A stretch of DNA of 58,930 nt, counting the filler. It is 6 parts of 6 records of this genome, joined end to end, with 100 filler letters (N's around TTAATTAATTAA, not from the genome) between each part and the next. Parts side by side here need not be neighbours in the genome. Positions count along the whole stretch, not along the records: positions 17,864 to 24,045 come from SRR31156797_24157; 5 more parts are not named here. One strand, given 5' to 3'. The position numbers were made by a program, and so were the translations under genes. Positions 1 through 58,930 of the stretch are shown one piece after another. The notes beneath the pieces were generated by a model that searched no databases, was not told the DNA's origin, and saw nothing but the letters and a program-made list of their open reading frames with translations. Position 1 is the stretch's first letter. Each line of letters begins with the position of its first letter.

Positions 1-161
1 TGCCGATTTTTTTAAAATTTAATGAATGATTTTTCATCATTTAAAAAGGCCAGGTGCCAAAGGACTGTTTTTACTAAAATCAAAAGAACCCAAAATGCGA
101 CATGAACCAAAAATTGATATCAAATTCGACTTGATTTAGATTTGGGATTAAAAGCCAGTTT

Positions 162-263
162 TGGTGGTCTCGTGAAAAGTCCAACTTTGCCAATTTTTAA
201 ATTCTAAGTTGTTGTAGTTATTGATAACTTCTTTGTAGGTTTCGGCTTTTTACAGGACCATCA
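162..263. repeat. ~100-bp element with imperfect terminal inverted repeats (MITE-like)
   Basis: TGGTGGTCTCGTGAAAAGTCC (162-182) vs reverse complement of CGGCTTTTTACAGGACCATCA (243-263): 15/21 identical, mismatches mostly transitions; no coding capacity. Confidence 0.5.
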
Positions 264-313
264 TGTTGTAGATTGACCGAAAAACGTCCCCCTGTCAAAT
301 GCCCAGGCTTTGC

Positions 314-343
314 TTGACAAAAAGAGTGTTTTTAATTCATAGT
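314..343 (+). promoter_or_regulatory. Putative sigma70 promoter of the receptor-kinase operon
   Basis: TTGACA (314-319), 18-nt spacer, CATAGT (338-343), 22 nt before the ATG at 366. Confidence 0.35.
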
Positions 344-365
344 AATTGAAAAAAAAGAAAAAGTT

Positions 366-2369
366 ATGAGAAAAATATTCACGCATAAGTTGAAGGCGAT
401 CGTCCTGGCAGTTTTGTGCAATGCCTTGTTTATATTGCAGTGCGGTGTTGTGGAAGGCGATGAACTGGATATGGCCCTTGAAGACCTGATGAGTGTCAAA
501 GTGACAAGTGTCAGTAAAAAACCCCAAAATATTTCCGACAGTTCGGCAGCGATTTTTGTCATTACGGAAAGGGATTTGATGCGGTCCGGCGTCACAAGTA
601 TTCCGGAAGCACTTCGTATGGTGCCGGGCATCCATGTGGGCCGCATTGATTCAAATAAATGGGCGGTGACCAGCCGGGGGTTTAATAACCGGTTTACCAA
701 AAAACTTCTGGTGATGATTGACGGTAGAGCCGTGTATACGCCTGGATTTTCAGGGGTCTATTGGGAGGTGCAGGATCTGGTGCTGGAAGACGTGGAGCGC
801 ATTGAAGTGATCCTGGGCCCCGGGGCATCATTATGGGGGGCCAACGCGGTAAACGGCGTTATTAATATCATCACAAAACCTGCATCGGATACCCTGGGGG
901 GAATGGTCAGTGTTGGAGGGGGAAATATAGAAAAGGCCTTTGGCAGTGCACGGTACGGTGCCGCTTTGGGTAAAGGGGTATATGGGCGGATATATGCAAA
1001 ATATTTAAACAGAGATGACTTTGAATTCAAAGCAGGGAGCGATGCCGGCGATAATTGGGACAATTTTCGTACCGGATTCCGGATGGATGCAATATTGCCG
1101 GGGCCGGTAGATTTTACCGTTCAGGGGGATTTGTATAAAGGAAGTATCAATCAGAGCATTGAGAACCTCCCGATTGAAACGCCTCCCTATTCACTGGATG
1201 TGGAGGAGGACGCAGATGTTTCAGGAGGGAATTTGCTTGCCCGATGGCAGCGTATATTATCAATGTCTTCCAGTGTGACGATTCAGGCCTATTATGACCG
1301 GACAACCCGGGATGATTTTTATATTTATGAGATACGAGACAGCATTGATCTGGATATACAGCACCGCTTTTCACCTCTGGACGGACATGATCTGGTATGG
1401 GGGGCACGGTATAGATATACCCATGACGATATGACCGGAAGATATGTGATGGAAATAGACCCGGACAGTCAGGGAGACAACCTCTTCAGTGCCTTTGTCC
1501 AGGATGATATTTCCCTTATAAAGGATAAATTGTGGCTGATTCTGGGGACCAAGCTTGAGCATAATGATTATACCGGCTATGAATTTCAGCCCAACGGGCG
1601 GATGCTGTGGTCTCCCCATCCTGAACATCGGGTCTGGGCTGCCGTATCCCGTGCGGTACGAACCCCGTCACGGGGGGAATATGACTCACACCTCACCGTG
1701 GGAGTGATCCCGCCCACCTCTCCTTTTATGCCCTTTCCCTTAAAGATTTCGATTGATGGAAATGAGGATTTTGAATCTGAGACGCTGACCGCCTTTGAAG
1801 CGGGCTATCGCTTTCTGCCGGACAGGGAGTTCTCATTGGATGTATCCATTTTTTACAACGATTATGATGATCTGGAAGCGTATGTCACACTTCCTGCCGT
1901 TTCCACCGGTACGATGATTGAACAATCGCTTGTCCGGGGCAACCAGGGCAGTGGAAGTGTGCAAGGACTGGAATTATCCGCCGAGTGGCAGCCGTTCCAA
2001 TGGCTCAAGACAGATATCTCCTACAGCTATCTGGATACCGATATCTCCTACAGTATCGTTCCTGAGCATCAGTTTTCCTTGAGGGCGGGGCTGGATCTTC
2101 CCCACGACCTTGAGGCGGATATCTGGCTTCGCTATACTGGTGAGGTTGAAGCAAAGCAAAGCACGTCGGACGGTTTTGTGTCCTATAACATTGATGCATA
2201 TTTAACCCTTGATATCCGTCTGGCCTGGCAGGTAACCTCGAATCTGGAGTTGATCGCAGTAGGCCAGAACCTTTTGGACGGCAATCATATGGAATTTATT
2301 CAAGAAGCCTTTATTGAGCCGACGGAAGTGCCAAGAAGTTTTTACGGGCAGCTTAGATATAAGTTTTAA
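366..2369 (+). CDS. TonB-dependent receptor (plug + beta-barrel)
   Basis: Signal peptide; plug motifs LEDLMSVKVTSVSKK, LLVMIDGR, VERIEVILGPGASLWGANAVNGVINIITK; C-terminal NLLD...PRSFYGQLRYKF ending in Phe. Confidence 0.93.
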   Translation: MRKIFTHKLKAIVLAVLCNALFILQCGVVEGDELDMALEDLMSVKVTSVSKKPQNISDSSAAIFVITERDLMRSGVTSIPEALRMVPGIHVGRIDSNKWAVTSRGFNNRFTKKLLVMIDGRAVYTPGFSGVYWEVQDLVLEDVERIEVILGPGASLWGANAVNGVINIITKPASDTLGGMVSVGGGNIEKAFGSARYGAALGKGVYGRIYAKYLNRDDFEFKAGSDAGDNWDNFRTGFRMDAILPGPVDFTVQGDLYKGSINQSIENLPIETPPYSLDVEEDADVSGGNLLARWQRILSMSSSVTIQAYYDRTTRDDFYIYEIRDSIDLDIQHRFSPLDGHDLVWGARYRYTHDDMTGRYVMEIDPDSQGDNLFSAFVQDDISLIKDKLWLILGTKLEHNDYTGYEFQPNGRMLWSPHPEHRVWAAVSRAVRTPSRGEYDSHLTVGVIPPTSPFMPFPLKISIDGNEDFESETLTAFEAGYRFLPDREFSLDVSIFYNDYDDLEAYVTLPAVSTGTMIEQSLVRGNQGSGSVQGLELSAEWQPFQWLKTDISYSYLDTDISYSIVPEHQFSLRAGLDLPHDLEADIWLRYTGEVEAKQSTSDGFVSYNIDAYLTLDIRLAWQVTSNLELIAVGQNLLDGNHMEFIQEAFIEPTEVPRSFYGQLRYKF

Positions 2370-2375
2370 GTTCTG

Positions 2376-5300
2376 ATGAACAATGGAGGAAGGACCTTGG
2401 CATCTGCATTCTCTTACCGAAATCTGAAGATTTCACACTATCTGATTATAATTTTTCTCATGCTCTCGGTTCTGATAAACACAATTATCACATTCACCCT
2501 TTACCAGGCGGCATCCAAACAAGTAAAACAGGACATTCAACAGCGGCTTCACGATATTGTCGCCATCTCCGCCAGAAGCATTGACGCGGATCTTCATGAA
2601 CAATTATTGATCATGTCCCGGCAGCAAACACCGCTTTTGGCTCAAAATTCCCAAATTTATAAAGAGTTGAAACAGACATTGCAGAAAATTCGGGATGTTG
2701 CAAGCGATGTTCATTTTATTTACACAATGCGAACCACCCAGGTCCCAGGGGATCAGGATCATGGAGAGCTTCAAAAAAATCCCCCCAAAATCATGTTTGT
2801 GGTTGATGCAGAAGCCGATCCCGGCCAAATGGCAAGGCTCGGGGATATATACACCGATGCCAGCCCACTTTTAACCAAACGTTTTTTTGACATGCGCAGG
2901 CCGGTAATCGAAGAAACGGTTTATCAGGATCAATGGGGGTTCTGGCTTTCCGGATATGCCCCTTTTTACGACTCCCAGGGGCGTAGAGCCGGTGTTGTAG
3001 GGGTGGATATCTCAGCATCCACCGTCGCCCAGTACCAGGAACGGCTTTTATTTAAATCGTTGATCATATTTCTGGCTACCCTTCCTTTTATTTTGGCGGG
3101 TGCAATTCTTATCGGACGGATGTTTGGTGCACCTTTGACAATGATGCAAAAAGGGGCCCAAGCCATGACATCTGGGGATTTGGGCCATCGCCTTAAAATT
3201 CCTGCAGGCAGGGAACCCGCCATACTGGCGAATGCGATGAACCAGATGGCCGCGCATTTGCAGCAGGAGCAGGACAACCTGAAGCTAATGGTGTCAAAAT
3301 ATAAAAACATCTTTGAAAATGCCACAGAGGGAATATTCCAGACCACCCCTGAAGGCCGGTTGCTCACCGCCAACACAGCCATGGTTAAAATGCTTGGGTA
3401 TGAGAGTATAGATCAGATGCAGGCAGCCATTGACGGCAGCATTGTCAATATTTACCAAACCCCGGAAGACCGACGGGACATTGTCTGTCGCCTGAAAGAA
3501 GAGAGCCAGATTTCAGACCTCCAGGTTGAACTAATACAGAAAAACGGTTCCAGTATTATGGCCGAAGTGAATATCCATGTCTGCGATTACAACCAGATCA
3601 ATGGGGAGAAAAAAATCATTGAAGGCAGTATCCGGGATATTACCCAGCGCATTGAGCGGGAAAAGGCTGAACGCGAAAAAGAGGCTGCCCAGGCCTCATC
3701 CCAGGCAAAGAGTGAATTTCTAGCCAATATGAGCCATGAAATCCGCACCCCATTGAATGCAGTAATGGGCCTGACAGATCTTTTGAAACGGACCCAGCTC
3801 TCAGATTTCCAACAGCAATATTTAAAAAAAATCACCATTTCATCCAAAAGCCTTTTGGCGGTCATCAATGACATCCTTGATTTTTCCAAAATTGAAGCCG
3901 GACGGCTGGAGCTGGAACAGGCCCCATTTTCCCTGTATGATCTCATGGCCAATGTCTCTGAAATGTTTGCCTTTAATGCCGATGAAAAAGGGCTTGAATT
4001 TCTGCTCTCCATAGATGAAAACGCTGCTGCTGCAGTCATTGGCGACTCGGTTCGCCTTGGTCAGGTACTGATCAATCTGGTGGGCAATGCCATTAAGTTT
4101 ACCCAAAAAGGAGAGATTGTCGTCAGGGCAGACCTTGAAAAAGAAACCCCAAAAGATGAGGGTAAAGATACAGCAATTCAATGGCTTAGGTTCTCAGTCT
4201 GGGATTCGGGCATCGGCATTCCGGCGGACCGTCTGGAGGATCTGTTTGAATCCTTTACCCAGGCAGACGGTTCCACCACCCGCAAATACGGGGGAACCGG
4301 ACTGGGATTGACCATTTCCAGGCAGCTTGTCCGCCTCATGGGAGGGGATATCACCGTGACCAGTACCCCTGGGGAAGGCAGTTGTTTTTCATTCGTTCTC
4401 CCCCTGAAATGTCAGCCCCAAAAGGATCAGATCCTGTTAAATCCCCCTAGGGATCTGCGTGGATTAAAGGTACTGATTGTGGATGACAACCGGATAGCCC
4501 TGGAGCTTCTGGCAACTATTATCCAATCCTTTCACATGGAGGCGGTCACTGCCCATTCCGGGGAACAAGCCCTGGACCTGCTCAGAAACCAGCCAGATAC
4601 CGCCCCGTTTGATTTGGTGCTGATGGACTGGAAAATGCCGGAGATGAACGGCCTTGAGACCTCACGTAAAATCAAACTGGAGATGGAACTGGAAAAGACC
4701 CCCATCGTATGCATGGTCTCGGCCCATGCCCGGGAAGATCTTATCCAGCAGGCTGACCGGAAATTTCTGGATGCATTTCTTCATAAACCGGTAAACCAGT
4801 CATTTCTCTTTGATACCATCATGGAACTTTTCGGCAGGCATGATGCCCAGGTATCCAAACCCAGCACCCAGAGGCCCGCCCTGGAAAGTCTGGAAAATGA
4901 ACAGCTCAAGGGCAAACACATCCTCCTGGTTGAAGACAATGAAATCAACCGGGAAGTGGCTTTGGAATGGCTTAGCAGTGCAGGACTTAAGGTGGATATG
5001 GCTGTGAATGGAAAGGCAGCCCTGTCATTTCTAGGTATTCAACCCCAAAACCAGAATTCGCTAAGGCCCGATGCAGTACTCATGGATATTCAAATGCCTG
5101 AAATGGACGGATTTGAAACCACCGGCCATATCCGTAAAGACCCCCGGTACAAGGATCTGCCCGTTATTGCCATGACAGCCCATGCCCTTAAAGGCGACCG
5201 GGAAAAATGTATTGATGCCGGCATGGATGATTATGTCACCAAACCCATTGACCCGGTGATCCTACTCCAGACCCTGACCCGATGGACCATAGACAGCGAA

Positions 5301-6059
5301 GGGCCATTATCCAATGAACCCAAATCCCTTGGGCCTCAGAAGAAAGACCCTGAAAAACCGGGAAGCGAACCGGGAAATAAAGCCCCTCCATATGAAATTT
5401 CGGGTATTATAGTGGCCCGTGGGCTCTACCGTGCAAATAACAATGAAAAATTGTATGAGAAACTGCTCAAAAGTTTTATCAGGGATTTTGGTGGTGCCCG
5501 GGATGAATTAACCCGTTTGTTGACCCAAAAAGAAAATTTAGCTACGGCCCTTGAAAATGCCAGAATGACAGCCCATTCCATTAAAGGGGTATCCGGCAAC
5601 ATCGGTGCAGAAACTCTTTTCGCCCGGGCTTCCGACCTGGAGCAGGCCATTGCCGCTTTAAAAGAGACCAATCGAGAAAAAAGAGTGCCGGACCAAATCT
5701 GGCAACCGTTCTGCGATGAACTGGATCAGGTGCTCTCGGGTATAAGGGAACATGTGAACAAAAAGGAGGATGGCAACACCCTTGATATCCAACAGGATCA
5801 AAAGAGCAGTCCCGACCCGGATGATCCGGTCCAGGATACGGGTATTTTGATTGAGTTGCTGGCCCGCCTTGGCCCCATGTTGGATGACGACCTGAATGCG
5901 GCCCGGGATATGGTGGACCGTATTGCCCGGGATTTTAAAACCGTCGTGGGGCAAACATTCTGCCAAAATTTAATGGATGCAATGGATGATTTTGAAATTG
6001 ATGAGGCATCTGATATGGTAGAAGAGATGTCCCGGATCGTAAAAGAAAGAGCAGAATAA
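2376..6059 (+). CDS. Hybrid sensor histidine kinase (TM-periplasmic sensor-TM-HAMP-PAS-HisKA-HATPase-REC-REC-Hpt)
   Basis: FLANMSHEIRTPLN H-box; NLVGNAIKFT; GGTGLGL; two receivers (LMDWKMP, LMDIQMP); Hpt AHSIKGVSGNIGA. True start may be TTG at 2397, after GGAGG. Confidence 0.93.
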   Translation: MNNGGRTLASAFSYRNLKISHYLIIIFLMLSVLINTIITFTLYQAASKQVKQDIQQRLHDIVAISARSIDADLHEQLLIMSRQQTPLLAQNSQIYKELKQTLQKIRDVASDVHFIYTMRTTQVPGDQDHGELQKNPPKIMFVVDAEADPGQMARLGDIYTDASPLLTKRFFDMRRPVIEETVYQDQWGFWLSGYAPFYDSQGRRAGVVGVDISASTVAQYQERLLFKSLIIFLATLPFILAGAILIGRMFGAPLTMMQKGAQAMTSGDLGHRLKIPAGREPAILANAMNQMAAHLQQEQDNLKLMVSKYKNIFENATEGIFQTTPEGRLLTANTAMVKMLGYESIDQMQAAIDGSIVNIYQTPEDRRDIVCRLKEESQISDLQVELIQKNGSSIMAEVNIHVCDYNQINGEKKIIEGSIRDITQRIEREKAEREKEAAQASSQAKSEFLANMSHEIRTPLNAVMGLTDLLKRTQLSDFQQQYLKKITISSKSLLAVINDILDFSKIEAGRLELEQAPFSLYDLMANVSEMFAFNADEKGLEFLLSIDENAAAAVIGDSVRLGQVLINLVGNAIKFTQKGEIVVRADLEKETPKDEGKDTAIQWLRFSVWDSGIGIPADRLEDLFESFTQADGSTTRKYGGTGLGLTISRQLVRLMGGDITVTSTPGEGSCFSFVLPLKCQPQKDQILLNPPRDLRGLKVLIVDDNRIALELLATIIQSFHMEAVTAHSGEQALDLLRNQPDTAPFDLVLMDWKMPEMNGLETSRKIKLEMELEKTPIVCMVSAHAREDLIQQADRKFLDAFLHKPVNQSFLFDTIMELFGRHDAQVSKPSTQRPALESLENEQLKGKHILLVEDNEINREVALEWLSSAGLKVDMAVNGKAALSFLGIQPQNQNSLRPDAVLMDIQMPEMDGFETTGHIRKDPRYKDLPVIAMTAHALKGDREKCIDAGMDDYVTKPIDPVILLQTLTRWTIDSEGPLSNEPKSLGPQKKDPEKPGSEPGNKAPPYEISGIIVARGLYRANNNEKLYEKLLKSFIRDFGGARDELTRLLTQKENLATALENARMTAHSIKGVSGNIGAETLFARASDLEQAIAALKETNREKRVPDQIWQPFCDELDQVLSGIREHVNKKEDGNTLDIQQDQKSSPDPDDPVQDTGILIELLARLGPMLDDDLNAARDMVDRIARDFKTVVGQTFCQNLMDAMDDFEIDEASDMVEEMSRIVKERAE

Positions 6060-6071
6060 ATCTATAGCGCC

Positions 6072-6140
6072 TGAACGGAAACCCGCGTTTGGGTGAAAAG
6101 TTGCCCAGAGACAAGGCGCAGGTGGGTGACTTTTCGTTCA
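6072..6140. repeat. Short imperfect inverted-repeat element at contig end
   Basis: TGAACGGAAACCCGC (6072-6086) vs reverse complement of GTGACTTTTCGTTCA (6126-6140), 11/15 identical; the contig breaks here, as expected at a dispersed repeat. Confidence 0.35.
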
Positions 6141-6141
6141 A

Positions 6142-6241
6142 NNNNNNNNNNNNNNNNNNNNNNNNNNNNNNNNNNNNNNNNNNNNTTAATTAATTAANNN
6201 NNNNNNNNNNNNNNNNNNNNNNNNNNNNNNNNNNNNNNNNN
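6142..6241. other. Artificial contig spacer (N-run, TTAATTAATTAA, N-run)
   Basis: 100 nt, all-frame stop linker, identical at five positions; composition changes across it. Confidence 0.98.
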
Positions 6242-7252
6242 GTGGTGGACTACGGCTTTCACATGACCATAGGCCCGACGGATATCTCCAAACTGGATCA
6301 GGTGCCCTCCGTCCTGGAAGAGGGCTGCGGCAGCTTCAAGCTCTATATGGCCTACGGGCTGCGCCTGAAGGATGACGAGCTCTACAAGGCGTTGAAGGCC
6401 GTAGGAGCCGCGGGAGGGCTGCCGGTAATCCATGCGGAGAACTGGGATATCATCTGCGCCATGATTGAGGAGAATCTGGCCAAAGGGAACAGGTCCCCCC
6501 ACTGGCATCCCCGCAGCCGGCCCGAGGCCTTCGAGGCCGAGGCCGCCGGGCGGGTTATAAAGATCGCCGACGCCGCAGGCGCCAGGGCCCATATCTTCCA
6601 TGTCTCCTGTCCCGAGGTCGTCGAGGAGGTGGCCAGCGCCAAATCCAGGGGGCTTGCGGTGACCGCCGAGACCTGTCCCCAGTACCTGCTTCTGACTCAG
6701 GATCTCTACGACAGAGACGGGGTGGCCGGGGCGCTTCCCGTCTGCTCGCCCCCCCTGAGGAGCGACCGCTCCCGGCGCGAGCTCTGGCAGGCCCTTGGCA
6801 GCGGGCTCTTCGACACGATCTCTACGGACCACTGCCCCTTCTGCGAGTCTGAGAAGGGAGCCGACCTGTCCGCCTTCAATAAGATTCCCGGGGGCGTTCC
6901 GGGAATGGAGATCCGTTTTTCCGCCATCTATTCAGAAGGAGTGGGGAAGGAGCTCCTGACCCCGAGCCAGTGGGTGGAGCTCTGCTGCACGACCCCCGCC
7001 CGTCTGTTCGGTATGGCCGACAAGGGAGAGATCGCCATAGGAAGGGACGCGGATATCGTCGTCTTCGATCCCGAGGCGGAGTGGACCGTGACCGCCGGAG
7101 CTCTGCAGGAAATCGCCGGCTGGACCCCCTACGAAGGCATGACCCTGAAGGGCCGTCCGTCGGTCACCCTCAGCCGGGGAGTGGTCATTATGGAGAACGG
7201 GGAGTTCTTCGGAGAGAAGGGAAGGGGACGGTTTATAAGAACGGGGCGCTGA
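6242..7252 (+). CDS. hydA: Dihydropyrimidinase / cyclic amidohydrolase, 5'-truncated
   Basis: SFKLYMAY (carboxylated Lys), VIHAEN, IFHVS, AETCPQYL, CSPPLR, STDHCPF, GRDADIVVFDP. Confidence 0.82.
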   Translation: MVDYGFHMTIGPTDISKLDQVPSVLEEGCGSFKLYMAYGLRLKDDELYKALKAVGAAGGLPVIHAENWDIICAMIEENLAKGNRSPHWHPRSRPEAFEAEAAGRVIKIADAAGARAHIFHVSCPEVVEEVASAKSRGLAVTAETCPQYLLLTQDLYDRDGVAGALPVCSPPLRSDRSRRELWQALGSGLFDTISTDHCPFCESEKGADLSAFNKIPGGVPGMEIRFSAIYSEGVGKELLTPSQWVELCCTTPARLFGMADKGEIAIGRDADIVVFDPEAEWTVTAGALQEIAGWTPYEGMTLKGRPSVTLSRGVVIMENGEFFGEKGRGRFIRTGR

Positions 7253-7267
7253 CCGGCGGAAAGGCCG

Positions 7268-8362
7268 TCAGGCGTTCAGGTCCCTCACGCTTTCCCTCTC
7301 GATCATAACCGGTTCGAAGATCAGTTCCATGGGGTGGATGCGGCTTCCCTGCTCTATCTCGTCTATCAGTATCTTGGCCGCCCATTTGCCCAGGTTGTAC
7401 TTCGGGTGTTCGAAGGTGGTCAGGGGCGGGTTCACCAGATGGGTATGATGGAAGTTGTCGAAGCCGATGACAGAGATGTCCTCTGGGATTTTCAGCCTCG
7501 CTTCCTTGAGGGCCTCATAACCCTGAAGGGCCGTGTTGTCATTGAAGTAGAAGATCGCCGTCAGATCCCCTCCCGCCTTATGGAGCAGCTCTTCCGTGCA
7601 GAGGTAGCCCTGGTTCGTATCCCGGGCCTCATCGATATCGTCGTAGCTGACGATCAGTTTCTGATCGACCTCTATCCCCGCCTCTTCCAGTGCGCGGGTG
7701 TAGCCGTTGAAACGGAAGCAGGCCGCCTGGACGTCGTTCTTGAAGATGATGCCAATCCTTTTATGGCCCTTGCCTATCAGGTAGTTCGTCGCCTGAAGGC
7801 CGGCCTGCTCGTCGTTTATGGTCACCGTGGAGAAGGTCGTGTTGCTGCCTCCCCAGTGGGTGGCCACGACGGGGATCTTAAGGGAGTCCAGCAACTGCAT
7901 CATGGGATGGTCTTTGGCAAGAAGGAAATTTCGCGACGGCTCCAGTATCAGCCCTTTGATGCCCTGGTCTATCAGCCTCTGGATGGAGGAGAGCTCTCTG
8001 CCGTAATCCAGGTTGCAGTTCGCCAGGGCCAGGGAGTATCCGCAATCGTAGAGGGTGTCCTCGATCCCGCGGATGATCTCGGGGTAGATATAATCCATAA
8101 AATAGAAATTCCCCAGACCGATGAGCCCGCCCGTCTTGATCTTTTCATCACCCATAGTGAGGAAATAGGTTCCGCTGCCGTGTTTCCTTTTGACGATGCC
8201 CTCTTCTTCCAGTTCCAGGATGGCCTTGCGGACGGTGTTCCGGCTGACATCCAGTTCGTCCATCAGTTCGAATTCGGTGGGAAGCTGCCGGCCCGTTTCA
8301 AACTGTTCCCGCTTGAACAAGCCCATGAGATAGTTTTTTACCTGTTTGTACTTCGCTTCCAT
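7268..8362 (-). CDS. GntR-HTH + LacI-type sensor chimeric repressor (AraR-like)
   Basis: LPTEFELMDELDVSRNTVRKA...GSGTY GntR HTH; DYIYPEIIRGIE, IPEDISVIGFD, LTTFEHPK periplasmic-binding fold. Confidence 0.88.
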   Translation of the reverse strand: MEAKYKQVKNYLMGLFKREQFETGRQLPTEFELMDELDVSRNTVRKAILELEEEGIVKRKHGSGTYFLTMGDEKIKTGGLIGLGNFYFMDYIYPEIIRGIEDTLYDCGYSLALANCNLDYGRELSSIQRLIDQGIKGLILEPSRNFLLAKDHPMMQLLDSLKIPVVATHWGGSNTTFSTVTINDEQAGLQATNYLIGKGHKRIGIIFKNDVQAACFRFNGYTRALEEAGIEVDQKLIVSYDDIDEARDTNQGYLCTEELLHKAGGDLTAIFYFNDNTALQGYEALKEARLKIPEDISVIGFDNFHHTHLVNPPLTTFEHPKYNLGKWAAKILIDEIEQGSRIHPMELIFEPVMIERESVRDLNA

Positions 8363-8404
8363 GTCAACTCCGAAGGACCATCATACCAGATTCCTTTCCA
8401 AGTA

Positions 8405-9985
8405 TCATCCTCGATTGATCGTCATATACTCAAAATCAGCGGGAAGGTCCGTTCCCGCAAGGTCCTGACAGGCCAGGGCGCAGAAGGCGCCGGTGAAGCG
8501 CATGTCCGGTTCGAAGTCATCGGTGATGGTGTCCGTCGTCAGGCGGGGGCCGACGGGAGTCCACTCCCTGCCTTTTAAGGACCAGTGGAACCGCAGCTCT
8601 CCCCCGTCAATCTCCACCTTCAGATGGATAGCCCCTCTGTTGGGGATGGAGAGGTTGTAGACGGGGTAATCGAACTTGCCGTGCCGGCAGCACTGGAGCT
8701 GGAGTACCCGTCCCCTCTCTTCGTCAAAGGATATGTGGAGATAGTAGTAGCTGGACATATCGTAGTAGGCCGCCAGGCCCGCGCTCTGCTGGAAGCTCCA
8801 GGGATCGAATTCCAGGGATGTCCGGACGGAAAACCTGGGATGGTCCACCCTGTGGCCCAGGAGGGCCTGCCGGAAGGGACTGGTCATGGACTCCTTGCCG
8901 TAGAGCCTGAGGAATCCGGGACGATCCTTCAGGGAGGCAAACTCCTCTGCGGGGAGGCGTAGGCTCTGAAAGGGGGAGGGCAGGGACTCATTGCCGAAGC
9001 TGAAAATCTCTTCCCCCGACGGGGCTGACTGGATGGCTTTGCTTCCTGCGGGGAGGGGGACCGCCGGGGACGGCTCGTTACCGCCCGTCGCCAGCCGGGG
9101 CCACTCTCCCTCAGGCCAGTCCAGCTTCTGGATGGCCGTTTCCCGCCCCAGCATGCAGAATCCTCCCGCCACGGAGGGGCGTCCCGTGAGGTGGACGAAG
9201 TACCACTCTCCCCCGGGGGTTCGGACGGCATCGCCGTGCCCCGTCTTCTGAAGAACCGAATCGGGGTAGTCTCTGGCCGTGATCAAAGGGTTCCGCGGAT
9301 GGATCTCGTAGGGGCCTTCCAGGTTCGGGCTCCTGGCAACGGTTTCGCAGTGGTCGTAACCAGTTCCCCCTTCGGCGCAGAAGAGGTAATAGAGTCCGTC
9401 TTTTTTGTAAAGATGGGGGCCTTCCACCAGGCGATGGTCGCTGCCTTTGAAGATCCTCCGGGGGGGGCCGGTCAGCCTCTTCTCTTCCGGTGAGTATTCC
9501 TGCAGGACGATGCCGTAGAAGGGGTTTTTTTTCCAGGGGCGATGGTCCCATACCATGTTGATCAGATATTTCCGGCCGTCCTCGTCATGGAAGAGGGAAG
9601 GGTCGAAACCGCTGGCGTTCAGGTAGACCGGCTCAGACCAGGGGCCCTCGATGCTCGGGGCGGTGGTCAGGTAGTTGGGCGTATCCTTGTAGGTGCCGCG
9701 GATGGAGCGGACGTTTGTGAAGATGAGCCAGAACCGGCCGTCCGCATAGCTGAGGCAGGGAGCCCAGACGCCGCCGTGATCGGGGATCCCCTCCATATCC
9801 AGCATCTTCTTCGTATCCAGGGGACGGCAGACCAGTTCCCAGTTGGCCAGATCCTTCGACCTGTGGATCTGTACGCCCGGGAACCACTGAAAGGTGCTGG
9901 TGGCGATGTAGTAGCTGTCCTCAACCCTGACGATGGAGGGATCCGGATTGAATCCCGGCAGTATGGGATTGCTTATCTTATTCAT
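8405..9985 (-). CDS. xynB: GH43 beta-xylosidase/alpha-L-arabinofuranosidase (cytoplasmic)
   Basis: NPILPGFNPDPS, GGVWAP, GFDPSLF, EGPHLYK, GHG; C-terminal beta-sandwich ending ADFEY. Confidence 0.88.
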   Translation of the reverse strand: MNKISNPILPGFNPDPSIVRVEDSYYIATSTFQWFPGVQIHRSKDLANWELVCRPLDTKKMLDMEGIPDHGGVWAPCLSYADGRFWLIFTNVRSIRGTYKDTPNYLTTAPSIEGPWSEPVYLNASGFDPSLFHDEDGRKYLINMVWDHRPWKKNPFYGIVLQEYSPEEKRLTGPPRRIFKGSDHRLVEGPHLYKKDGLYYLFCAEGGTGYDHCETVARSPNLEGPYEIHPRNPLITARDYPDSVLQKTGHGDAVRTPGGEWYFVHLTGRPSVAGGFCMLGRETAIQKLDWPEGEWPRLATGGNEPSPAVPLPAGSKAIQSAPSGEEIFSFGNESLPSPFQSLRLPAEEFASLKDRPGFLRLYGKESMTSPFRQALLGHRVDHPRFSVRTSLEFDPWSFQQSAGLAAYYDMSSYYYLHISFDEERGRVLQLQCCRHGKFDYPVYNLSIPNRGAIHLKVEIDGGELRFHWSLKGREWTPVGPRLTTDTITDDFEPDMRFTGAFCALACQDLAGTDLPADFEYMTINRG

Positions 9986-10034
9986 TTAAATCTCCTCGGG
10001 CGAAATCGTTTATATGTTCCTAATATGTACCTTG

Positions 10035-10064
10035 ATTATGTCCGTATGTTCCTTTTGGAGTCAA
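10035..10064 (-). promoter_or_regulatory. Putative sigma70 promoter for GH43/regulator with overlapping operator-like site
   Basis: Minus strand TTGACT (10064-10059), N18, CATAAT (10040-10035); TATGTCCGTATGTT overlaps the spacer and -10. Confidence 0.5.
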
Positions 10065-10093
10065 GGAAAAAGTACAAAAAATGAAATTTAACT

Positions 10094-10123
10094 TTGACAT
10101 ATCCAATAAACTGGGTTTAAAAT
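10094..10123 (+). promoter_or_regulatory. Putative sigma70 promoter for the sugar ABC operon
   Basis: TTGACA (10094-10099), N18, TAAAAT (10118-10123). Confidence 0.55.
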
Positions 10124-10193
10124 CGTAGTTGCTGAGACAATTCTGTTGATAAAAAGAACAACTTATGGAACAAGTAAAGAAGGAGGATCTATA

Positions 10194-11537
10194 ATGATCG
10201 CAAAGAAGATGACGGTTCTGGGCTGTCTCGTTCTGGTAATCGGGATTTCGTTAACGGGCTGCCGGAAGGAAGAAGCCGCCGTGGCCGCCGCTCCCGCCGA
10301 GGTGAAGACCATGGCCCCTGCCGATTACACGGGCAAGATCACGGTTTGGTCTTTTACGGACGAGGTGGGGAAGATGGTACCCTATTTCAACGAGCTCTAT
10401 CCCGGAATCGAGGTGGAGTATGTGGTTATCCCCAATCAGGAAGAGGTGTATCTGAATAAGATCAACACGACCCTCAGATCCCGTTCCGCCGTTCCCGACG
10501 TTTTCACCGGGGAGGCGGCGTTCTATAAGCAGTTCATCGACGCGGGTTTCTGGGAGCCCGTCTCAGACGCTCCCTACAACGCCGAAGAGCTAGTCGGCGA
10601 TCTGGTCCCCTATGTCCCCAACTCTAGCCGTAACGCGGACGGGCAGATCACAGCCCTCTCCTGGCAGGCCACCCCCGGCGCCCTGTTCTACAGGAGGAGC
10701 ATAGCCAGAGACGTTCTGGGCAGCGACGATCCCGCGGAGGTTTCCAAGTGGACCAGCGACCTGAACAGCTTTTACGAGCTGGGAGAGAAGGTGAAGGCTC
10801 AGTACGGCGGAGAGAAATACCTCCTCGCCGGATTCTCCGATATGTCTGAGTTCATCTTCAATCTGAGGGAAAAGCCCTATGTGGAGAACGGCAAGCTGAC
10901 GATCCCCGAAGGCCTGTATGACTATATGAAGATCTCCAGAGACATGAGGGACAACGGCATTGAGGCCGGTACCAAAACCTGGCAGCCCCCCTGGTTCTCC
11001 GCCATGGCCGACGGCTCGGTCATGTGTTATATCCTTCCCACCTGGGGACTCCATTATGTGCTGAAGCCCAATGCAGAACCAGACGCCAACGAAGGCAAGA
11101 AGGAGTTCGAAGGGGACTGGGGGCTGGCCGTTCCGCCCGCGTCCTACAGCTGGGGCGGTACCTGGATCGGTATCAACTCCCTTTCGGAGAAGAAGGATCT
11201 GGGTTGGCAGTTCGTCAAGTACGTGGGCAGCAACGAAGACTTTCTGGCCGGCTGGGCCAGGGACACGGGCGACTTCGTCGGTAATCTGAAGGTCGTCGAG
11301 AAGATCAAAGACGACTTTGCCGAGCCCTTCCTGGGCGGACAGAACCACTACAGCTACTTCTATGAAGAGGCGAAGAAGGTGGACGTCAGCTACAGAGGCC
11401 CCTGGGATTTTCAGATCCAGAACGCCTGGGGCGACCAGGTCGAGCAGTATGCCAGCGGTAAGAAATCCTTTGACGAAGCCGTCGCGGATTTCAAGACGGC
11501 GGTGAAGGAGATCCTTCCCGACGTGGACGTTCAGTAA
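10194..11537 (+). CDS. Sugar ABC transporter substrate-binding lipoprotein (SBP family 1)
   Basis: AAGGAGG RBS before ATG 10194; lipobox LTGC; ITVWSF, PDVF, SWGGTWIGI. Confidence 0.9.
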   Translation: MIAKKMTVLGCLVLVIGISLTGCRKEEAAVAAAPAEVKTMAPADYTGKITVWSFTDEVGKMVPYFNELYPGIEVEYVVIPNQEEVYLNKINTTLRSRSAVPDVFTGEAAFYKQFIDAGFWEPVSDAPYNAEELVGDLVPYVPNSSRNADGQITALSWQATPGALFYRRSIARDVLGSDDPAEVSKWTSDLNSFYELGEKVKAQYGGEKYLLAGFSDMSEFIFNLREKPYVENGKLTIPEGLYDYMKISRDMRDNGIEAGTKTWQPPWFSAMADGSVMCYILPTWGLHYVLKPNAEPDANEGKKEFEGDWGLAVPPASYSWGGTWIGINSLSEKKDLGWQFVKYVGSNEDFLAGWARDTGDFVGNLKVVEKIKDDFAEPFLGGQNHYSYFYEEAKKVDVSYRGPWDFQIQNAWGDQVEQYASGKKSFDEAVADFKTAVKEILPDVDVQ

Positions 11538-11552
11538 TCCGTTATGTAAGAT

Positions 11553-11614
11553 TGACAGGGCGGTCCGATCCGGAACGCCCTGTCACAGAGCCGGCAGCCC
11601 CCGGTGGCTGCCGG
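11553..11614 (+). other. Two GC-rich hairpins after the SBP gene (mRNA stabiliser or partial terminator)
   Basis: TGACAGGGCG/CGCCCTGTCA stem (11553-11585) and CCGGCAGCC/GGCTGCCGG (11591-11614); no U-tract. Confidence 0.55.
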
Positions 11615-11639
11615 TTACCGTCCCTTCAAGGAGCATGTC

Positions 11640-12521
11640 GTGACCCTGTTAAAAAACCGGGACAACAAGGGCTATCTTTTTGTTCTTCCCTATTTCCTGG
11701 CCATGTTGACCTTTCAGATCTATCCGATCTTCTACACCCTGTTTCTGAGCTTCTTCAAACCGGTGACCCTGGTGAAGAATGAATTCGTCGGTCTGGAAAA
11801 CTATGTCCGGCTGATTAAGAATCCGCTTTTTTACACCGCCATCGGCAACACCTGGTTCATCTGGCTGATGAACTATATCCCCCAGATCGTTTTCGCTCTG
11901 ATCCTGGCGCTTATCCTGACCAATCCCGGGATCCGCGGACGGGAAGGCTTTCGGACCCTCTTCTTCCTTCCCAACCTCGTTACCGCCGCCTCCATCGGCG
12001 TTCTCTTCGCCGTCCTTCTGGATTGGAAGTCGGGGGCCCTGAACCATATGCTGCTCGAGCTGGGGATCTTCTCCGAACCCTACGAATGGCTGCAGGACAA
12101 GATGGCCACCCGTCTGTCGGTCTCGCTTATCCAGTGGTGGCAGTGGTTCGGCTATACCATGATCATCTTCATGGCGGGGTTGAGCGCCATCCCCGGCGAT
12201 CTCTACGAGGCCGCCCATATCGACGGGGCCTCCGCCAGTCAGACCTTCTTCAAGGTGACCCTCCCCCTGCTGAAGCCCACTATGCTCTATGTCATGGTGA
12301 CCTCCCTGATCGGCGGGCTGCAGATCTTCGATATACCCCGGGTGCTGACCAATGGACGGGGAGGGCCCGACAACGCCCTGACCACCATGGTGCTCTATCT
12401 CTATAATCAGGGCTTCAAGAACTTCAACCTGGGCTATGCCTCCGCCCTGGCCTACGCCCTGTTTATCATGATCATTATCTTCTCTGCGATCTCCTTCAGG
12501 ATCATCAGGCCGAGGGATTAA
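11640..12521 (+). CDS. Sugar ABC transporter permease 1
   Basis: GYLFVLP, FVGLENY, EAA motif LYEAAHIDGAS; start placed at GTG 11640 after AAGGAG (ORF track starts 11604). Confidence 0.9.
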   Translation: MTLLKNRDNKGYLFVLPYFLAMLTFQIYPIFYTLFLSFFKPVTLVKNEFVGLENYVRLIKNPLFYTAIGNTWFIWLMNYIPQIVFALILALILTNPGIRGREGFRTLFFLPNLVTAASIGVLFAVLLDWKSGALNHMLLELGIFSEPYEWLQDKMATRLSVSLIQWWQWFGYTMIIFMAGLSAIPGDLYEAAHIDGASASQTFFKVTLPLLKPTMLYVMVTSLIGGLQIFDIPRVLTNGRGGPDNALTTMVLYLYNQGFKNFNLGYASALAYALFIMIIIFSAISFRIIRPRD

Positions 12522-12534
12522 AGGAGCGACTGCG

Positions 12535-13365
12535 ATGATAGAAAAGAAACGGCCCGTTGCGGTCATCCTTATGTATGTTTTTCTGGTGGTGCTGGCTCTG
12601 GTCTGCATCATCCCCTTCTATATGATGATCATCAACTCCACCCGCAGCAATGTGGAGATCTCCCAGGGGGTCTGGCTCACTCCCGGCGATCAGCTGAGGG
12701 CGAACTATGAGATCATTCTGGGCAAGGTGAATATCTGGCAGGGCTTTGTCAGCTCCGTCATTATCGCCCTTCCGGCGGTGCTGCTGTCCGCCTTCTTTTC
12801 GGCTCTCACGGCCTACGGGTTCGCCAAGTTCCGTTTTAAGGGGAAGGAGGTCCTCTTCTGGCTCCTCCTGGGGACCATGATGATCCCCCAGCAGCTGGGG
12901 CTCATAGGCTACTACGACCTCTGTGTGAAGCTGGGGCTGATCGACAGTTACGCCCCTCTTATCCTGCCCAATATCGCCAATGCCAGCATGGTCTTCTTTA
13001 TCCGCTCCTATATGGAATCCAGTATCCCCGACTCCCTGATCGAGGCGGGGCTGATCGACGGGGCCGGCGAGTTCTATATCTTCTGGAAGCTGATCTTTCC
13101 CCTGGCCATGCCCGCGGTGGCGACCATGTCGATCTTCACATTCATCTACAAGTGGAACGATCTGCTTTATCCCATGGTCCTTCTGAACTCGGCCGAAAAG
13201 TTCACCCTTCCCGTGGTGATCTCCAATATCCGCGGGCTCTACGAGAGCAACTTCGGCGCCATCTATCTGGGGGTCACCATCTCTGTTGTTCCCATACTCC
13301 TGGTGGTCGTCAGCTTCAGCAAGGCCCTGATCAGCGGGTTGACCATCGGGGCGGTCAAGGGCTGA
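12535..13365 (+). CDS. Sugar ABC transporter permease 2
   Basis: AYGFAKFRFKG, IPDSLIEAGLIDGAGE, C-terminal GLTIGAVKG. Confidence 0.9.
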   Translation: MIEKKRPVAVILMYVFLVVLALVCIIPFYMMIINSTRSNVEISQGVWLTPGDQLRANYEIILGKVNIWQGFVSSVIIALPAVLLSAFFSALTAYGFAKFRFKGKEVLFWLLLGTMMIPQQLGLIGYYDLCVKLGLIDSYAPLILPNIANASMVFFIRSYMESSIPDSLIEAGLIDGAGEFYIFWKLIFPLAMPAVATMSIFTFIYKWNDLLYPMVLLNSAEKFTLPVVISNIRGLYESNFGAIYLGVTISVVPILLVVVSFSKALISGLTIGAVKG

Positions 13366-13393
13366 TTCGTCCCGTCTGCGCAGGCCTTTCCAT

Positions 13394-14290
13394 TCAGGTC
13401 CCGATCGGTTCCAGGTGCCGGGCCGCCTCCTCTCTTATCAGGCGGCTCAACGCCTCCAGCTCCTCCGATTCTATGGACCAGCGCTGCCAGAAGAGGGGGA
13501 CGCGAACGGGTTTGTCCATCGAAAGATCCACCAGGTCATAGGCCTCCCGGTGCCGCCTGAACTGATCCTCTGTTATCATGCCGCAGACCCGGCCGGTTCC
13601 TATCAGGACGGGGAACTGCTCGGACGAGGGGACGTAGTGGGTATCCTGCGGCAGGATCCGTTCCGGGAAGACGGTCCGGAACCAGGCTTCCAGCAGCCCG
13701 TCGTCCCTGTTGAAGTCCATCCGGGGGGCCTTGCCGAGGCTTTCCGCATCCACGCCCCGGGGGAAGTAGCGTTTCCTATAGGAGCGGCTTCCGGCCAGTC
13801 GGTAGGTCATGGAGCCCAGGGCTTCGCTGCGGCAGGCCCTGACGGGGCTGGGGGAAGCGCTGACACAGCCCATTACCTCGCCCCGGCTCAGCAGGGAGTG
13901 GGTCAGTTCCTGATCGGCGACGCGGATCTCCACCCGGCCTCCGTTCCGGCGCATATAGGCAGATAAAACGGGGCTGAACCAGGTGGCCAGGCTGTCGGCG
14001 TTGACGGCCAGGGGGATCAGAGGCGCGGAGGTTTCTTCTTGTTTCAGGTCCTTCTCTACCTCATTCTCCAGGAGACGGATCTTTCTGAAGTGTTCTATCA
14101 GCCTCCGTCCCTCCGCCGTAGGGCGGGGCGGCTGGGTGCGCATCAGGAGGATGCGGCCGCTGTTCTCCTCCAGCTGTCTGATCCTCTGGGTAACCGCCGA
14201 CTGGGTAATGTGGAGGGATTCTCCCGCGCGCTCGAAGCCTCCCTCTTCCACCACGGCCGTCAGAGCGGCCAGCTGATTGTAATCCATCAT
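13394..14290 (-). CDS. argP: LysR-family regulator ArgP/LysG
   Basis: DYNQLAALTAVVEEGGFERA...TQSAVTQRIRQLE; LAVNADSLATWF; divergent from a LysE exporter. Confidence 0.88.
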   Translation of the reverse strand: MMDYNQLAALTAVVEEGGFERAGESLHITQSAVTQRIRQLEENSGRILLMRTQPPRPTAEGRRLIEHFRKIRLLENEVEKDLKQEETSAPLIPLAVNADSLATWFSPVLSAYMRRNGGRVEIRVADQELTHSLLSRGEVMGCVSASPSPVRACRSEALGSMTYRLAGSRSYRKRYFPRGVDAESLGKAPRMDFNRDDGLLEAWFRTVFPERILPQDTHYVPSSEQFPVLIGTGRVCGMITEDQFRRHREAYDLVDLSMDKPVRVPLFWQRWSIESEELEALSRLIREEAARHLEPIGT

Positions 14291-14378
14291 CTTTTCATAT
14301 TAGCAGAATTAGCACAGCTTATGACAATGTAAAATAATTAATTGTACTAATCTTTAATATTCTTCTATCCTTCGGGGC

Positions 14379-14996
14379 ATGGTAAGCACATATTTTACGG
14401 GAATGGGCACGGGCGCCGGGCTGATCATCGCCATCGGCGCCCAGAATGCCTTTGTGATGAATCAGGGGATCCGGAAGGAGTTCGTTCTGATGGTGCCCCT
14501 GGTCTGCGCCCTCTGCGATGCGGTTCTGATCACGGCGGGGGTCGCGGGGCTGGGCGTTCTGATCGAGGCCTCTCCTCTGCTGTTGAAGGCCGCTTCCTGG
14601 GGCGGGGGGATTTTCCTGCTCTGGTACGGCCTGAAGAGCTTCCGCTCCGCCTTCTTCCGCCGCGAGGGGATGAGTGCGGAAGGGGAGGGCGGACGGTCCC
14701 GGCGGCAGGTCCTGCTGATGACCCTGGCCATAACCCTTTTGAATCCCCATGTCTATCTGGACACGGTTGTGCTCCTGGGGAGCATCGGCAGCAGCTTTCC
14801 GGGGAGTGAGCGCCTGCTGTTCGCCCTGGGAGCCGTGAGCGCGTCCTTCCTCTGGTTCTTTGTCCTCAGCCTGGGAGCCGTCCGCCTGGCGCCCCTGTTC
14901 AGACGCCCCGGGACCTGGGTCGTGCTGGATCTGCTGATAGGGCTGGTGATGTGGCGAATCGCCTGGGGGCTGGTCGGCCCGTTTCTCCTCAGGTGA
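14379..14996 (+). CDS. argO: LysE/ArgO amino acid exporter
   Basis: LIIAIGAQNAFVMNQG and LLNPHVYLDT signatures. Confidence 0.88.
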   Translation: MVSTYFTGMGTGAGLIIAIGAQNAFVMNQGIRKEFVLMVPLVCALCDAVLITAGVAGLGVLIEASPLLLKAASWGGGIFLLWYGLKSFRSAFFRREGMSAEGEGGRSRRQVLLMTLAITLLNPHVYLDTVVLLGSIGSSFPGSERLLFALGAVSASFLWFFVLSLGAVRLAPLFRRPGTWVVLDLLIGLVMWRIAWGLVGPFLLR

Positions 14997-15064
14997 TATG
15001 GGGACAGTGTGCCCAGGCTGCGTAAAACGGTCCGGGTCAGGCCTCTCCCGGCTCATCGGGCCGG

Positions 15065-15811
15065 TTATTTTCGGTGGAGCCTGATGTAGTCGCTGGGGCT
15101 CGTACCCGTTTCCTTCCGGAACAGGGCGGCGAAGTGGCGGCTGCTGCGATAGCCCAGGCCCGAACTGATCTCCTTTATATTGAGGTTGCTGTTCTCCATC
15201 AGGTCTCGCGCGGCGGCGATCCTCTTGTCGGTGATGTAGCGGGTGAAGGCCTTGCCCGTATGGCGTCGGAACAGGCTGCTCAGGTAGTTGGGCGTGACAT
15301 TCAGGTCGTAGGCCACCTGGGCGATGCCTAGTTCCTCTTTATAGCGTTTGCCGATGATTCTGACGGCCCGGTCCACAAGGGCCGATCCCGAGCTCTCCCC
15401 GGACTCCCCTCCCTCTCCCGGCATATCTGTCTGAGGGAAGCGCTTGTTTTCGGGCAGCAGTTTTTCCGCCCGCTCCAGGGCGGCCAGGAGCTCTTCGCTT
15501 GAAGGGGGTTTCAGGAGGTAGTCCAGGGCTCCCAGTTTCAGGGCGCTTCGGGCGTATTCGAAGTCGGCGTGGCCTGTCAGGATGATCCAGTGACCCTCCT
15601 CATCCCTCAGCTCCTCCATGGCCTCCAATCCGCTGCAGCCCGGCATCCGGATATCCGCCAGCACCAGGTCGGGTTTTTCCCTCCTGAAACGTCTTATCAG
15701 CTGGCGTCCCCCCGAGGCCTCCAGGATCTCCGCCTCCAGAGGGCTTTTCTCGATCATGTCCCTGAGGGTGAAGCGGATCAGCTCTTCGTCGTCGGCAATC
15801 AGGATCTTCAT
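15065..15811 (-). CDS. Response regulator, REC + AraC HTH (YesN-like)
   Basis: ILIADDE, DIRMPG, YLLKP; PNYLSSLFRRHTG...FRKETGTSPSDY. Confidence 0.9.
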   Translation of the reverse strand: MKILIADDEELIRFTLRDMIEKSPLEAEILEASGGRQLIRRFRREKPDLVLADIRMPGCSGLEAMEELRDEEGHWIILTGHADFEYARSALKLGALDYLLKPPSSEELLAALERAEKLLPENKRFPQTDMPGEGGESGESSGSALVDRAVRIIGKRYKEELGIAQVAYDLNVTPNYLSSLFRRHTGKAFTRYITDKRIAAARDLMENSNLNIKEISSGLGYRSSRHFAALFRKETGTSPSDYIRLHRK

Positions 15812-17718
15812 TCCGCCTCTCCCTTGGTCTCTTTTATGCGGATCAGCACCCTCGTGCCTTTGCCTTCGGCGCTGTTCAGGATCATCTCGGAACCGGGAAA
15901 GGCCATGCCCAGGCGTTCCCTCACGTTGCGGGTTCCTATACCCTCGTTCTCTTTCTGAGGATCGAAGCCGCAGCCGTCGTCCTCGACCTTTATGAGGATA
16001 TGGTCGTCATCCCGCTCCGCCAGGAGGCTGAGGGTGCCGCCCTCTTCCAGGGGCTCCAGCCCGTGGATGACGGCGTTCTCGACCAGGGGCTGAAGCAGCA
16101 GCCTGGGGATCATGAAATCCCCCAGCTCCCGGTCGGCCTTCAGTTCGTAATCCAGTCTGTCTGAGAAGCGGATCTTCTGGAGCTCGCAGTAGTTTTTCAG
16201 GAAGTCCAGTTCCTCCTTCAGTGTCGTCAGATGCTTCTGGTCCGTGACGTAACGGAGCATCTCCCGCAGGGAGAGTATGGCCGCTTCGAGCCTGTCCGCG
16301 GCGCCCATGCGGTTCAGGCCGATGAATCCGCTGAGGATGTTGTAGATGAAGTGGGGCTGGACCTGGGACTGGAGGGCCCAGTACTGGGCTTCCCTGTTCT
16401 CCAGGAGCTCGCCGTACTTCAGATGGTTCTCCAGGGTGAGGGAGACGTATTCGGCGAAGTTGACCATCCTGGTGACGCCCAGGTCGGAGAACTGCTCCTC
16501 CCGTGTTCGCATAAGGGTCAGGAGGAATCCTATGCTCTCTCCCTTGAGCTTCAGGGGCAGGGCCATCGCGTCCCCGGGGGAAACGGGTGCCAATGCCTCG
16601 GACATAATGCGCCGGTCTGTCTTCGCTACGATCGACTCCCCCTTCTTCAGCTTCGGTATGCAGGGGAAGGCGCTTTCCAGGGTTTCGGGTAGGCCTTCCG
16701 TATTTCCGCTGCCGGACTTCAGTTTATAGCTGTGGTCGTTCGAATGATAGAGATAGACGGCCGCCGCATCGGCCCGGGTGTCCTTGATGATAGCATCGGC
16801 GGTCAGCTGCAGCATATGCTGCAGGCTCGTCTCCTCCGGCCGGGCCTGTCCCATGTCCCGGGTCAGGTTCAGGATGCTGTTGATATTCTCCTTCAGATCG
16901 GTGGACAGCTCGTTGACGCTCAGGAGCAGGGCCGACAGCTCGTCCCTGTCCTCGCTTTTATAGGTGGTGCTGAAGTCTCCCTTAGCGATATTCTCAAAGG
17001 CGTGGCCCAGGTTCTGTATTTTCAGAAGGATCTGACGTGAGAATACCAGGGCGTAGCCCAGGGCCAGGGCCGAAGAGAGGATGCTGATCAGCAGAAACTG
17101 AAGATAGAGCTCCTGCTCCAGTTTCTCGCTCTGCTTCTTGAAGGAGCTGAAGAAGTGGTTCATATAGCTTTCGAATGTATTGGTGAAGTAGAAGGAGGTC
17201 TCTCTGAATTCGTCGAAGAAGGGGATCAGCGTTTCGTCCTTCTGCATGATGATGTAAAGATCGGTCCCTCCCGTATCCATATTCTGGAGCCGGCTCATGA
17301 TCTCCGACATATTGTAGAGCTTGTCCAGGGCCTTTTCGTTCAGGGTCAGGGCGGTCCCGTAAAGATCCTGGAGCTCGTCGTCCTGGAGGATGGTCAGCTC
17401 CCGGTTGACGATGAACTCATTGAAGATGCTCTGGTAGGCGGAGACGGCGTTCATCCACTCCCTGTAGGCGGCGACGGAGCGGGGCGCATAGGTCAGGGCC
17501 CTGATCTGTCCGTACATTCTGGGAGCGAAGAGGTCGAAGGTGATGTCCTTCATCAGGCCTATCACGTTCCGGGAGTGGGTCTGGAGCTGCTGGCCCAGGA
17601 GGATGGTGTGGTTAAGGCTCTGGAGGCGGTTCCAGTTCCACAGGGCCAGGCTCGTGATGGTGCCGAGGGAGCAGAACATGAGGAGGCTGAGGATCAGCAG
17701 TTTCTTTCGTATACTCAT
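15808..17718 (-). CDS. LytS/YesM-type sensor histidine kinase with HAMP and GAF-like domain
   Basis: Two TM segments, HAMP, ALQSQVQPHFIYN, LLQPLVENAVIHG, VEDDGCG, GIGTRNVRERL; 4-bp overlap with the response regulator. Confidence 0.88.
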   Translation of the reverse strand: MSIRKKLLILSLLMFCSLGTITSLALWNWNRLQSLNHTILLGQQLQTHSRNVIGLMKDITFDLFAPRMYGQIRALTYAPRSVAAYREWMNAVSAYQSIFNEFIVNRELTILQDDELQDLYGTALTLNEKALDKLYNMSEIMSRLQNMDTGGTDLYIIMQKDETLIPFFDEFRETSFYFTNTFESYMNHFFSSFKKQSEKLEQELYLQFLLISILSSALALGYALVFSRQILLKIQNLGHAFENIAKGDFSTTYKSEDRDELSALLLSVNELSTDLKENINSILNLTRDMGQARPEETSLQHMLQLTADAIIKDTRADAAAVYLYHSNDHSYKLKSGSGNTEGLPETLESAFPCIPKLKKGESIVAKTDRRIMSEALAPVSPGDAMALPLKLKGESIGFLLTLMRTREEQFSDLGVTRMVNFAEYVSLTLENHLKYGELLENREAQYWALQSQVQPHFIYNILSGFIGLNRMGAADRLEAAILSLREMLRYVTDQKHLTTLKEELDFLKNYCELQKIRFSDRLDYELKADRELGDFMIPRLLLQPLVENAVIHGLEPLEEGGTLSLLAERDDDHILIKVEDDGCGFDPQKENEGIGTRNVRERLGMAFPGSEMILNSAEGKGTRVLIRIKETKGEAE

Positions 17719-17763
17719 TCAGGGAACAGGGTAGCACATGTTTTATGACTCCGCCACGACTTC

Positions 17764-17863
17764 NNNNNNNNNNNNNNNNNNNNNNNNNNNNNNNNNNNNN
17801 NNNNNNNTTAATTAATTAANNNNNNNNNNNNNNNNNNNNNNNNNNNNNNNNNNNNNNNNNNNN
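17764..17863. other. Artificial contig spacer
   Basis: N-run, TTAATTAATTAA, N-run. Confidence 0.98.
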
Positions 17864-18025
17864 TAAAGTTCCATAGTTTACACCCAACTGCTCAGATGCT
17901 TTCTTTAATCCAATTTCATCGGACAGCTTTAATGCCTGTTCTTTAAACTCTTTACTGTACTGTTTCATACTCATACCCTTATATTCTCGGGTATTTTTAG
18001 ACTGCACTTTTATGATAATCCTTCA
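17864..18025 (-). mobile_element. Left end and orfA start of an IS3-family element (cut by contig end)
   Basis: MKQYSKEFKEQALKL...ASEQLGVNYGTL HTH; minus-strand end begins 5'-TGAAGGATTATCATAAAAGTGCAG at 18025 (IS3 ends start TG). Confidence 0.72.
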
Positions 18026-18794
18026 CTTCTCCGCATATTGAGCCTCAGCTCCAAGCTCTTCAATTCGCTCGTTAATCCTTTCGATTTTTGCTTCAAGTTC
18101 CAATATAGCGGTGTAATATTCGTTGAATACTTCCTGGTGAATATCCTCTTCAAAGGTTAGTGTTTTCATCCATTTATGAAAAATTCCCGTCCAGTATCGG
18201 TTACTGGTGGGATATCTCTTTCCCAGTCGGAGAAGGAACTGCATCATCCGTTGTTTGTGGCGCTTCAAATCTTTTCTCATGTCGTTACAAATTCGTAGAT
18301 AATCCCGAACAGCCTCATCTGAATGGGTTGGGATGTATACATTGACAATTTCCTGGTTTCGTAGAGCCTTTGCCAGCAGAACAGCATCTCTGCTGTCGGT
18401 TTTGATTTTGTCTCCGGGTTTCCGAGGGAGCATTGAGGAATGCTGCCACATGGCAGGTGATATCCATCTCTTCCAGCTGCCTGTAAATGACATACCCGGT
18501 CGGACCTGCTTCATAGCAGCAGATAATATTAGTTGATTTCTCTTTGAGCTGGGTGAAGTACTTTTTGATTTTTCCCGGTTCATTCTTTATTTGTCGTTCA
18601 AACTCGATGGTCCGACTATTATCCCTGATTACCGCCAGGGAAACTGTCTCTTTGTGGACATCCATTCCGACATAAAATATACTGTTCATAGTGACCTCCG
18701 TTGATTTGTATGTGGCGTGCTTGCATTTTCTGGTAACTAAATGATGTTAGCTAATCCACGAGTTTGCAAACACGGGGGTCACTTCATATTGTCT
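18026..18794 (-). pseudogene. IS110-family recombinase/transposase remnant with non-coding left end; frameshifted and truncated by the IS3 insertion
   Basis: MNSIFYVGMDVHKETV, CCYEAGPTG (ORF 18315-18689) continue in another frame as PRKPGDKIKTDSRDA...VYIPT (ORF 18023-18583); frameshift near 18440; C-terminal domain absent. Confidence 0.85.
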
Positions 18795-18879
18795 ACACCA
18801 CGCACACGATCATAGCAACGCTATTCCAAATTAATCAAATTTATTGAAAAGAAAAGTACATTCCTTTGGAATGTTGGGG

Positions 18880-18908
18880 TTGACATCTATGTTAATATTT
18901 TTTATCAT
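18880..18908 (+). promoter_or_regulatory. sigma70 promoter upstream of leader copy 1
   Basis: TTGACA (18880-18885), N17, TATCAT (18903-18908). Confidence 0.65.
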
Positions 18909-18919
18909 TTTATGATAAA

Positions 18920-19165
18920 TGAAGTAAGTCTTCAGACTACCTTCTTGGCGAGCTATTTGACGTATAAGTGTGGCAGTTAGTAAACTAAGAAAAACAGGAA
19001 AATGAAGGTTGAAAAATTTGTTAATTAGAACTGGGGTTTATCCAGGGTCTCTCGTAGAGGCAATGGAGTATACTATATTGATGGTATAAAGTGAGTCGAA
19101 AGGCGAAGCTTAGGCACTCTAACTCTATAATCTTCATGATTGTAGAGTTAGAGTGCCTTTTTTTT
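18920..19165 (+). ncRNA. Candidate cis-regulatory structured RNA leader, copy 1 (core 19025-19165)
   Basis: Four hairpins, then a 21-bp terminator stem (19112-19158) and T-tract, 32 nt before the opuAA-like ATG; homologous to 19983-20217. Confidence 0.78.
19112..19165 (+). terminator. Intrinsic terminator within leader copy 1
   Basis: AGGCACTCTAACTCTATAATC-TTCAT-GATTGTAGAGTTAGAGTGCCT followed by T-run. Confidence 0.88.
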
Positions 19166-19197
19166 ATGCCCCAACGATTTTCGAGGAGAAATAAATA

Positions 19198-19740
19198 ATG
19201 GCACTAGTAGAAGTAAGGGATCTTTACAAGATTTTTGCTACAAATTCTAAACGCACTATTCCGATGATAAAGGAAGGATTGTCGAAACAGGATGCACTAA
19301 TGAAATTAACAGTGCTACATTTAACATTCACAAAAATGAAACCGTTGTAGTTATGGGGCTTTCAGGTAGCGGTATGTTTACATTTATTAGATGCCAAAAT
19401 AGATTGATTAAGCCCACCGCCAGCCAAATCCTTATTGACGGTGATGATATTGTCAAAAAGGAGTCTCAAAAACTTCAAGAATTAAGACGCCGAAAGATGT
19501 CCATGGTATTTCAGAGCTTTGGGCTACTTCCCCATCGAAACGTTATAGCCAGTGTGGAATTCGGCCAGGAGCTTAGTGATATTGATAAGGTTATGCGCCG
19601 GGAAAAAGCAATGTAGGTCTTGAAGCTTGTCGGTCTTGAGGGGTTTGTATTCAGCCTCCCCAAGGAGGGAGCTTTCCGGAGGGATGCAGCAAAGGAGTGG
19701 CTTGGTTATAGCTTTTGCAAATAATCCTGAGCATCTTTAA
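19198..19740 (+). pseudogene. opuAA: Glycine betaine/proline ABC transporter ATPase (OpuAA/ProV) pseudogene
   Basis: GAGGAG RBS; MALVEVRDLYKIF start; frameshift near 19305; degenerate Walker A (MGLSGSGMFT); MVFQSFGLLPHR; TAG at 19614-19616; frameshifted LSGGMQQR...ANNPE remnant; 3' half and permease missing. Confidence 0.85.
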
Positions 19741-19764
19741 TACATTATAATGTGAGGTATCTAT

Positions 19765-19911
19765 ATAGAAGAAAGAATTGTTCTTATTTGCCCAGAATGC
19801 AAAGTAGAGCTGAAAACAGAAAAAAGTTTAGACATTGAAAATGGAAGCTTTCGTTGTCCTTCTTGTGGGAAACGTGTTCAAATGACAATGAAGAAGAAAA
19901 AGAGAAGATAG
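19765..19911 (+). CDS. 48-aa zinc-ribbon-like small protein (ATA start, non-canonical or mutated)
   Basis: GAGGT RBS, then ATA-EERIVLICPECKVELKTEKSLDIENGSFRCPSCGKRVQMTMKKKKRR-TAG; two CxxC knuckles; absent from the ORF track. Confidence 0.55.
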   Translation: MEERIVLICPECKVELKTEKSLDIENGSFRCPSCGKRVQMTMKKKKRR

Positions 19912-19982
19912 AAACTTTTCTCTTTTAAATAACAAAACCTATATTAAGGGCTTTTGATTAAGCTCTCTATATCAAACAAAGG

Positions 19983-20217
19983 TGAAGTAATTCAACTTAG
20001 TACCATTCTGGTGAGACTGCCAATGTAGATGCAGTGGTAGATCGAACCGGTAAATTAAAAGGGAAATGTGGAGTGAAAAATTTTTATTTAGAACTGGGGT
20101 TTATTCAGGGTCTTTTTTAGGCAATGGATTATACTACACCACGTGGTATAAAGTGAGTCGCAAGGCGAAACTTAAGCACTCTAACTCTATGAAAAATAGG
20201 GTTGGGGTGTTTTTTTT
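19983..20217 (+). ncRNA. Candidate cis-regulatory structured RNA leader, copy 2 (core 20088-20217)
   Basis: Same hairpin series as copy 1 with structure-preserving changes; terminator ends 26 nt before the KamA-family ATG. Confidence 0.8.
20174..20217 (+). terminator. Intrinsic terminator within leader copy 2
   Basis: AAGCACTCTAACTCTAT-GAAAA-ATAGGGTTGGGGTGTTT (17 bp, 4 G-U) followed by T-run. Confidence 0.82.
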
Positions 20218-20243
20218 ATCCCACCCGTAAACCGGGAGGCGTA

Positions 20244-21419
20244 ATGCTCACGACGATGAATGAATTAAAAAACAATTGGCAGGCAAATCAAATGCACTGG
20301 ACGGAGGAATTGCAACACAATATAACCTCTGTGGATAAGCTCAAGGTGTATCTGCCGATCAGCCCAAAGGAAGAGGCTGATATCCGGCGGATTTGCGATA
20401 TCCATCCAATGAACATCCCCAGATACTATCTATCCCTAATCGATCCCGATAATCCCGAAGATCCAATTAGGAAACTGGCTATACCTGTTAGCGATGAATT
20501 GATAGTGGCCGGAAAGATGGGTGAAACCACCGCCGATCCCTATGGAGACGATAAACACAACATGGGAAACGGTATTTTGCATAAATATCCCTATTCCGCC
20601 CTGGTGGTGGCCACCGAGTATTGCTCCATGTACTGTCGGCACTGCTTCAGGAAGAGGCTGGTGGGGCTCCCAAATGATCAGACGGTAAAAAACTTCCTCA
20701 ATGCCGTGGAGTACATCAAGGAGCATAAAGAGATAACGAATGTGATTATCTCCGGCGGGGATCCCCTGCTGCTGCCTACAGAGATACTAAAGAAGATGTT
20801 GACCCCGCTTATGGAGATCGATCATGTCAACTATGTTCGTATCGGAAGCCGGGCTCCGGTGGTATTCCCTCATCGCTTTTTTGAAGATGATCTTTTAGAT
20901 TTCTTTGAGGCATTTAACCTGTCAAAAACTCTATATCTGCCCACCCACTTCAACCATGCAAACGAGATTACCCCACTGGCGATTGAGGCGGTTTCCAGGA
21001 TAAGGCAAACCGGTACCACCGTAAACAACCAGGCGGTATTCCTGCGCGGAGTCAATGACACCCCCGAAGCTCTTGAGAATTTAATGAACGGTCTGGTAAG
21101 GATCGGGATCAACCCCTACTACCTGTATCAGTGTATGCCAGTGGAAAGGGTGAGAAGCCATTTCCAGATTCCCCTGAAGGAGGGTATCGATACGGTAACC
21201 GCCGCCAAAAGCCGATTGGACGGATATGCCAAGCGATTCAAATTCATCATGGGCCACGATTCCGGGAAAATTGAAATATGCGGACGTCATAAGGATACCC
21301 TGATTATGAGCCGGATTCATGCACGCCCCGAGGGTGTTGATGAGGAGTCTATTCTCCTGCGAAAGCTGAATGAGTCCGGCGGATGGCTGGAAGACTTTTC
21401 ACCGATTAATGGCAAATGA
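20244..21419 (+). CDS. KamA-family radical SAM, PLP-dependent 2,3-aminomutase (substrate uncertain)
   Basis: GGAGG before ATG 20244; DPIRK, HKYP, CSMYCRHCFRKR (CxxxCxxC), ISGGDPL, RIGSR, THFNH, NQAVFLRGVND, PYYLYQC, SGKIEI (probable PLP Lys). Confidence 0.9.
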   Translation: MLTTMNELKNNWQANQMHWTEELQHNITSVDKLKVYLPISPKEEADIRRICDIHPMNIPRYYLSLIDPDNPEDPIRKLAIPVSDELIVAGKMGETTADPYGDDKHNMGNGILHKYPYSALVVATEYCSMYCRHCFRKRLVGLPNDQTVKNFLNAVEYIKEHKEITNVIISGGDPLLLPTEILKKMLTPLMEIDHVNYVRIGSRAPVVFPHRFFEDDLLDFFEAFNLSKTLYLPTHFNHANEITPLAIEAVSRIRQTGTTVNNQAVFLRGVNDTPEALENLMNGLVRIGINPYYLYQCMPVERVRSHFQIPLKEGIDTVTAAKSRLDGYAKRFKFIMGHDSGKIEICGRHKDTLIMSRIHARPEGVDEESILLRKLNESGGWLEDFSPINGK

Positions 21420-21519
21420 CAAAGAGTTCGGCAGCATTAAATGTCGAAAAAGCCGGGTAAACCCGGACAATCATAAGTTTATTGAAGCTTGTGGTTGACT
21501 TTTTATAGGAGTAACCAAA

Positions 21520-23634
21520 ATGGAAAATGAAGATATCTCACTAACGACAATATACGGGTCCAATCTGTTTAGCAATTCCGTCTTACAGGAAAGGCTGCCT
21601 CAGAAGGACTTTGAAACGATAAAGAAAGTACAACGCGGAGAGGAAAAGCTTTCCCGAGAACTCAGCGCCAAGGTAGCGGTGGCCATGAAAGAGTGGGCCC
21701 TGGAAAAAGGCGCCACCCACTATAGCCACTGGTTTCACCCCATGACAGGAGCCACAGCAGAAAAGCACGACTCTTTTATCGAGCCAACCGCCGAAGGTAA
21801 TGTGCTACTCGATTTCTCCGCAGATTCGCTTCTGCAGGGTGAACCGGATGCCTCCTCGTTCCCTTCGGGAGGCCTGCGGGAGACCTTTGAGGCCCGTGGA
21901 TATACCGCCTGGGATACCACCAGTCCCGCTTTTCTAAGAGACGATGGAGCCGGCAAAACCCTGACAATTCCCACGGCTTTCATATCCTACGATGGCCATA
22001 GTCTGGATACCAAAACACCGTTGTTAAAATCCATAAATGCCCTGAGCGTACAGGCCAGGAGAGTGTTAATGTCCCTGGGAATGGAGGATGTGAAAACTGT
22101 CATCCCAACAGTAGGGCCTGAACAGGAGTACTTCCTGGTGGACAGAAAGTTTTACGAAAAACGACCGGACCTGCTGCTCACGGGACGGACAATCTTCGGC
22201 TCCATGCCCGCTAAGGGGCAAGAGCTTGATGACCACTACTTCGGAGCCATCAAGGATCGTGTAAAAAGATTCATGAAGGACTTAAACGAAGAGCTCTGGA
22301 AGCTCGGAATTAGCGCTAAAACACAACACAACGAGGTGGCGCCTAATCAGTTTGAATTGGCGACAGTGTTCAGCACCGCTAATATTGCAACCGACAACAA
22401 TCAAATATGTATGGAGATTATGCAGCGGGTTGCAGAGCGTCACGACCTGGTCTGTCTGCTCCACGAAAAACCCTTTCACGGATTCAATGGTTCCGGTAAG
22501 CACAACAACTGGTCGCTTTCAACCGATGGAGGTGTGAATCTTCTCACTCCGGGGGACGATCCCGGCTCTAACACGCGTTTTCTCCTTTTCCTCGTCTCTA
22601 TTATAAAAGCGGTCGATCTATATGCGCCCTTGCTACGCCTCTCCGCCGCCAACCGGGGAAATGATCTGCGGTTGGGAGGTCATGAGGCGCCCCCAGCAGT
22701 AATAAGTGTTTATCTTGGTGATTTGCTCACTGAAATCCTCGAAGGCTTGGGGTGCGGTGAGGATGTAGAGTGCCAGGATCAGGGATATCTGAAGACGGGA
22801 ACCTCCAATCTTCCACGGCTCCCCAAGGATACCTCCGACAGGAATAGGACCAGCCCCTTCGCCTTTACAGGTAATAAATTCGAATTTCGGATGGTTCCTT
22901 CTTCAGGCTCTATCGCTGAACCCAACATAGTCCTCAACACCGCAGTAGCTGATGTTCTGGCCGAAATGGCCGAAAGACTAGAGCAAAGCACCGACACAGA
23001 AAAAGCCGCCAGGGCCATGGTGAAAGAATACTACAACAAGCACCACAGAATTATATTCAACGGCGATGGTTATTCAGACACCTGGGCAGAAGAGGCTCGT
23101 CACCGTGGACTTCCCTGTTTTCAAACCACCATTGATGTACTTCCGGAACTTGTAAAACCTTACACCCGGGACCTCTTTCGCAGACGTAAGGTATTCACTG
23201 AGCAGGAACTGGAATCTCGGCTCAATGTGTACCTTGAGCGGTATATAAAAGAGGTCAATATCGAAGCTGCGGTGGCGGTGGAGATGACGGAAAGGCAGAT
23301 AATTCCCGCAGCCCTTGGCTATGCCGGTGGCATTGCAGAATCCCTGAATCGAAGTAAGACGATCATTCCTGATCTGGATATTTCGGAAGAGCAAAGCCTT
23401 TTGTCAATGATTCATGCGGATACCCGCGAGTTAATCAAACTGGCCGCCAAGCTGGAAAGGGAGCGCAGTGAACTCCTTGGTGAAGAAAACCTGCATCGGC
23501 AGGGAGAGGGTTTCAAAGAAGCTGTCCTCCCCCTGCTGGAAGAACTGCGGACCAGAGCAGATTCACTGGAAAAACGATTATCCAAAGAAGCCTGGCCCTT
23601 TCCCGGGTATGAGGACCTGCTCTTTCGCTTGTAA
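21520..23634 (+). CDS. glnN: Glutamine synthetase type III
   Basis: 704 aa; GATHYSHWFHPMTG-TAEKHDSF, EPDASSFPSGG, GPEQEYFL, HNEVAPNQFE, HEKPF-GFNGSGKHNNWS, DRNRTSPFAFTGNKFEFR, WPFPGY. Confidence 0.94.
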   Translation: MENEDISLTTIYGSNLFSNSVLQERLPQKDFETIKKVQRGEEKLSRELSAKVAVAMKEWALEKGATHYSHWFHPMTGATAEKHDSFIEPTAEGNVLLDFSADSLLQGEPDASSFPSGGLRETFEARGYTAWDTTSPAFLRDDGAGKTLTIPTAFISYDGHSLDTKTPLLKSINALSVQARRVLMSLGMEDVKTVIPTVGPEQEYFLVDRKFYEKRPDLLLTGRTIFGSMPAKGQELDDHYFGAIKDRVKRFMKDLNEELWKLGISAKTQHNEVAPNQFELATVFSTANIATDNNQICMEIMQRVAERHDLVCLLHEKPFHGFNGSGKHNNWSLSTDGGVNLLTPGDDPGSNTRFLLFLVSIIKAVDLYAPLLRLSAANRGNDLRLGGHEAPPAVISVYLGDLLTEILEGLGCGEDVECQDQGYLKTGTSNLPRLPKDTSDRNRTSPFAFTGNKFEFRMVPSSGSIAEPNIVLNTAVADVLAEMAERLEQSTDTEKAARAMVKEYYNKHHRIIFNGDGYSDTWAEEARHRGLPCFQTTIDVLPELVKPYTRDLFRRRKVFTEQELESRLNVYLERYIKEVNIEAAVAVEMTERQIIPAALGYAGGIAESLNRSKTIIPDLDISEEQSLLSMIHADTRELIKLAAKLERERSELLGEENLHRQGEGFKEAVLPLLEELRTRADSLEKRLSKEAWPFPGYEDLLFRL

Positions 23635-23675
23635 AACAATTGATAGATGTATCGCTTTTCATCGCAACCTGAAGG

Positions 23676-23711
23676 ATAGACTGCATCTTAAGTTATTAAG
23701 ATGCAGTCTAT
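23676..23711. terminator. Perfect 16-bp hairpin downstream of GSIII (likely terminator)
   Basis: ATAGACTGCATCTTAA-GTTA-TTAAGATGCAGTCTAT. Confidence 0.65.
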
Positions 23712-23831
23712 ATTCATACGTTCATTTTCATTCACTGCTGTCCGGTTAAATAAAATAATTGGTTAGTAAATCCCGGAATCCTTTGTAAAATGAGTTTGGG
23801 CAAACCATTACAAGGGAGAGAATTACTAACC

Positions 23832-23906
23832 ATGAAGAAGTATAGCACAGTGCTGAATTCTTTGAGTAGTCATATTTCACGATATGATTTCAATAAAATC
23901 GTTAAC
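23832..23906 (+). pseudogene. Possible N-terminal remnant of an IS4-family transposase
   Basis: MKKYSTVLNSLSSHISRYDFNKIVN resembles the DUF4372 N-terminus; similarity ends abruptly. Confidence 0.35.
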
Positions 23907-24045
23907 CCGCATTTCTCACCAGGTTTATAACTGAAAAAGGATTTCCCATGTTAAAGTATTTGTGACTTAACAATAACACTAACAAAAAAGGAAATCCTAT
24001 ATGAATACAAAGTGTAAGTAACCGTCAATTTCCCAGGCCCTACGA

Positions 24046-24145
24046 NNNNNNNNNNNNNNNNNNNNNNNNNNNNNNNNNNNNNNNNNNNNTTAATTAATTA
24101 ANNNNNNNNNNNNNNNNNNNNNNNNNNNNNNNNNNNNNNNNNNNN
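24046..24145. other. Artificial contig spacer
   Basis: N-run, TTAATTAATTAA, N-run. Confidence 0.98.
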
Positions 24146-25218
24146 CATTCGTGCCCAAAAGAGATACGTCCGGGTAAAGGCCATTTACGGGCAATTCCAT
24201 TCGTTCCACTTAGCATATGAATTCGTGAATATGGTCTTGTTGAAGTAACATCGTGCTGCACCATAATGGTGCGTCCTTTTGATGTTCTGATGGTTGTTGT
24301 ATTCATGTTTCCACGATACTTTTTCCCTGCAAATTCCTGATAAAAGGAATCGCTCTTCGCTAACTCATTTACTTTCGCCTCCATCTGAAAATCATTTGAC
24401 GACATTGAAACAAGAAAATCCATTTTGTCTCCCCGGTTAATGTTCATTGCCTGACAGACCGGTCCCAGACCATGCGTAGGGTATAAATTCCCGTTTCGTT
24501 GTCCGTTTTCTTTAAGCCTCCACATGTCGGCATAACCTGTTTTCCGGAAATTTAATTCAAGTAAGTTATGGATATAAGCACCTTCGGCATGAACCAGTTC
24601 GCCGAATAATCCCTGACGGGCCATATTTAGGGTAAGCAGCTCAAAAAAGTCGTAACAGCAGTTTTCGAGCATCATACAATGTTTACGGGTACTTTCAGAG
24701 GTCTCAACCAATTGCCAGCATTCGTCTATAGTTTTTGCTGCCGGCACTTCTACAGCAGCATGTTTTCCGTGCTCCATAGCATAAACAGCCATTGGGGTGT
24801 GCAAATCCCAGGGTGTTACAATGTAAATCAAATCGATGTCTGGGTTTTCACACATCAATTTCCAGGCATTTTTACTTCCCGAATAAGATTTTGCCCGAGG
24901 CAATCCTTTCTTCTCCAGATACTTTTGCATTTTTTCTACCCGGTCTTCATACTGATCACACAATGCCACAATTTCAACACCTTCGATATACGACATCCGT
25001 TCAACAGCACCAGGGCCACGCATCCCTAATCCTACAAATCCTATACGAACTTTGTCTAGTTTCGGAGCTTTAAAGCCACACATATTATACTTTCCTTTCG
25101 AGCTTCTTTCAATGCCGATATCGTTTCCAACCTGTGCAGATACTTTGGAAACCAAACCTGTAGATAGCATACCTGCTCCTATCAGGGAATTACGTAGAAA
25201 ACTTCTTCTGTTTGTCAT
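24146..25218 (-). CDS. GH109 / Gfo-Idh-MocA NAD-dependent glycosidase, 3'-truncated
   Basis: Tat signal NRRSFL; VGLGMRG, VTPWDLH, VEVPAA, MLENCCY, YPTHGLGP. Confidence 0.88.
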
Positions 25219-25257
25219 AATAGTCTATCTTTTGTTATTTATTTTCTTCTTTTATCA

Positions 25258-26112
25258 TCACCCAAACTCAGGGCCGCTAATTAAAAACTGATTTTGAGGA
25301 ATACCGGGGTAAGGATTTTTATGTTGATACATTCTGTAGAAAGGACGCTGAATTGTAAATCCCAGTAAAATAAGCCACACAAGAAAGTCCTTATTAAAAA
25401 AGGGAACATCTATTACAACTGCTTGCCCTTCCAGATCTTTGAGTACCTTTAATAACAGTGCTTTTCCACAGGCTACACTCTCAGTTAATAAAGGGCCAAC
25501 CTGAAAATAACGCGTACCTTTTCGTCCCATAACAATTCCATCAACTTTTCCACCTCTTTTTATCATCCACGAATTATCTGGATTGTTTTTATACAGGTAT
25601 TCAAGCAAATATTTTCGGTCTGCCCCAAACACCTGACAATCTAATCCTGCCGCCTCAAGAATATCCTTTCGGCAAAACTTTTCTATTGGACTACCACATT
25701 CGTTATCATCAAGATTTAATACTACTGCCGGGTTTGTTAGTCTAAATATATTATACTCATTTTCGAAGCCGAACTTCTGGTAAACCGGTTGCCCGACAGG
25801 TGTTGCGTCTAATTTTATAGAACAACAGTGTTTTAATTTTTCGAACAACTCCAAAAGTAAAAGTTTACTTATCCCTTTACCTCGAAAATTTTTATTCACC
25901 AGCACCATCCCAATCCAGGCTACATCGTTATTATAAACAGTAGCTGTTGCAGTACCAACAATTTTTCCTTCATCAACAGCAGCGAGGCAAATGTTTTCGG
26001 GCGTAGAAATTAAAAATTCCCAATCGGCTTCCGTTTGATTCCACTTTTCGGCACTCGAAAGTTCCACTGCCTTATCAATGTCGTTAACCGTTAGCGTTCT
26101 CAGTTTAACCAT
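25258..26112 (-). CDS. Tandem GNAT N-acetyltransferase (YitH-like)
   Basis: WNQTEADW, WIGMVLV-FRGKGI, LDATPVGQPVYQKFGF, QVGPL, C-terminal GPEFG. Confidence 0.8.
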   Translation of the reverse strand: MVKLRTLTVNDIDKAVELSSAEKWNQTEADWEFLISTPENICLAAVDEGKIVGTATATVYNNDVAWIGMVLVNKNFRGKGISKLLLLELFEKLKHCCSIKLDATPVGQPVYQKFGFENEYNIFRLTNPAVVLNLDDNECGSPIEKFCRKDILEAAGLDCQVFGADRKYLLEYLYKNNPDNSWMIKRGGKVDGIVMGRKGTRYFQVGPLLTESVACGKALLLKVLKDLEGQAVVIDVPFFNKDFLVWLILLGFTIQRPFYRMYQHKNPYPGIPQNQFLISGPEFG

Positions 26113-27167
26113 TTTTGCAGATTTTTTTTAATAAACTCATCATCGTTCAAGTGAGGATAAGAAGCATAAACCCGGTCAATCTCTTCCTTTTGCCCCGGCG
26201 AAAGTGTTTCGGCTTCATTCAATGTCCAGATTCCTTCAAGCAAACCTTGTCTTCGCAATACTTCGTGTATTCCGGTGATACAACCAGAGAAATTATATGC
26301 CACATCGAAAAAAGCGGCATTGCTATCGGTAATTTGATTGGCAAGAATTAGTGCTTCCGCCACATCATTGGAGTACTTTCCTCTTTGAATATTTTCGAGC
26401 AATTGAACTGCTGCACGTGTCCATACAGCCCAATGCCCGAGCAAACCACCAACTACTTTTTTAGATATCGTTTCACCGTTAAATTCAATTTTATATTCTG
26501 CCAATAAGTCCACAAGAATATTATCATCATTGCCTGTGTAAAGAGAAATCTCATCAGACCTGCCCGACTCAACAACGCCCCGCACCACATCGAAAGTGTA
26601 GTATCGGTTAAATGGTGCCATTTTTATTGCAATAACATTTTCGATTTGGGCAAATTCGCGCCAAAAATCAACATCAAGCCTTCTGCCTCCAACGGCTGGT
26701 TGAAGATAAAATCCCACAACCGGAATTATTTCGGCTACAGCTTTACAATGTTCCAGAATTTCTTCATTCGAAGCATCTTTAAAAGCGGCAACACCAAGTA
26801 ATACAGCATGAAAGCCTTTCTCCTTTGCTAACTGAGCTTCAGCCAAAGCCTGAGCTGTTTTACCAATTACACCAGCAATGCGCATAATTGGCTTCGCTGT
26901 TTCTCTTGTATAGTTGTCGAATTCTTCCTTTGCAATCTGCAATATGGGTTCATACAGGTTATACTCTGGCAAGCGGATTTCAAATTGTGTGGTATGTACA
27001 GCTACTGCTACTCCTCCTGCTCCTGCATCAAGGTAATAACGCATTAATGCCCGTTGGCGTCTTTCATCTAACTCGCGATTTTTATTCAGCGCCAATGGCA
27101 ATGCGGGTATAACCATTCCTTTCTGGAACGAACTAAATATATCTTGTGGTATTTCAGTGTATTTCAT
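26100..27167 (-). CDS. Dihydrodipicolinate synthase/N-acetylneuraminate lyase-superfamily protein of unknown substrate
   Basis: VIPALPLAL, AVAVHTTQF, GFYLQPAVGG, IKMAPFNRY (Schiff-base Lys), YTGNDD. Confidence 0.82.
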   Translation of the reverse strand: MKYTEIPQDIFSSFQKGMVIPALPLALNKNRELDERRQRALMRYYLDAGAGGVAVAVHTTQFEIRLPEYNLYEPILQIAKEEFDNYTRETAKPIMRIAGVIGKTAQALAEAQLAKEKGFHAVLLGVAAFKDASNEEILEHCKAVAEIIPVVGFYLQPAVGGRRLDVDFWREFAQIENVIAIKMAPFNRYYTFDVVRGVVESGRSDEISLYTGNDDNILVDLLAEYKIEFNGETISKKVVGGLLGHWAVWTRAAVQLLENIQRGKYSNDVAEALILANQITDSNAAFFDVAYNFSGCITGIHEVLRRQGLLEGIWTLNEAETLSPGQKEEIDRVYASYPHLNDDEFIKKNLQKWLN

Positions 27168-27205
27168 GCGAATAATTTTTTTGTTCTTATGTTACCTGTC
27201 AGATT

Positions 27206-28243
27206 CTAATACTTCCCATCCCTTACTTCAAAATGGGTTGGTTTGCCTAATAATTCCTTTTCTGCCAGCATCCAGCCTGAAGTCCATTCAATTACTTTAT
27301 CTATCGGTATTTTTGGTTTTCCAAATAAATCGAAAGCTTTGCTCGAATTACTCAACAATGCCGTTGGGGCTTCAATGCCGGTAAACTTTGGCTTCTGCCC
27401 GAATATTTCCCCGAACTTAAGGGCAATTTCTTTTACCGAAAGGATTTCCTCTCCGGTAATATTAAGTACAAAGGCAGGGCTTGTTGCATGTTTTAAGGAA
27501 CGAAGAACTACCTCATTAGCATCGCCTTGCCAGATGACATTAAAGTGCCCCATGGTTAAATCAACAGGTAAGTTATTTTTTACTTTTTGTGCAATATCAA
27601 CCAATACACCGTATCTGGGTTCTACAGCATAATTTAAACGAATAATTGCTGATTTTGTCCCGTATTTTTTACTTCCATATTCGAACATCCGCTCTCGCCC
27701 CAGGCACGACTGAGCATACTCCCCAACCGGAAGTGGAACATCGGTTTCGAGCGAGCCTCCCGATTTAGTTGGTACCAGGGGATACACACAACCTGTAGAA
27801 TAAGCAACAATTCGCGATTCGTTAAAATATTCGGCTACCAGTGCAGGCAAATAAGAGTTCATTGCCCATGTTAGCGAAAGGTTGTCTTCGGAGCCGAATT
27901 TCATTCCAGCCAGAAAAAATACGTTTTTTACTTTTGGTAACGACTCCAAAAAATTTCTGTCGAGTAAGTCTCCCTTTATGGTTTCTACCCCCAGAGTTTC
28001 AATGTACTCCCTTTCTGCCGGATTACTAAAACGTGATACCCCGATTATGCGCTTTTTAACTCCCGCAGCTTCGCAGGCACGTTTTGCCATCATTGCCAGC
28101 GAAGGCCCTATCTTTCCGGCAATACCAAGAAAAATTATATCTCCATCCAATTCTTTAAAAAACTCAATAACTTCATTCGAAGGACGGGATAACAATTCGT
28201 CCAGTTGCTTTATATTTTCTATTTTTTCAGGATATTTATTCAT
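27206..28243 (-). CDS. NAD-dependent epimerase/dehydratase-family protein
   Basis: FLGIAGKIGPSL Rossmann motif, AGMKFG, YSTGCVYP, EYAQSCLGRE, RLNYA. Confidence 0.82.
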   Translation of the reverse strand: MNKYPEKIENIKQLDELLSRPSNEVIEFFKELDGDIIFLGIAGKIGPSLAMMAKRACEAAGVKKRIIGVSRFSNPAEREYIETLGVETIKGDLLDRNFLESLPKVKNVFFLAGMKFGSEDNLSLTWAMNSYLPALVAEYFNESRIVAYSTGCVYPLVPTKSGGSLETDVPLPVGEYAQSCLGRERMFEYGSKKYGTKSAIIRLNYAVEPRYGVLVDIAQKVKNNLPVDLTMGHFNVIWQGDANEVVLRSLKHATSPAFVLNITGEEILSVKEIALKFGEIFGQKPKFTGIEAPTALLSNSSKAFDLFGKPKIPIDKVIEWTSGWMLAEKELLGKPTHFEVRDGKY

Positions 28244-29369
28244 TACTCTCTTCTTTATTCAAAATGATATTTTTATAAATCTCAACTGCTTTTTCTAAAC
28301 TGGCTGTGTGGCAGAACTCATCAGTTTGGTGAGCCATTTCAGAATGACCAGGTCCTAAGATTATTGTTGGTGCCCCTTTGAATGCTGATTGTAATACTGA
28401 TGCATCGGTGAGGTAAGGCAAGGCTTTTAGCAGTCGTTTTTCTTCAGGGAAGATTCCGCAGTTTTTATAAACCTGCTTTATAAACGGACTTTCTTCGGAA
28501 CTAGCAACGGCAGGCAGATCGACAAGTGTTTTTATCTTTATTTCTTCTCCCAGCTCATTTTCTAATTGCTCCAAAAGAAGCTTATGATTCACTTTTGTTG
28601 TTGTGCGGGCATCAATTGTAAAAGAAGCATGATCAGGAACTGAATTCAAATTTTGTCCGCCAGAAACTTTCCCTACGTTAATAACCGGATAGCCAAGCAG
28701 GGCATCTTTATCTACATCAAAATCAAATTTTTCAGTTTTAGTAATTGCCCGTGCAATTTTATAAATAGCGTTATCACCCAGATGGGGCATTGAAGAATGT
28801 GCCGTTTTGCCCGAAGCTTCGAGTTCAAGATACAAAGCACCTTTATGCCCTATTGCCGGGATATTTGCTGTGGGTTCGCCCACAATAATCCCTTTGGCAT
28901 TTCCTAAGTCTTTATGGGTTGAAACCAACTGAGCAGCTCCCTGGCAACCCAGTTCTTCCCCAGCAGTAAAAATTAATTTTACACCTCCTGACGGATTTCC
29001 TGTTTCAAAAGCCATAAGCGCAGCCACAAGTATTGCAGCAATGCCTCCTTTCATATCGCTGGCTCCCCTTCCGTATAGCTTCCCATTTTTTATTTCACCT
29101 CCAAAGGGGTCAACACTCCATTTTTCAATCCCCAGAGGAACAGTATCAAAATGACCAGAAAAAACGATGGGCAATTCTTTATGATCACATCCTCGTTCAG
29201 CAATAAGATGATATCGATCGGCTTCAAACGGAACATACTTCACCCTAAATCCATTTTCAGCAAGAATTTTTCCGGTAAATTTTACAATTTCCTTTTCGTT
29301 CCCGGGAGGATTAACCGTATTAAAGGAAATCAGCTTTTTAGTTAATGATATGACTTCTTTTGTTTTCAT
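28236..29369 (-). CDS. M20 metallopeptidase/deacylase (ArgE/DapE-like)
   Basis: SGHFDTVP, GRGASDMKGG, GEE, GEPT, AHSS, AHQTDE. Confidence 0.88.
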   Translation of the reverse strand: MKTKEVISLTKKLISFNTVNPPGNEKEIVKFTGKILAENGFRVKYVPFEADRYHLIAERGCDHKELPIVFSGHFDTVPLGIEKWSVDPFGGEIKNGKLYGRGASDMKGGIAAILVAALMAFETGNPSGGVKLIFTAGEELGCQGAAQLVSTHKDLGNAKGIIVGEPTANIPAIGHKGALYLELEASGKTAHSSMPHLGDNAIYKIARAITKTEKFDFDVDKDALLGYPVINVGKVSGGQNLNSVPDHASFTIDARTTTKVNHKLLLEQLENELGEEIKIKTLVDLPAVASSEESPFIKQVYKNCGIFPEEKRLLKALPYLTDASVLQSAFKGAPTIILGPGHSEMAHQTDEFCHTASLEKAVEIYKNIILNKEESNE

Positions 29370-29375
29370 CTATCT

Positions 29376-30614
29376 TTAACTTTTAACCTCCTTCAATTGT
29401 CCCGATTTGGGTAGAAAAGAAATTATAACTGTACCAATGATGGCAATTCCAATTAGTAAGGAAAAGCCCAGGTCATAGCTCTTTGTTTCTTCGTTATAAA
29501 GGTAACCTACCAATACCGGAAAAACAGACTCAGCCACACCGTCGGCAACCAGTATGATTCCCATAATCCGCCCAAGGGCTTTTATTCCAAATAAATCGCC
29601 AGCCATTAGTGGAATAATCATATAGTCGCCTCCAAGCCCGAGACCAAATACAATGGCGAACACATAAATTTTTCCTGGAAAAGGAGGGATAAAAAGTATG
29701 GTAATTGCAAATGCAACAATTAAATAAATCAGAATCATTACATATTTACGATTAATAAGATCAGCAAGCCACCCCATTATTACTCTTCCTGCCAAACTCG
29801 ACAACAATACAATTGAAATAATATGTGCAGCCTGACTTTGAGTAAATTCAAGATCACGTAAATAGAGCTTTAAGTGTTGCCCCATACCGCCAACAGCCCC
29901 TATTGAACACATACTACCAATTGCCAGATAATAGAAATTGGGATTCCTGAGAATATTCTTCATAGAAGGAGTTGCTTCTTTTTGAGGTTCTATTTGAGGC
30001 TTCTTTTTGCTAACTGAATCTTTAATAAAAAAAGATAACGGAAATGCAGAGACGATTATTAGTATTCCAAGAATAGACAAGGCATGTTGCCAGCCCAGGT
30101 GACTTTCAAGATTCGTAGATAATATGGGCACTATTGCACCGCCAATACCGATTCCTAAATAAGCAATCCCCATTGCTTTGCCACGGTTTTCTTTAAACCA
30201 GCGTGAAATTAATACCTGACATGGTAATGGTCCTCCAAAAACATACCCAAGCGCGTTGAAAACATAAAACATATAAAACATCCAAAGCGAAGATGAATAG
30301 CTCAAGCCAATCAGGGCAATTCCCATAAATACAGCTCCCAGCATCATTAACCTCCTCGGACCATAACGGTCAATCATCCAACCTGCTATAAAGCCAAACA
30401 AAGGAGCAACAACCATTTTTCCCACGGCATAACCCGATGTTACTTCTGCCCGTGAATAGCCAAACTCTTCCACCATAAAGTCGTAAAAAAACGGCAACCC
30501 ATAATAGGCAAAACCTACCAATGCAAACAGCGAAAAAAACGCAGTAATCAGGATATAGGTTTTTGAGCTTCTTTTACCCTCCTTTTCGCAATTATTTAGC
30601 TTTAAACACCTCAT
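29376..30614 (-). CDS. MFS transporter
   Basis: About 12 TM segments; motif A GWMIDRYGPRR and GWLADLINRK. Confidence 0.9.
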   Translation of the reverse strand: MRCLKLNNCEKEGKRSSKTYILITAFFSLFALVGFAYYGLPFFYDFMVEEFGYSRAEVTSGYAVGKMVVAPLFGFIAGWMIDRYGPRRLMMLGAVFMGIALIGLSYSSSLWMFYMFYVFNALGYVFGGPLPCQVLISRWFKENRGKAMGIAYLGIGIGGAIVPILSTNLESHLGWQHALSILGILIIVSAFPLSFFIKDSVSKKKPQIEPQKEATPSMKNILRNPNFYYLAIGSMCSIGAVGGMGQHLKLYLRDLEFTQSQAAHIISIVLLSSLAGRVIMGWLADLINRKYVMILIYLIVAFAITILFIPPFPGKIYVFAIVFGLGLGGDYMIIPLMAGDLFGIKALGRIMGIILVADGVAESVFPVLVGYLYNEETKSYDLGFSLLIGIAIIGTVIISFLPKSGQLKEVKS

Positions 30615-30772
30615 TTATTGTTTTTTATATTTAATAGACTCAGTTATTTCAGAGCAAACGATTACCTGAGTGCATCAAAAACTGATACGCTCTAATTTAA
30701 ATTCCTACAAATAGAAAATCCGGCAAGAACTGGAATTAGTTAACTCTATTTCAAAACATTAGCCTTTTTCAA

Positions 30773-32368
30773 TTAATGACATAAAATAACCTTACAAGAT
30801 TTACAGACTGAATTATCACTTATTCTTAGCCAGTATATTCCGGGATTATTTCGTGACAGGTCAATTTTCTCTTGCTGTTTTCCCTGGCTTACAACATGTT
30901 CCACCCTGTTTTGAGCAACTAATGTCCCTTTAATGTCATAAACATCAATATCCAGGTTATCCCCGGAAAGCTTAGCTGCCCACTTCACATTAATAATCCC
31001 TGTGTCGGAAGGGTTAGGATATATCTCAAAATCGTTATCGATTTTATTCATTGATATTCCGGTAGTTGGATCGTATTCGTACACACCAATATCAGGAGCA
31101 GAGCCTTTATAAGGCAACCCCACATCAATTCCGGCATCAATTAAGTCTGAGCCTTTTTGAGGTTTCAAATAATTTGTTTCGGGCAACGAACCGTCTGCTT
31201 GCCTTTCAGTTTCCATTAGTGAATGATCAACACTAAGAAAATCATCATCAGAAACCGTAACATTGCTCATGTCCCAGTTATTATGCTCTGTTGTAGCGTA
31301 ACTACCAAAACGATCGGCGTAAGTATTTTTGTAGCTGATGCTGTTTTTTATGGTAACGTGCATGTCCACATCAATATCAAGGTAAAATCCCCGGCTATCG
31401 TTATCATAACTAATGATGTTGAAGAACTCAGCATACACATCAGCGGCATTGTTGTTGTATCCCCATTCCCTATTGTTTGAGGCAATACATCTCCGCATTA
31501 TCCTTTTTACCACACCTTCTTCCCTGGCTTGTTCCGTTTTGCCCAACTTAAAACCACAGCCATCTCCTTTGTCTCTTCCATTATTAAAAGCCCAACAGTC
31601 TTCTACAATAACAAGCCCTTCATTTTTCCAAAAATCAAAACCATCATCGCTATTGAAATACGAACGACAACCTTTTAATGTGTTTACCCGTGGGTTTCCG
31701 GCACGGTAAGTTATGGAAGCTACTTGTATTCCATCGGCGTTGTTCCCGGGAGAAGCAGTATATGGATCGTAATTATCATAAGCATCACAGTTTAAAATCA
31801 GGTTCCCTTCCGATGCTCCGTCTATTCTGAAACCAGCTGCTTTATTTCCATAAAATTCCATTAACTCAAAAATGTTGTTGTTTGAATCTTGTGCCAGAAA
31901 AGCAAGCGACATGTTTCCCGTTGTTGGCTGGCTGAGTTTTGTAATATGGAGCCCTTTAAAATGCCAGTAATCCACGCCGCTCATGTAAAATCCCCAACGC
32001 ATTCCGGCACCGGTTACATTACTAAAGTCGAGAACTGGTACTTCTCCGGGGTAAGCAAAAACACAAATCCGATTGTCTTCTGTACCACTTTTAGGCGATT
32101 CGAGTTTAATTCCGTATTTCGAATTAGCAATATCGGTATAGGTTCCACTGCGTACGTACAACGTATCACCGGCGTCTAATTGACTAAATGCATGAGCCAA
32201 AGTACCCCAGGGCTTTTCAATTGAGCCGTCATTAAAATCGTAACCACTGATTGACACATAGTACGTATTTCCGCTTGCTGCCCCTACATTATTTGCAGCA
32301 AATGTATATCCACAAAATATCAGTAGAATCAGTCCAAATCCAACTTTTAGCATATTTATTTTCTTCAT
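30773..32368 (-). CDS. Secreted right-handed beta-helix protein, PL9-like lyase, with T9SS C-terminal domain
   Basis: Signal peptide; YYVS-G-D, NADG, GCRSYFNSDDGFD, GFKLG, APDIGVYE; IYPNPS...GIYWLRI sorting domain. Confidence 0.8.
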   Translation of the reverse strand: MKKINMLKVGFGLILLIFCGYTFAANNVGAASGNTYYVSISGYDFNDGSIEKPWGTLAHAFSQLDAGDTLYVRSGTYTDIANSKYGIKLESPKSGTEDNRICVFAYPGEVPVLDFSNVTGAGMRWGFYMSGVDYWHFKGLHITKLSQPTTGNMSLAFLAQDSNNNIFELMEFYGNKAAGFRIDGASEGNLILNCDAYDNYDPYTASPGNNADGIQVASITYRAGNPRVNTLKGCRSYFNSDDGFDFWKNEGLVIVEDCWAFNNGRDKGDGCGFKLGKTEQAREEGVVKRIMRRCIASNNREWGYNNNAADVYAEFFNIISYDNDSRGFYLDIDVDMHVTIKNSISYKNTYADRFGSYATTEHNNWDMSNVTVSDDDFLSVDHSLMETERQADGSLPETNYLKPQKGSDLIDAGIDVGLPYKGSAPDIGVYEYDPTTGISMNKIDNDFEIYPNPSDTGIINVKWAAKLSGDNLDIDVYDIKGTLVAQNRVEHVVSQGKQQEKIDLSRNNPGIYWLRISDNSVCKSCKVILCH

Positions 32369-32386
32369 CTTAACTATTATAATTTA

Positions 32387-33920
32387 TTATTTTAACCATT
32401 TTTCTATCCAGTCAGCACCCAACTTAACAGCATCTTCATCAACAATTTTCAACTCTTTATCGGCACTATTAAACTTGTAAGCTATCCGAATGAATTCCAG
32501 GTCTTTTTCAAGCTGCTGTGTTCCTCGTTCCCCCCGGGCATCGGTTGTTCCAGCTACAAATAAGCGGGTAGGTGCCAGCGTTGCGGTAAGATCCGGAAGG
32601 TCGTAGGCTGTAAGTGCTCCCGGAACCAAGCCATAAACAAAATCGGAATTATACATTTTAGTTTCGACTAATGAGCGGTATGAAGAATACGGGTTTAAAA
32701 GTGCTATGCCGGAAGCAACAGGCTCGAAAGCTGCTGCGTGCAAAAGTGCTGGTGACATTTCGCCCTGTGCAATTCCATAGACTTTGTCAAAGCCCAATCC
32801 ATCTTTTAAAACTCTGAATAATTTGACGATATCGCCAGCCTGGATACCCACAATGCTACGTCCGAGCAGCATAGCCAGGTATGCCGTGTTATACGAAACC
32901 TTATTGATGTAAGCATCGCCTGTGAAATCACTTTTTGAAAGCTCACCTGTACCCAAAATATCAGGGGCAAGAACAGTTATTCCTTTTTTCATCAATGATT
33001 CGATGGTAACAGAATCATCCGCTACGCCTTGTTTCCCTTGTGGGTGAAGATAAAGTGCAGCTTCGCCCGACTTATTATCAGGAATAAACAAAAGGTATGG
33101 CAACACATAATCACCTTCGCCACGGATAAAATATTTTTCAATGACATAACCATCCTTATCAGGAATTCGCCCGGCAAAAGCTACCTTGTCATTATCCGAA
33201 GGAGCCCTGTAGCCCGAGAGCTTCTTAGCTTCGATTGATACATTCTTTAAATGGTCCGATAAATTTTTTCTAGACTCATCTAATTTTGCCAAATATGGTT
33301 TCGCTTCTGAAACATTCACACTAAAAATCGTTTCAGCGTTACCGGAAGATGCCAATTGCCCGGTTTCAGTTTTTTGTAGTTCCTCCAAGGTTAAAAATTT
33401 AACTTCTTCTTCAGCAGGTGAACCGGGTAATTCCAAATGTTTTTGAAAGAAGGCATACATCGCTTCACGATTCTTTTTGGTATAACCGTGATGGTAGTCA
33501 TCTTCGGTCATTTCAATATTACCGGGTTTACCAAATATGCTGTAAACACCTTTTATTTCGTTAAATGACTCTCTTGCACCCTGGATGCTGAAAAAGTCAT
33601 TGGTTGTTGACATAATCAAAGTAGGTCTGGGTGCACGGAGTTCAATAAAATCAGCATGGTTTATTCCGTTTGCCAGACCATGATAAAAATTCTGCTCGCC
33701 ATCCTGAGGTCCAATGGACTGGAGCAATCGTTTGAAACCAGTAATATAACCTGACGGTGCAGCCGCCACAACACGGTCATCAAGCGCTGATATATAAGAT
33801 GTTTGAGTACCTCCTCCGGAATGACCATGAACCCCGATCCTTTCGGCATCCACTTCCTTTCTGCTAACTAAATAATCAATTCCCCTGATACCATCCCAGG
33901 CAAAATACTGCCCCAACGAT
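32387..33920 (-). CDS. Alpha/beta-hydrolase, acetylxylan esterase-like, 5'-truncated
   Basis: RGIDYL, RIGVHGHSGGG nucleophile elbow, APRPTL, DFF, HGY. Confidence 0.8.
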
Positions 33921-34020
33921 NNNNNNNNNNNNNNNNNNNNNNNNNNNNNNNNNNNNNNNNNNNNTTAATTAATTAANNNNNNNNNNNNNNNNNNNNNNNN
34001 NNNNNNNNNNNNNNNNNNNN
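33921..34020. other. Artificial contig spacer
   Basis: N-run, TTAATTAATTAA, N-run. Confidence 0.98.
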
Positions 34021-34079
34021 TTTCTAATTCTCTCTCCTTCAAACATAGGAGATATTTCAAAAGGAAATTCATCTGCCAT
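34021..34079 (-). CDS. cdhC: ACDS beta subunit (acetyl-CoA synthase), 5' fragment only
   Basis: MADEFPFEISPMFEGERIRK immediately downstream of cdhB. Confidence 0.8.
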
Positions 34080-34122
34080 GATTAGTTCTCCGTATTGTCA
34101 CCATTCGAATAAATGTAATATG

Positions 34123-34638
34123 TTATTGTAAATTCTCAACGAGTTCAGTAAGCGCTTCCACATGCACCTCAGGCTTGAGGTTACCGAAAGACAATGTAGC
34201 GTTCTGCATGTAATGTCTTTCGATTGCCAGAGCCTTCAGGTCAGTGAAGTTCTTAATTCCTGAAAGTACCTGATCAAGATAGTACTTCTTGTGTCCAAGG
34301 AAGACAACAGTATCATATGGGCCCTGTCCGTCAAGACCTGTCCAGTTCTTGTCCCCTAGGAAAGTACCAAGTGAGTGTATGTTGATGTACTTTGCACCGA
34401 TGTCCTTGTTAATCAGGGCCGTGATGGAATGTCCGGTAGCAGCTACCGGAATTCCCTTCTTTGCAATTGCAACTATCTTCTCGATGATCTGTTCATTGTC
34501 CACTATCTCAGAGCCTACAATGAGAAGTGGTCTCTTTGCCTTTGAAAGCATCTTGCCTGCAACATTAGGGTTTACAGGTTTTGCCATCTTTCTGCCATAG
34601 GTGGAGTATATCTGTGTGTTCTTGGTGGTGTCTACCAT
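34123..34638 (-). CDS. cdhB: ACDS epsilon subunit
   Basis: [38 protein letters not shown]; abuts cdhA. Confidence 0.93.
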
Positions 34639-37050
34639 TTAACATTCCCCCTTGCAGAGTCTCTTTACATTAGTAGGCTGGGCGGAAACATCCGCTTTCA
34701 TTGCAGGACCGGAAAGGATCTTCTTGCGCTTCCAGTCGATCTCCCATCCATGCTCTGCCTCGAGGATCTTGAGAAGCTCCTCACGCTTTGCAAGTGGAAG
34801 GTCGGTTTCTGTCCTTACAAACCTGTGCCAGTCCTCAGGCATGTGGCCGAGGTACTTCTGGCTGAGCTCCATGTAGTGGGTCAGTTTGATCATTCTTCCC
34901 ATACTGTTGTCAGATGGACGGATACAGTTCTTTGCAAGCATTGGGAAGAGTTCTTCAACAGATTCTGCAGTTGTGAGCAGGAACTCCGGAGCTGATGGGA
35001 TAGGCATTTCAGATCCATCTCTTGCATCGTAGACCTTCCATGCTGCTTCATCATATGGCTTACCGATGAGTGCTCTTCTGTACTTGGAACCATGTGGTCC
35101 GACAATTACAGGGATACCGAGTCTGTTACATCCTGAACCGATGGAGATAGCCTTCTGGGAGTACGCTCCCCATGCTACACCAACAGCGCCGATACGGTTT
35201 GTGATGTAATCAGCGATCTCTTCATAGTTACCTGTGACATTCCTCTGAGCGAAAATTGCAGCTACCTTGATGGCTGTTCCGGTAATATGTGAGTTGGAGA
35301 CGCATGAACCTACGTTGATAAGGTTACCGGCAAGGAACTTTGCAGGATATTTCTCATAGAGGGTCTGTCCATCCTCGTTCTTGTACATTCCAAGGTCCAT
35401 TGCTGAACATCCTGACATGACGACGATGTAGTTTCTCTTAAGCATCTCATCTGCAACTGTGTAGAGGTCCCTTGTACCATTCGGATAGTTGGAACATCCT
35501 ACCATTGCGATGATACCTGGTGTTGTACCGAGAACAAGGTTGACACCTTCCTCACGAATCTCAGGGTCACTTATCTGACCTCTTCCGGCACGCATAAGTC
35601 CCTTTTCCTCACTGATGAGCTTACGGGATGCCTTTTCGATCATATTGAGCACAGGAATATCCTTTGGACATGCCTGATCACATCTTCCACAACCGATACA
35701 GATATCGTGGAGTTCTTCGAACTTGCGGAAATCTTTGTCAATACCATCTTTCATGGCTGCCATGATAGGGAGATTGACAGGACAATCCATTTCACATGCG
35801 CCACACTGAACACATTTTTCAGAGAGTTCCTGAAGTTCTTCCTCACTTGGGAGTGCCTTGATATCCATATCATCACGGATCTTTGACATCTTCATTGCAA
35901 GTTCCGGAGCAACCTCTCCAAGAGTGTCAAAGTTGAGTATAAGTGCTCCTGGTTCCTTAAAGGTTGAAAGATCCTCAATAATATCTGCCGCATCGTCATT
36001 TGACCTGTTTCGCAGACCATACATTATCTTTTCATTTGTTGTGATAACAGGGATAGAGAGTTTCTGTGCCTCATCAAGTACATCGGCCCTGACACACTGT
36101 TCATCAACAACGATAACATCAGGAACACCGGACCTTATCATCTTGAGTTCCTTTGCAAGGGTACCGATGATCTTAGCCTGTGGCTTTCCACCATGCTCCA
36201 TCTGGTAACGTGTCATATCGATAGCAGTACAACACAGACCTGCAAGTTCAATCTTATCGTCAAGACCATTGTCGTGTATGTAGTCCATAATATATGTTAC
36301 ACCGGCAACATTGTGCCCTATTACAAGTAGGACTGGTTTCTCGGCATCGATGCAACCCATACCTATCTCTACAAGAGGAGCCTCTGGATCAGATTTTGGC
36401 ATTCCGAGGCATGATACCTGAGCAAGGTCAGATACTTCCATACCTACATGGTCAAGCATACCACCGTGAAGGACCTTCGACTCAAAGTCCATAGCTGCTC
36501 CTTCCTGACCTGCGTGTATGGTTGCAAGAAGCTGGGTGAGCTGTTCCTCAACATAGTCCATTACCTCTTCGAGGTCACCAAGTGTCTCGGGTATGATACC
36601 TGTTACAGCTTGTGTGTTTGGTGCGAGCAGGTTCGAAGGACCTACATCGATAAGCTTGTCTTCGCCATATTCGTGTATGAGGTGGTGAAGAATATGCCTT
36701 CCATGTGCAGCATGTGCTGCAGCACCGGTGATAACTCTCATAAGGGTCTCACGTGCCTGGTGGGCCTCCATGTTGATACCACATGCTCCTTCCTTGTTGC
36801 CGGTAAGGTCACATTTACCAAAGGTACAGTAACAACACTGGTCACAGACAGGAGTGTAAACTGGCTGGTAACGTGACAGCAGCTTGTAATCCCAGTCTCT
36901 GAGACCGGAGATACCCGGTTTAGGAGTTGGACCTACTTCAACTCCTTCTTCTTCCGCTTTTTTCTCAATGGCACCTACGATTTTGCCGATCGTGATCTGG
37001 ACATTTTCCAGTTCGTCAATGGAAAACTTTCCAGTTTCTATGTCGCTCAT
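34639..37050 (-). CDS. cdhA: ACDS alpha subunit (CO dehydrogenase)
   Basis: [32 protein letters not shown], two ferredoxin-type Cys clusters, [16 protein letters not shown] before ATG 37050 (MSDIETGKF). Confidence 0.96.
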
Positions 37051-37180
37051 GTTTGTTTTATCCTCCTTTTTAGGTGTAGAAGTGCTACGAAAAAACACTG
37101 TTGTGTGATTTATTGTTATTTACAAATGCAATTGTAATATTTTTGAAACTGTAATCTGGGATGTTCTAATAACACGACCC

Positions 37181-37198
37181 TATATAAAAAAGTTTCCT
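37181..37198 (-). promoter_or_regulatory. Putative archaeal BRE/TATA box for the cdh operon
   Basis: Minus strand CAGGAAACTTTTTTATATA, about 130 nt upstream of cdhA. Confidence 0.45.
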
Positions 37199-37429
37199 GA
37201 ATCTATCATGATTATTTGTTATCATTTTTCCAATGTTACACATAGTGGTTCGGTCAAAATAATATATACGTACATATGAGTAATAAGTGACATCAATACA
37301 CGATTTTAGCATATAAGTGTTCCGATAACTATCACGATTATTCTTGATAATAAAATACCCTCTCATCATGTATTTTTCGGAAATGGTTTTATTCAATGCC
37401 GATATACCATAAAGGAGCATTATATCACG

Positions 37430-38293
37430 GTGAATTATTTGGACAAAAAATGCTGGATATGTGGCAAAGAAGAAAGTTTCCCTTTCAAATGCCGTTTTTG
37501 TGGAAAAACATTTTGTTCCATGCACAGGCTTCCAGAGCAACACGCATGTGAAGGTCTTGAGCAGCTCAAGCAGGACAGATCGTACAGCGGAAGCCCCGGC
37601 TATGGGAGTCAGGGAAATGATGATATCTTCAAGGATGCTTTGAAAAGCACTGCGAAATATGCGGCCAAGAGCGCAGTGAAAGGCATGGGCAGTAATATAA
37701 AATACTCCATGAAAAGCAGTCCTTCAATGGCAATCATTTACTTGTGCTTGTTTTCATTCATTCTGCAGATAATACCCGGATACTATGAAATGTTCCGACT
37801 GGTACCTGCAGAAATACTGCAGCATCCATGGACAATTGTAAGCCACATGTTCATGCATAGCGGTTTTACACACCTGTTCTTCAATATGCTTGTGTTGTTT
37901 TTCTTTGGTCCTCAACTGGAAAGCAGAGCGGGAAAGAAAATTTTCCTTAATGTTTATTTTACAGCCGGCCTTGTGGCAGCCATAGGATATTCACTAACAA
38001 CAAGTAACCCATACATACCTGTAGTAGGAGCCAGTGGTGCCATAATGGGTATTTTTGCAGCTCTTGCAATAATTGCTCCTGACATCAGAGTATATGTATA
38101 CTTTATTCCAATGAAGATAATACATGCATTGATCCTGTTTATAATGCTTGATTTTATCCTCCTGAATGCAAATGATATGGTGGCCCATACCGCACACCTT
38201 AGTGGAGCTCTTGTGGGTCTGCTTATGGGAAGCAGGATCAAAAGAGCCCAGATAAAATACAATTCTTATGGTAACAACTATTACAGAAGGTGA
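37430..38293 (+). CDS. Rhomboid protease with N-terminal AN1-type zinc finger
   Basis: CWICG...CRFCG-FCSMHRLPEQHAC; HLFFNM, GASGA, AHLSG. Confidence 0.9.
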   Translation: MNYLDKKCWICGKEESFPFKCRFCGKTFCSMHRLPEQHACEGLEQLKQDRSYSGSPGYGSQGNDDIFKDALKSTAKYAAKSAVKGMGSNIKYSMKSSPSMAIIYLCLFSFILQIIPGYYEMFRLVPAEILQHPWTIVSHMFMHSGFTHLFFNMLVLFFFGPQLESRAGKKIFLNVYFTAGLVAAIGYSLTTSNPYIPVVGASGAIMGIFAALAIIAPDIRVYVYFIPMKIIHALILFIMLDFILLNANDMVAHTAHLSGALVGLLMGSRIKRAQIKYNSYGNNYYRR

Positions 38294-38714
38294 TCAGCTG
38301 GCAAGTGCCGGAAATCATCTGACAAGACTTTTTCCAAGACCTGAAGAAGGGGAAACTATCCCTATTCAGTTCATCGACATACAGGAGAAACTGGCAGGCT
38401 GGTCTCCCCAGCTTAAACGCTCAGTATATGTTGATGATTTCAAAGATACCGAAGACCTCAAAAGAGTAAGAGAACTTTCACTTCTCAGGGTTTATAACTG
38501 GCTCCTGAACGGTGAAAGTCTGATAGAACTATCGGATCTGGAGCGAAAACAGTTTGAAGAGGTAATGGATATGTTTATAATAGAAGGGGGAGAAATTCTT
38601 TTTACAAGAAAACGAATCGGTGGGAGGCTTATGAATTATTTTATACTGGACAGAAGCTTCAGGCCGGAAACTTACGTGACAGGGAAAAAAATGACAGAAT
38701 TGTTGGGGAAATAA
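38268..38714 (+). CDS. Hypothetical protein (start uncertain)
   Basis: 148-aa ORF overlapping the rhomboid 3' end; no recognised motif. Confidence 0.6.
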   Translation: MVTTITEGDQLASAGNHLTRLFPRPEEGETIPIQFIDIQEKLAGWSPQLKRSVYVDDFKDTEDLKRVRELSLLRVYNWLLNGESLIELSDLERKQFEEVMDMFIIEGGEILFTRKRIGGRLMNYFILDRSFRPETYVTGKKMTELLGK

Positions 38715-38901
38715 TGTCATAATACAAAGAAGAAGGTATCAAAAATTTATGTTCGCATTGCAGAATATATAAAGATAGTAGTAACAGTTATATAGTATAT
38801 AATTCAAAGTTCAGAATAATAATATTTATATTGTAAATTGTACGCCCAGTTATCAGACCTGATGTTTTAATCAGTTATATCATCATTATAGAGAGGCATT
38901 C

Positions 38902-39492
38902 ATGGCTAATGTTAAAACCGGATTAAATTCAATTGTAAAATACCTCAGTACTAAAAAAGAGACAGGAAGAAGAAGTATTGGCCTTCTTGTAGATGGTCCG
39001 AACGTATTACGCAAAGAATTCAATGTAAATCTTGAAGAGATCAGGGATGTTCTGAAAGAATACGGAAATGTAAAGATTGGAAGGGTATTTCTGAACCAGT
39101 ATGCATCTGACAAACTGGTGGAAGCCATTGAAAACAATGGATTTGAACCTATTATATGTTCCAGTGACGTAGACGTGAGGCTTGCTGTTGAAGGGATGGA
39201 ACTGGTATATAATCCCACCATTGACACCATTGCACTTGTCACAAGGGATGCAGATTTTAAGCCCCTGCTGAATAAAGCCAATGAACATGGCAAAGAGACT
39301 ATAATTTTTGGTGTGGAGCCTGGTTTTTCCACAGCCCTTAGAAACTCAGCAGACTATGTTATTATCCTTGAAAACGACGAAATGAACTACTACGACGACA
39401 GTCATTTTGAAGAAGAAGAGGATGAAACTGTACATAAAAACGAGGTTATGCACAATTCACGCCGGAAAAAGGATGCATTAGTAGAATATTAA
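38902..39492 (+). CDS. NYN-domain protein (TIGR00288/LabA-DUF88-like)
   Basis: LVDGPN, DVDVRLAVE, TRDADF-PL, G-E-GFS-AL. Confidence 0.88.
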   Translation: MANVKTGLNSIVKYLSTKKETGRRSIGLLVDGPNVLRKEFNVNLEEIRDVLKEYGNVKIGRVFLNQYASDKLVEAIENNGFEPIICSSDVDVRLAVEGMELVYNPTIDTIALVTRDADFKPLLNKANEHGKETIIFGVEPGFSTALRNSADYVIILENDEMNYYDDSHFEEEEDETVHKNEVMHNSRRKKDALVEY

Positions 39493-40661
39493 TTCTGTTT
39501 TTCTTCCTTTATCATAGTTTCAAGCCTTGCAGGGGAAATCCCATGCTTTGTTTCGGTACAGTTCTTTATCCTGTCAAGAAGTGATGCCAGCTGGTCCTTT
39601 GAAAGATCATGGCCCATATCCCCGACAATACCTTTTAAGGCCTTCATTCCGGTATGTTTACCGACAATCAGATGACGCTTTCCTCCGACCATTTCAGGGG
39701 TGAAAAGTTCATAGGTACGTGGTTCTTCAAGTATGGCACATACATGGATACCGGATTCATGTGAAAACGTATGTTCTCCGACAATTGCTTTGTTAACTGC
39801 AGGTTTGAGTCCTGAGTATTCATTGACCATTTGTGAAAGCTCAGTGAGTCCTGTAGTATCATACCTGTCAATACCATACTGGATTCTCAATGCAACAAGG
39901 ACTTCCTCAAGTGAGGCATTACCTGCCCTCTCACCAATAGCATTTACAGTGGTATGAAGTTGTTTCGCACCTGCTTCTGCTGCAGCAAGGGTGTTAGCAG
40001 TGGCCATTCCAAGATCGTTGTGGCAGTGTATACAAACAGGAGTATCTACTGTCTTTTTGATCTCGCTGACAAGATAGTAAGTGCTGCTCGGGTTTAGTAT
40101 GCCTATGGTATCAGCAATGCTCACGTAGTCCACCTTGTACTCTTCCGCTGCCTTAAAAGCATTCTTAAGTACCTCTACGTCTGTCCTGCTGCCATCTTCT
40201 GCTGCAAACCTGACACCTACACCATGATCCTTTGCATACTGGACAGCTTCCATTGCACAGGAAAACATCTCCTCACAGCTCTTATGATACTTGTGTTTAA
40301 GATGCAGGTCAGACATTGCAATGAATATACTGATAAAATCAACATCACAGTCAACAGCTGTTTCAACATCACTGAGTTTTGACCGTGCCAGGCAGCATGT
40401 ACGTGAGTCGAGTCCCATGTTGGCGATTTCCTTAACAACCGCCTTTTCAGCAATGGAAACAACAGGGAAACCTGCCTCAATGATATCCACACCAAGAGAG
40501 TCAATTTTTGTCGCAAGGGAAATTTTTTCTTCCCTGGTAAAGACAACTCCAGGTGTTTGTTCACCATCCCTGAGTGTCACATCGCAGATCTCAATATCAA
40601 GAGGGGGCAAATTCAAATAATCCATAAGCTTGTTTCTTGAGTAATCCTTATTTTCTGACAT
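39489..40661 (-). CDS. aksA: Methanogen homocitrate synthase
   Basis: DVTLRDGEQTPG, HCHNDLG, GERAGNA, FSHESGIH, GKHTG; lacks the LeuA regulatory domain (390 aa). Confidence 0.78.
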   Translation of the reverse strand: MSENKDYSRNKLMDYLNLPPLDIEICDVTLRDGEQTPGVVFTREEKISLATKIDSLGVDIIEAGFPVVSIAEKAVVKEIANMGLDSRTCCLARSKLSDVETAVDCDVDFISIFIAMSDLHLKHKYHKSCEEMFSCAMEAVQYAKDHGVGVRFAAEDGSRTDVEVLKNAFKAAEEYKVDYVSIADTIGILNPSSTYYLVSEIKKTVDTPVCIHCHNDLGMATANTLAAAEAGAKQLHTTVNAIGERAGNASLEEVLVALRIQYGIDRYDTTGLTELSQMVNEYSGLKPAVNKAIVGEHTFSHESGIHVCAILEEPRTYELFTPEMVGGKRHLIVGKHTGMKALKGIVGDMGHDLSKDQLASLLDRIKNCTETKHGISPARLETMIKEEKQN

Positions 40662-40848
40662 GGTTCTGACTCCTGTGGTTGCTGTGAATTTCCAGTTCCA
40701 TTATATAACTCTTAGGTTTTTTAAGGTAATTGATGGCTTTCCAGCAATTGTCGAATAGTAATCTTTATCTAGTGAATAGAAGGCAATTTTATGCTGATTT
40801 CAGAGATTTTTCCTCAATCCGGACGGGATACCAGTGTCACGTCAGTGT

Positions 40849-42507
40849 TCAGGCAAGCTTGCTCTGGACCTTTTCATAGAATCCATTTACAGAACTGCTG
40901 ACAAACCTGGCAGGATTCTCTCCCCTTGTGATGGTGACAACATCATTCTCCTTCATATCATAGGAATGCTGACCATCTATAACAATGACGGCCTCCTTCT
41001 CGGGAATTGTCATCTCAACCTTTATATTACTGTCACCCGGCACGATCCAGGGTCTTGCAGACAATTTGAAAGGAGCTATTGGGACCACGATAGATGCATC
41101 AACACGGGGATCCACAATAGGACCACCCGCACTCATTGCATATGCTGTCGAACCGGTAGGGGTTGCAATAACAATACCATCTGCCCTCATGTCCTCTATC
41201 TCCGAATTGTCCACTGCCAGCCTGAATGTAAGAATTTTTGCAGGTCTTGCAGTAATAAGCACGATCTCATTGGTTGCATCCTCTAATCTCATCCCGTTCA
41301 AATGTACACTGAGTCTTGAACGTTCAGTGTATGTGAAACCTTTAAGAACATCATCTATATCCTTGATGGCGTCTTCCGGTGGCACATCCACAAGAAAACC
41401 AAGTGTTCCCATATTTATTCCCAGAATCGGAAGAGGATCATCCATCTTTGATATATTGCGAAGTACTGTGCCATCCCCACCAACAGAGATTATCATCTGG
41501 ACACCCGCATCGCGCATTTCTTCCACCCGGAGGATTCTCTCTTTCATTCCAAGGTGTTCACCCGTTCCGGGAGAGAGTACGATATCCACTTTTGAGCTGA
41601 ACTCATCATAGATCTTCCTGACCATATCAAGAGCATCCTGATGATCGCAACGCGATACGATTCCTATTTTACTGACCTTCATGTGCTGTCCCTGTGAAAG
41701 TTTAATGATACTGTCATGTGCAAGCCCATTGGATGCAATCACGCAAACCCTGCTTACTATTTTGTTTTCTAACTTTAAAGAGTCACCGTCTCCGTTGGTA
41801 ACAAGACCCCCGGCCTCTTCAACGATAAGTTTGCCTGCGGCGATGTCAGTCATGCGCATTGTACCCCTGACATCTGCAAATGCATCTAGTTTTCCTGCTG
41901 CCACGTAACAGAGTTCAAGTGCTACACTGCCCATGGACCTGATTCTCCTGGCAGCTCCGGATAATACGGCTGCAGTATGTGTATTGTGCCTGTAGCCGTA
42001 AACGCTCAGGCAGAACTTGTTGATGTCCGAATTTTCAGAGGTGCTAAGGCGATTTCCATTAAAATAAGCACCTTTTCCCAGCTCTGCATAAAATGTGTCA
42101 CCGGTGGCAAGGTTTTTCACGTATCCAAAGCGGATATCGTTTAGATCTGATGAAGTCATTGCAAGCGATATACTGTAAAATGGTATTCCCATGGCAGCAT
42201 TGTAAGTACCGTCTATGGGATCGATTATTATTGTCAGGTCAGGAGTTTTTTCTATTTCTCCTTTTATGTCCCCTACTATTTTCTCCCCTGCTTCCTCACT
42301 GATGATACGAAAAGAGCTACGCTCTTCACCAAGTACTTTAAAAATAGCTTTTTCGGCAGTGTCATCTATTAATTTGGTAGGTGTACCGTCCGCCCCGGTA
42401 TAAAGAATCCTGTCGGCATCTGCTGTGCCGACAAGTCTTTTTATGGCCTCATGCACTTCCCCAGCAATTTTATCGCAAAGAGCAAGCAAATCGGCTGTGG
42501 ATTGCAT
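40849..42507 (-). CDS. ppnK: Bifunctional NADP phosphatase / NAD kinase
   Basis: N-terminal IMPase-like domain (SEE, IDPIDGT, DIAAG); C-terminal GGDGT, GINMGTLGFL, TNE, ATPTGSTAYAMSAGGP. Confidence 0.92.
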   Translation of the reverse strand: MQSTADLLALCDKIAGEVHEAIKRLVGTADADRILYTGADGTPTKLIDDTAEKAIFKVLGEERSSFRIISEEAGEKIVGDIKGEIEKTPDLTIIIDPIDGTYNAAMGIPFYSISLAMTSSDLNDIRFGYVKNLATGDTFYAELGKGAYFNGNRLSTSENSDINKFCLSVYGYRHNTHTAAVLSGAARRIRSMGSVALELCYVAAGKLDAFADVRGTMRMTDIAAGKLIVEEAGGLVTNGDGDSLKLENKIVSRVCVIASNGLAHDSIIKLSQGQHMKVSKIGIVSRCDHQDALDMVRKIYDEFSSKVDIVLSPGTGEHLGMKERILRVEEMRDAGVQMIISVGGDGTVLRNISKMDDPLPILGINMGTLGFLVDVPPEDAIKDIDDVLKGFTYTERSRLSVHLNGMRLEDATNEIVLITARPAKILTFRLAVDNSEIEDMRADGIVIATPTGSTAYAMSAGGPIVDPRVDASIVVPIAPFKLSARPWIVPGDSNIKVEMTIPEKEAVIVIDGQHSYDMKENDVVTITRGENPARFVSSSVNGFYEKVQSKLA

Positions 42508-42524
42508 GAGGCCAGATAGGTAAA

Positions 42525-43532
42525 TTAAATTCCCATTGCCTTGTTGGTCTTTGCTATGGACTTTGCGCCATCTGACTCAATTTCTGTCATGGCACGGATA
42601 GCATCGATGTTCTCAGGAATTACATCGGATTCCTGGTGGATTGCTTGGAAGAAGTAGAGTTCTCCCTCATACATTGTGACGGATTCATCCCAGACACAGT
42701 TCTCCCACATGTCGCCTCTTGGACGGTTAAGGTCCTTTCCAAGCTCCATGATTTCGGCGGTGGATGTGATACCGTTGCCCACAAACCTTACACGGGACTG
42801 CTTCTCAAAGAGTGCTTTTACATCATCTGCTGTGCAGTCCTTCTCAAGCTCGATGTTGAGGGTGTGAAGGTGCATCAGTGTTGTTGGAAGCTTTACAGCG
42901 GTTGAAGCTATGTTGATGTGTGGTATTACTGACTTTACATCAGGACCGTGGTGGGATGGAAGTGTGATTGGGTTTGGCACAATTGCATTGATAGGACCCT
43001 TCTTGATATCATTTGGATCTGCGGATCTTCTCATGAGTGTGACTCTTACCTTGTTGACACCATACGCCTGGTCAAGTGGGTGGATTACCCTGCACAGACC
43101 TGTTGTGTTACAGGAAACAACCCTGACAAAGTCCTTGCCAAGTGCCTCGGCATAGTTTGCCTCTGAGTTAAATGAGCAACCTGCAAGATCATGGTCTTCG
43201 CCGCCCTGCCAGATACCTTTGACGCCTGCCTTCTCATAGAGCGCCTTGTTCTTCTCCCCAATTCCGCCTGGTGTACAGTCTACAACAACATCAGCCTCAG
43301 CGATCATATCGTCAATGGTTCCTGCTGCAGGAATACCTGCCTTCTTCATGGTATCGACCCTGTCATCAAGGGTATAGACATCATATCCCCTGTCATGAGC
43401 TACAAAGGCCTCATAGGTTGGTCTTGTCTTGGCAACACCAATTATTTCCATATCATCCTGTAAGGTTACAGCATCAGCAACACGCTTACCAATGGTACCA
43501 TATCCGTTTATTGCAACTTTTACTTTAGACAT
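42525..43532 (-). CDS. gap: Type II glyceraldehyde-3-phosphate dehydrogenase
   Basis: INGYGTIGKRVADA, VVSCNTTGL, SHHGPDV, IHQESDVIPENIDAIRAM. Confidence 0.96.
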   Translation of the reverse strand: MSKVKVAINGYGTIGKRVADAVTLQDDMEIIGVAKTRPTYEAFVAHDRGYDVYTLDDRVDTMKKAGIPAAGTIDDMIAEADVVVDCTPGGIGEKNKALYEKAGVKGIWQGGEDHDLAGCSFNSEANYAEALGKDFVRVVSCNTTGLCRVIHPLDQAYGVNKVRVTLMRRSADPNDIKKGPINAIVPNPITLPSHHGPDVKSVIPHINIASTAVKLPTTLMHLHTLNIELEKDCTADDVKALFEKQSRVRFVGNGITSTAEIMELGKDLNRPRGDMWENCVWDESVTMYEGELYFFQAIHQESDVIPENIDAIRAMTEIESDGAKSIAKTNKAMGI

Positions 43533-43606
43533 CTTATTTCCTTCCGAACTTTATCTCTCTTAAATAAATATATAATTAGCAAACTTATATTTTAAAATTA
43601 CTTTGG

Positions 43607-43721
43607 TTTAAATATGACTTTAATACCATTTTAATATCAATTTGAATATTGGGCTTAAATATCACTTTGAATATCAGGATTTAATATCAGTTTAGATATC
43701 AGGGTTCAAGCATCAGGATCA
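43607..43721. repeat. Degenerate tandem repeat, about 9 units of TT(T/G)AATATCA at 11-14 nt period
   Basis: tttaaatatga / ctttaatacca / ttttaatatca / atttgaatattg / ggcttaaatatca / ctttgaatatca / ggatttaatatca / gtttagatatca / gggttcaagcatca. Confidence 0.7.
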
Positions 43722-43907
43722 GTTCTTAAGAACTAAAGCTTCACCCGTTCCAAAGTTGATTTCCTTTATAGAACCTTTGATTGTTTCCTTCTCCCCTAGA
43801 ATCCCGTAAAGATCTATAGTGTCATCATTGACTATCATCTTTGTGACGGATTCCATAACGACAGTTCGTGTCTCGCCGTCTGCAAGAACAACTTTCAGTT
43901 CACACAT
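43719..43907 (-). CDS. CooT-family small nickel-binding protein
   Basis: 62 aa; MCE start, VMESV, LYGILGE, I-EINF. Confidence 0.8.
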   Translation of the reverse strand: MCELKVVLADGETRTVVMESVTKMIVNDDTIDLYGILGEKETIKGSIKEINFGTGEALVLKN

Positions 43908-43958
43908 ATTGTATCTCCTGTTGCCTATTTCCTGATCCCAATTCCCTGTACCTTATTC

Positions 43959-44836
43959 TTATTCCAATAACTGGGCTACTGAACAGCCCTTTGGTGCGCC
44001 GATATCCTCTCCCACAGGATCACATTTCACCTTAAGTAAATATGCTATTGGTCTATAATTCTCTTCTGACAGTGTCTCGTAATTTGCCATTCCCTTACTT
44101 ATAATAAGTGATGCATTGTCCAGCGCTTCCTTGAGCTCCCCGGGAGCTTCCTCAAAGCGCACGCCTATTGCATTGGAACCAGTTGTGAGAACAGTATCCA
44201 CCATCTCTTCAATGCCGGCTTCTTTAATCTCATCCATGGTTACATCGTTCAGTATTGGTGCGCCCCTTACAACAAGGGTGATCTTTCCGCCCATCTTCCT
44301 GATGATCTCAAAAACCAGTGTGTCAATGAGAATTTCCCCGCAGTTATCAGCAAGATATACCACATTGCTAAGTTTGTCCAGCATTTTGTCAGTATCATCA
44401 ATATCAAGGCCACGCTGGAAATGTTCCAGGAACGTTTTATCGAAGACCTCAATAGGCACTTCAAGTCCCATTACACCGTAATCAAAGTAATTACCAATAA
44501 CAGCTGCCAGCACTGCACGCTTAAATGTGGCAATGTCGTCTTCGTCCCCGTTAAAAACGTGAGAGCGAATTACCGGCATAAATCTTGCAGCTGTCTGGGT
44601 GCTGAGTATCTTTTTGTCCAGATAAGGGTCATTGTCGTTGAGAATCTCATAGGCTTTCCTGTGCATGGGTGTGGATAGCTCTGCTGCAGGCATACCCGGC
44701 TCATAGAGAGCATTGAGTACGTCTATCCCTCCACGAACTGCTTTTTGTATCAGTTCCTCGTCATCAGTTGACAATTCTGCTTCCTGGTGAACCCGGGACA
44801 GCAGGCAGTATGAACATCTTGGATGAACTTTCATGT
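43959..44836 (-). CDS. DUF89/ARMT1-like damage-control phosphatase
   Basis: MKVHPRCSYCL, DPY-KK, AVIGNYFDYG, LADNCGE, ISKGMANYETL, VKC; start probably at the MKVH Met rather than 44882. Confidence 0.85.
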
Positions 44837-44974
44837 GACCATTCCTGTTAGCTTGTCGAGTCTGTATTTTTATCATGTGCAATAAGCTTAACCTTGCTCA
44901 TAATCCTGAAATAGTCCGAAAAAGAAAAAAAGCTTTGCGTTTATCTTTAACCTGTTTCAAATCAGCAGGTAATC

Positions 44975-45532
44975 ATGAACTACAAAAATATCTTCAGTGG
45001 CAGACACCTCAAGCTAAAACCAGAACACGGACGCTACATAATACTTGGCAGTATCGACGGCATACTGGCAGTCCTGGGTGTCGTAATAGGCACATCCCAC
45101 GTATCCGATAACCCCACCATAGTCATCAATGCAGCACTTGGCGGCGCAGTCGCCCTTGCACTCACCAACGGCGTAGGCTCATACCTTGCAGAAAGCGCAG
45201 TAGAATACGGCAGACTTGCAGAAATGGAAAAACCCCTCCTGCGCAGCCTCAACAGCACAAAACTGGAACAGGATGCAAAAAAAAAGATCTGGAGCGACTC
45301 CTTCTTCCACGGCGGCGCCAGCTTCTGCGGCTCCCTTGTCCCGATACTCCCATTCCTGCTCCTCGAACAACACAGACTGGAAGCAGCAATTGTTTGCAGT
45401 ATAGTAGTCCTGTCTATTCTCGGAGTCTACTCTGGAAAACTGGCAAAACAAAGCATGATCAAACACTCAGTCCGCATGGTAGGTCTTGGAATCATGATCG
45501 TTGCAGCAGTCACTCTGCTGGGCCTGGAGTAA
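44975..45532 (+). CDS. VIT1/CCC1-like membrane protein (TIGR00267-like)
   Basis: RYIILGSIDGIL, GSYLAE-A, GSLVPILPF. Confidence 0.78.
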   Translation: MNYKNIFSGRHLKLKPEHGRYIILGSIDGILAVLGVVIGTSHVSDNPTIVINAALGGAVALALTNGVGSYLAESAVEYGRLAEMEKPLLRSLNSTKLEQDAKKKIWSDSFFHGGASFCGSLVPILPFLLLEQHRLEAAIVCSIVVLSILGVYSGKLAKQSMIKHSVRMVGLGIMIVAAVTLLGLE

Positions 45533-45589
45533 GGATTAACATTTAAACCCCCTGTAACATTTGATGAAAACTAAAAACAACACAACCAC

Positions 45590-45795
45590 CCGCCGAAGGC
45601 GGCGCGTCCTTTCAATACCAATCAGAAAATTATTGAAATAGTGCAGTTGTTTTGAATTGCCGGGGTCAAAGTTGGACTTCATGAAAGCAACATGGTCCTG
45701 TGGGAAAAGTTTGGGCACATAATAAACGTGAAAGCAAACAATAACATAATGCACCTTTTTTGGTTGCGCCGGCTTCGCCGGGCCCTTCGGGTCGG
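45590..45795. repeat. Intergenic unit bounded by inward-facing GC-rich GAA-loop mini-hairpins (REP/MITE-like)
   Basis: CCGCC-GAA-GGCGG (45590-45602); CCGGC-TTC-GCCGG and GCCC-TTC-GGGT (45769-45792) in AT-rich DNA. Confidence 0.5.
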
Positions 45796-45883
45796 TTTAG
45801 TTATTCATGATTAGTAAGTGCCGTCTTATCCCCTCTTTTATTCTCCTTCCTATTTTCCTTACATTCATCTCACTTACTTTTAA

Positions 45884-46855
45884 ATGCCATGTGAATGTAT
45901 AGACTCCCTCATGCTTTTGACGCTTGTAGCACTTATCGTAAGTCTTGTGATGATTACAAAAGGTGCCGACTGGTTTGTGGAATCAGCGGTTAATATCTCG
46001 GAGAAAAGTGGGATTCCTAAGATAATCATAGGAGCAACGATAGTCAGTTTTGCTACTACGGCACCGGAGTTTACTGTTTCTGCTATGGCGGCTTATCTTG
46101 ATCATGTGGAGATGACAGTGGGCAATGCAGTGGGGTCGGCAATATGTAATATCGGGCTTGTGCTTGGAAGCGTTATCCTGATAAAAGCGATTCCTGTGGA
46201 ACTTCATGGGTTCACACGCAAGGGAGGGTTCATGCTTGGTTCTGCTTTGCTTCTGATAGCTGTGGCATATGATGGTGTTGTGTCTGCGTTTGACGGAATA
46301 CTTCTGTTGATGGTTTTCCTGGGATTCATGTATTACAATTTCCGTCTTCAGCGTGCTGTTTTTGATGGGAAGGACGAACTGCGAGAAAAGGTACCACTTA
46401 TCCAGTTGAAAAAAGACATCGCCCTTTTTGTCGTGGGTGCACTGCTTGTTGTTGTTGGCAGCCGCATACTTGTGGATGCAGGTATAACAATCGCAGAGTG
46501 GCTCGGGATTCCTGAGATGATAATAGCCCTGACACTTGTGGCGCTTGGAACATCACTGCCTGAGCTTATCACAGCAGTCTCTGCTACATTGAAAGGTCAT
46601 CAGGATATTTCCATAGGTAACATACTTGGTGCTAACACAATGGATATAGCACTCATCCTTGGTGCATCCTCACAAATCAGACCACTGACAATTCTTAACC
46701 AGTCACTTGTATATGATTTCCCATTGATGGTCGCACTCATGCTGCTTCTTCTCATATTCGGAATAACAGGAAGGAAACTTGAAAAATGGGAAGGTGGAGT
46801 TATCCTTGCAGTCTATCTCGGGTATGTGGTTGGGCTGTTCACACTTTTTAATTGA
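45884..46855 (+). CDS. Calcium/sodium antiporter (CaCA, YrbG-like)
   Basis: Alpha repeats SFATTAPE...GNAVGSAICN and ALGTSLPE...GNILGAN. Confidence 0.9.
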   Translation: MPCECIDSLMLLTLVALIVSLVMITKGADWFVESAVNISEKSGIPKIIIGATIVSFATTAPEFTVSAMAAYLDHVEMTVGNAVGSAICNIGLVLGSVILIKAIPVELHGFTRKGGFMLGSALLLIAVAYDGVVSAFDGILLLMVFLGFMYYNFRLQRAVFDGKDELREKVPLIQLKKDIALFVVGALLVVVGSRILVDAGITIAEWLGIPEMIIALTLVALGTSLPELITAVSATLKGHQDISIGNILGANTMDIALILGASSQIRPLTILNQSLVYDFPLMVALMLLLLIFGITGRKLEKWEGGVILAVYLGYVVGLFTLFN

Positions 46856-46949
46856 TGTTCATAAATATCCGATCCCTGCAGCATTGATCGTGTAGAAACG
46901 ATACATTTAAATCATGGTAACTTTCTAACTCTTTTCACAGGGGTATATC

Positions 46950-47417
46950 ATGAAAAATAAAATGATAATATTTTTAGTATTGTTGGTACTGTCTTTGGCA
47001 GTATCAGGATGTAGCGATAAAGAAGAAACAATCACCATTCCAGGTGAAGATGGTGCAGAAGTCGAGGTCACCTACAATGAAGGTTCAGAAGATGAGGAGT
47101 GTCCTGTAGGGACAACCATGACATTCAATGACCCTAATACCGGCGAAACTATGGTAATGGAAATTGTAGGAACTGAGACTATTGAAGGAATAGAAATGTG
47201 CCACACAGTAGCTGAGATAAATGTAGCTGCAGATGATGACGTTGCCAGAATGGAGATGTACACTCCAATTGACGAGAACGACGATAGTTTCATTATGACC
47301 TATTATGACAAGGATGGCAATGTCCTGTCTGAAACAAAGATAATTAATGGTAAAATGACCATGACAGACGATGAAGGCAATGTTGTCATGGAAATGACTA
47401 TTCCTGAGGATGAATAA
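46950..47417 (+). CDS. Acidic archaeal lipoprotein of unknown function
   Basis: Signal with lipobox VSGC; highly acidic; oligo-T tract follows the stop. Confidence 0.75.
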   Translation: MKNKMIIFLVLLVLSLAVSGCSDKEETITIPGEDGAEVEVTYNEGSEDEECPVGTTMTFNDPNTGETMVMEIVGTETIEGIEMCHTVAEINVAADDDVARMEMYTPIDENDDSFIMTYYDKDGNVLSETKIINGKMTMTDDEGNVVMEMTIPEDE

Positions 47418-47513
47418 TTTTCATCTTCTTTTTTTTCTTTTAACTGTACCCTTATTTCATATACAGTTTTCTCTAATCGGTTTTAAATAGGATAATTACC
47501 ATCAGTAATACTC

Positions 47514-48071
47514 ATGCAAATTCCATCACCTGATGAACTGAAGCAAAAAAGGAACGATCTTGGCCTTACACAAAGCGACCTCGCTAAAAGAGCAGGCGTC
47601 AGCCAGCCTTTAATAGCAAGAATTGAAGCAGGAGATGTAGATCCCAGGCTATCTACACTTAGAAAGATAATAGACGTGTTCAATGATATAGAGAAGGAAG
47701 ATATCTATCTCAAAGACATAATGCACCGGGAGATTATATCAGTATCACCTGAAGAGAGCATCGACAGAGCAGTACATATCATGGAAGAGAACAACATCTC
47801 GCAGATACCTGTCATTCAGGAAGGAATCTCTGTTGGTAGCATATCTGAAGAGATGATTGTCAGGTCTATGGCAGATAAGAAGACCTCAGAGGTATCCCAT
47901 ATGATGGTCGGTGATATCATGGGCGATTCATTCCCTACTCTTGCCCCGAGTACTGATGTGAAAACAGCATCTTACATGCTTGAGAAGAACCCGGCAGTAC
48001 TGGTGCTGGAAAAGGGTCAGGTCGCAGGTGTTGTAACAAAGTACGACATACTGAAACTGCTCAGTGAATAG
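47514..48071 (+). CDS. XRE-HTH + tandem CBS transcriptional regulator
   Basis: LGLTQSDLAKRAGVSQPLIARIEAGDVDPRLSTL; two CBS domains (ISQIPV, GVVTKYDIL). Confidence 0.9.
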   Translation: MQIPSPDELKQKRNDLGLTQSDLAKRAGVSQPLIARIEAGDVDPRLSTLRKIIDVFNDIEKEDIYLKDIMHREIISVSPEESIDRAVHIMEENNISQIPVIQEGISVGSISEEMIVRSMADKKTSEVSHMMVGDIMGDSFPTLAPSTDVKTASYMLEKNPAVLVLEKGQVAGVVTKYDILKLLSE

Positions 48072-48275
48072 AGTTTCATAGAAGTGTCCGGCTAAAGTTA
48101 TATATTAAGGTTGCATATGTGCCAAAGTCGCCTGTTTAAGAGTGACGGAGCTGCACAAATATTAAGGAGAATTTGCAATTCGAATAATGTTCGGTCAAAT
48201 ATCAGGCAACTATCAATAAACTAATCCAATAATTCCAGTTACACCAAATTACAATATACTTATCAGGAGATCAAT

Positions 48276-49364
48276 ATGAATCTTGAAGATACACTTCTTA
48301 TGATGCCAGGACCGGTTCCTGTTGCACCTCGCGTCCTTAGGGCCATGTCAAAACCCATGATTAACCACAGGGGAACAGAGTTCTCAGCAATGTACGATGA
48401 CTGTTGCGATATACTTGCTGACGTATTCCAGACAAAAAATGACATTTTTATTTTAAGCGGTTCAGGTACTGCTGCAATGGAAGCTGCTGTAGGATGTACA
48501 GTTGGCAAGGACGATGTCGTTGTAGCCCTTGAGAACGGAAAGTTCGGAGAGAGGTTCAAGGATATTGCTGCAAGATATGGAAAAGTGAATGCCCTTGAAA
48601 ATGAATGGGGACACTCCTTTGATCTCGAAGAAGTGGAAAAGAAACTGGAAGAAGGTGCAAAAGCTATAACTCTTGTCCACAACGAGACTTCCGTAGGCAT
48701 ACAGAACCCGGCACAGGAAATCGGAAAACTTGCAAAGAAGTATGATGCACTCTTTATCATGGATGGCGTTACCACCCTTGGCGGGGATGTCGTGAAGACT
48801 GATGAATGGGGCGTTGATATCGCTGTTGTGGGTTCACAGAAGTGCCTTGCAGCACCGCCAGGACTTTCTATGATCTCTGTCAGTGAGCGTGCACTGGAAG
48901 CAATGAACGAAAAGGATGACCTTCCTTACTACCTCGATCTTAAAGCTTACAAGAAGAGCGGTGACAAATCACAGACACCGTACACACCAGGAGTACCACT
49001 ATTCTTTGGCCTGCAGGAAGCCCTGCATATCATAAAGGAAGAAGGTATGGAAGCCAGGATAAAACGCCATGCAACAGGTGCAAAGGCAATAAGAGCAGCA
49101 GCAGCAGCAATGGGACTTGAAATGTTCCCACAGCTCCACAATGATCACAGCCACTATTCAAACACAGTCTCAGCCATGGCAGCTCCTGAGGGAGTCACAG
49201 GCAATGACATCAAAAAGGACATGATGGCAAAAGGCATCACTATTGCCGGTGGCCAGGCACATCTTAGCGGCAAGATATTCAGGATAGGAAGCATGGGTAA
49301 CGTCCAGCCAAAGGACATCATGCTTACAATACAGGAACTGGAAATGGTTCTTATGAAGAGAGGA
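48276..49364 (+). CDS. Class V PLP aminotransferase (alanine-glyoxylate/serine-pyruvate family), 3'-truncated
   Basis: LMMPGPVPV, GSGTAAME, VHNETS, GSQKCLAAPPG, TPYTP, IFRIGSMG. Confidence 0.9.
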
Positions 49365-49464
49365 NNNNNNNNNNNNNNNNNNNNNNNNNNNNNNNNNNNN
49401 NNNNNNNNTTAATTAATTAANNNNNNNNNNNNNNNNNNNNNNNNNNNNNNNNNNNNNNNNNNNN
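49365..49464. other. Artificial contig spacer
   Basis: N-run, TTAATTAATTAA, N-run. Confidence 0.98.
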
Positions 49465-49756
49465 CTGTATTTGTTTTTGATGACAAATTTCTAAGCTAAT
49501 ATTTATAATTATTATCAAATAGTTGTAACGAACGGTTTCCCTACGGGCGGCGCTCAGTTATTCGCTTGCGGGGACCGAAGCGTTGGACGATTTGCCTGGA
49601 ATCGGAATAAACGAAGCGGCCGGCCGTCAAGCCAAGTTCGGCCGGGGAAAATTGAAATTTACCCGTAAAAGTAAGTCATGAAAGCGGGCGCGACGGCGCT
49701 TCGTTTGGCGCCGACCACGTTGCCGATTTTTCCGTGCCGACCGGTCGGCGCCGGGG

Positions 49757-50191
49757 TCAGGCGGACTGCGTCTCGCCGACGGCGGCGGCATAGGCCGACA
49801 GGTTTTCAAGATGGTGCCGCCAGCCTTGGCGGTGGGCCTCGATCAGGCCGTCGCGGTCGGCTTCCGGAAAGGCTTGCCAACCGCCGTGCAGGACGGTGAG
49901 TTGGGTCGCTTCGCCGAGGCTTTCAAGGGAGAAGGTGACTTCCGTGGCGACGGTCCAGTCCTCGTCGGACCAGGTCAGCCGAAGCTCGCTCGCGGGTTTC
50001 ATCCCCAGGACCTTGCCCGAGGTGACGATGCGTTGCCCGGCGGAATTGGTCCAGGCTTCGGTAAACTGGCCCCCGGGGACGGCATCGATCTCAACGCCGT
50101 CGTTCCACCAGTGCCGTAAGTGTTGCGTTTCTGTCAGGAATTTCCAGACAATCTCTATGGGTGCCGGTATGTCGGCGGATAAGTGAATCAT
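49757..50191 (-). CDS. SRPBCC/AHSA1-like protein
   Basis: IPAPIEIVWKFLTE...HWW, PGGQF, TEVTFSLE, HRQGWRHHLENL; start placed at ATG 50191. Confidence 0.8.
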   Translation of the reverse strand: MIHLSADIPAPIEIVWKFLTETQHLRHWWNDGVEIDAVPGGQFTEAWTNSAGQRIVTSGKVLGMKPASELRLTWSDEDWTVATEVTFSLESLGEATQLTVLHGGWQAFPEADRDGLIEAHRQGWRHHLENLSAYAAAVGETQSA

Positions 50192-50318
50192 AATGTGAAA
50201 AAGATAGTGACCTGGCGGCAAAATCAAGAGGGCCGCGGTTTTCGCCACCAACCTTCACGATAAGTTCACATACCCGGACAGGACCGGAAAACGGCCCGAT
50301 CCTGCCCGTCCGATAGGC

Positions 50319-51710
50319 TCAGTTTATGCTCTGCCAGCCGCCGCCCTGGGCGGGTGCCGGCGCCTGGGGCGTCGCCGGGGCCGATCCGCCCGGTTGCCCC
50401 CAGGATTGGATGCCGCCGCCGAAGGGATCGGGCTGCTGCGCCGGCGGTTGCGCCGGCTGTGGTGCCGGGGCGGGCGCAGGTGCCGCGGCGGCCGCTTCCT
50501 CGCCGCAACCGGGGCCCATGGCGCACATTGGCTTGCGGCCGCTGTATCCGGATATGGTGCCGTACACGGGGCCGAAGGAGTTTTTCGGGCAGTAGTGCTT
50601 GAAGACGCATTTCTTGGTCTCGCGGTCCCAAACCCAGGATACGCAGTTCTTGTCCTTCAGACAGGCGCTGTGGCACAGGGGCGGGGTTTGCGCGTGCACC
50701 TTGGCGTAATGCAGGCCCTTGAAGAATTTGTTGGTCCAATAGGGGAAGTTGCCGAAGGTGCCGCTCGGCGCTCCGGCTCCGTTTGGGATATTGCAGGCCA
50801 TCTGCGGTGGCTGCGGGGCCGGCGGCTGCACGGTCGGGGCCGGCGGCATCGGCGGGTTCACCGGCGGTGCGGTGCCGCCGGTTGCGGCCAGGGCGACGTT
50901 CATCTCGTAAAACGGCGTGTGTTTGTACTTGCCGTTCAAATACAGCTTTTGCCCGGCGCCGCGGTCCATCAAATCGACCCAGGACGGATTGGACTTGGCG
51001 CCTTCCTCGTGCAGGGCTTTTAAAAACGACAACGTGAACAGGCTGCCGTCCGATGTCGCCGTCGACGTCTCGCCGGGGATCGACGAAGTCGCCGCGATGA
51101 ATCCCTTATGTCCGAGAAACAACTTCTTATAGGCGTCCGCATTGACCATCGCCTTGGCCCGGTACTGGTCGGTCTCGCGAATGGACGCGTTGACGACGTT
51201 GTTGCAGGCGTCGGTCAGCATCAGGGTCAGGCGCGCCCCCTTCGCCGTCAGGGTCTGGATGACCCAGGCGTAATCCAGCGGCTCATTCGTGTGGAACCAG
51301 AAATAGGGCCATTTATAGGTCTTCTGCTTGGTTCTGAAGCCGTGCCCCGAATAATAGAAAAGGATGACGTCATCGGGTCCGGCGGCCAGGCCCTGCACCG
51401 CGGCGCCAACTTTATTGAGCGTGAAGTTGTTGCCCTTGATGAAGGTCTTGCGGGTGTTCAGGCCGGTCATGGCGCCGATCCGGTTGACTTCCCGGTCCAT
51501 CAGGCCGAGGTCGAGCGCGACCATGCGGCCGATGTTCTTGTCGTTGGTGTCGATGACGAAAATCGCATGGATCGTCGCCGCTGCCGCGCCGGTGGCCAGA
51601 ACCGGCAGCCAGCCGATCGCCAGGGCCAGGACGATCGGCAAGGCAACCGATTTGGCGACGTTGGACAGGCGCGATTCGGCGCGCGAATTGACAGAATCCT
51701 GGCGGCTCAT
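50319..51710 (-). CDS. Secreted caspase-like (peptidase C14) protein with Pro-rich linker and PAN/apple-like domain
   Basis: Hydrophobic N-terminal signal; FYYSGHG and LTDACN His/Cys dyad; GSLFT; CHSACLKDKNCVSWVW...CVFK; start placed at ATG 51710. Confidence 0.8.
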   Translation of the reverse strand: MSRQDSVNSRAESRLSNVAKSVALPIVLALAIGWLPVLATGAAAATIHAIFVIDTNDKNIGRMVALDLGLMDREVNRIGAMTGLNTRKTFIKGNNFTLNKVGAAVQGLAAGPDDVILFYYSGHGFRTKQKTYKWPYFWFHTNEPLDYAWVIQTLTAKGARLTLMLTDACNNVVNASIRETDQYRAKAMVNADAYKKLFLGHKGFIAATSSIPGETSTATSDGSLFTLSFLKALHEEGAKSNPSWVDLMDRGAGQKLYLNGKYKHTPFYEMNVALAATGGTAPPVNPPMPPAPTVQPPAPQPPQMACNIPNGAGAPSGTFGNFPYWTNKFFKGLHYAKVHAQTPPLCHSACLKDKNCVSWVWDRETKKCVFKHYCPKNSFGPVYGTISGYSGRKPMCAMGPGCGEEAAAAAPAPAPAPQPAQPPAQQPDPFGGGIQSWGQPGGSAPATPQAPAPAQGGGWQSIN

Positions 51711-51894
51711 TGTTTCCCCCCGCTTTCGGTCCGTGTTGGCCACGTTTATGCAAGGTCGAGGGGGCACAATTTCTCCCACGGCCTCGCTTGAGCGCCAGAA
51801 TACCATCTGAAGGCGGACGGCAAAACGGTGGAAAAAAGGCGGAACGCGCGCCGGTCGGCGTGACGGCGCGGTCCATCAGGGATGTTTTGGCTTG

Positions 51895-52380
51895 TTATTC
51901 GGCGGCGGCGGCCATTTCCGATGGCATGTCACCGCGAATCACGTAGGCCAGGGTCTGCACCACCTGTTCCGGCGTTTCGCAGACGGCGCTGGCCGCCGCG
52001 TCGACTTCCTTCAGCGGATGGGTCAGCGACTCATCGTGCAGGGTGATGATCGACTTGCCCAGGGCGGCGGCCATGCCGGCGTCGAAGGCGGCGTTCCACT
52101 GGCGGTACTTGTCGCCGAAGCGAACGACGACGATATCGGCGTCCTCGATCAGGGTGCGGATGCGCATGGCGTTCATGCTGGCCGCCTTGTTGTCGTACCA
52201 GAACTTCTTGTCCTCGGGGCCCAGGATGGCGGCGGCGCAATCGTCGCTGTGCTCGTGCACGCAGATCGGCGCGTCGAGGCGCACCGGCAATTGCAGCCTG
52301 GCGACGCCGTCGGTGATGCGTTGGCGCCAATCGCTGTGGATTTCGCCCGATAGATAGACACGCCAGGTTTTGTCGCTCAT
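51895..52380 (-). CDS. YtoQ-family protein (nucleoside deoxyribosyltransferase-like fold)
   Basis: VYLSGEIHSDWR, HEHSDDC, VVRFGDKYRQWNAAFDAG, HPLKEVD; the 487-aa track ORF is an upstream over-extension. Confidence 0.88.
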   Translation of the reverse strand: MSDKTWRVYLSGEIHSDWRQRITDGVARLQLPVRLDAPICVHEHSDDCAAAILGPEDKKFWYDNKAASMNAMRIRTLIEDADIVVVRFGDKYRQWNAAFDAGMAAALGKSIITLHDESLTHPLKEVDAAASAVCETPEQVVQTLAYVIRGDMPSEMAAAAE

Positions 52381-52517
52381 GTGTTTTCCTTTTTTTTGGC
52401 CGCGCCGGCGCGCCTTGGCCGGTCGAAAACGAATGCGGAATGTAAATAGCCGCCTGAAGGAAGGAAATATAGTGCCGCGTCGGCCCCGCTCAATAGGTTC
52501 CGGCTGTTTGCCAATAT

Positions 52518-53408
52518 TCACAGATACATCGGATTGGAAAAGGCCCGCTTGCCACGATCGTCGGTGACGATCAGGCGCGCCCAGCCGTCGGCGAAGACTT
52601 CCAGCGGCAGGCGGGCCCGCGTGATCTCCGTCCCGCTTATGAATTCCCGCCGGGAGCCGCGGCCGATCAGCCTGATCGCGCCAACCGGGCTGGTCTCGAC
52701 AAGCAGGGCATCGCCGTTTCTTTCGACATGATGGATCTGCGGCCCCTGCGATGCGTAATAGGTCCCGTTCTTGAGGGCGGCGAGAATGGCTTCCGGCGAG
52801 TTGTCTTCCGCCTTCACCATCACCCAGCCCCCCAGTGCGTCGTCGCGGTAGCGATGCGCGTCGTCGACCGCGATGGCGCCGAGCCGGCGTCCGGCCGACA
52901 GCAACTGGTCGAGAAGATATCCGCCTTCGCCCCGGCCCGATTGCACCAGATTGATCGTGTTGAACACCTCGACGGCGTGGGCCGAACCGATGGTCAGCGC
53001 GTCCTCCAGGGTGATCCCGTACCATTCCGGATGGGCGACGGCGATAAAGGCGCCGGCGGCGCCGGCCCGTTCGGCCAATTCGGGACCGGTCTCGGAATCG
53101 GAAGTCGGCGCGAAATCGGCCGGCAGGCCGACCGCCAGAATATGCCAGGGATCGCCCAGCCACGTCGCCGGTGCATGAAGTTCCGCCCCCGGAATCGTCG
53201 TGAAACCGTCGGTGCGGAATGCGATCGTGTCCGAAATCGGGAAGTCGTACTGCTTGCGGAAATGATCGCTCAGACAGACGAAATCGTATCCGTGCGAACG
53301 ATAGAACCGGCAGACCCCCTCGGGCGTCAGGTCGCCGTCGGAATTGGTCGAATGACAATGCAGGTTGCCGCGCAGAAAACGGCCGGGGGCTGTGAAAGCG
53401 TCCAGCAT
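52518..53408 (-). CDS. PHP-domain metallo-phosphoesterase (CehA/McbA-like)
   Basis: GNLHCHSTNSDG, LSDH, GAELH, AHPEW, VEVFN, VDDAH, YYASQGP, AFSNP. Confidence 0.85.
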   Translation of the reverse strand: MLDAFTAPGRFLRGNLHCHSTNSDGDLTPEGVCRFYRSHGYDFVCLSDHFRKQYDFPISDTIAFRTDGFTTIPGAELHAPATWLGDPWHILAVGLPADFAPTSDSETGPELAERAGAAGAFIAVAHPEWYGITLEDALTIGSAHAVEVFNTINLVQSGRGEGGYLLDQLLSAGRRLGAIAVDDAHRYRDDALGGWVMVKAEDNSPEAILAALKNGTYYASQGPQIHHVERNGDALLVETSPVGAIRLIGRGSRREFISGTEITRARLPLEVFADGWARLIVTDDRGKRAFSNPMYL

Positions 53409-53598
53409 GGAATCCTCATTTCGATTCAACGGGGGAGGGGAGCCGTTCGGGAACATCCGGCGCCCAACCTGAACGGTAAATATGACCGGTTCTTTTCATT
53501 GCTATCTTCTTGGTCGCGTCTTCTTCTTTTTGTCACGCCAAGTTCCGAATTTGGCGGATCGGCCGCAAGCGCCCTGTCATAGGGTGGGTGTCACCGGC

Positions 53599-53631
53599 CG
53601 GTTTAACCAACTTCCCAACTTGGTGTGACAA
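53599..53631. promoter_or_regulatory. Pair of GntR/FadR-type operator-like sites
   Basis: CGGTTTAACCA (53599-53609) and TGGTGTGACAA (53621-53631), both GGT-N3-AC, 22 bp apart, in the divergent intergenic region. Confidence 0.33.
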
Positions 53632-53804
53632 CTCCGCGAAACCGCCCGGTGACGGCGACGGCGGTAACACGGCTGTCATTCGGTTGGGCGATCCTTGCCC
53701 GTGCATCCCAACGCCCGGAACGGCCGCGCTGGGAAACCGCGTGTTCACGCCCTTTAGGCGTCGCACGGAGCTGGAATACGTCGACCAACCGAGAGGACCA
53801 AGGC

Positions 53805-55355
53805 ATGAAACCAGGTATTCGGGGCATTCTGTATGCGCCCCTGTTCGCGGCACTGCTTTTCGGCACCGCCGCCGAAGCCCAAGAACTGCGCATCGCGCTT
53901 TCCTCCTTCGAGAAGGGTCTCGATCCCCAGGACAACACCGGCAATTCCGGGGCGCCGATGCTCTATCAGATCTATGACACGCTGATCGAGCGCGAGAGCT
54001 TCTCGACGCCACTGTCGTTCAAGCCTGGCCTTGCCACCGAGTGGCGCCAACTCGAACCGACGGTTTGGGAACTCAAGCTACGCAAAGACGTGGTCTTTCA
54101 CAACGGCGATACGCTGGACGCCTATGACGTCGAGTTCTCGCTCGACCGCATGTACCATCACAAAGACCCTGAATTCTTCAGTGCCTGGGGCCGCTGGCAC
54201 TACAATTTCAAGGATGTGGAGGTGGTAGACACGAACACCGTCCGCATCCACACGCTTCGTCCCGAACCCGCTTTTCTGACCCTGATCTCGGCCCGCTCGG
54301 CCGGCATCACCTCGAAGGAATACAATGAGAAAGTGGGCTTCGACGACGCTAGGCTGAATCCGGTCGGCACTGGCCCCTACGAGGTAACGAAGTTCGTGCC
54401 CGGCGAAAGCCTGGTCCTGGAGCGCTTCGAAAAGCATTGGGGAGAGCCGGCCGCGCTCGACAAAGTCACCATGCTCTACGTACCCGAGGTGGCCAGCCGC
54501 GTCACCGGCCTGGTGAATGGCGAATTCGACCTGGTTGCCAATATCCCGCCGGATCAGGAAAGCGCCATGAAGGTCGACGGCATCAAGATCCAGGGCGTCA
54601 CCTGGCCGATGTTCCACGTCTGGATCATCGCCCAGAACAATCCGCCGACCGACGATCCCCGCGTGCGCAAGGCGCTTCGTCTATGCACCGACCGCAAAGC
54701 CCTGGTCGACGGTCTTTGGGGCGGCAAGGCCGGTGTTCCCACCGCCCATCAGTTCCCCGAATACGGCGCGCCGCTCTATATCGAGGGCCTGAATCTCATC
54801 GAGTACAATCCGGAGGAGGCCAAAAAACTTCTCGCCGAGGCGGGCTACAAAGGCGAGGAGATGGTGGTATCGCATCCCGGCGGCTATTACCTTTACGGTG
54901 ATCTCGCCGCCCAGGTGATCCAGCAGCAGTGGGCCAAGTGCGGCTTGAAGCTGCGCCTGCAGGAAGAGGACTGGGCGACCTTCCACGCCTCCCAGCCCCA
55001 CGACAAGATCAACTTCCGAGCCTGGTCGAATCCCATGTACTACCCGGACCCGATGGGCGCGATGGACACCCACTGGTCGCCAAAATCGTGGGCGGCGGTG
55101 CGCAATCTCTGGACCCCTTCGCATCCCGAATGGAATGCCACCTATGAAACCGCGCGATTCGCGACCGACTCGATGAAGCGCCGTGCCGCGTATCAAAAGC
55201 TGCTGGAACTCTCGGAGGAGGAGTCGGGCTGGCTCCTACTCTATAAGCCGCACGAGCTGTACGCGATGCGCGACGGCATCTCGTTCGACATCCCGATCGC
55301 TCAGCGGCCCTACGTGATTCCGCTGCGCGGCGGCGAAATCAAAGTGGCGAACTAA
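53805..55355 (+). CDS. Family-5 ABC substrate-binding protein (AccA-like)
   Basis: GAGAGGA RBS before ATG 53805; signal peptide; QIYDTLIER, PGLATEW, FHNG, PVGTGPY, GLWGGKA, RAWSN. Confidence 0.88.
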   Translation: MKPGIRGILYAPLFAALLFGTAAEAQELRIALSSFEKGLDPQDNTGNSGAPMLYQIYDTLIERESFSTPLSFKPGLATEWRQLEPTVWELKLRKDVVFHNGDTLDAYDVEFSLDRMYHHKDPEFFSAWGRWHYNFKDVEVVDTNTVRIHTLRPEPAFLTLISARSAGITSKEYNEKVGFDDARLNPVGTGPYEVTKFVPGESLVLERFEKHWGEPAALDKVTMLYVPEVASRVTGLVNGEFDLVANIPPDQESAMKVDGIKIQGVTWPMFHVWIIAQNNPPTDDPRVRKALRLCTDRKALVDGLWGGKAGVPTAHQFPEYGAPLYIEGLNLIEYNPEEAKKLLAEAGYKGEEMVVSHPGGYYLYGDLAAQVIQQQWAKCGLKLRLQEEDWATFHASQPHDKINFRAWSNPMYYPDPMGAMDTHWSPKSWAAVRNLWTPSHPEWNATYETARFATDSMKRRAAYQKLLELSEEESGWLLLYKPHELYAMRDGISFDIPIAQRPYVIPLRGGEIKVAN

Positions 55356-55370
55356 AGTCCAATTGACATA

Positions 55371-55399
55371 GGCTCCGGGCGGCCCGTCCGCCCGGAGCC
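55371..55399 (+). other. 12-bp GC hairpin after the SBP gene
   Basis: GGCTCCGGGCGG-CCCGT-CCGCCCGGAGCC. Confidence 0.6.
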
Positions 55400-55424
55400 C
55401 CTGATTAAGCAGGCAAACGTCCCG

Positions 55425-56345
55425 GTGCTTCAATTTCTCGCCGTCCGCTTCGGCCGCGCGCTGATCACGATGCTTCTTGTTTTGATCATCGCGTTCCTGA
55501 CCGTGCGCTTCTCCGGCACGCCTTTCGGGCAAATGTATCCCGACTCCTTGACTGCCGAGTTGGAGCAGGCGTTGATGGAGAAGTACGGTTTCGACCAGCC
55601 GCTTCTAAGCCAGTTTGGCACCTATCTCGGCAAAGCTGTCCAAGGCGACTTTGGGCGCAGCCTGTACAGCCGCGAGTATGCGGTTGACATCTACGCCGAG
55701 AAGATGCCCTACACGCTGGCCGTAGGCGGGCTGGCGCTGCTTCTTGCCATCGCCGTCGGCATTCCGCTCGGCGCGCTAGCCGCGCTCTACCGCACAAGCC
55801 CTGGATCGCGGTTCGGCATGGGCTTCGCCTTTCTCGGTTATGCCGTGCCCCATTTTGTGATCGGAATCGGGCTGATTCTGCTCTTCGGCTACTATTGGCG
55901 CGTCCTGCCCACGACAGGCCTCGACACCTGGATGCACTATGTTCTGCCGGTCGTCACGCTTGCGATCCCGATGATCGCTACACTCGCGCGGTTCCTGCGG
56001 GCGTCGATGATGGATGCCATCTCCCATCCCCATGTGCTAACGGCTGTCGGCAAGGGTCTCGTGCCGCAGAAAGTTGTTCGCAGGCATATTCTGCGCAACG
56101 CCATGCTGCCGGTGATTACGGTGATCGGGCTCGAGATAGCGGGATTGCTCAATGGCTCGATCTTTGTCGAGGCCGTCTATTCCCTTCCCGGCGTCGGACG
56201 GATTCTGGTCGGCGCCGTTACGCAACGCGATTTTCCCGTCCTGCAGTTTGGCGTTATTGCCTATTCCCTGATAGTCGTGGGGGTGAATTTGGTCGTCGAC
56301 CTGCTCTACGTCGTTGCCGATCCGCGCGTGCGGTTGGAGTCATAG
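55425..56345 (+). CDS. DppB/OppB-type permease
   Basis: GDFGRS, HILRNAMLP, VEAVYSLPGVG, VDLLYVVADPRVR. Confidence 0.92.
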   Translation: MLQFLAVRFGRALITMLLVLIIAFLTVRFSGTPFGQMYPDSLTAELEQALMEKYGFDQPLLSQFGTYLGKAVQGDFGRSLYSREYAVDIYAEKMPYTLAVGGLALLLAIAVGIPLGALAALYRTSPGSRFGMGFAFLGYAVPHFVIGIGLILLFGYYWRVLPTTGLDTWMHYVLPVVTLAIPMIATLARFLRASMMDAISHPHVLTAVGKGLVPQKVVRRHILRNAMLPVITVIGLEIAGLLNGSIFVEAVYSLPGVGRILVGAVTQRDFPVLQFGVIAYSLIVVGVNLVVDLLYVVADPRVRLES

Positions 56346-57212
56346 ATGGGCCAGACTGCAATCCCAACCCGGACCCGCAATTCATTCGCCCTTCGTTGCG
56401 ATACCCTGACCCTTTCGACGTTTGCGCTCGCTACGATCATCCTTTCCGGGATCCTGGCGCCGTTGATCGCGCCCTATGACCCGGACGCTGTGAACCTGCT
56501 GATGCGATCAAAGCCGCCGATCTGGCTGGGGGGGGAGTGGGCCTACCCGTTTGGCACCGACACTATCGGACGCGATTTGCTTTCCCGCTGCCTCTACGGC
56601 ATCCGGACCAGTTTTGGAATCGCCTGCATCGGCCTTGTATTCTCGGCCTGTTTGGGGATCGGTATCGGGATCGTGGCGGGCCTCGGCGGCCCCCTCGCCG
56701 ATCGTATCCTGATGACCATCGTCGATGTGTTCATCACCTTGCCGAATCTCCTTTTGATGCTTTGCGGCATCGCGTTGCTCGGCACGGAAATCTGGGTACT
56801 CGTGCTGATGATCGGACTGGTGAAATGGGAGGGCTATTCGCGCCTTGTTCGCGGTCAAGTGTTGAGCTTACGCGAACAGGGCTATGTCGAGGCCGCGCGC
56901 GTCCTGGGGGCCGGGCGCTGGCGTATCGCGCTTCGCCATATCCTGCCCAATCTCGCCTCGCCCCTGGTGGTTATCCTGACGCTGAGCTTTCCCGGCGTGC
57001 TTTTGATGGAAGCCGGCCTGTCGTTCCTCGGCGTTGGCGTGCAGCCGCCGATGGCCTCGCTCGGCCGAATGATCGGCGACGGCCGCGATTATCTGATCAA
57101 CGCGTGGTGGATTGCGGGGATGCCGTCCATCGTCATCGTCATGATCACCCTTTCCTTTCAATTGATCGGCGACGGTCTGCGCGACCGGGTAAGCGAGTGG
57201 GAAGATGGCTGA
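56346..57212 (+). CDS. DppC/OppC-type permease
   Basis: PFGTDTIGRDLLSR, YVEAARVLGA, HILPN, LSFLGVG. Confidence 0.92.
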   Translation: MGQTAIPTRTRNSFALRCDTLTLSTFALATIILSGILAPLIAPYDPDAVNLLMRSKPPIWLGGEWAYPFGTDTIGRDLLSRCLYGIRTSFGIACIGLVFSACLGIGIGIVAGLGGPLADRILMTIVDVFITLPNLLLMLCGIALLGTEIWVLVLMIGLVKWEGYSRLVRGQVLSLREQGYVEAARVLGAGRWRIALRHILPNLASPLVVILTLSFPGVLLMEAGLSFLGVGVQPPMASLGRMIGDGRDYLINAWWIAGMPSIVIVMITLSFQLIGDGLRDRVSEWEDG

Positions 57213-58182
57213 CGACGTCCTGCTGTCGATGCGCCGGGTGCACGTGCGTTTCAACACGCCGCGCGGTGTCGTGCACGCGGTGCGCGGCGCCGATCTCGAT
57301 ATCGCCAAGGGCGAGGTGCTGGCCGTGGTCGGCGAATCCGGTTCCGGGAAATCGGCCCTGGCGAAGTCGATCCTGCGCCAGCATCAGCCGCCGTTCACCC
57401 GGCCGACGACTCGCATCGACGGGGAAATCATCCTCGGGGGAAACGGCGAAAAGCACGATTTGGCCACCTTGGATACGCAAACCATGCGCCGTATCCGGGC
57501 CGAACAAATCGGCGTCATTTCCCAGGACGCCTTGTCCGCCCTCAACCCGGTGATGACCATCGGACATCAGGTGACCGAGGCCGTTTTGTCCCGCTATCCA
57601 AGGCTGACACGCCCGGAAGCGCTTCACCGCACCATCGCCATTCTTCACGAGGTCGGCATCCCAGATGCGGAACGGCGCACCCGCACCTACCCGCACCAGC
57701 TTTCCGGTGGGCAGCGCCAGCGCGTGGTGATCGCCATGGCGGCGGTTCGCGATCCGCGCCTGCTGATCGCCGACGAACCGACCACGGCCCTCGACGTGAC
57801 GGTCCAAAAACGGATTCTCGGCCTTCTGCTTCGGCTGCGGGCGGCCCATGAAATGTCGATATTGTTCATCACCCACGATCTCGGCGTCGTCGCGGAGATC
57901 GCCGACAGGGTCGCGGTCATGTATGCCGGCCGGATTGTCGAATCCGGGCCGGTCGGAACCGTTCTCCGGACCCCGGCCCATCCCTATACGCGCGGGCTGC
58001 TGGCGACGCTTCCCGGCCGCCGCGACAGGCAATCGGCCCTGCGTGGGTACGCGCCGGAACCGCGGAACACGCCCCCGGGCTGTGCCTTTCATCCAAGATG
58101 CCCGCTCGCCCGGTCGAAATGCAGCGAAACGCCGCCGGTTCGCCGCGTCGATCGGCACATCGTTCAATGCTGGGACGGCTGA
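57205..58182 (+). CDS. DppD/OppD-type ATPase
   Basis: GESGSGKS, YPHQLSGGQRQR, DEPTTALD, HPYTRGLL, GCAFHPRC. Confidence 0.93.
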   Translation: MADDVLLSMRRVHVRFNTPRGVVHAVRGADLDIAKGEVLAVVGESGSGKSALAKSILRQHQPPFTRPTTRIDGEIILGGNGEKHDLATLDTQTMRRIRAEQIGVISQDALSALNPVMTIGHQVTEAVLSRYPRLTRPEALHRTIAILHEVGIPDAERRTRTYPHQLSGGQRQRVVIAMAAVRDPRLLIADEPTTALDVTVQKRILGLLLRLRAAHEMSILFITHDLGVVAEIADRVAVMYAGRIVESGPVGTVLRTPAHPYTRGLLATLPGRRDRQSALRGYAPEPRNTPPGCAFHPRCPLARSKCSETPPVRRVDRHIVQCWDG

Positions 58183-58184
58183 CC

Positions 58185-58930
58185 ATGTCGAATGTCATCA
58201 CCTTTGCCAATGTCGGCGTCTCCTTTCACGGCCAATGGCCCTGGCGTGGCATCCCGGTCACGGCGCTTGCGCGGATCAACCTGTCGCTGACACGCGGCGA
58301 GACGTTGGGAATCGTCGGCGAATCCGGGTCCGGCAAATCGACGCTCGGGCGGGTTCTGCTGCGGCTGCTGGCGCCGACGACGGGCCGGGTCGTCGTCGAC
58401 GGCATTAATCCCTATACCCTTTCCGGACGGGCGCTCCTGGCCTATCGCCGGCGCGTTCAGGCGGTCTTTCAGGATTCGGTGGCGTCGTTCAATCCGCGCA
58501 TGACATTGGGCGAGGCGGTGCGCGAGGGGCTCGACATTCACGACATCGGTACCCGCAACCGGCGCGACGCGGTCGTCGGCGAGATGTTCGAACTGGTCGG
58601 TCTCGGCGCCGACTACGCCGAACGCTATCCCCACGCCATCTCCGGCGGTCAGCGCCAGCGGGTCAACATCGCCCGGGCGCTTGCCATCGAACCGGAGATC
58701 CTCGTCGCCGACGAACCGGTATCGGCCCTCGATGTCTCCATCCAGTCACAAATCCTCGATTTGTTTGAAAACCTCCGGGCGGCGCGAAACCTGACCCTTA
58801 TCTTCATCTCCCACGATCTGTCGGTCGTCCGGGAACTGTGCGACCGGGTCGTCGTGCTGAAGGACGGGCGGATCGTCGAGGATGCGCCGACCGGGCAGCT
58901 CTTCGAAAATCCCCGGCACGACTACACCAA
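58185..58930 (+). CDS. DppF/OppF-type ATPase, runs off the window end
   Basis: ATG 58185 MSNVITF...GESGSGKSTL...YPHAISGGQRQR...DEPVSALD...ISHDL; not in the ORF track because there is no stop. Confidence 0.9.
   Translation, partial: MSNVITFANVGVSFHGQWPWRGIPVTALARINLSLTRGETLGIVGESGSGKSTLGRVLLRLLAPTTGRVVVDGINPYTLSGRALLAYRRRVQAVFQDSVASFNPRMTLGEAVREGLDIHDIGTRNRRDAVVGEMFELVGLGADYAERYPHAISGGQRQRVNIARALAIEPEILVADEPVSALDVSIQSQILDLFENLRAARNLTLIFISHDLSVVRELCDRVVVLKDGRIVEDAPTGQLFENPRHDYT

Follow-up and report, generated by a model that had tools for sequence, protein, structure and literature searches.

A conserved two-domain leader RNA upstream of compatible-solute genes: a candidate riboswitch-type sensor of osmotic stress

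It is only partly clear how bacteria translate a loss of turgor into gene expression. Most of the osmotic-stress regulators known to us are proteins; the others are the c-di-AMP and Na+-I riboswitches. Here we ask what kind of element is formed by two similar structured leaders in one window (the whole stretch of DNA that was analyzed, 58,930 nt). A first-pass annotation had described two RNA cores of shared architecture and suggested a new osmotic-stress riboswitch. Both cores are present, and all of the pairings that it listed can be written on both copies (Table 1). Each leader is ~250 nt long (18919-19166 and 19982-20219) and the two are 81-87% identical, with 81% column identity when they are aligned over ~300 nt (alignment A1) and 87% over the 149 columns of the cores (A2). 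A covariance model built from both copies finds full-length sites at these two places alone in the window. Both copies are predicted to fold more stably than their shuffled versions (z = -6.74 for copy 1 and -4.45 for copy 2, 0 of 200 shuffles as stable). The copies are spaced 1.1 kb apart, and IS110 fragments and a pseudogene adjoin them. The promoter proposed for copy 1 could be located, and its homologues carry TTGA..-N17-TATA.. at the equivalent place. The distance from the T-run to the start codon is about 31 nt in copy 1 (ATG at 19198) and about 24 nt in copy 2 (ATG at 20244, ribosome-binding site GGGAGG).

Table 1. Positions of the leader elements and of the genes downstream of them in the window.
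Feature	Position	Strand	Evidence or remark
Copy 1 promoter, TTGACA-17 nt-TATCAT	18880..18908	+	11/12 consensus positions matched
Copy 1 5' domain, rod of helices A-D	18919..19016	+	model R3, 84.5 bits
Copy 1 UAGAACUGGGGUUU, proposed P1 5' strand	19026..19039	+	near-invariant in homologues; can pair with 19112-19127
Copy 1 P2, outer AUCCA/UGGA(G), GG/AA internal loop, inner GUCUCU/AGAGGC	19040..19068	+	covariation
Copy 1 P3 hairpin, UAUACUAU/AUGGUAUA	19069..19088	+	covariation
Copy 1 P4 hairpin, GA/GAA internal loop (AAGU-GA-GUC...GGC-GAA-GCUU)	19089..19111	+	covariation
Copy 1 intrinsic terminator, 5' arm 19112-19127	19112..19166	+	20-pair stem, T-run; alone -34.3 kcal/mol
Remnant of a decayed proV/opuAA gene (betaine ABC ATPase), under copy 1	19198..19737	+	
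Copy 2 5' domain	19982..20080	+	model R3, 102.2 bits; covariation
Copy 2 UAGAACUGGGGUUU, proposed P1 5' strand	20089..20102	+	
Copy 2 P2 (20103-20129), P3 (20130-20150) and P4 (20151-20173)	20103..20173	+	
Copy 2 intrinsic terminator, 5' arm 20174-20189	20174..20219	+	17-pair stem, T-run; alone -20.7 kcal/mol
KamA-family radical-SAM amino-acid 2,3-aminomutase, first gene under copy 2	20244..21419	+	TIGR00238, Radical_SAM
Type III glutamine-synthetase-like ligase, second operon gene	21520..23634	+	GSIII_N 4.8e-71, Gln-synt_C, Gln-synt_C-ter

The aminomutase under copy 2 scores 268.5 bits against TIGR00238 (above the cut-off) and matches Pfam Radical_SAM, and it falls below the cut-offs of all of the specific lysine, glutamate and arginine aminomutase equivalogs. 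The GSIII-type ligase also follows the aminomutase in three homologous loci (L001-L003). The gene remnant under copy 1 aligns by tblastn with residues 29-214 of an intact ProV (locus L089), with 73% identity in the best piece. It is split over two frames, contains an in-frame stop and has lost its C-terminal half; an 87-aa fragment of it is still recognized by the NCBIfam proV model (E 2.8e-29).

The first-pass annotation had named homologues elsewhere, in a gene context that is not random, as a check of its proposal, and such homologues were detected in nine spirochaete genomes and 30 metagenome contigs, giving 41 instances in all. Model R1, made from both window copies, scores 109-135 bits in L001-L003, where its matches immediately precede the orthologous aminomutase. 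Of 151 genomes sampled from the same class, eight have full-length matches to it. In the phylum sample, three of 151 genomes match at E<=0.001, full-length in one of them only (G001); the other matches are terminator-only in appearance (G093) or reach 31 bits (G206). The 30 metagenome contigs were found by a motif scan. The carriers include spirochaetes and very AT-rich metagenome contigs. No new instances were found in the order of G001, the family of G142 or the orders of G073 and G033, the leader was found at 0 of 77 aminomutase loci from other phyla, and viral contigs gave 0 matches to a pattern in which the terminator arm was left free. Scores of 55-139 bits show that the leader is conserved, and eight helices carry compensatory changes.

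Wherever the downstream gene could be read (37/37 instances), it lies on the same strand as the leader and serves compatible-solute synthesis or uptake (gene family names are those of the cluster representatives). The first gene is AblA/KamA in 16 of the 41 instances, ProV in 14, a BCCT transporter in three, an SBP_bac_3 ABC gene (polar amino-acid ABC transporter) in two, an AblB-like GNAT in one, and an OpuAC-binding-protein gene followed by ProV in one; the contig ends before a readable gene in the remaining four. The AblA/KamA aminomutases are accompanied by AblB or by a GSIII-type ligase. A 375-nt gap in one locus (L098), which could hold a second element, has no match in Rfam.

The leader matches no family in Rfam 15, either with the window at the gathering threshold, with positions 18700-20400 at E<=10 or with 12 homologous loci at E<=1, so the novelty that had been claimed withstands both stringent and permissive searches of the catalogue. 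The models left unmatched in these searches include RF00379, RF03071, RF00230 and RF00168 (lysine riboswitch). The contents of supplementary motif lists aside, no description of this leader RNA was found in the literature. The proX (PMC8632094) and opuB (PMC11109978) motifs resemble it as orphan structured leaders before glycine-betaine/proline-type ABC transporters, and have been proposed by the Breaker laboratory to respond to osmoprotectants or c-di-AMP. In these reports, the proX motif comes from Spiribacter (17 representatives, PMC8632094) and the opuB motif from Enterobacteriaceae (205 representatives, PMC11109978), and the opuB ligand is said to be linked to shikimate and aromatic amino-acid metabolism (PMC11109978). 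Both motifs are described there as occluding the ribosome-binding site, whereas the present leader RNA ends in a terminator and also precedes AblAB and BCCT genes; taxa and control mode, as described, differ from theirs.

The weaker homology that had been noted upstream of the cores is real and corresponds to a conserved 5' domain. This is a covariation-supported rod of four helices (A-D) with loop-E-like internal loops between them. In copy 1, the conserved loop at the base is UGAAGUA/GAAAAA, the loop between helices A and B is of the GAGUA-type/GAAA kind, and the loop between helices C and D is GYGAG/YRAA, while the distal loop of the rod varies in length and sequence among homologues. Helix A joins the 8 nt that follow GAAA to the 8 nt that follow UGAAGUA, with two-sided changes at all eight pairs (80.5% of cells paired versus 52.1% in shuffles). 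Over the entire domain (plain MAFFT alignment A6, 27 rows), 82.9% of cells are paired versus 54.4% in shuffles, and double-change cells number 177 versus 65.9, a count reached by 0 of 500 shuffles; slid controls give 36-45%. The 5' and 3' domains always co-occur among the instances found, and the model search revealed no stand-alone 5' domain. It gave one extra match (G034, 33 bits), which was rejected as a stand-alone domain: it is without P2-P4 and terminator and is coding-like by eye.

The 3' domain consists of the hairpins P2, P3 and P4. In alignment A5 (31 distinct rows), 95.6% of its cells are paired versus 86.1% in shuffles, with 143 double-change cells versus 39.5 (0 of 500 shuffles reach 143) and slid controls at 31-43%. 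For both domains, the paired fraction and the covariation score were matched in 0 of 500 shuffles. The helices P2 (GUCU/AGGC) and P3, proposed earlier from the two copies, are confirmed by the homologues, with two-sided changes at 5/5 outer and 3/4 inner pairs of P2 and at 6/8 pairs of P3 (99.1% of cells paired). The helix of P4 is likewise supported by covariation, but its GNRA loop is not conserved among homologues. P4 contains a GA/GAA-type internal loop, a loop that occurs once in each domain. The AATGGA segment, previously read as a linker, turned out to be the AA internal loop plus the UGGA 3' strand of the covarying outer P2. The P1 of the first-pass annotation (CUGGG/YCCAG) could pair in 92.9% of cells, yet it displays one-sided G-C/G-U changes only. 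It was rejected as a core helix because outer P2, where 5/5 pairs covary, uses its 3' strand as 5' strand; it is retained as a possible alternative conformer. A GAAC/GUUU mini-hairpin, suggested by RNAalifold from two sequences, was dropped from model R2; a U-to-C change in the GGGGCUU variants breaks its pairing.

An intrinsic terminator had been claimed between each core and the start codon, and the stem-loops 19113-19157 (copy 1) and 20174-20212 (copy 2), each containing G+C and followed by a T-run, bear this out. In homologues the stem covaries or wobbles (95.4% of cells paired). As had been observed for the two copies, the 5' arm is fixed and the 3' arm drifts: A/G changes turn U-A into U-G pairs 13, 6 and 6 times at three pairs. 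An unpaired AC in the 5' arm is conserved too. Two pairings had been offered for a second role of this arm. UCUAA/UUAGA now forms part of the proposed antiterminator, while ACUCUAU/AUGGAGU was abandoned, the G being present in copy 1 only and the other rows having AUGGAUU or further changes.

The proposed antiterminator helix, here called P1, would join UAGAACUGGGGYUU, located before P2, to the terminator 5' arm ARGCACUCUAACUCUA. The two segments are pairable and near-invariant, and the predicted pairing closes a four-way junction and excludes the terminator. Among 30 distinct RNAs truncated so as to lack the terminator 3' arm, 29 fold with a junction closed by UAGA/UCUA. Covariation in P1 is nearly absent because both strands are almost invariant: it amounts to one pair and three cells, probably two events, in which column 16 is C only where its partner column 182 is G (3/3). 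The invariance of the strands in the 30 metagenome loci is circular, since the search pattern fixed both of them, and the unbiased set is the window copies plus the nine genome matches. In the divergent locus L087, P1 is partly kept and is absent from the minimum-energy fold. By eye, no kissing-loop or pseudoknot partner for CUGGGG was found among the conserved loops. The calculated energy of the terminator state is -59.4 kcal/mol for copy 1 and -47.0 kcal/mol for copy 2, and that of the P1 state is -30.8 and -27.2 kcal/mol, of which P2-P4 alone account for -23.2 and -19.6. P1 alone thus contributes about -7.6 kcal/mol, compared with -21 to -34 for the terminator.

The leader RNA is conserved, structured, placed before salt-stress genes and without a match to a catalogued family, and these features make it a strong candidate for a new sensor of osmotic stress of the riboswitch type. 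As in riboswitches generally, a covariation-supported structure occupies a consistent same-strand position before functionally related genes. On balance we lean towards a new riboswitch-like attenuator, probably of the ON type, that senses an osmotic signal and controls read-through into compatible-solute genes. Judging from the promoter position, transcription would start a few nucleotides before RUGAAGUA. The 5' domain would then fold into the rod A-D and the 3' domain into P2, P3 and P4, followed by the terminator. Because the terminator is very stable, it would form by default and leave the operon off. Pairing of UAGAACUGGGGYUU with the terminator 5' arm would instead create P1 and the four-way junction P1-P4. 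As P1 is weak relative to the terminator, we infer that a bound effector, possibly aided by docking of the 5' rod, is needed to lock the junction and allow read-through, which would make the leader an ON switch answering a hyperosmotic-stress signal. The antiterminator role of P1, the ON polarity and direct ligand binding are proposals. As for the ligand, our first guess is K+ or Na+, sensed as a monovalent cation or through ionic strength, and our second is c-di-AMP, for which the polarity would be reversed.

The predicted ON logic has a parallel in the Na+-I riboswitch (DUF1646 motif, RF03071), a terminator-bearing transcriptional leader before ablA and osmoprotectant genes with the same salt and osmotic theme. 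One shoulder of the terminator is part of the aptamer in Na+-I and would be so in the leader RNA as well if P1 forms, an overlap from which ON logic is predicted. The Rfam model of Na+-I has 55 positions, in contrast to the ~250 nt, two domains and single terminator of the leader RNA, and the Na+-I riboswitch was not found in any of the five leader-carrying genomes tested for it. In Dehalobacter sp. CF, a Na+-I riboswitch and a c-di-AMP riboswitch lie in tandem upstream of ablA and control it (PMC9337991).

An OFF switch for c-di-AMP is the alternative that survives best, and we regard it as unlikely. At low c-di-AMP, after an osmotic upshift, UAGAACUGGGG would pair with the terminator 5' arm and permit read-through; at high c-di-AMP, a two-domain aptamer would withdraw that strand and the terminator would form. 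CUGGG/YYCAG can pair in 92.9% of cells, so the antiterminator strand could be sequestered in an OFF design. The leader resembles the c-di-AMP riboswitch (ydaO/yuaA, RF00379) in its overlapping regulon, large size, repeated sub-structures and terminator platform, and the GA/GAA-type loop in each domain is reminiscent of the ydaO RNA with its two pseudo-symmetric sites. PII-like c-di-AMP receptors exist, and in L098, L107 and L120 a PII-like protein and a Na+/H+ exchanger are encoded after ablAB. The regulon (OpuA-type, BCCT, AblAB) matches the osmotic-stress and osmolyte-related genes, ablA among them, that have been linked to c-di-AMP (PMC9337991, PMC8632094). A DAC-domain cyclase is encoded in all nine leader-carrying spirochaete genomes, and the classical RF00379 riboswitch in none of them (0/9); however, DAC is also present in 11 of 14 control genomes and its presence says little, because it is nearly universal. 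Against this reading, an antiterminator of about -7.6 kcal/mol facing a terminator of 15-20 bp fits default termination better than default read-through, and the unpaired AC of the terminator 5' arm could vary in an OFF design but is conserved. The leader RNA resembles RF00379 neither in sequence nor by model comparison, and inspection by eye shows no conserved sequence common to both. The ydaO RNA is an OFF switch, whereas the leader RNA appears to be ON.

We consider it quite improbable that the attenuator depends on a protein or another trans-acting factor, for example an osmotically governed RNA-binding protein that binds the loop-E-like and GA/GAA loops and stabilizes the antiterminator or the terminator. 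Loops that are GA-rich or loop-E-like typically provide platforms for protein binding, AGUA/GAA-type and GA-rich loops serve in other RNAs as protein-binding or tRNA-presenting modules, and such internal loops are repeated in the 5' rod. The length of ~250 nt is also large for an ion sensor. However, no regulator gene beside or upstream of the leader is common to any two unrelated loci, and, since the leader spans spirochaetes and AT-rich contigs, one and the same protein would need to accompany it throughout. The T-box-like version of this explanation, tRNA sensing, draws on a layout similar to that of RF00230: a long, stem I-like 5' rod with AGUA/GAA-type purine-rich loops and then a terminator, a proposed competition between terminator and antiterminator, a sequence-conserved terminator 5' arm and a length of 230-280 nt. 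Yet the T-box model is unmatched even at E<=10 and the T-box sequence is absent, with UGGA being a strand of a covarying helix. An unpaired specifier triplet is also lacking, its position lying in the fully paired and covarying helix A, the distal loop is variable, and the regulated genes are unrelated to aminoacyl-tRNA.

That the terminated leader is itself the product, a ~250-nt small RNA acting in trans or as a sponge with the downstream genes expressed by leak-through only, is very improbable. Copy 1 does retain an intact leader, together with a promoter close to the consensus and a perfect terminator of 20 bp, despite the decayed proV, but this decay may be recent, given that the remnant is still 73% identical to intact ProV, and the position of all 37 readable instances immediately upstream of an osmoprotectant gene on the same strand is a signature of cis control. 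A local duplication with a constitutive, chance terminator and no regulatory role, which the 1.1-kb spacing beside IS110 fragments and a pseudogene might have suggested, is effectively ruled out by the conservation in nine genomes and 30 contigs, the uniform gene context and the strong covariation, with compensatory changes, in both domains.

Within the favored ON-type attenuator, a more specific and speculative version, to which we give little credence for now, is an 'RNA osmometer' that directly senses cytoplasmic K+ or ionic strength, without an organic ligand. Rising monovalent-cation activity after an osmotic upshift would make the loop-E-rich rod dock on the four-way junction, perhaps via the GA/GAA loops that match between helix C/D and P4, and docking would lock the weak P1 and turn on compatible-solute uptake and synthesis.

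The leader fronts several compatible-solute systems (OpuA-type ABC, BCCT, AblAB, the KamA-GSIII pair and the polar amino-acid ABC transporter) in genomes that are without the classical c-di-AMP riboswitch and, where tested, without the Na+-I riboswitch. If it binds a ligand, the identity of that ligand would name the intracellular osmotic-stress signal of the carrier organisms, and the RNA would represent a further riboswitch class and supply a compact genetic part that responds to salt. If the RNA osmometer is true, the classical induction of proU by K+-glutamate would have an RNA counterpart in the leader, which would also be the first riboswitch class to read the primary osmotic signal.

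Region 18700-20500 holds two copies of one element, a leader RNA of about 250 nt with a 5' domain (helices A-D), a 3' domain (hairpins P2, P3 and P4) and an intrinsic terminator. The copies share 81% column identity over about 300 nt (alignment A1) and their cores 87% over 149 columns (alignment A2). Both are predicted to fold with far lower energy than dinucleotide-shuffled controls (z values -6.74 and -4.45; 0 of 200 shuffled sequences equally stable). Across the 58,930-nt window, covariance models recognise these two full-length sites and no others. These results bear out the pair of leaders proposed in the first-pass annotation, and consensus scans recovered the copy 1 promoter and the terminator that it had assigned to each copy. 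The scan gave no promoter-like site for copy 2.

Features of the two leaders and their surroundings (window positions, or columns of alignment A6 for helices)
Feature	Position	Strand	Remark
Sensor kinase (HAMP, GAF, His_kinase/HATPase) and AraC-type response regulator	15065-17718	-	1.2 kb upstream of copy 1
IS110-family transposase fragment (DEDD_Tnp_IS110) and adjacent ORF without family	18023-18689	-	transposase under Pfam cut-off; just upstream of copy 1
Promoter, TTGACA-17-TATCAT	18880-18908		copy 1; consensus scan
Leader copy 1	18919-19166
Minimal ORF, copy 1	18919-18927		A6 columns 1-9
Terminator, copy 1	19113-19157		consensus scan; T-run directly after
proV/opuAA pseudogene remnant	19198-19737		downstream of copy 1
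Short open frame	19753-19911		between proV remnant and copy 2
Leader copy 2	19982-20219
Minimal ORF, copy 2	19982-19990		A6 columns 1-9
Terminator, copy 2	20174-20212		consensus scan; T-run directly after
KamA-family radical-SAM aminomutase	20244-21419		downstream of copy 2; passes TIGR00238
Type III glutamine-synthetase-like (GSIII-like) ligase	21520-23634		after the aminomutase
Helix A	columns 9-16 with 125-132
Helix B	columns 22-24 with 118-120
Helix C	columns 26-31 with 94-98
Helix D	columns 37-42 with 82-87

The aminomutase of copy 2 falls under the cut-offs of the lysine, glutamate and arginine aminomutase equivalogs. The gene behind copy 1 is decayed: tblastn with an intact ProV from a homologous locus (L089) aligns residues 29-214 (best piece 73% identity). 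The alignment runs over two frames and includes an in-frame stop; the remnant has lost its C-terminal half, and neither the permease nor the binding protein is present. The leader, promoter and terminator of copy 1 are intact despite this decay. The short open frame behind the remnant encodes two CxxC pairs (..CPEC..CPSC..) and a Lys/Arg-rich tail, has no ATG, GTG or TTG start past the preceding stop, and may be a zinc-ribbon remnant. The IS110 fragment is adjoined by an ORF without family, also just upstream of copy 1, and both fit local rearrangement and gene decay. The sensor kinase and regulator pair is not kept beside the element in other loci. G+C content is very uneven in the window (0.38-0.47 over 18-50 kb; 0.53-0.63 at 6-18 kb and 50-58 kb), which could reflect a horizontal-transfer mosaic or an assembly chimera.

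Rfam 15 has no match at gathering thresholds in the entire window. At E<=10, region 18700-20400 gives 13 weak matches, all far under gathering scores, the best being microRNA-precursor models placed on the terminator hairpin, and at E<=1 the leaders of 12 homologous loci are without any match. The Rfam check suggested in the first-pass annotation thus returned nothing significant for the leader, and the c-di-AMP, Na+-I, T-box, lysine and glycine models all fail. In one homologous locus (L119), a TPP riboswitch (RF00059, 71.5 bits, 444-540, minus strand) precedes the leader by about 200 nt and is oriented opposite to it; the two are unconnected. The Breaker laboratory's proX and opuB motifs, compared through their text descriptions, differ in taxa and control mode. 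A search of the published literature found no description of the leader RNA.

The leader does occur elsewhere, in spirochaete genomes and metagenome contigs. Model R1 was derived from the pair of copies in the window and searched against 80 loci encoding relatives of the copy 2 aminomutase (L001-L080). It matches three of them, the top three at the protein level (about 70% identity), titled uncultured Spirochaetales, Spirochaetaceae and Spirochaetia MAGs. In all three the match lies on the coding strand directly upstream of the aminomutase gene. The broader model R2 finds the leader in 0 of the remaining 77 loci; the distribution of the leader therefore follows a lineage and a physiological theme instead of the aminomutase. 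A 151-genome sample of the same class gave nine matches at E<=0.001, eight of them full-length; the ninth (G093), on reading the sequence, looked like a terminator only. Additional searches at family, order and phylum level gave zero new instances. Scanning metagenome contigs with a pattern of two conserved motifs and an intervening gap yielded 30 contigs; several duplicate spirochaete MAG loci, and most of the others are much more AT-rich and taxonomically unassigned. The total is 41 instances, with 31 distinct 3'-domain sequences.

Downstream ORFs were clustered by blastp and named from representatives. The first gene is an AblA/KamA aminomutase in 16 instances, the ProV ATPase of an OpuA-type ABC system in 14, a BCCT betaine-type transporter in three, an SBP_bac_3 polar amino-acid ABC system in two, an OpuAC binding protein followed by ProV in one and an AblB-like acetyltransferase in one; four contigs end before any gene. 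Thus all 37 instances in which a downstream gene can be read have compatible-solute synthesis or uptake genes behind the leader, counting the two polar amino-acid systems as presumably such, and the tabulation of gene contexts advised earlier yields a uniform picture. An aminomutase is followed by an AblB-type GNAT in nine loci and by a GSIII-like ligase in the spirochaete set, and in many loci ProV is followed by a BPD_transp_1 permease and an OpuAC binding protein. The AblA of L093 scores 751 bits against the lysine 2,3-aminomutase equivalog, above its cut-off. No gene on the upstream side is common to unrelated loci.

The aminomutase and GSIII-like ligase pair is found in only 3 of the 80 loci, all leader-bearing spirochaetes (L001-L003); in L004-L080, from other phyla, the aminomutase has no conserved downstream partner. 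The two enzymes may make an amidated beta-amino-acid osmolyte, e.g. beta-glutamine. In L098 (7815-9374; also L107 and L120), a 115-aa PII-like protein and a Na+/H+ exchanger follow ablA-ablB on the same strand. PII-like c-di-AMP receptors are known, so the regulon may connect with c-di-AMP or cation homeostasis.

In the 3' domain, alignment A5 pairs 95.6% of cells (86.1% in shuffles; slid controls 31-43%) and holds 143 double-change cells (39.5 in shuffles), with 0 of 500 shuffles as high on either count; A5 is model-fitted, which favours the structure under test, and inspection of the raw sequences likewise shows the helices clearly. Two-sided changes occur at 5/5 pairs of P2-outer (RYYYA/URRRY), 3/4 of P2-inner, 6/8 of P3, and 4/4 outer and 1/3 inner pairs of P4. 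From this pairing, the 'AATGGA linker' of the first-pass annotation in fact consists of two elements, the AA side of a GG/AA internal loop and the P2-outer 3' strand. Its proposed core helix CUGGG/YCCAG can pair in 92.9% of cells, but it competes with P2-outer and shows one-sided G-C/G-U changes only; it is possibly an alternative conformer rather than part of the core.

The 5' domain is a rod of four helices, as predicted by RNAalifold on a plain MAFFT alignment of 27 distinct leaders (A6). Two-sided changes occur at 21/21 predicted pairs, 82.9% of cells are paired (54.4% in shuffles; slid controls 36-45%), and 177 double-change cells compare with 65.9 (0/500 shuffles). Conserved nucleotides are located in internal loops, namely RUGAAGUA/GAAAAA at the base of the rod, GAGUA/GAAA between helices A and B, and GYGAG/YRAA between C and D. 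AGUA/GAA is the sarcin-ricin/loop-E signature and loops of GAN/UAA type are tertiary-contact modules, names that serve here as labels. The GA/GAA loop of P4 is of the same kind as in the rod. Matches to the 5'-domain model R3, in the same eight genomes and in all loci, lie immediately before a 3' domain. One extra weak R3 match lacks P2-P4 and a terminator and resembles coding sequence by eye.

A ProV-associated sub-lineage (L088-L090, leaders at about 1501-1734) has a shortened rod without the GYGAG/YRAA loop, and remodelled P3 and P4, the latter without GA/GAA. This shared loss, a single event in one sub-lineage, hints at contact or a joint role of the two loops. In L085 (about 1399-1500), two identical AAUCAUAG copies, one following UGAAGUA and one immediately preceding GGAAAU, are each able to pair with the helix A 3' strand (UUAUGAUU). 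This could give the 5' domain an alternative fold, which is clear in this locus only. In 24 of the 27 distinct leaders, the first 9 nt read as a minimal ORF (AUG, GUG or UUG, then AAG/AAC/AAU, then UAA or UAG). It is probably a by-product of the RNA motif, because no Shine-Dalgarno sequence is visible upstream and column 9 is paired in helix A.

The terminator 5' arm, ARGCACUCUAACUCU, is fixed and its 3' arm drifts through A/G changes. UAGAACUGGGGYUU, just upstream of P2, is equally fixed; in the metagenome loci the invariance of both strands is imposed by the search pattern. With the terminator 3' arm omitted, 29 of 30 distinct RNAs are predicted to form the putative antiterminator helix P1 (UAGA/UCUA plus GGGG(YUU)/(ARGC)ACUC), which joins P2-P4 in a four-way junction; since both strands are nearly invariant, the folds do not count as independent evidence. 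P1 covariation is limited to columns 16/182, where C occurs solely with G (3/3), and in the only divergent case (L087) arm changes are compensated in the terminator and P1 is kept only in part. For copies 1 and 2, respectively, the terminator state is computed at -59.4 and -47.0 kcal/mol, the P1 state at -30.8 and -27.2, and P2-P4 alone at -23.2 and -19.6, so P1 contributes just about -7.6 kcal/mol. In the simplest reading, the terminator would form by default and stop transcription, and an effector would lock P1 and permit read-through, making the leader an ON switch. The opposite, OFF logic, with an effector that pulls the antiterminator strand away, is also possible.

The regulon points to a general osmotic signal more than to a single metabolite, and we lean, by a modest preference, towards an ON switch that responds to a cation, to ionic strength or to a different stress signal. 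An OFF switch for c-di-AMP seems unlikely. A DAC-domain diadenylate cyclase is encoded in 9/9 leader-bearing spirochaete genomes, and classical c-di-AMP riboswitches are found in 0/9 and Na+-I riboswitches in 0/5 tested genomes; as the MAGs are partly incomplete and DAC is nearly universal, these counts indicate no more than an open niche. In Dehalobacter, ablA is jointly controlled by Na+-I (ON) and c-di-AMP (OFF) riboswitches (PMC9337991), a precedent for the leader. A protein or other trans factor as the effector we consider a little less probable still, and action of the leader as a trans-acting small RNA quite improbable. The probability that the leader has no function is close to negligible. 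We rate the leader as a candidate orphan riboswitch-type attenuator with unusually strong comparative support, and it offers a clear, testable physiological hypothesis.

Follow-up and report, generated by a model that had tools for sequence, protein, structure and literature searches.

The stretch of DNA under study, hereafter the window, is a joined stretch of 58,930 nt, and all coordinates are positions along it. The locus described here occupies contig SRR31156797_24157 (17864-24045, ~6.2 kb, with N linkers on both sides) and its host is a marine spirochaete. It carries a gene for a KamA-family aminomutase followed by a gene for a type III glutamine synthetase (GSIII), both placed behind a leader RNA that repeats another copy located farther upstream (Table 1). 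An earlier note on this DNA had described the two genes as co-oriented and 100 bp apart, preceded by leader copy 2 and followed by a strong hairpin, and the ORFs, leader, terminator and hairpin mapped here agree with that layout. It had also reported that ablB, efp/epmA and lysine-fermentation genes were missing from the vicinity; indeed, none was found on the contig, which spans only 6.2 kb.

Table 1. Positions of the genes, RNA elements and hairpins at the locus.
Feature	Position	Strand	Remarks
Promoter-like site	18880..18908	+	TTGACA-17-TATCAT, 5' of leader copy 1
Leader RNA copy 1	~18916..19172	+	Terminator 19113-19157; upstream of decayed proV-type gene
ProV/OpuAA-type betaine/proline/choline ABC-transporter ATPase, pseudogene remnant	19199..19737	+	Frameshifts, in-frame stop
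Leader RNA copy 2	19979..20218 (approx.)	+	5' long-stem domain, three-hairpin core, intrinsic terminator 20174-20212 plus T-run
KamA-family radical-SAM/PLP amino-acid 2,3-aminomutase gene	20244..21419	+	391 aa, orphan clade
Intergenic spacer	21420..21519	.	100 bp, small hairpins
GSIII gene	21520..23634	+	704 aa, KamA-linked paralogue group
Perfect hairpin 3' of GSIII	23676..23711	+	16 bp; read from sequence; no clean T-run

The aminomutase gene starts with an ATG that has GGGAGG 5 nt upstream. Our promoter/terminator scan listed no sigma-70-like promoter within the spacer that separates it from the GSIII gene. The claim that the spacer hairpins lack a U-tract was correct for the one at 21453-21466, which has no T-run on the + strand, but the scan added a weak AT-rich terminator-like hairpin (21468-21497; 13 pairs, just 3 of them G-C) followed by ACTTTTTATA. 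In the relative L001 the two genes are separated by 3 bp, which argues for a single transcript. The hairpin downstream of GSIII is the probable end of the operon.

A leader RNA shared with transporter genes

Leader copy 2 (~240 nt) lies directly upstream of the aminomutase gene. Its fold z-score was -3.7, with a match to our covariance model R1 at 20063-20215 (158 bits), while copy 1 had a fold z-score of -7.8 and matched R1 at 18999-19161 (159.5 bits). Compensatory changes were observed in 35 of the 68 consensus pairs among 18 leaders. The P1 helix of the R1 model takes in the 5' arm of the terminator and is invariant, hence it draws no support from covariation. Judged by its covarying structure and by a terminator that overlaps the predicted aptamer, this is a riboswitch-type terminating leader with a putative ligand. 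A search of Rfam 15 returned no match to the leader at gathering score and, up to E = 10, only hairpin matches at chance level.

The decayed gene behind leader copy 1 is still recognizable. An 87-aa ORF matches TIGR01186, and tblastn with the ProV protein of L148 aligned 128 aa at 71% identity, across a stop, and placed the N-terminus in a second frame; the remnant breaks off near residue 240 of the ProV query (472 aa). In L001-L003, as in the window, the leader precedes the KamA-GSIII pair; it was also found at 13 further places, where the downstream genes encode BCCT betaine-type transporters (5), ProV/OpuA ABC transporters (5), APC transporters (2) or an unknown protein (1). With model R1, it was missing from the second GSIII copies and from 77 of 77 non-spirochaete KamA loci. 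We regard the shared leader as a candidate for a new RNA regulator of osmoprotection.

The orphan aminomutase clade and the linked GSIII

The window aminomutase scored 268.6 bits against the KamA family model TIGR00238 (cut-off 199.2) and contains the iron-sulfur motif CSMYCRHC, the SAM motif SGGDPL and the PLP-lysine motif GHDSGK. In a 74-sequence alignment, C134 and the PLP lysine K342 were invariant, and C127 and C131 nearly so. Its AlphaFold model (pLDDT 93.1) has the lysine 2,3-aminomutase fold, the top Foldseek match being 2a5h (E = 1e-33, TM 0.77) and the runner-up reaching a TM of 0.42. On the strength of its sequence, the gene encodes an intact KamA-family radical-SAM/PLP enzyme. None of the specific identities within the family was retained: the scores were below the curated cut-offs for lysine 2,3-aminomutase (TIGR03820, 266.7 against 525.4), glutamate 2,3-aminomutase (TIGR04368, 243.6 against 650), arginine 2,3-aminomutase (TIGR04468, 247.2 against 600, with the verified enzyme P0187 in the other half of the tree), EpmB of EF-P beta-lysylation (TIGR03821, 210.9 against 369.3) and AblA-like-2.

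Alignment to verified enzymes gave the pocket motifs YQCM and FIMGHDSGK for the window enzyme. The lysine enzyme P0171 (TIGR03820, 638 against a cut-off of 525) has YQCD, VVDAPGGGGK and six Cys in its tail, and in the glutamate enzyme P0231 (TIGR04368, 693 against 650) the two pocket positions are Lys and Asn. These positions are Met and Gly in the window enzyme, while both are Asp in P0171 and in the AblA proteins of L053 and L073; we take these aspartates of YQCD and VDAPGGGGK to be the ligands of the lysine epsilon-amino group in lysine 2,3-aminomutase. The window tail of 45 aa has no Cys, compared with 4-6 in the L053 AblA and P0171, whose cluster presumably forms the zinc site of lysine 2,3-aminomutase. 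The by-eye motifs and missing C-terminal Cys cluster of the earlier note were therefore upheld, as was its view that the enzyme fits neither the lysine nor the glutamate type. Since the pocket holds Met and Gly and not the Lys and Asn of the verified glutamate enzyme, the residues themselves do not point to glutamate. The Arg two residues past the third Cys (CFRKR) is retained, and from the 2A5H literature we assume that it binds the alpha-carboxylate. Two arginines conserved in the clade come right after the pocket Met (MPVxRVR), and a Gly-His-Asp/Glu stretch is conserved ahead of the PLP lysine.

The clade is tight and widespread, with 63-71% identity over many phyla, and its gene was present in 37 of 201 genomes of one deltaproteobacterial order. 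Scoring of 8000 candidates gave at least 6683 relatives at E <= 0.001, of which the top 120 were 65-79% identical. In the family tree, a split with 99% support parts the window aminomutase from the lysine enzymes, with which the glutamate enzyme Eam groups, outside the clade. The Asp293 column of the superclade (38 rows) contains 24 Arg and 10 Met, and the sister sequences of the clade have Arg there. Among gut Firmicutes not under salt stress, this Arg-type sister group is frequent.

The clade and its Arg-type sister are mostly stand-alone genes, and neighbour clustering revealed no conserved neighbour in most of the 80 related loci. GSIII adjoins the aminomutase in 3 of these 80 loci, all from Spirochaetes, and a KamA neighbour was seen in 1 of 80 GSIII loci, even though the pair is kept in all four spirochaete carriers (the window and L001-L003). 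The adjacency is therefore conserved as the earlier note would have it only within this lineage, and with 3 of 80 loci the function of the whole clade is not definable from GSIII. Other neighbours recur at low frequency. Bona fide ablA and ablB adjoin the clade gene in L053 and L073, ablA alone does so in L016, and AblB-cluster genes occur in 4 of the 80 loci. By coordinate comparison, the clade gene is at most ~2.5 kb from ablB in G004, G047, G066, G071 and G130, but their co-occurrence within one order was not significant (24/37 carriers vs 81/164 non-carriers, Fisher p = 0.10). A BCCT gene adjoins the clade gene in L051 and L079 and is nearby in L028. In L078 and L038 the neighbour of the clade gene is a gene from another orphan KamA clade, itself followed by a GS-I-like gene, and in L057 an Asp/Glu racemase gene lies 16 bp downstream.

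The GSIII protein contains GSIII_N (PF12437, 238 bits), Gln-synt_C (PF00120, 75 bits) and Gln-synt_C-ter (PF18318, 134 bits) domains, and matches PDB 3o6x over its full length (601 bits, query residues 8-702). Genomes G001-G003 have two GSIII genes each, and their KamA-linked copies form a separate group, to which the window GSIII is 64-69% identical compared with 56-57% to the second copies. Between the linked group and the other GSIII group of the related genomes, identity was 54-58%. By this grouping, the GSIII beside the aminomutase represents a second, dedicated paralogue, in line with the earlier proposal. The catalytic motifs are the same in both copies of the related genomes, and the groups differ by fixed residues in 16 of 727 columns (7 sequences).

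A proposed glutamate-family compatible solute and its alternatives

A KamA relative and an extra glutamine synthetase sit behind a leader of the salt-transporter type, for which reason a salt protectant of the beta-amino-acid type is the probable product of the pair. The osmolyte role of the operon is well supported from its context, because the leader is common to BCCT and ProV transporters, and ablA/ablB and BCCT genes adjoin the clade in other phyla. Our favored, though tentative, reading (probability of roughly 0.4) is that the leader controls an operon of two genes whose enzymes make a compatible solute, a beta-amino acid of the glutamate family. The overall reading of the earlier note is thus kept for the mismatch with both known enzymes, the osmolyte context and the dedicated GSIII, whereas the adjacency it relied on is confined to one small spirochaete lineage.

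In this operon, the closing helix of the leader aptamer would draw both on TAGAACTGGGGT, which is invariant, and on the terminator's 5' half, so that the folded aptamer would block termination; the same leader class would turn on osmoprotectant importers in other bacteria. Acting most likely on L-glutamate, the aminomutase would move the amino group of its substrate, a free amino acid, from the alpha carbon to C3 and so yield beta-glutamate. By amidation, GSIII could then turn beta-glutamate into beta-glutamine, which is uncharged; a glutamine synthetase of a methanogen carries out this step in vitro. In the many phyla that have only the aminomutase, the pathway may stop at the beta-amino acid or go on to another modified form. 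Hints to the glutamate family come from the pairing with a GS-I-like gene, the Asp/Glu racemase gene, the GlnH/GlnQ genes (see below), the kept CFRKR arginine and the Arg of the sister sequences. According to a review (PMC1224877), beta-amino acids are metabolically inert solutes and the Methanohalophilus glutamine synthetase turns beta-Glu into beta-Gln; beta-glutamate is reported as abundant in marine metabolomes, including seawater particulates (PMC8269262), and both ablA and eam as being under riboswitch control (PMC9337991). The same review counts against this reading where it cites early NMR work as having ruled out that methanogens make beta-glutamate through an aminomutase. The motifs shared with the second GSIII copy and the few fixed columns would also speak against a preference of the linked GSIII for beta-glutamate.

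The two enzymes could also act in reversed order: during salt stress GSIII would enlarge the pool of L-glutamine, which the aminomutase would convert directly into beta-glutamine, with an ordinary GS feeding the carriers that have no linked GSIII. Where Arg prevails in the superclade this clade has Met, as would suit a switch from a charged side chain to a neutral one, but the MPVxRVR arginines follow the Met and may be where the positive charge has gone. The Gly-His-Asp/Glu stretch is consistent with this order, as are the GlnH/GlnQ-type ABC genes that adjoin the clade gene in four loci (L038, L054, L071, L078) and the precedent reported for a salt-induced glutamine synthetase (glnA2) in Halobacillus. 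However, the aminomutase-first gene order lends it no support, the review (PMC1224877) reports beta-glutamine as a solute only for Methanohalophilus, and the clade is widespread and usually alone. We consider this order unlikely.

It is likewise doubtful that another neutral or small amino acid is the substrate, its product perhaps tailored (for example by methylation), with GSIII merely co-regulated for nitrogen assimilation and Glu/Gln pools. The Met/Gly pocket matches no known specificity, the linked GSIII has no visible active-site change and its linkage is lineage-specific; in addition, a SAM-dependent methyltransferase gene is directly downstream of the clade gene in L008 (27-bp overlap) and L055, and a cluster mate is present in L019. 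Yet a distinct GSIII paralogue beside the aminomutase in 4/4 spirochaete carriers, at 3 bp in L001, goes beyond loose co-regulation, and L078 and L038 repeat the theme with a second aminomutase and a GS-like gene.

The reaction of lysine 2,3-aminomutase is established as reversible, and the window enzyme might, by the same token, convert imported environmental beta-glutamate or a related beta-amino acid into the alpha form as carbon and nitrogen source. ABC importer genes and GntR, Lrp/AsnC or MarR regulators adjoin the clade gene in several loci, and beta-glutamate is described as plentiful in seawater particulates (PMC8269262). Such salvage is nevertheless quite improbable: no beta-amino-acid catabolic genes were conserved downstream over the 80 loci, the leader is elsewhere tied to betaine/proline-type importers, linkage to the biosynthetic ablA/ablB points to synthesis, and a glutamine synthetase would have no clear role in that route. 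That the enzyme supplies a beta-amino acid for protein or peptide modification unrelated to solutes, as EpmB gives beta-lysine to EF-P, is very unlikely, since the stand-alone genes (often the case for housekeeping modification genes) and the sister group in gut Firmicutes free of salt stress are outweighed by the EpmB score, by the 80 loci from which clustering (not a family search) brought out no conserved efp- or epmA-like neighbour, and by the genes found behind the leader together with the abl and BCCT neighbours, which favor solutes.

Returning to the glutamate-family solute, a broader extension, which we hold to be rather unlikely, is that the clade is the missing bacterial beta-Glu/beta-Gln route in marine anoxic habitats and a second, independently evolved glutamate-family 2,3-aminomutase, and that the leader is a putative new class of ON riboswitch for an ionic or osmotic signal, through which Spirochaetes, Fusobacteria, Planctomycetes and Clostridia would coordinate taking up compatible solutes with making them. 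Some marine microbes and particulates are reported to contain beta-glutamate as one of their most abundant small molecules (PMC8269262), yet few genes are known for it. The clade is common and unstudied, and through its linkage to solute genes the question can be put to a direct test, with the spirochaete operon as a ready-made pair of an aminomutase and a dedicated ligase. Should a ligand bind to the leader, the osmotic state would have one more known sensor.

Comparison with known systems

The window enzyme resembles lysine 2,3-aminomutase (Clostridium subterminale KamA, PDB 2A5H; AblA) in fold (35% identity over 381 columns in Foldseek; 237 bits with phmmer) and in keeping CxxxCxxC, GGD, the PLP lysine and the Arg two past the third Cys. 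It differs in the change of Asp293 to Met with a one-residue insertion after it, in Gly in place of Asp330, in its Cys-free tail and in its position on the opposite side of the 99% split. Glutamate 2,3-aminomutase (Eam, TIGR04368), reportedly first described in Clostridioides difficile, belongs to the same KamA family, and the clostridial Eam type is to our knowledge the only known enzyme class making beta-glutamate from glutamate. Its Lys/Asn pocket and its place with the lysine enzymes in the tree set it apart from the window enzyme. Eam has been reported as a riboswitch-controlled osmoprotectant gene (PMC9337991).

The Na+-I and c-di-AMP riboswitches are, like our leader, structured terminator leaders that are described before osmolyte genes (ablA, eam, osmoprotectant genes) (PMC9337991). 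The architecture and conserved sequence of the leader differ from theirs, and neither Rfam model matches it even at E = 10. The operon would share with ablA/ablB, as reviewed (PMC1224877), the scheme of a salt-regulated 2,3-aminomutase followed by a charge-neutralizing tailoring enzyme for a compatible solute, and ablA/ablB physically adjoins the clade in several genomes. The tailoring enzyme is here an ATP-dependent amide ligase (GSIII) and not a GNAT acetyltransferase, and from its pocket residues the window aminomutase would be unable to bind lysine in the manner of AblA.

For the glutamine synthetase of Methanohalophilus portucalensis we know of no gene linkage, and that enzyme is archaeal, unlike the bacterial GSIII of the window. 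It has likewise been proposed to make the solute beta-Gln from beta-Glu (PMC1224877). Finally, the window GSIII is like that of PDB 3o6x in its full-length match, three Pfam domains and conserved catalytic motifs, and is distinguished from an ordinary GSIII by belonging to a second paralogue group, found behind a salt-type leader and beside an aminomutase.

Composition of the window and layout of the locus

The six contigs of the 58.9-kb window are joined by linkers of the form N44-TTAATTAATTAA-N44. Because their GC content ranges from ~38% to 63%, more than one organism may be represented. The locus sits on a single 6.2-kb contig (17864-24045), and its features are listed in the table together with those of several loci from the genome collection. 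The earlier note had described genes for a KamA-family radical-SAM/PLP aminomutase and a type III glutamine synthetase (GSIII) as co-oriented and separated by 100 bp, with only small hairpins in the spacer, a strong hairpin past the GSIII gene and an RNA leader upstream of the aminomutase gene. The ORF listing agrees with the gene arrangement, sequence reading gave a 16-bp hairpin 3' of the GSIII gene, and the leader (copy 2) is present and repeats a stretch ~1 kb further upstream (copy 1). Small hairpins do occupy the spacer, yet the terminator scan added one weak AT-rich terminator-like hairpin to them. No sigma-54-type promoter was seen by eye in these 100 bp.

Two overlapping ORFs upstream of leader copy 1 match successive parts of an IS110-family transposase, i.e., a frameshifted copy. 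Its position just 5' of the leader/proV region hints that the locus has been rearranged. Leader copy 2 and the proV remnant flank a small ORF whose product would contain two Cys-x-x-Cys pairs, resembling a zinc ribbon.

Table. Coordinates of features in the window and in loci of the genome collection (L numbers)
Feature	Source	Position	Strand	Remarks
Linkers	window	6142-6241, 17764-17863, 24046-24145, 33921-34020, 49365-49464		N44-TTAATTAATTAA-N44
IS110-family transposase ORFs	window	18023-18689	-	
Leader copy 1	window	~18916-19172		
proV/opuAA-type pseudogene	window	19199-19737		behind leader copy 1; frameshifts, in-frame stop; ends at ~residue 240 of the 472-aa query ProV
Small ORF	window	19790-19908	+	
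Leader copy 2	window	~19979-20218		
Aminomutase gene, 391 aa	window	20244-21419	+	ORF listing and sequence reading; ATG start, GGGAGG 5 nt 5'
Weak AT-rich terminator-like hairpin	window	21468-21497		spacer; terminator scan
GSIII gene, 704 aa	window	21520-23634	+	ORF listing and sequence reading; 100 bp past aminomutase gene
Small SAM-dependent methyltransferase gene	L008	3334-3945		27-bp overlap
Small SAM-dependent methyltransferase gene	L055	6253-6885		
Small SAM-dependent methyltransferase gene	L019	335-958		
Second KamA clade gene, then GS-I-like gene	L078	9021-11565		
Second KamA clade gene, then GS-I-like gene	L038	1-2288		

The aminomutase and its orphan clade

The window aminomutase passes the TIGR00238 model of the KamA family (268.6, cut-off 199.2). 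Five specific identities were rejected, as the protein falls far under each equivalog cut-off: lysine 2,3-aminomutase (266.7, cut-off 525.4), arginine 2,3-aminomutase (247.2, cut-off 600), glutamate 2,3-aminomutase (243.6, cut-off 650), AblA-like-2 (230.6, cut-off 396) and EpmB (210.9, cut-off 369). Comparison enzymes were taken from a library search and checked with NCBIfam, namely a lysine (P0171, 638 > 525), a glutamate (P0231, 693 > 650) and an arginine enzyme (P0187, 630 > 600). The lysine enzyme carries YQCD as first motif, VVDAPGGGGK as second and six Cys in its tail, and the glutamate enzyme HAK, VNAPKGLGK and a 38-aa tail with no Cys. The window protein has YQCM with a one-residue insertion (MPVERVRSHF), FIMGHDSGK and a 45-aa tail, again with no Cys. 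A by-eye reading of YQCM, IMGHDSGK and a Cys-free C-terminus as matching neither the lysine nor the glutamate enzyme was thus borne out by the common alignment and the NCBIfam scores. As predicted from its sequence, the pocket does not correspond to any of the three specificities characterised so far (lysine, glutamate, arginine).

The alignment also indicated that the iron-sulfur motif, the GGD motif, the PLP lysine and the Arg two residues past the third Cys are kept. With an alignment of 74 sequences as input, AlphaFold gave a model of pLDDT 93.1, whose sole close structural match was lysine 2,3-aminomutase 2a5h (TM 0.77); a single-sequence model (pLDDT 37) was set aside. Given the kept catalytic motifs and the confident lysine 2,3-aminomutase-like fold, the enzyme looks intact, with its predicted active features kept.

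A word-indexed search scored 8000 candidates and identified 6683 of them as relatives (E ≤ 0.001), with 65-79% identity to the window protein among the top 120. Relatives are encoded by 317 stretches of the genome collection, and the best 80 of these 317 (63-71% identical) come from Spirochaetes, Desulfobulbales, Desulfuromonadales, Gammaproteobacteria (Sedimenticola, Thiodiazotropha, Neptuniibacter), Campylobacterota, Nitrospinota, Kiritimatiellae, Fibrobacterales, Planctomycetota and SAR324. From taxon names rather than a statistic, we infer that the hosts are largely marine or saline. Cultured carriers include Sedimenticola selenatireducens DSM 17993 (L064) and S. hydrogenitrophicus SN1189 (L068), and L063 is a MAG placed in Malonomonas rubra. 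At 50% clustering, one full-length representative stands for the clade (P0121, 67% identical), and the next matches go down to 42%. In a FastTree family tree of 123 rows with SH-like support, the seven clade rows grouped on a long stem (100% support) within one half of the family (38 rows, 99% support), most of which has Arg in the column of Asp293, a lysine-binding pocket position of lysine 2,3-aminomutase 2A5H. The lysine, glutamate and arginine enzymes were all placed in the opposite half. Across phyla, the clade keeps YQCMPV(E/S)RVR and FI(M/I/L)GH(D/E)(I/S)GK. Its distribution within lineages is patchy, with 37 carriers among 201 genomes sampled from one order (that of G004) and three among 401 sampled from the class of genome G001, where two Arg-type relatives (44-47% identity) were also found.

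The Arg-type sister group (L297-L376), of ~370 aa, is marked by QCRPV... and MSHxxGKIE motifs and occurs widely, as a gene standing alone, in Firmicutes of the gut and rumen, in Coriobacteriia and in Spirochaetes. The neighbours of its 80 loci, most of them from gut Firmicutes and Spirochaetes, included no conserved partner and gave no functional clue. Since it falls under all curated cut-offs, it represents another uncharacterised aminomutase group.

The linked GSIII and the leader RNA

Each of the three Pfam domains of GSIII is present in the GSIII protein, and PDB 3o6x aligns with it from end to end (601 bits). Adjacency across relatives, which the earlier note had proposed as a check, is kept by all four known carriers in the spirochaete lineage but not in other phyla: a GSIII gene lies downstream of the clade gene in only 3 of 80 loci (L001-L003), all Spirochaete MAGs, with a gap of 3 bp in L001. 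The reverse search found a KamA neighbour at one of 80 GSIII loci, the contig of L002, among the matches listed, which did not include L001 and L003. Both counts indicate that the pairing belongs to one small lineage. Genomes G001-G003 have two GSIII genes each, and a type I glutamine synthetase is additionally encoded in G002 and G003. Among the KamA-linked copies, the window GSIII included, identity is 64-70%; second copies are 61-63% identical to one another, and identity between the two groups is 54-58%. As the linked copies are closer to one another than to the second copies, the linked GSIII is a separate conserved paralogue. Catalytic motifs did not differ between linked and second copies, and fixed differences were found in 16 of 727 columns, from only seven sequences and thus too few to interpret. 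Hence, the protein sequences give no sign of altered specificity.

Both leader copies in the window end in strong intrinsic terminators, and their folds were much better than those of shuffled controls (z-scores of -3.7 for copy 2 and -7.8 for copy 1). A leader also lies 5' of the KamA-GSIII pair in L001-L003. Neither window copy nor the L003 leader matched Rfam, whether judged by gathering score or with E values allowed up to 10. A scan of the genome collection with an invariant 16-mer yielded at least 120 stretches, most of them chance or coding matches, and using a second leader motif as a filter gave at least 13 further leaders, from Fusobacteriaceae (including Propionigenium maris), Spirochaetia, one planctomycete and the halophilic clostridium Maledivibacter halophilus. 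Behind these 13 leaders were a BCCT betaine-type transporter in five cases (L110, L124, L173, L182, L192), a ProV/OpuA-type ABC system in another five (L123, L144, L146, L148, L170), and an APC-type transporter in two (L097, L156); the remaining leader (L162) stands at a locus edge. The consensus of an 18-sequence leader alignment has 68 pairs, 35 of which show compensatory changes. With a core covariance model, matches among 89 sources (with all 80 KamA loci and the second GSIII loci among them) were limited to the window, twice, and L001-L003; the second GSIII loci and the other KamA loci were without a leader by this model, and G001, G002 and G003 each had one copy. The ~240-nt leader may represent a novel class of regulatory RNA, and it is a candidate for a novel riboswitch class acting in osmoprotection.

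Pairing of the invariant leader strands TAGAACUGGGGU and CACUCUAACUC underlies the antiterminator model. The closing helix is modelled as invariant TAGAACTGGGGT paired with CACTCTAACTCTA, the strand that also forms the terminator's 5' arm. Because this strand would serve both structures, a folded aptamer should block termination (ON logic). Both closing-helix strands are invariant, leaving no possible covariation, so it is from the model that we infer the ON logic.

Clade neighbours in other phyla and proposed role

Clustering the neighbours of the 80 clade loci gave no universal partner. Bona fide ablA and ablB adjoin the clade gene in L053 and L073 and ablA alone in L016, AblB-cluster genes occur at L063 and L065, and ablB lies within ~2.5 kb in five genomes of the order sample (G004, G047, G066, G071, G130). 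Across whole genomes of one order, the clade gene and ablB did not co-occur significantly (24 of 37 carriers versus 81 of 164 non-carriers, p = 0.10). BCCT transporters adjoin the clade gene in L051 and L079 and are nearby in L028; MarR regulators were found at 13 of the 80 loci and Lrp/AsnC at two Sedimenticola loci. SAM methyltransferase genes directly 3' of the clade gene (L008, L055) or next to it (L019) could represent an alternative tailoring of the same beta-amino acid. Other neighbours are an Asp/Glu racemase gene 3' of the clade gene (L057) and GlnH/GlnQ-type ABC genes (L038, L054, L071, L078). A second orphan KamA clade, with Glu in the Asp293 column, sister to arginine 2,3-aminomutase and under all cut-offs, adjoins the first in eight loci (L078, L038, L008, L011, L021, L058, L072, L076). 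Its gene is followed in L078 and L038 by a GS-I-like gene (score 338.8 versus 429 cut-off), with GntR regulators and the GlnH/GlnQ-type ABC genes near these pairs. Among freely accessible papers, covering osmolyte pathways that combine an aminomutase with a glutamine synthetase, bacterial radical-SAM routes to beta-glutamate and riboswitches before BCCT/proV genes, we found no description of the orphan clade, of its operon with GSIII or of the leader.

A role of the aminomutase in compatible-solute metabolism is likely (about two in three), because four lines of evidence come together: an enzyme that sequence and model indicate to be intact, with a specificity outside the known ones; a dedicated GSIII paralogue that has been joined to its operon in one lineage of spirochaetes; the recruitment of this operon behind a leader class otherwise serving osmoprotectant importers; and, in other phyla, the repeated linkage of the aminomutase to abl and BCCT genes. 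The specific pathway, in which the aminomutase would convert glutamate to beta-glutamate and the linked GSIII would amidate it to beta-glutamine, has a probability of roughly 0.4. It is held there because the pocket is unlike that of the known glutamate enzyme, the sister group's Arg is lost and the GSIII shows no re-tooling. The same loss of Arg might just as well point to a neutral substrate, e.g., glutamine, which the aminomutase would then convert directly to beta-glutamine; we consider this glutamine-first order unlikely, and an aminomutase acting on some other substrate no less so. Operation in a salvage direction is quite improbable, and a beta-amino acid made for protein modification scarcely to be expected.

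The route from glutamate through beta-glutamate and on to beta-glutamine is favoured since a stand-alone aminomutase needs a useful product of its own, and since the literature describes beta-glutamate as a known, abundant marine solute (PMC1224877, PMC8269262) and puts its amidation by a glutamine synthetase on record (PMC1224877). It is also favoured by the likeness of the lineage-specific tailoring proposed here for the linked GSIII to ablA/ablB, where a tailoring enzyme acts after an aminomutase.
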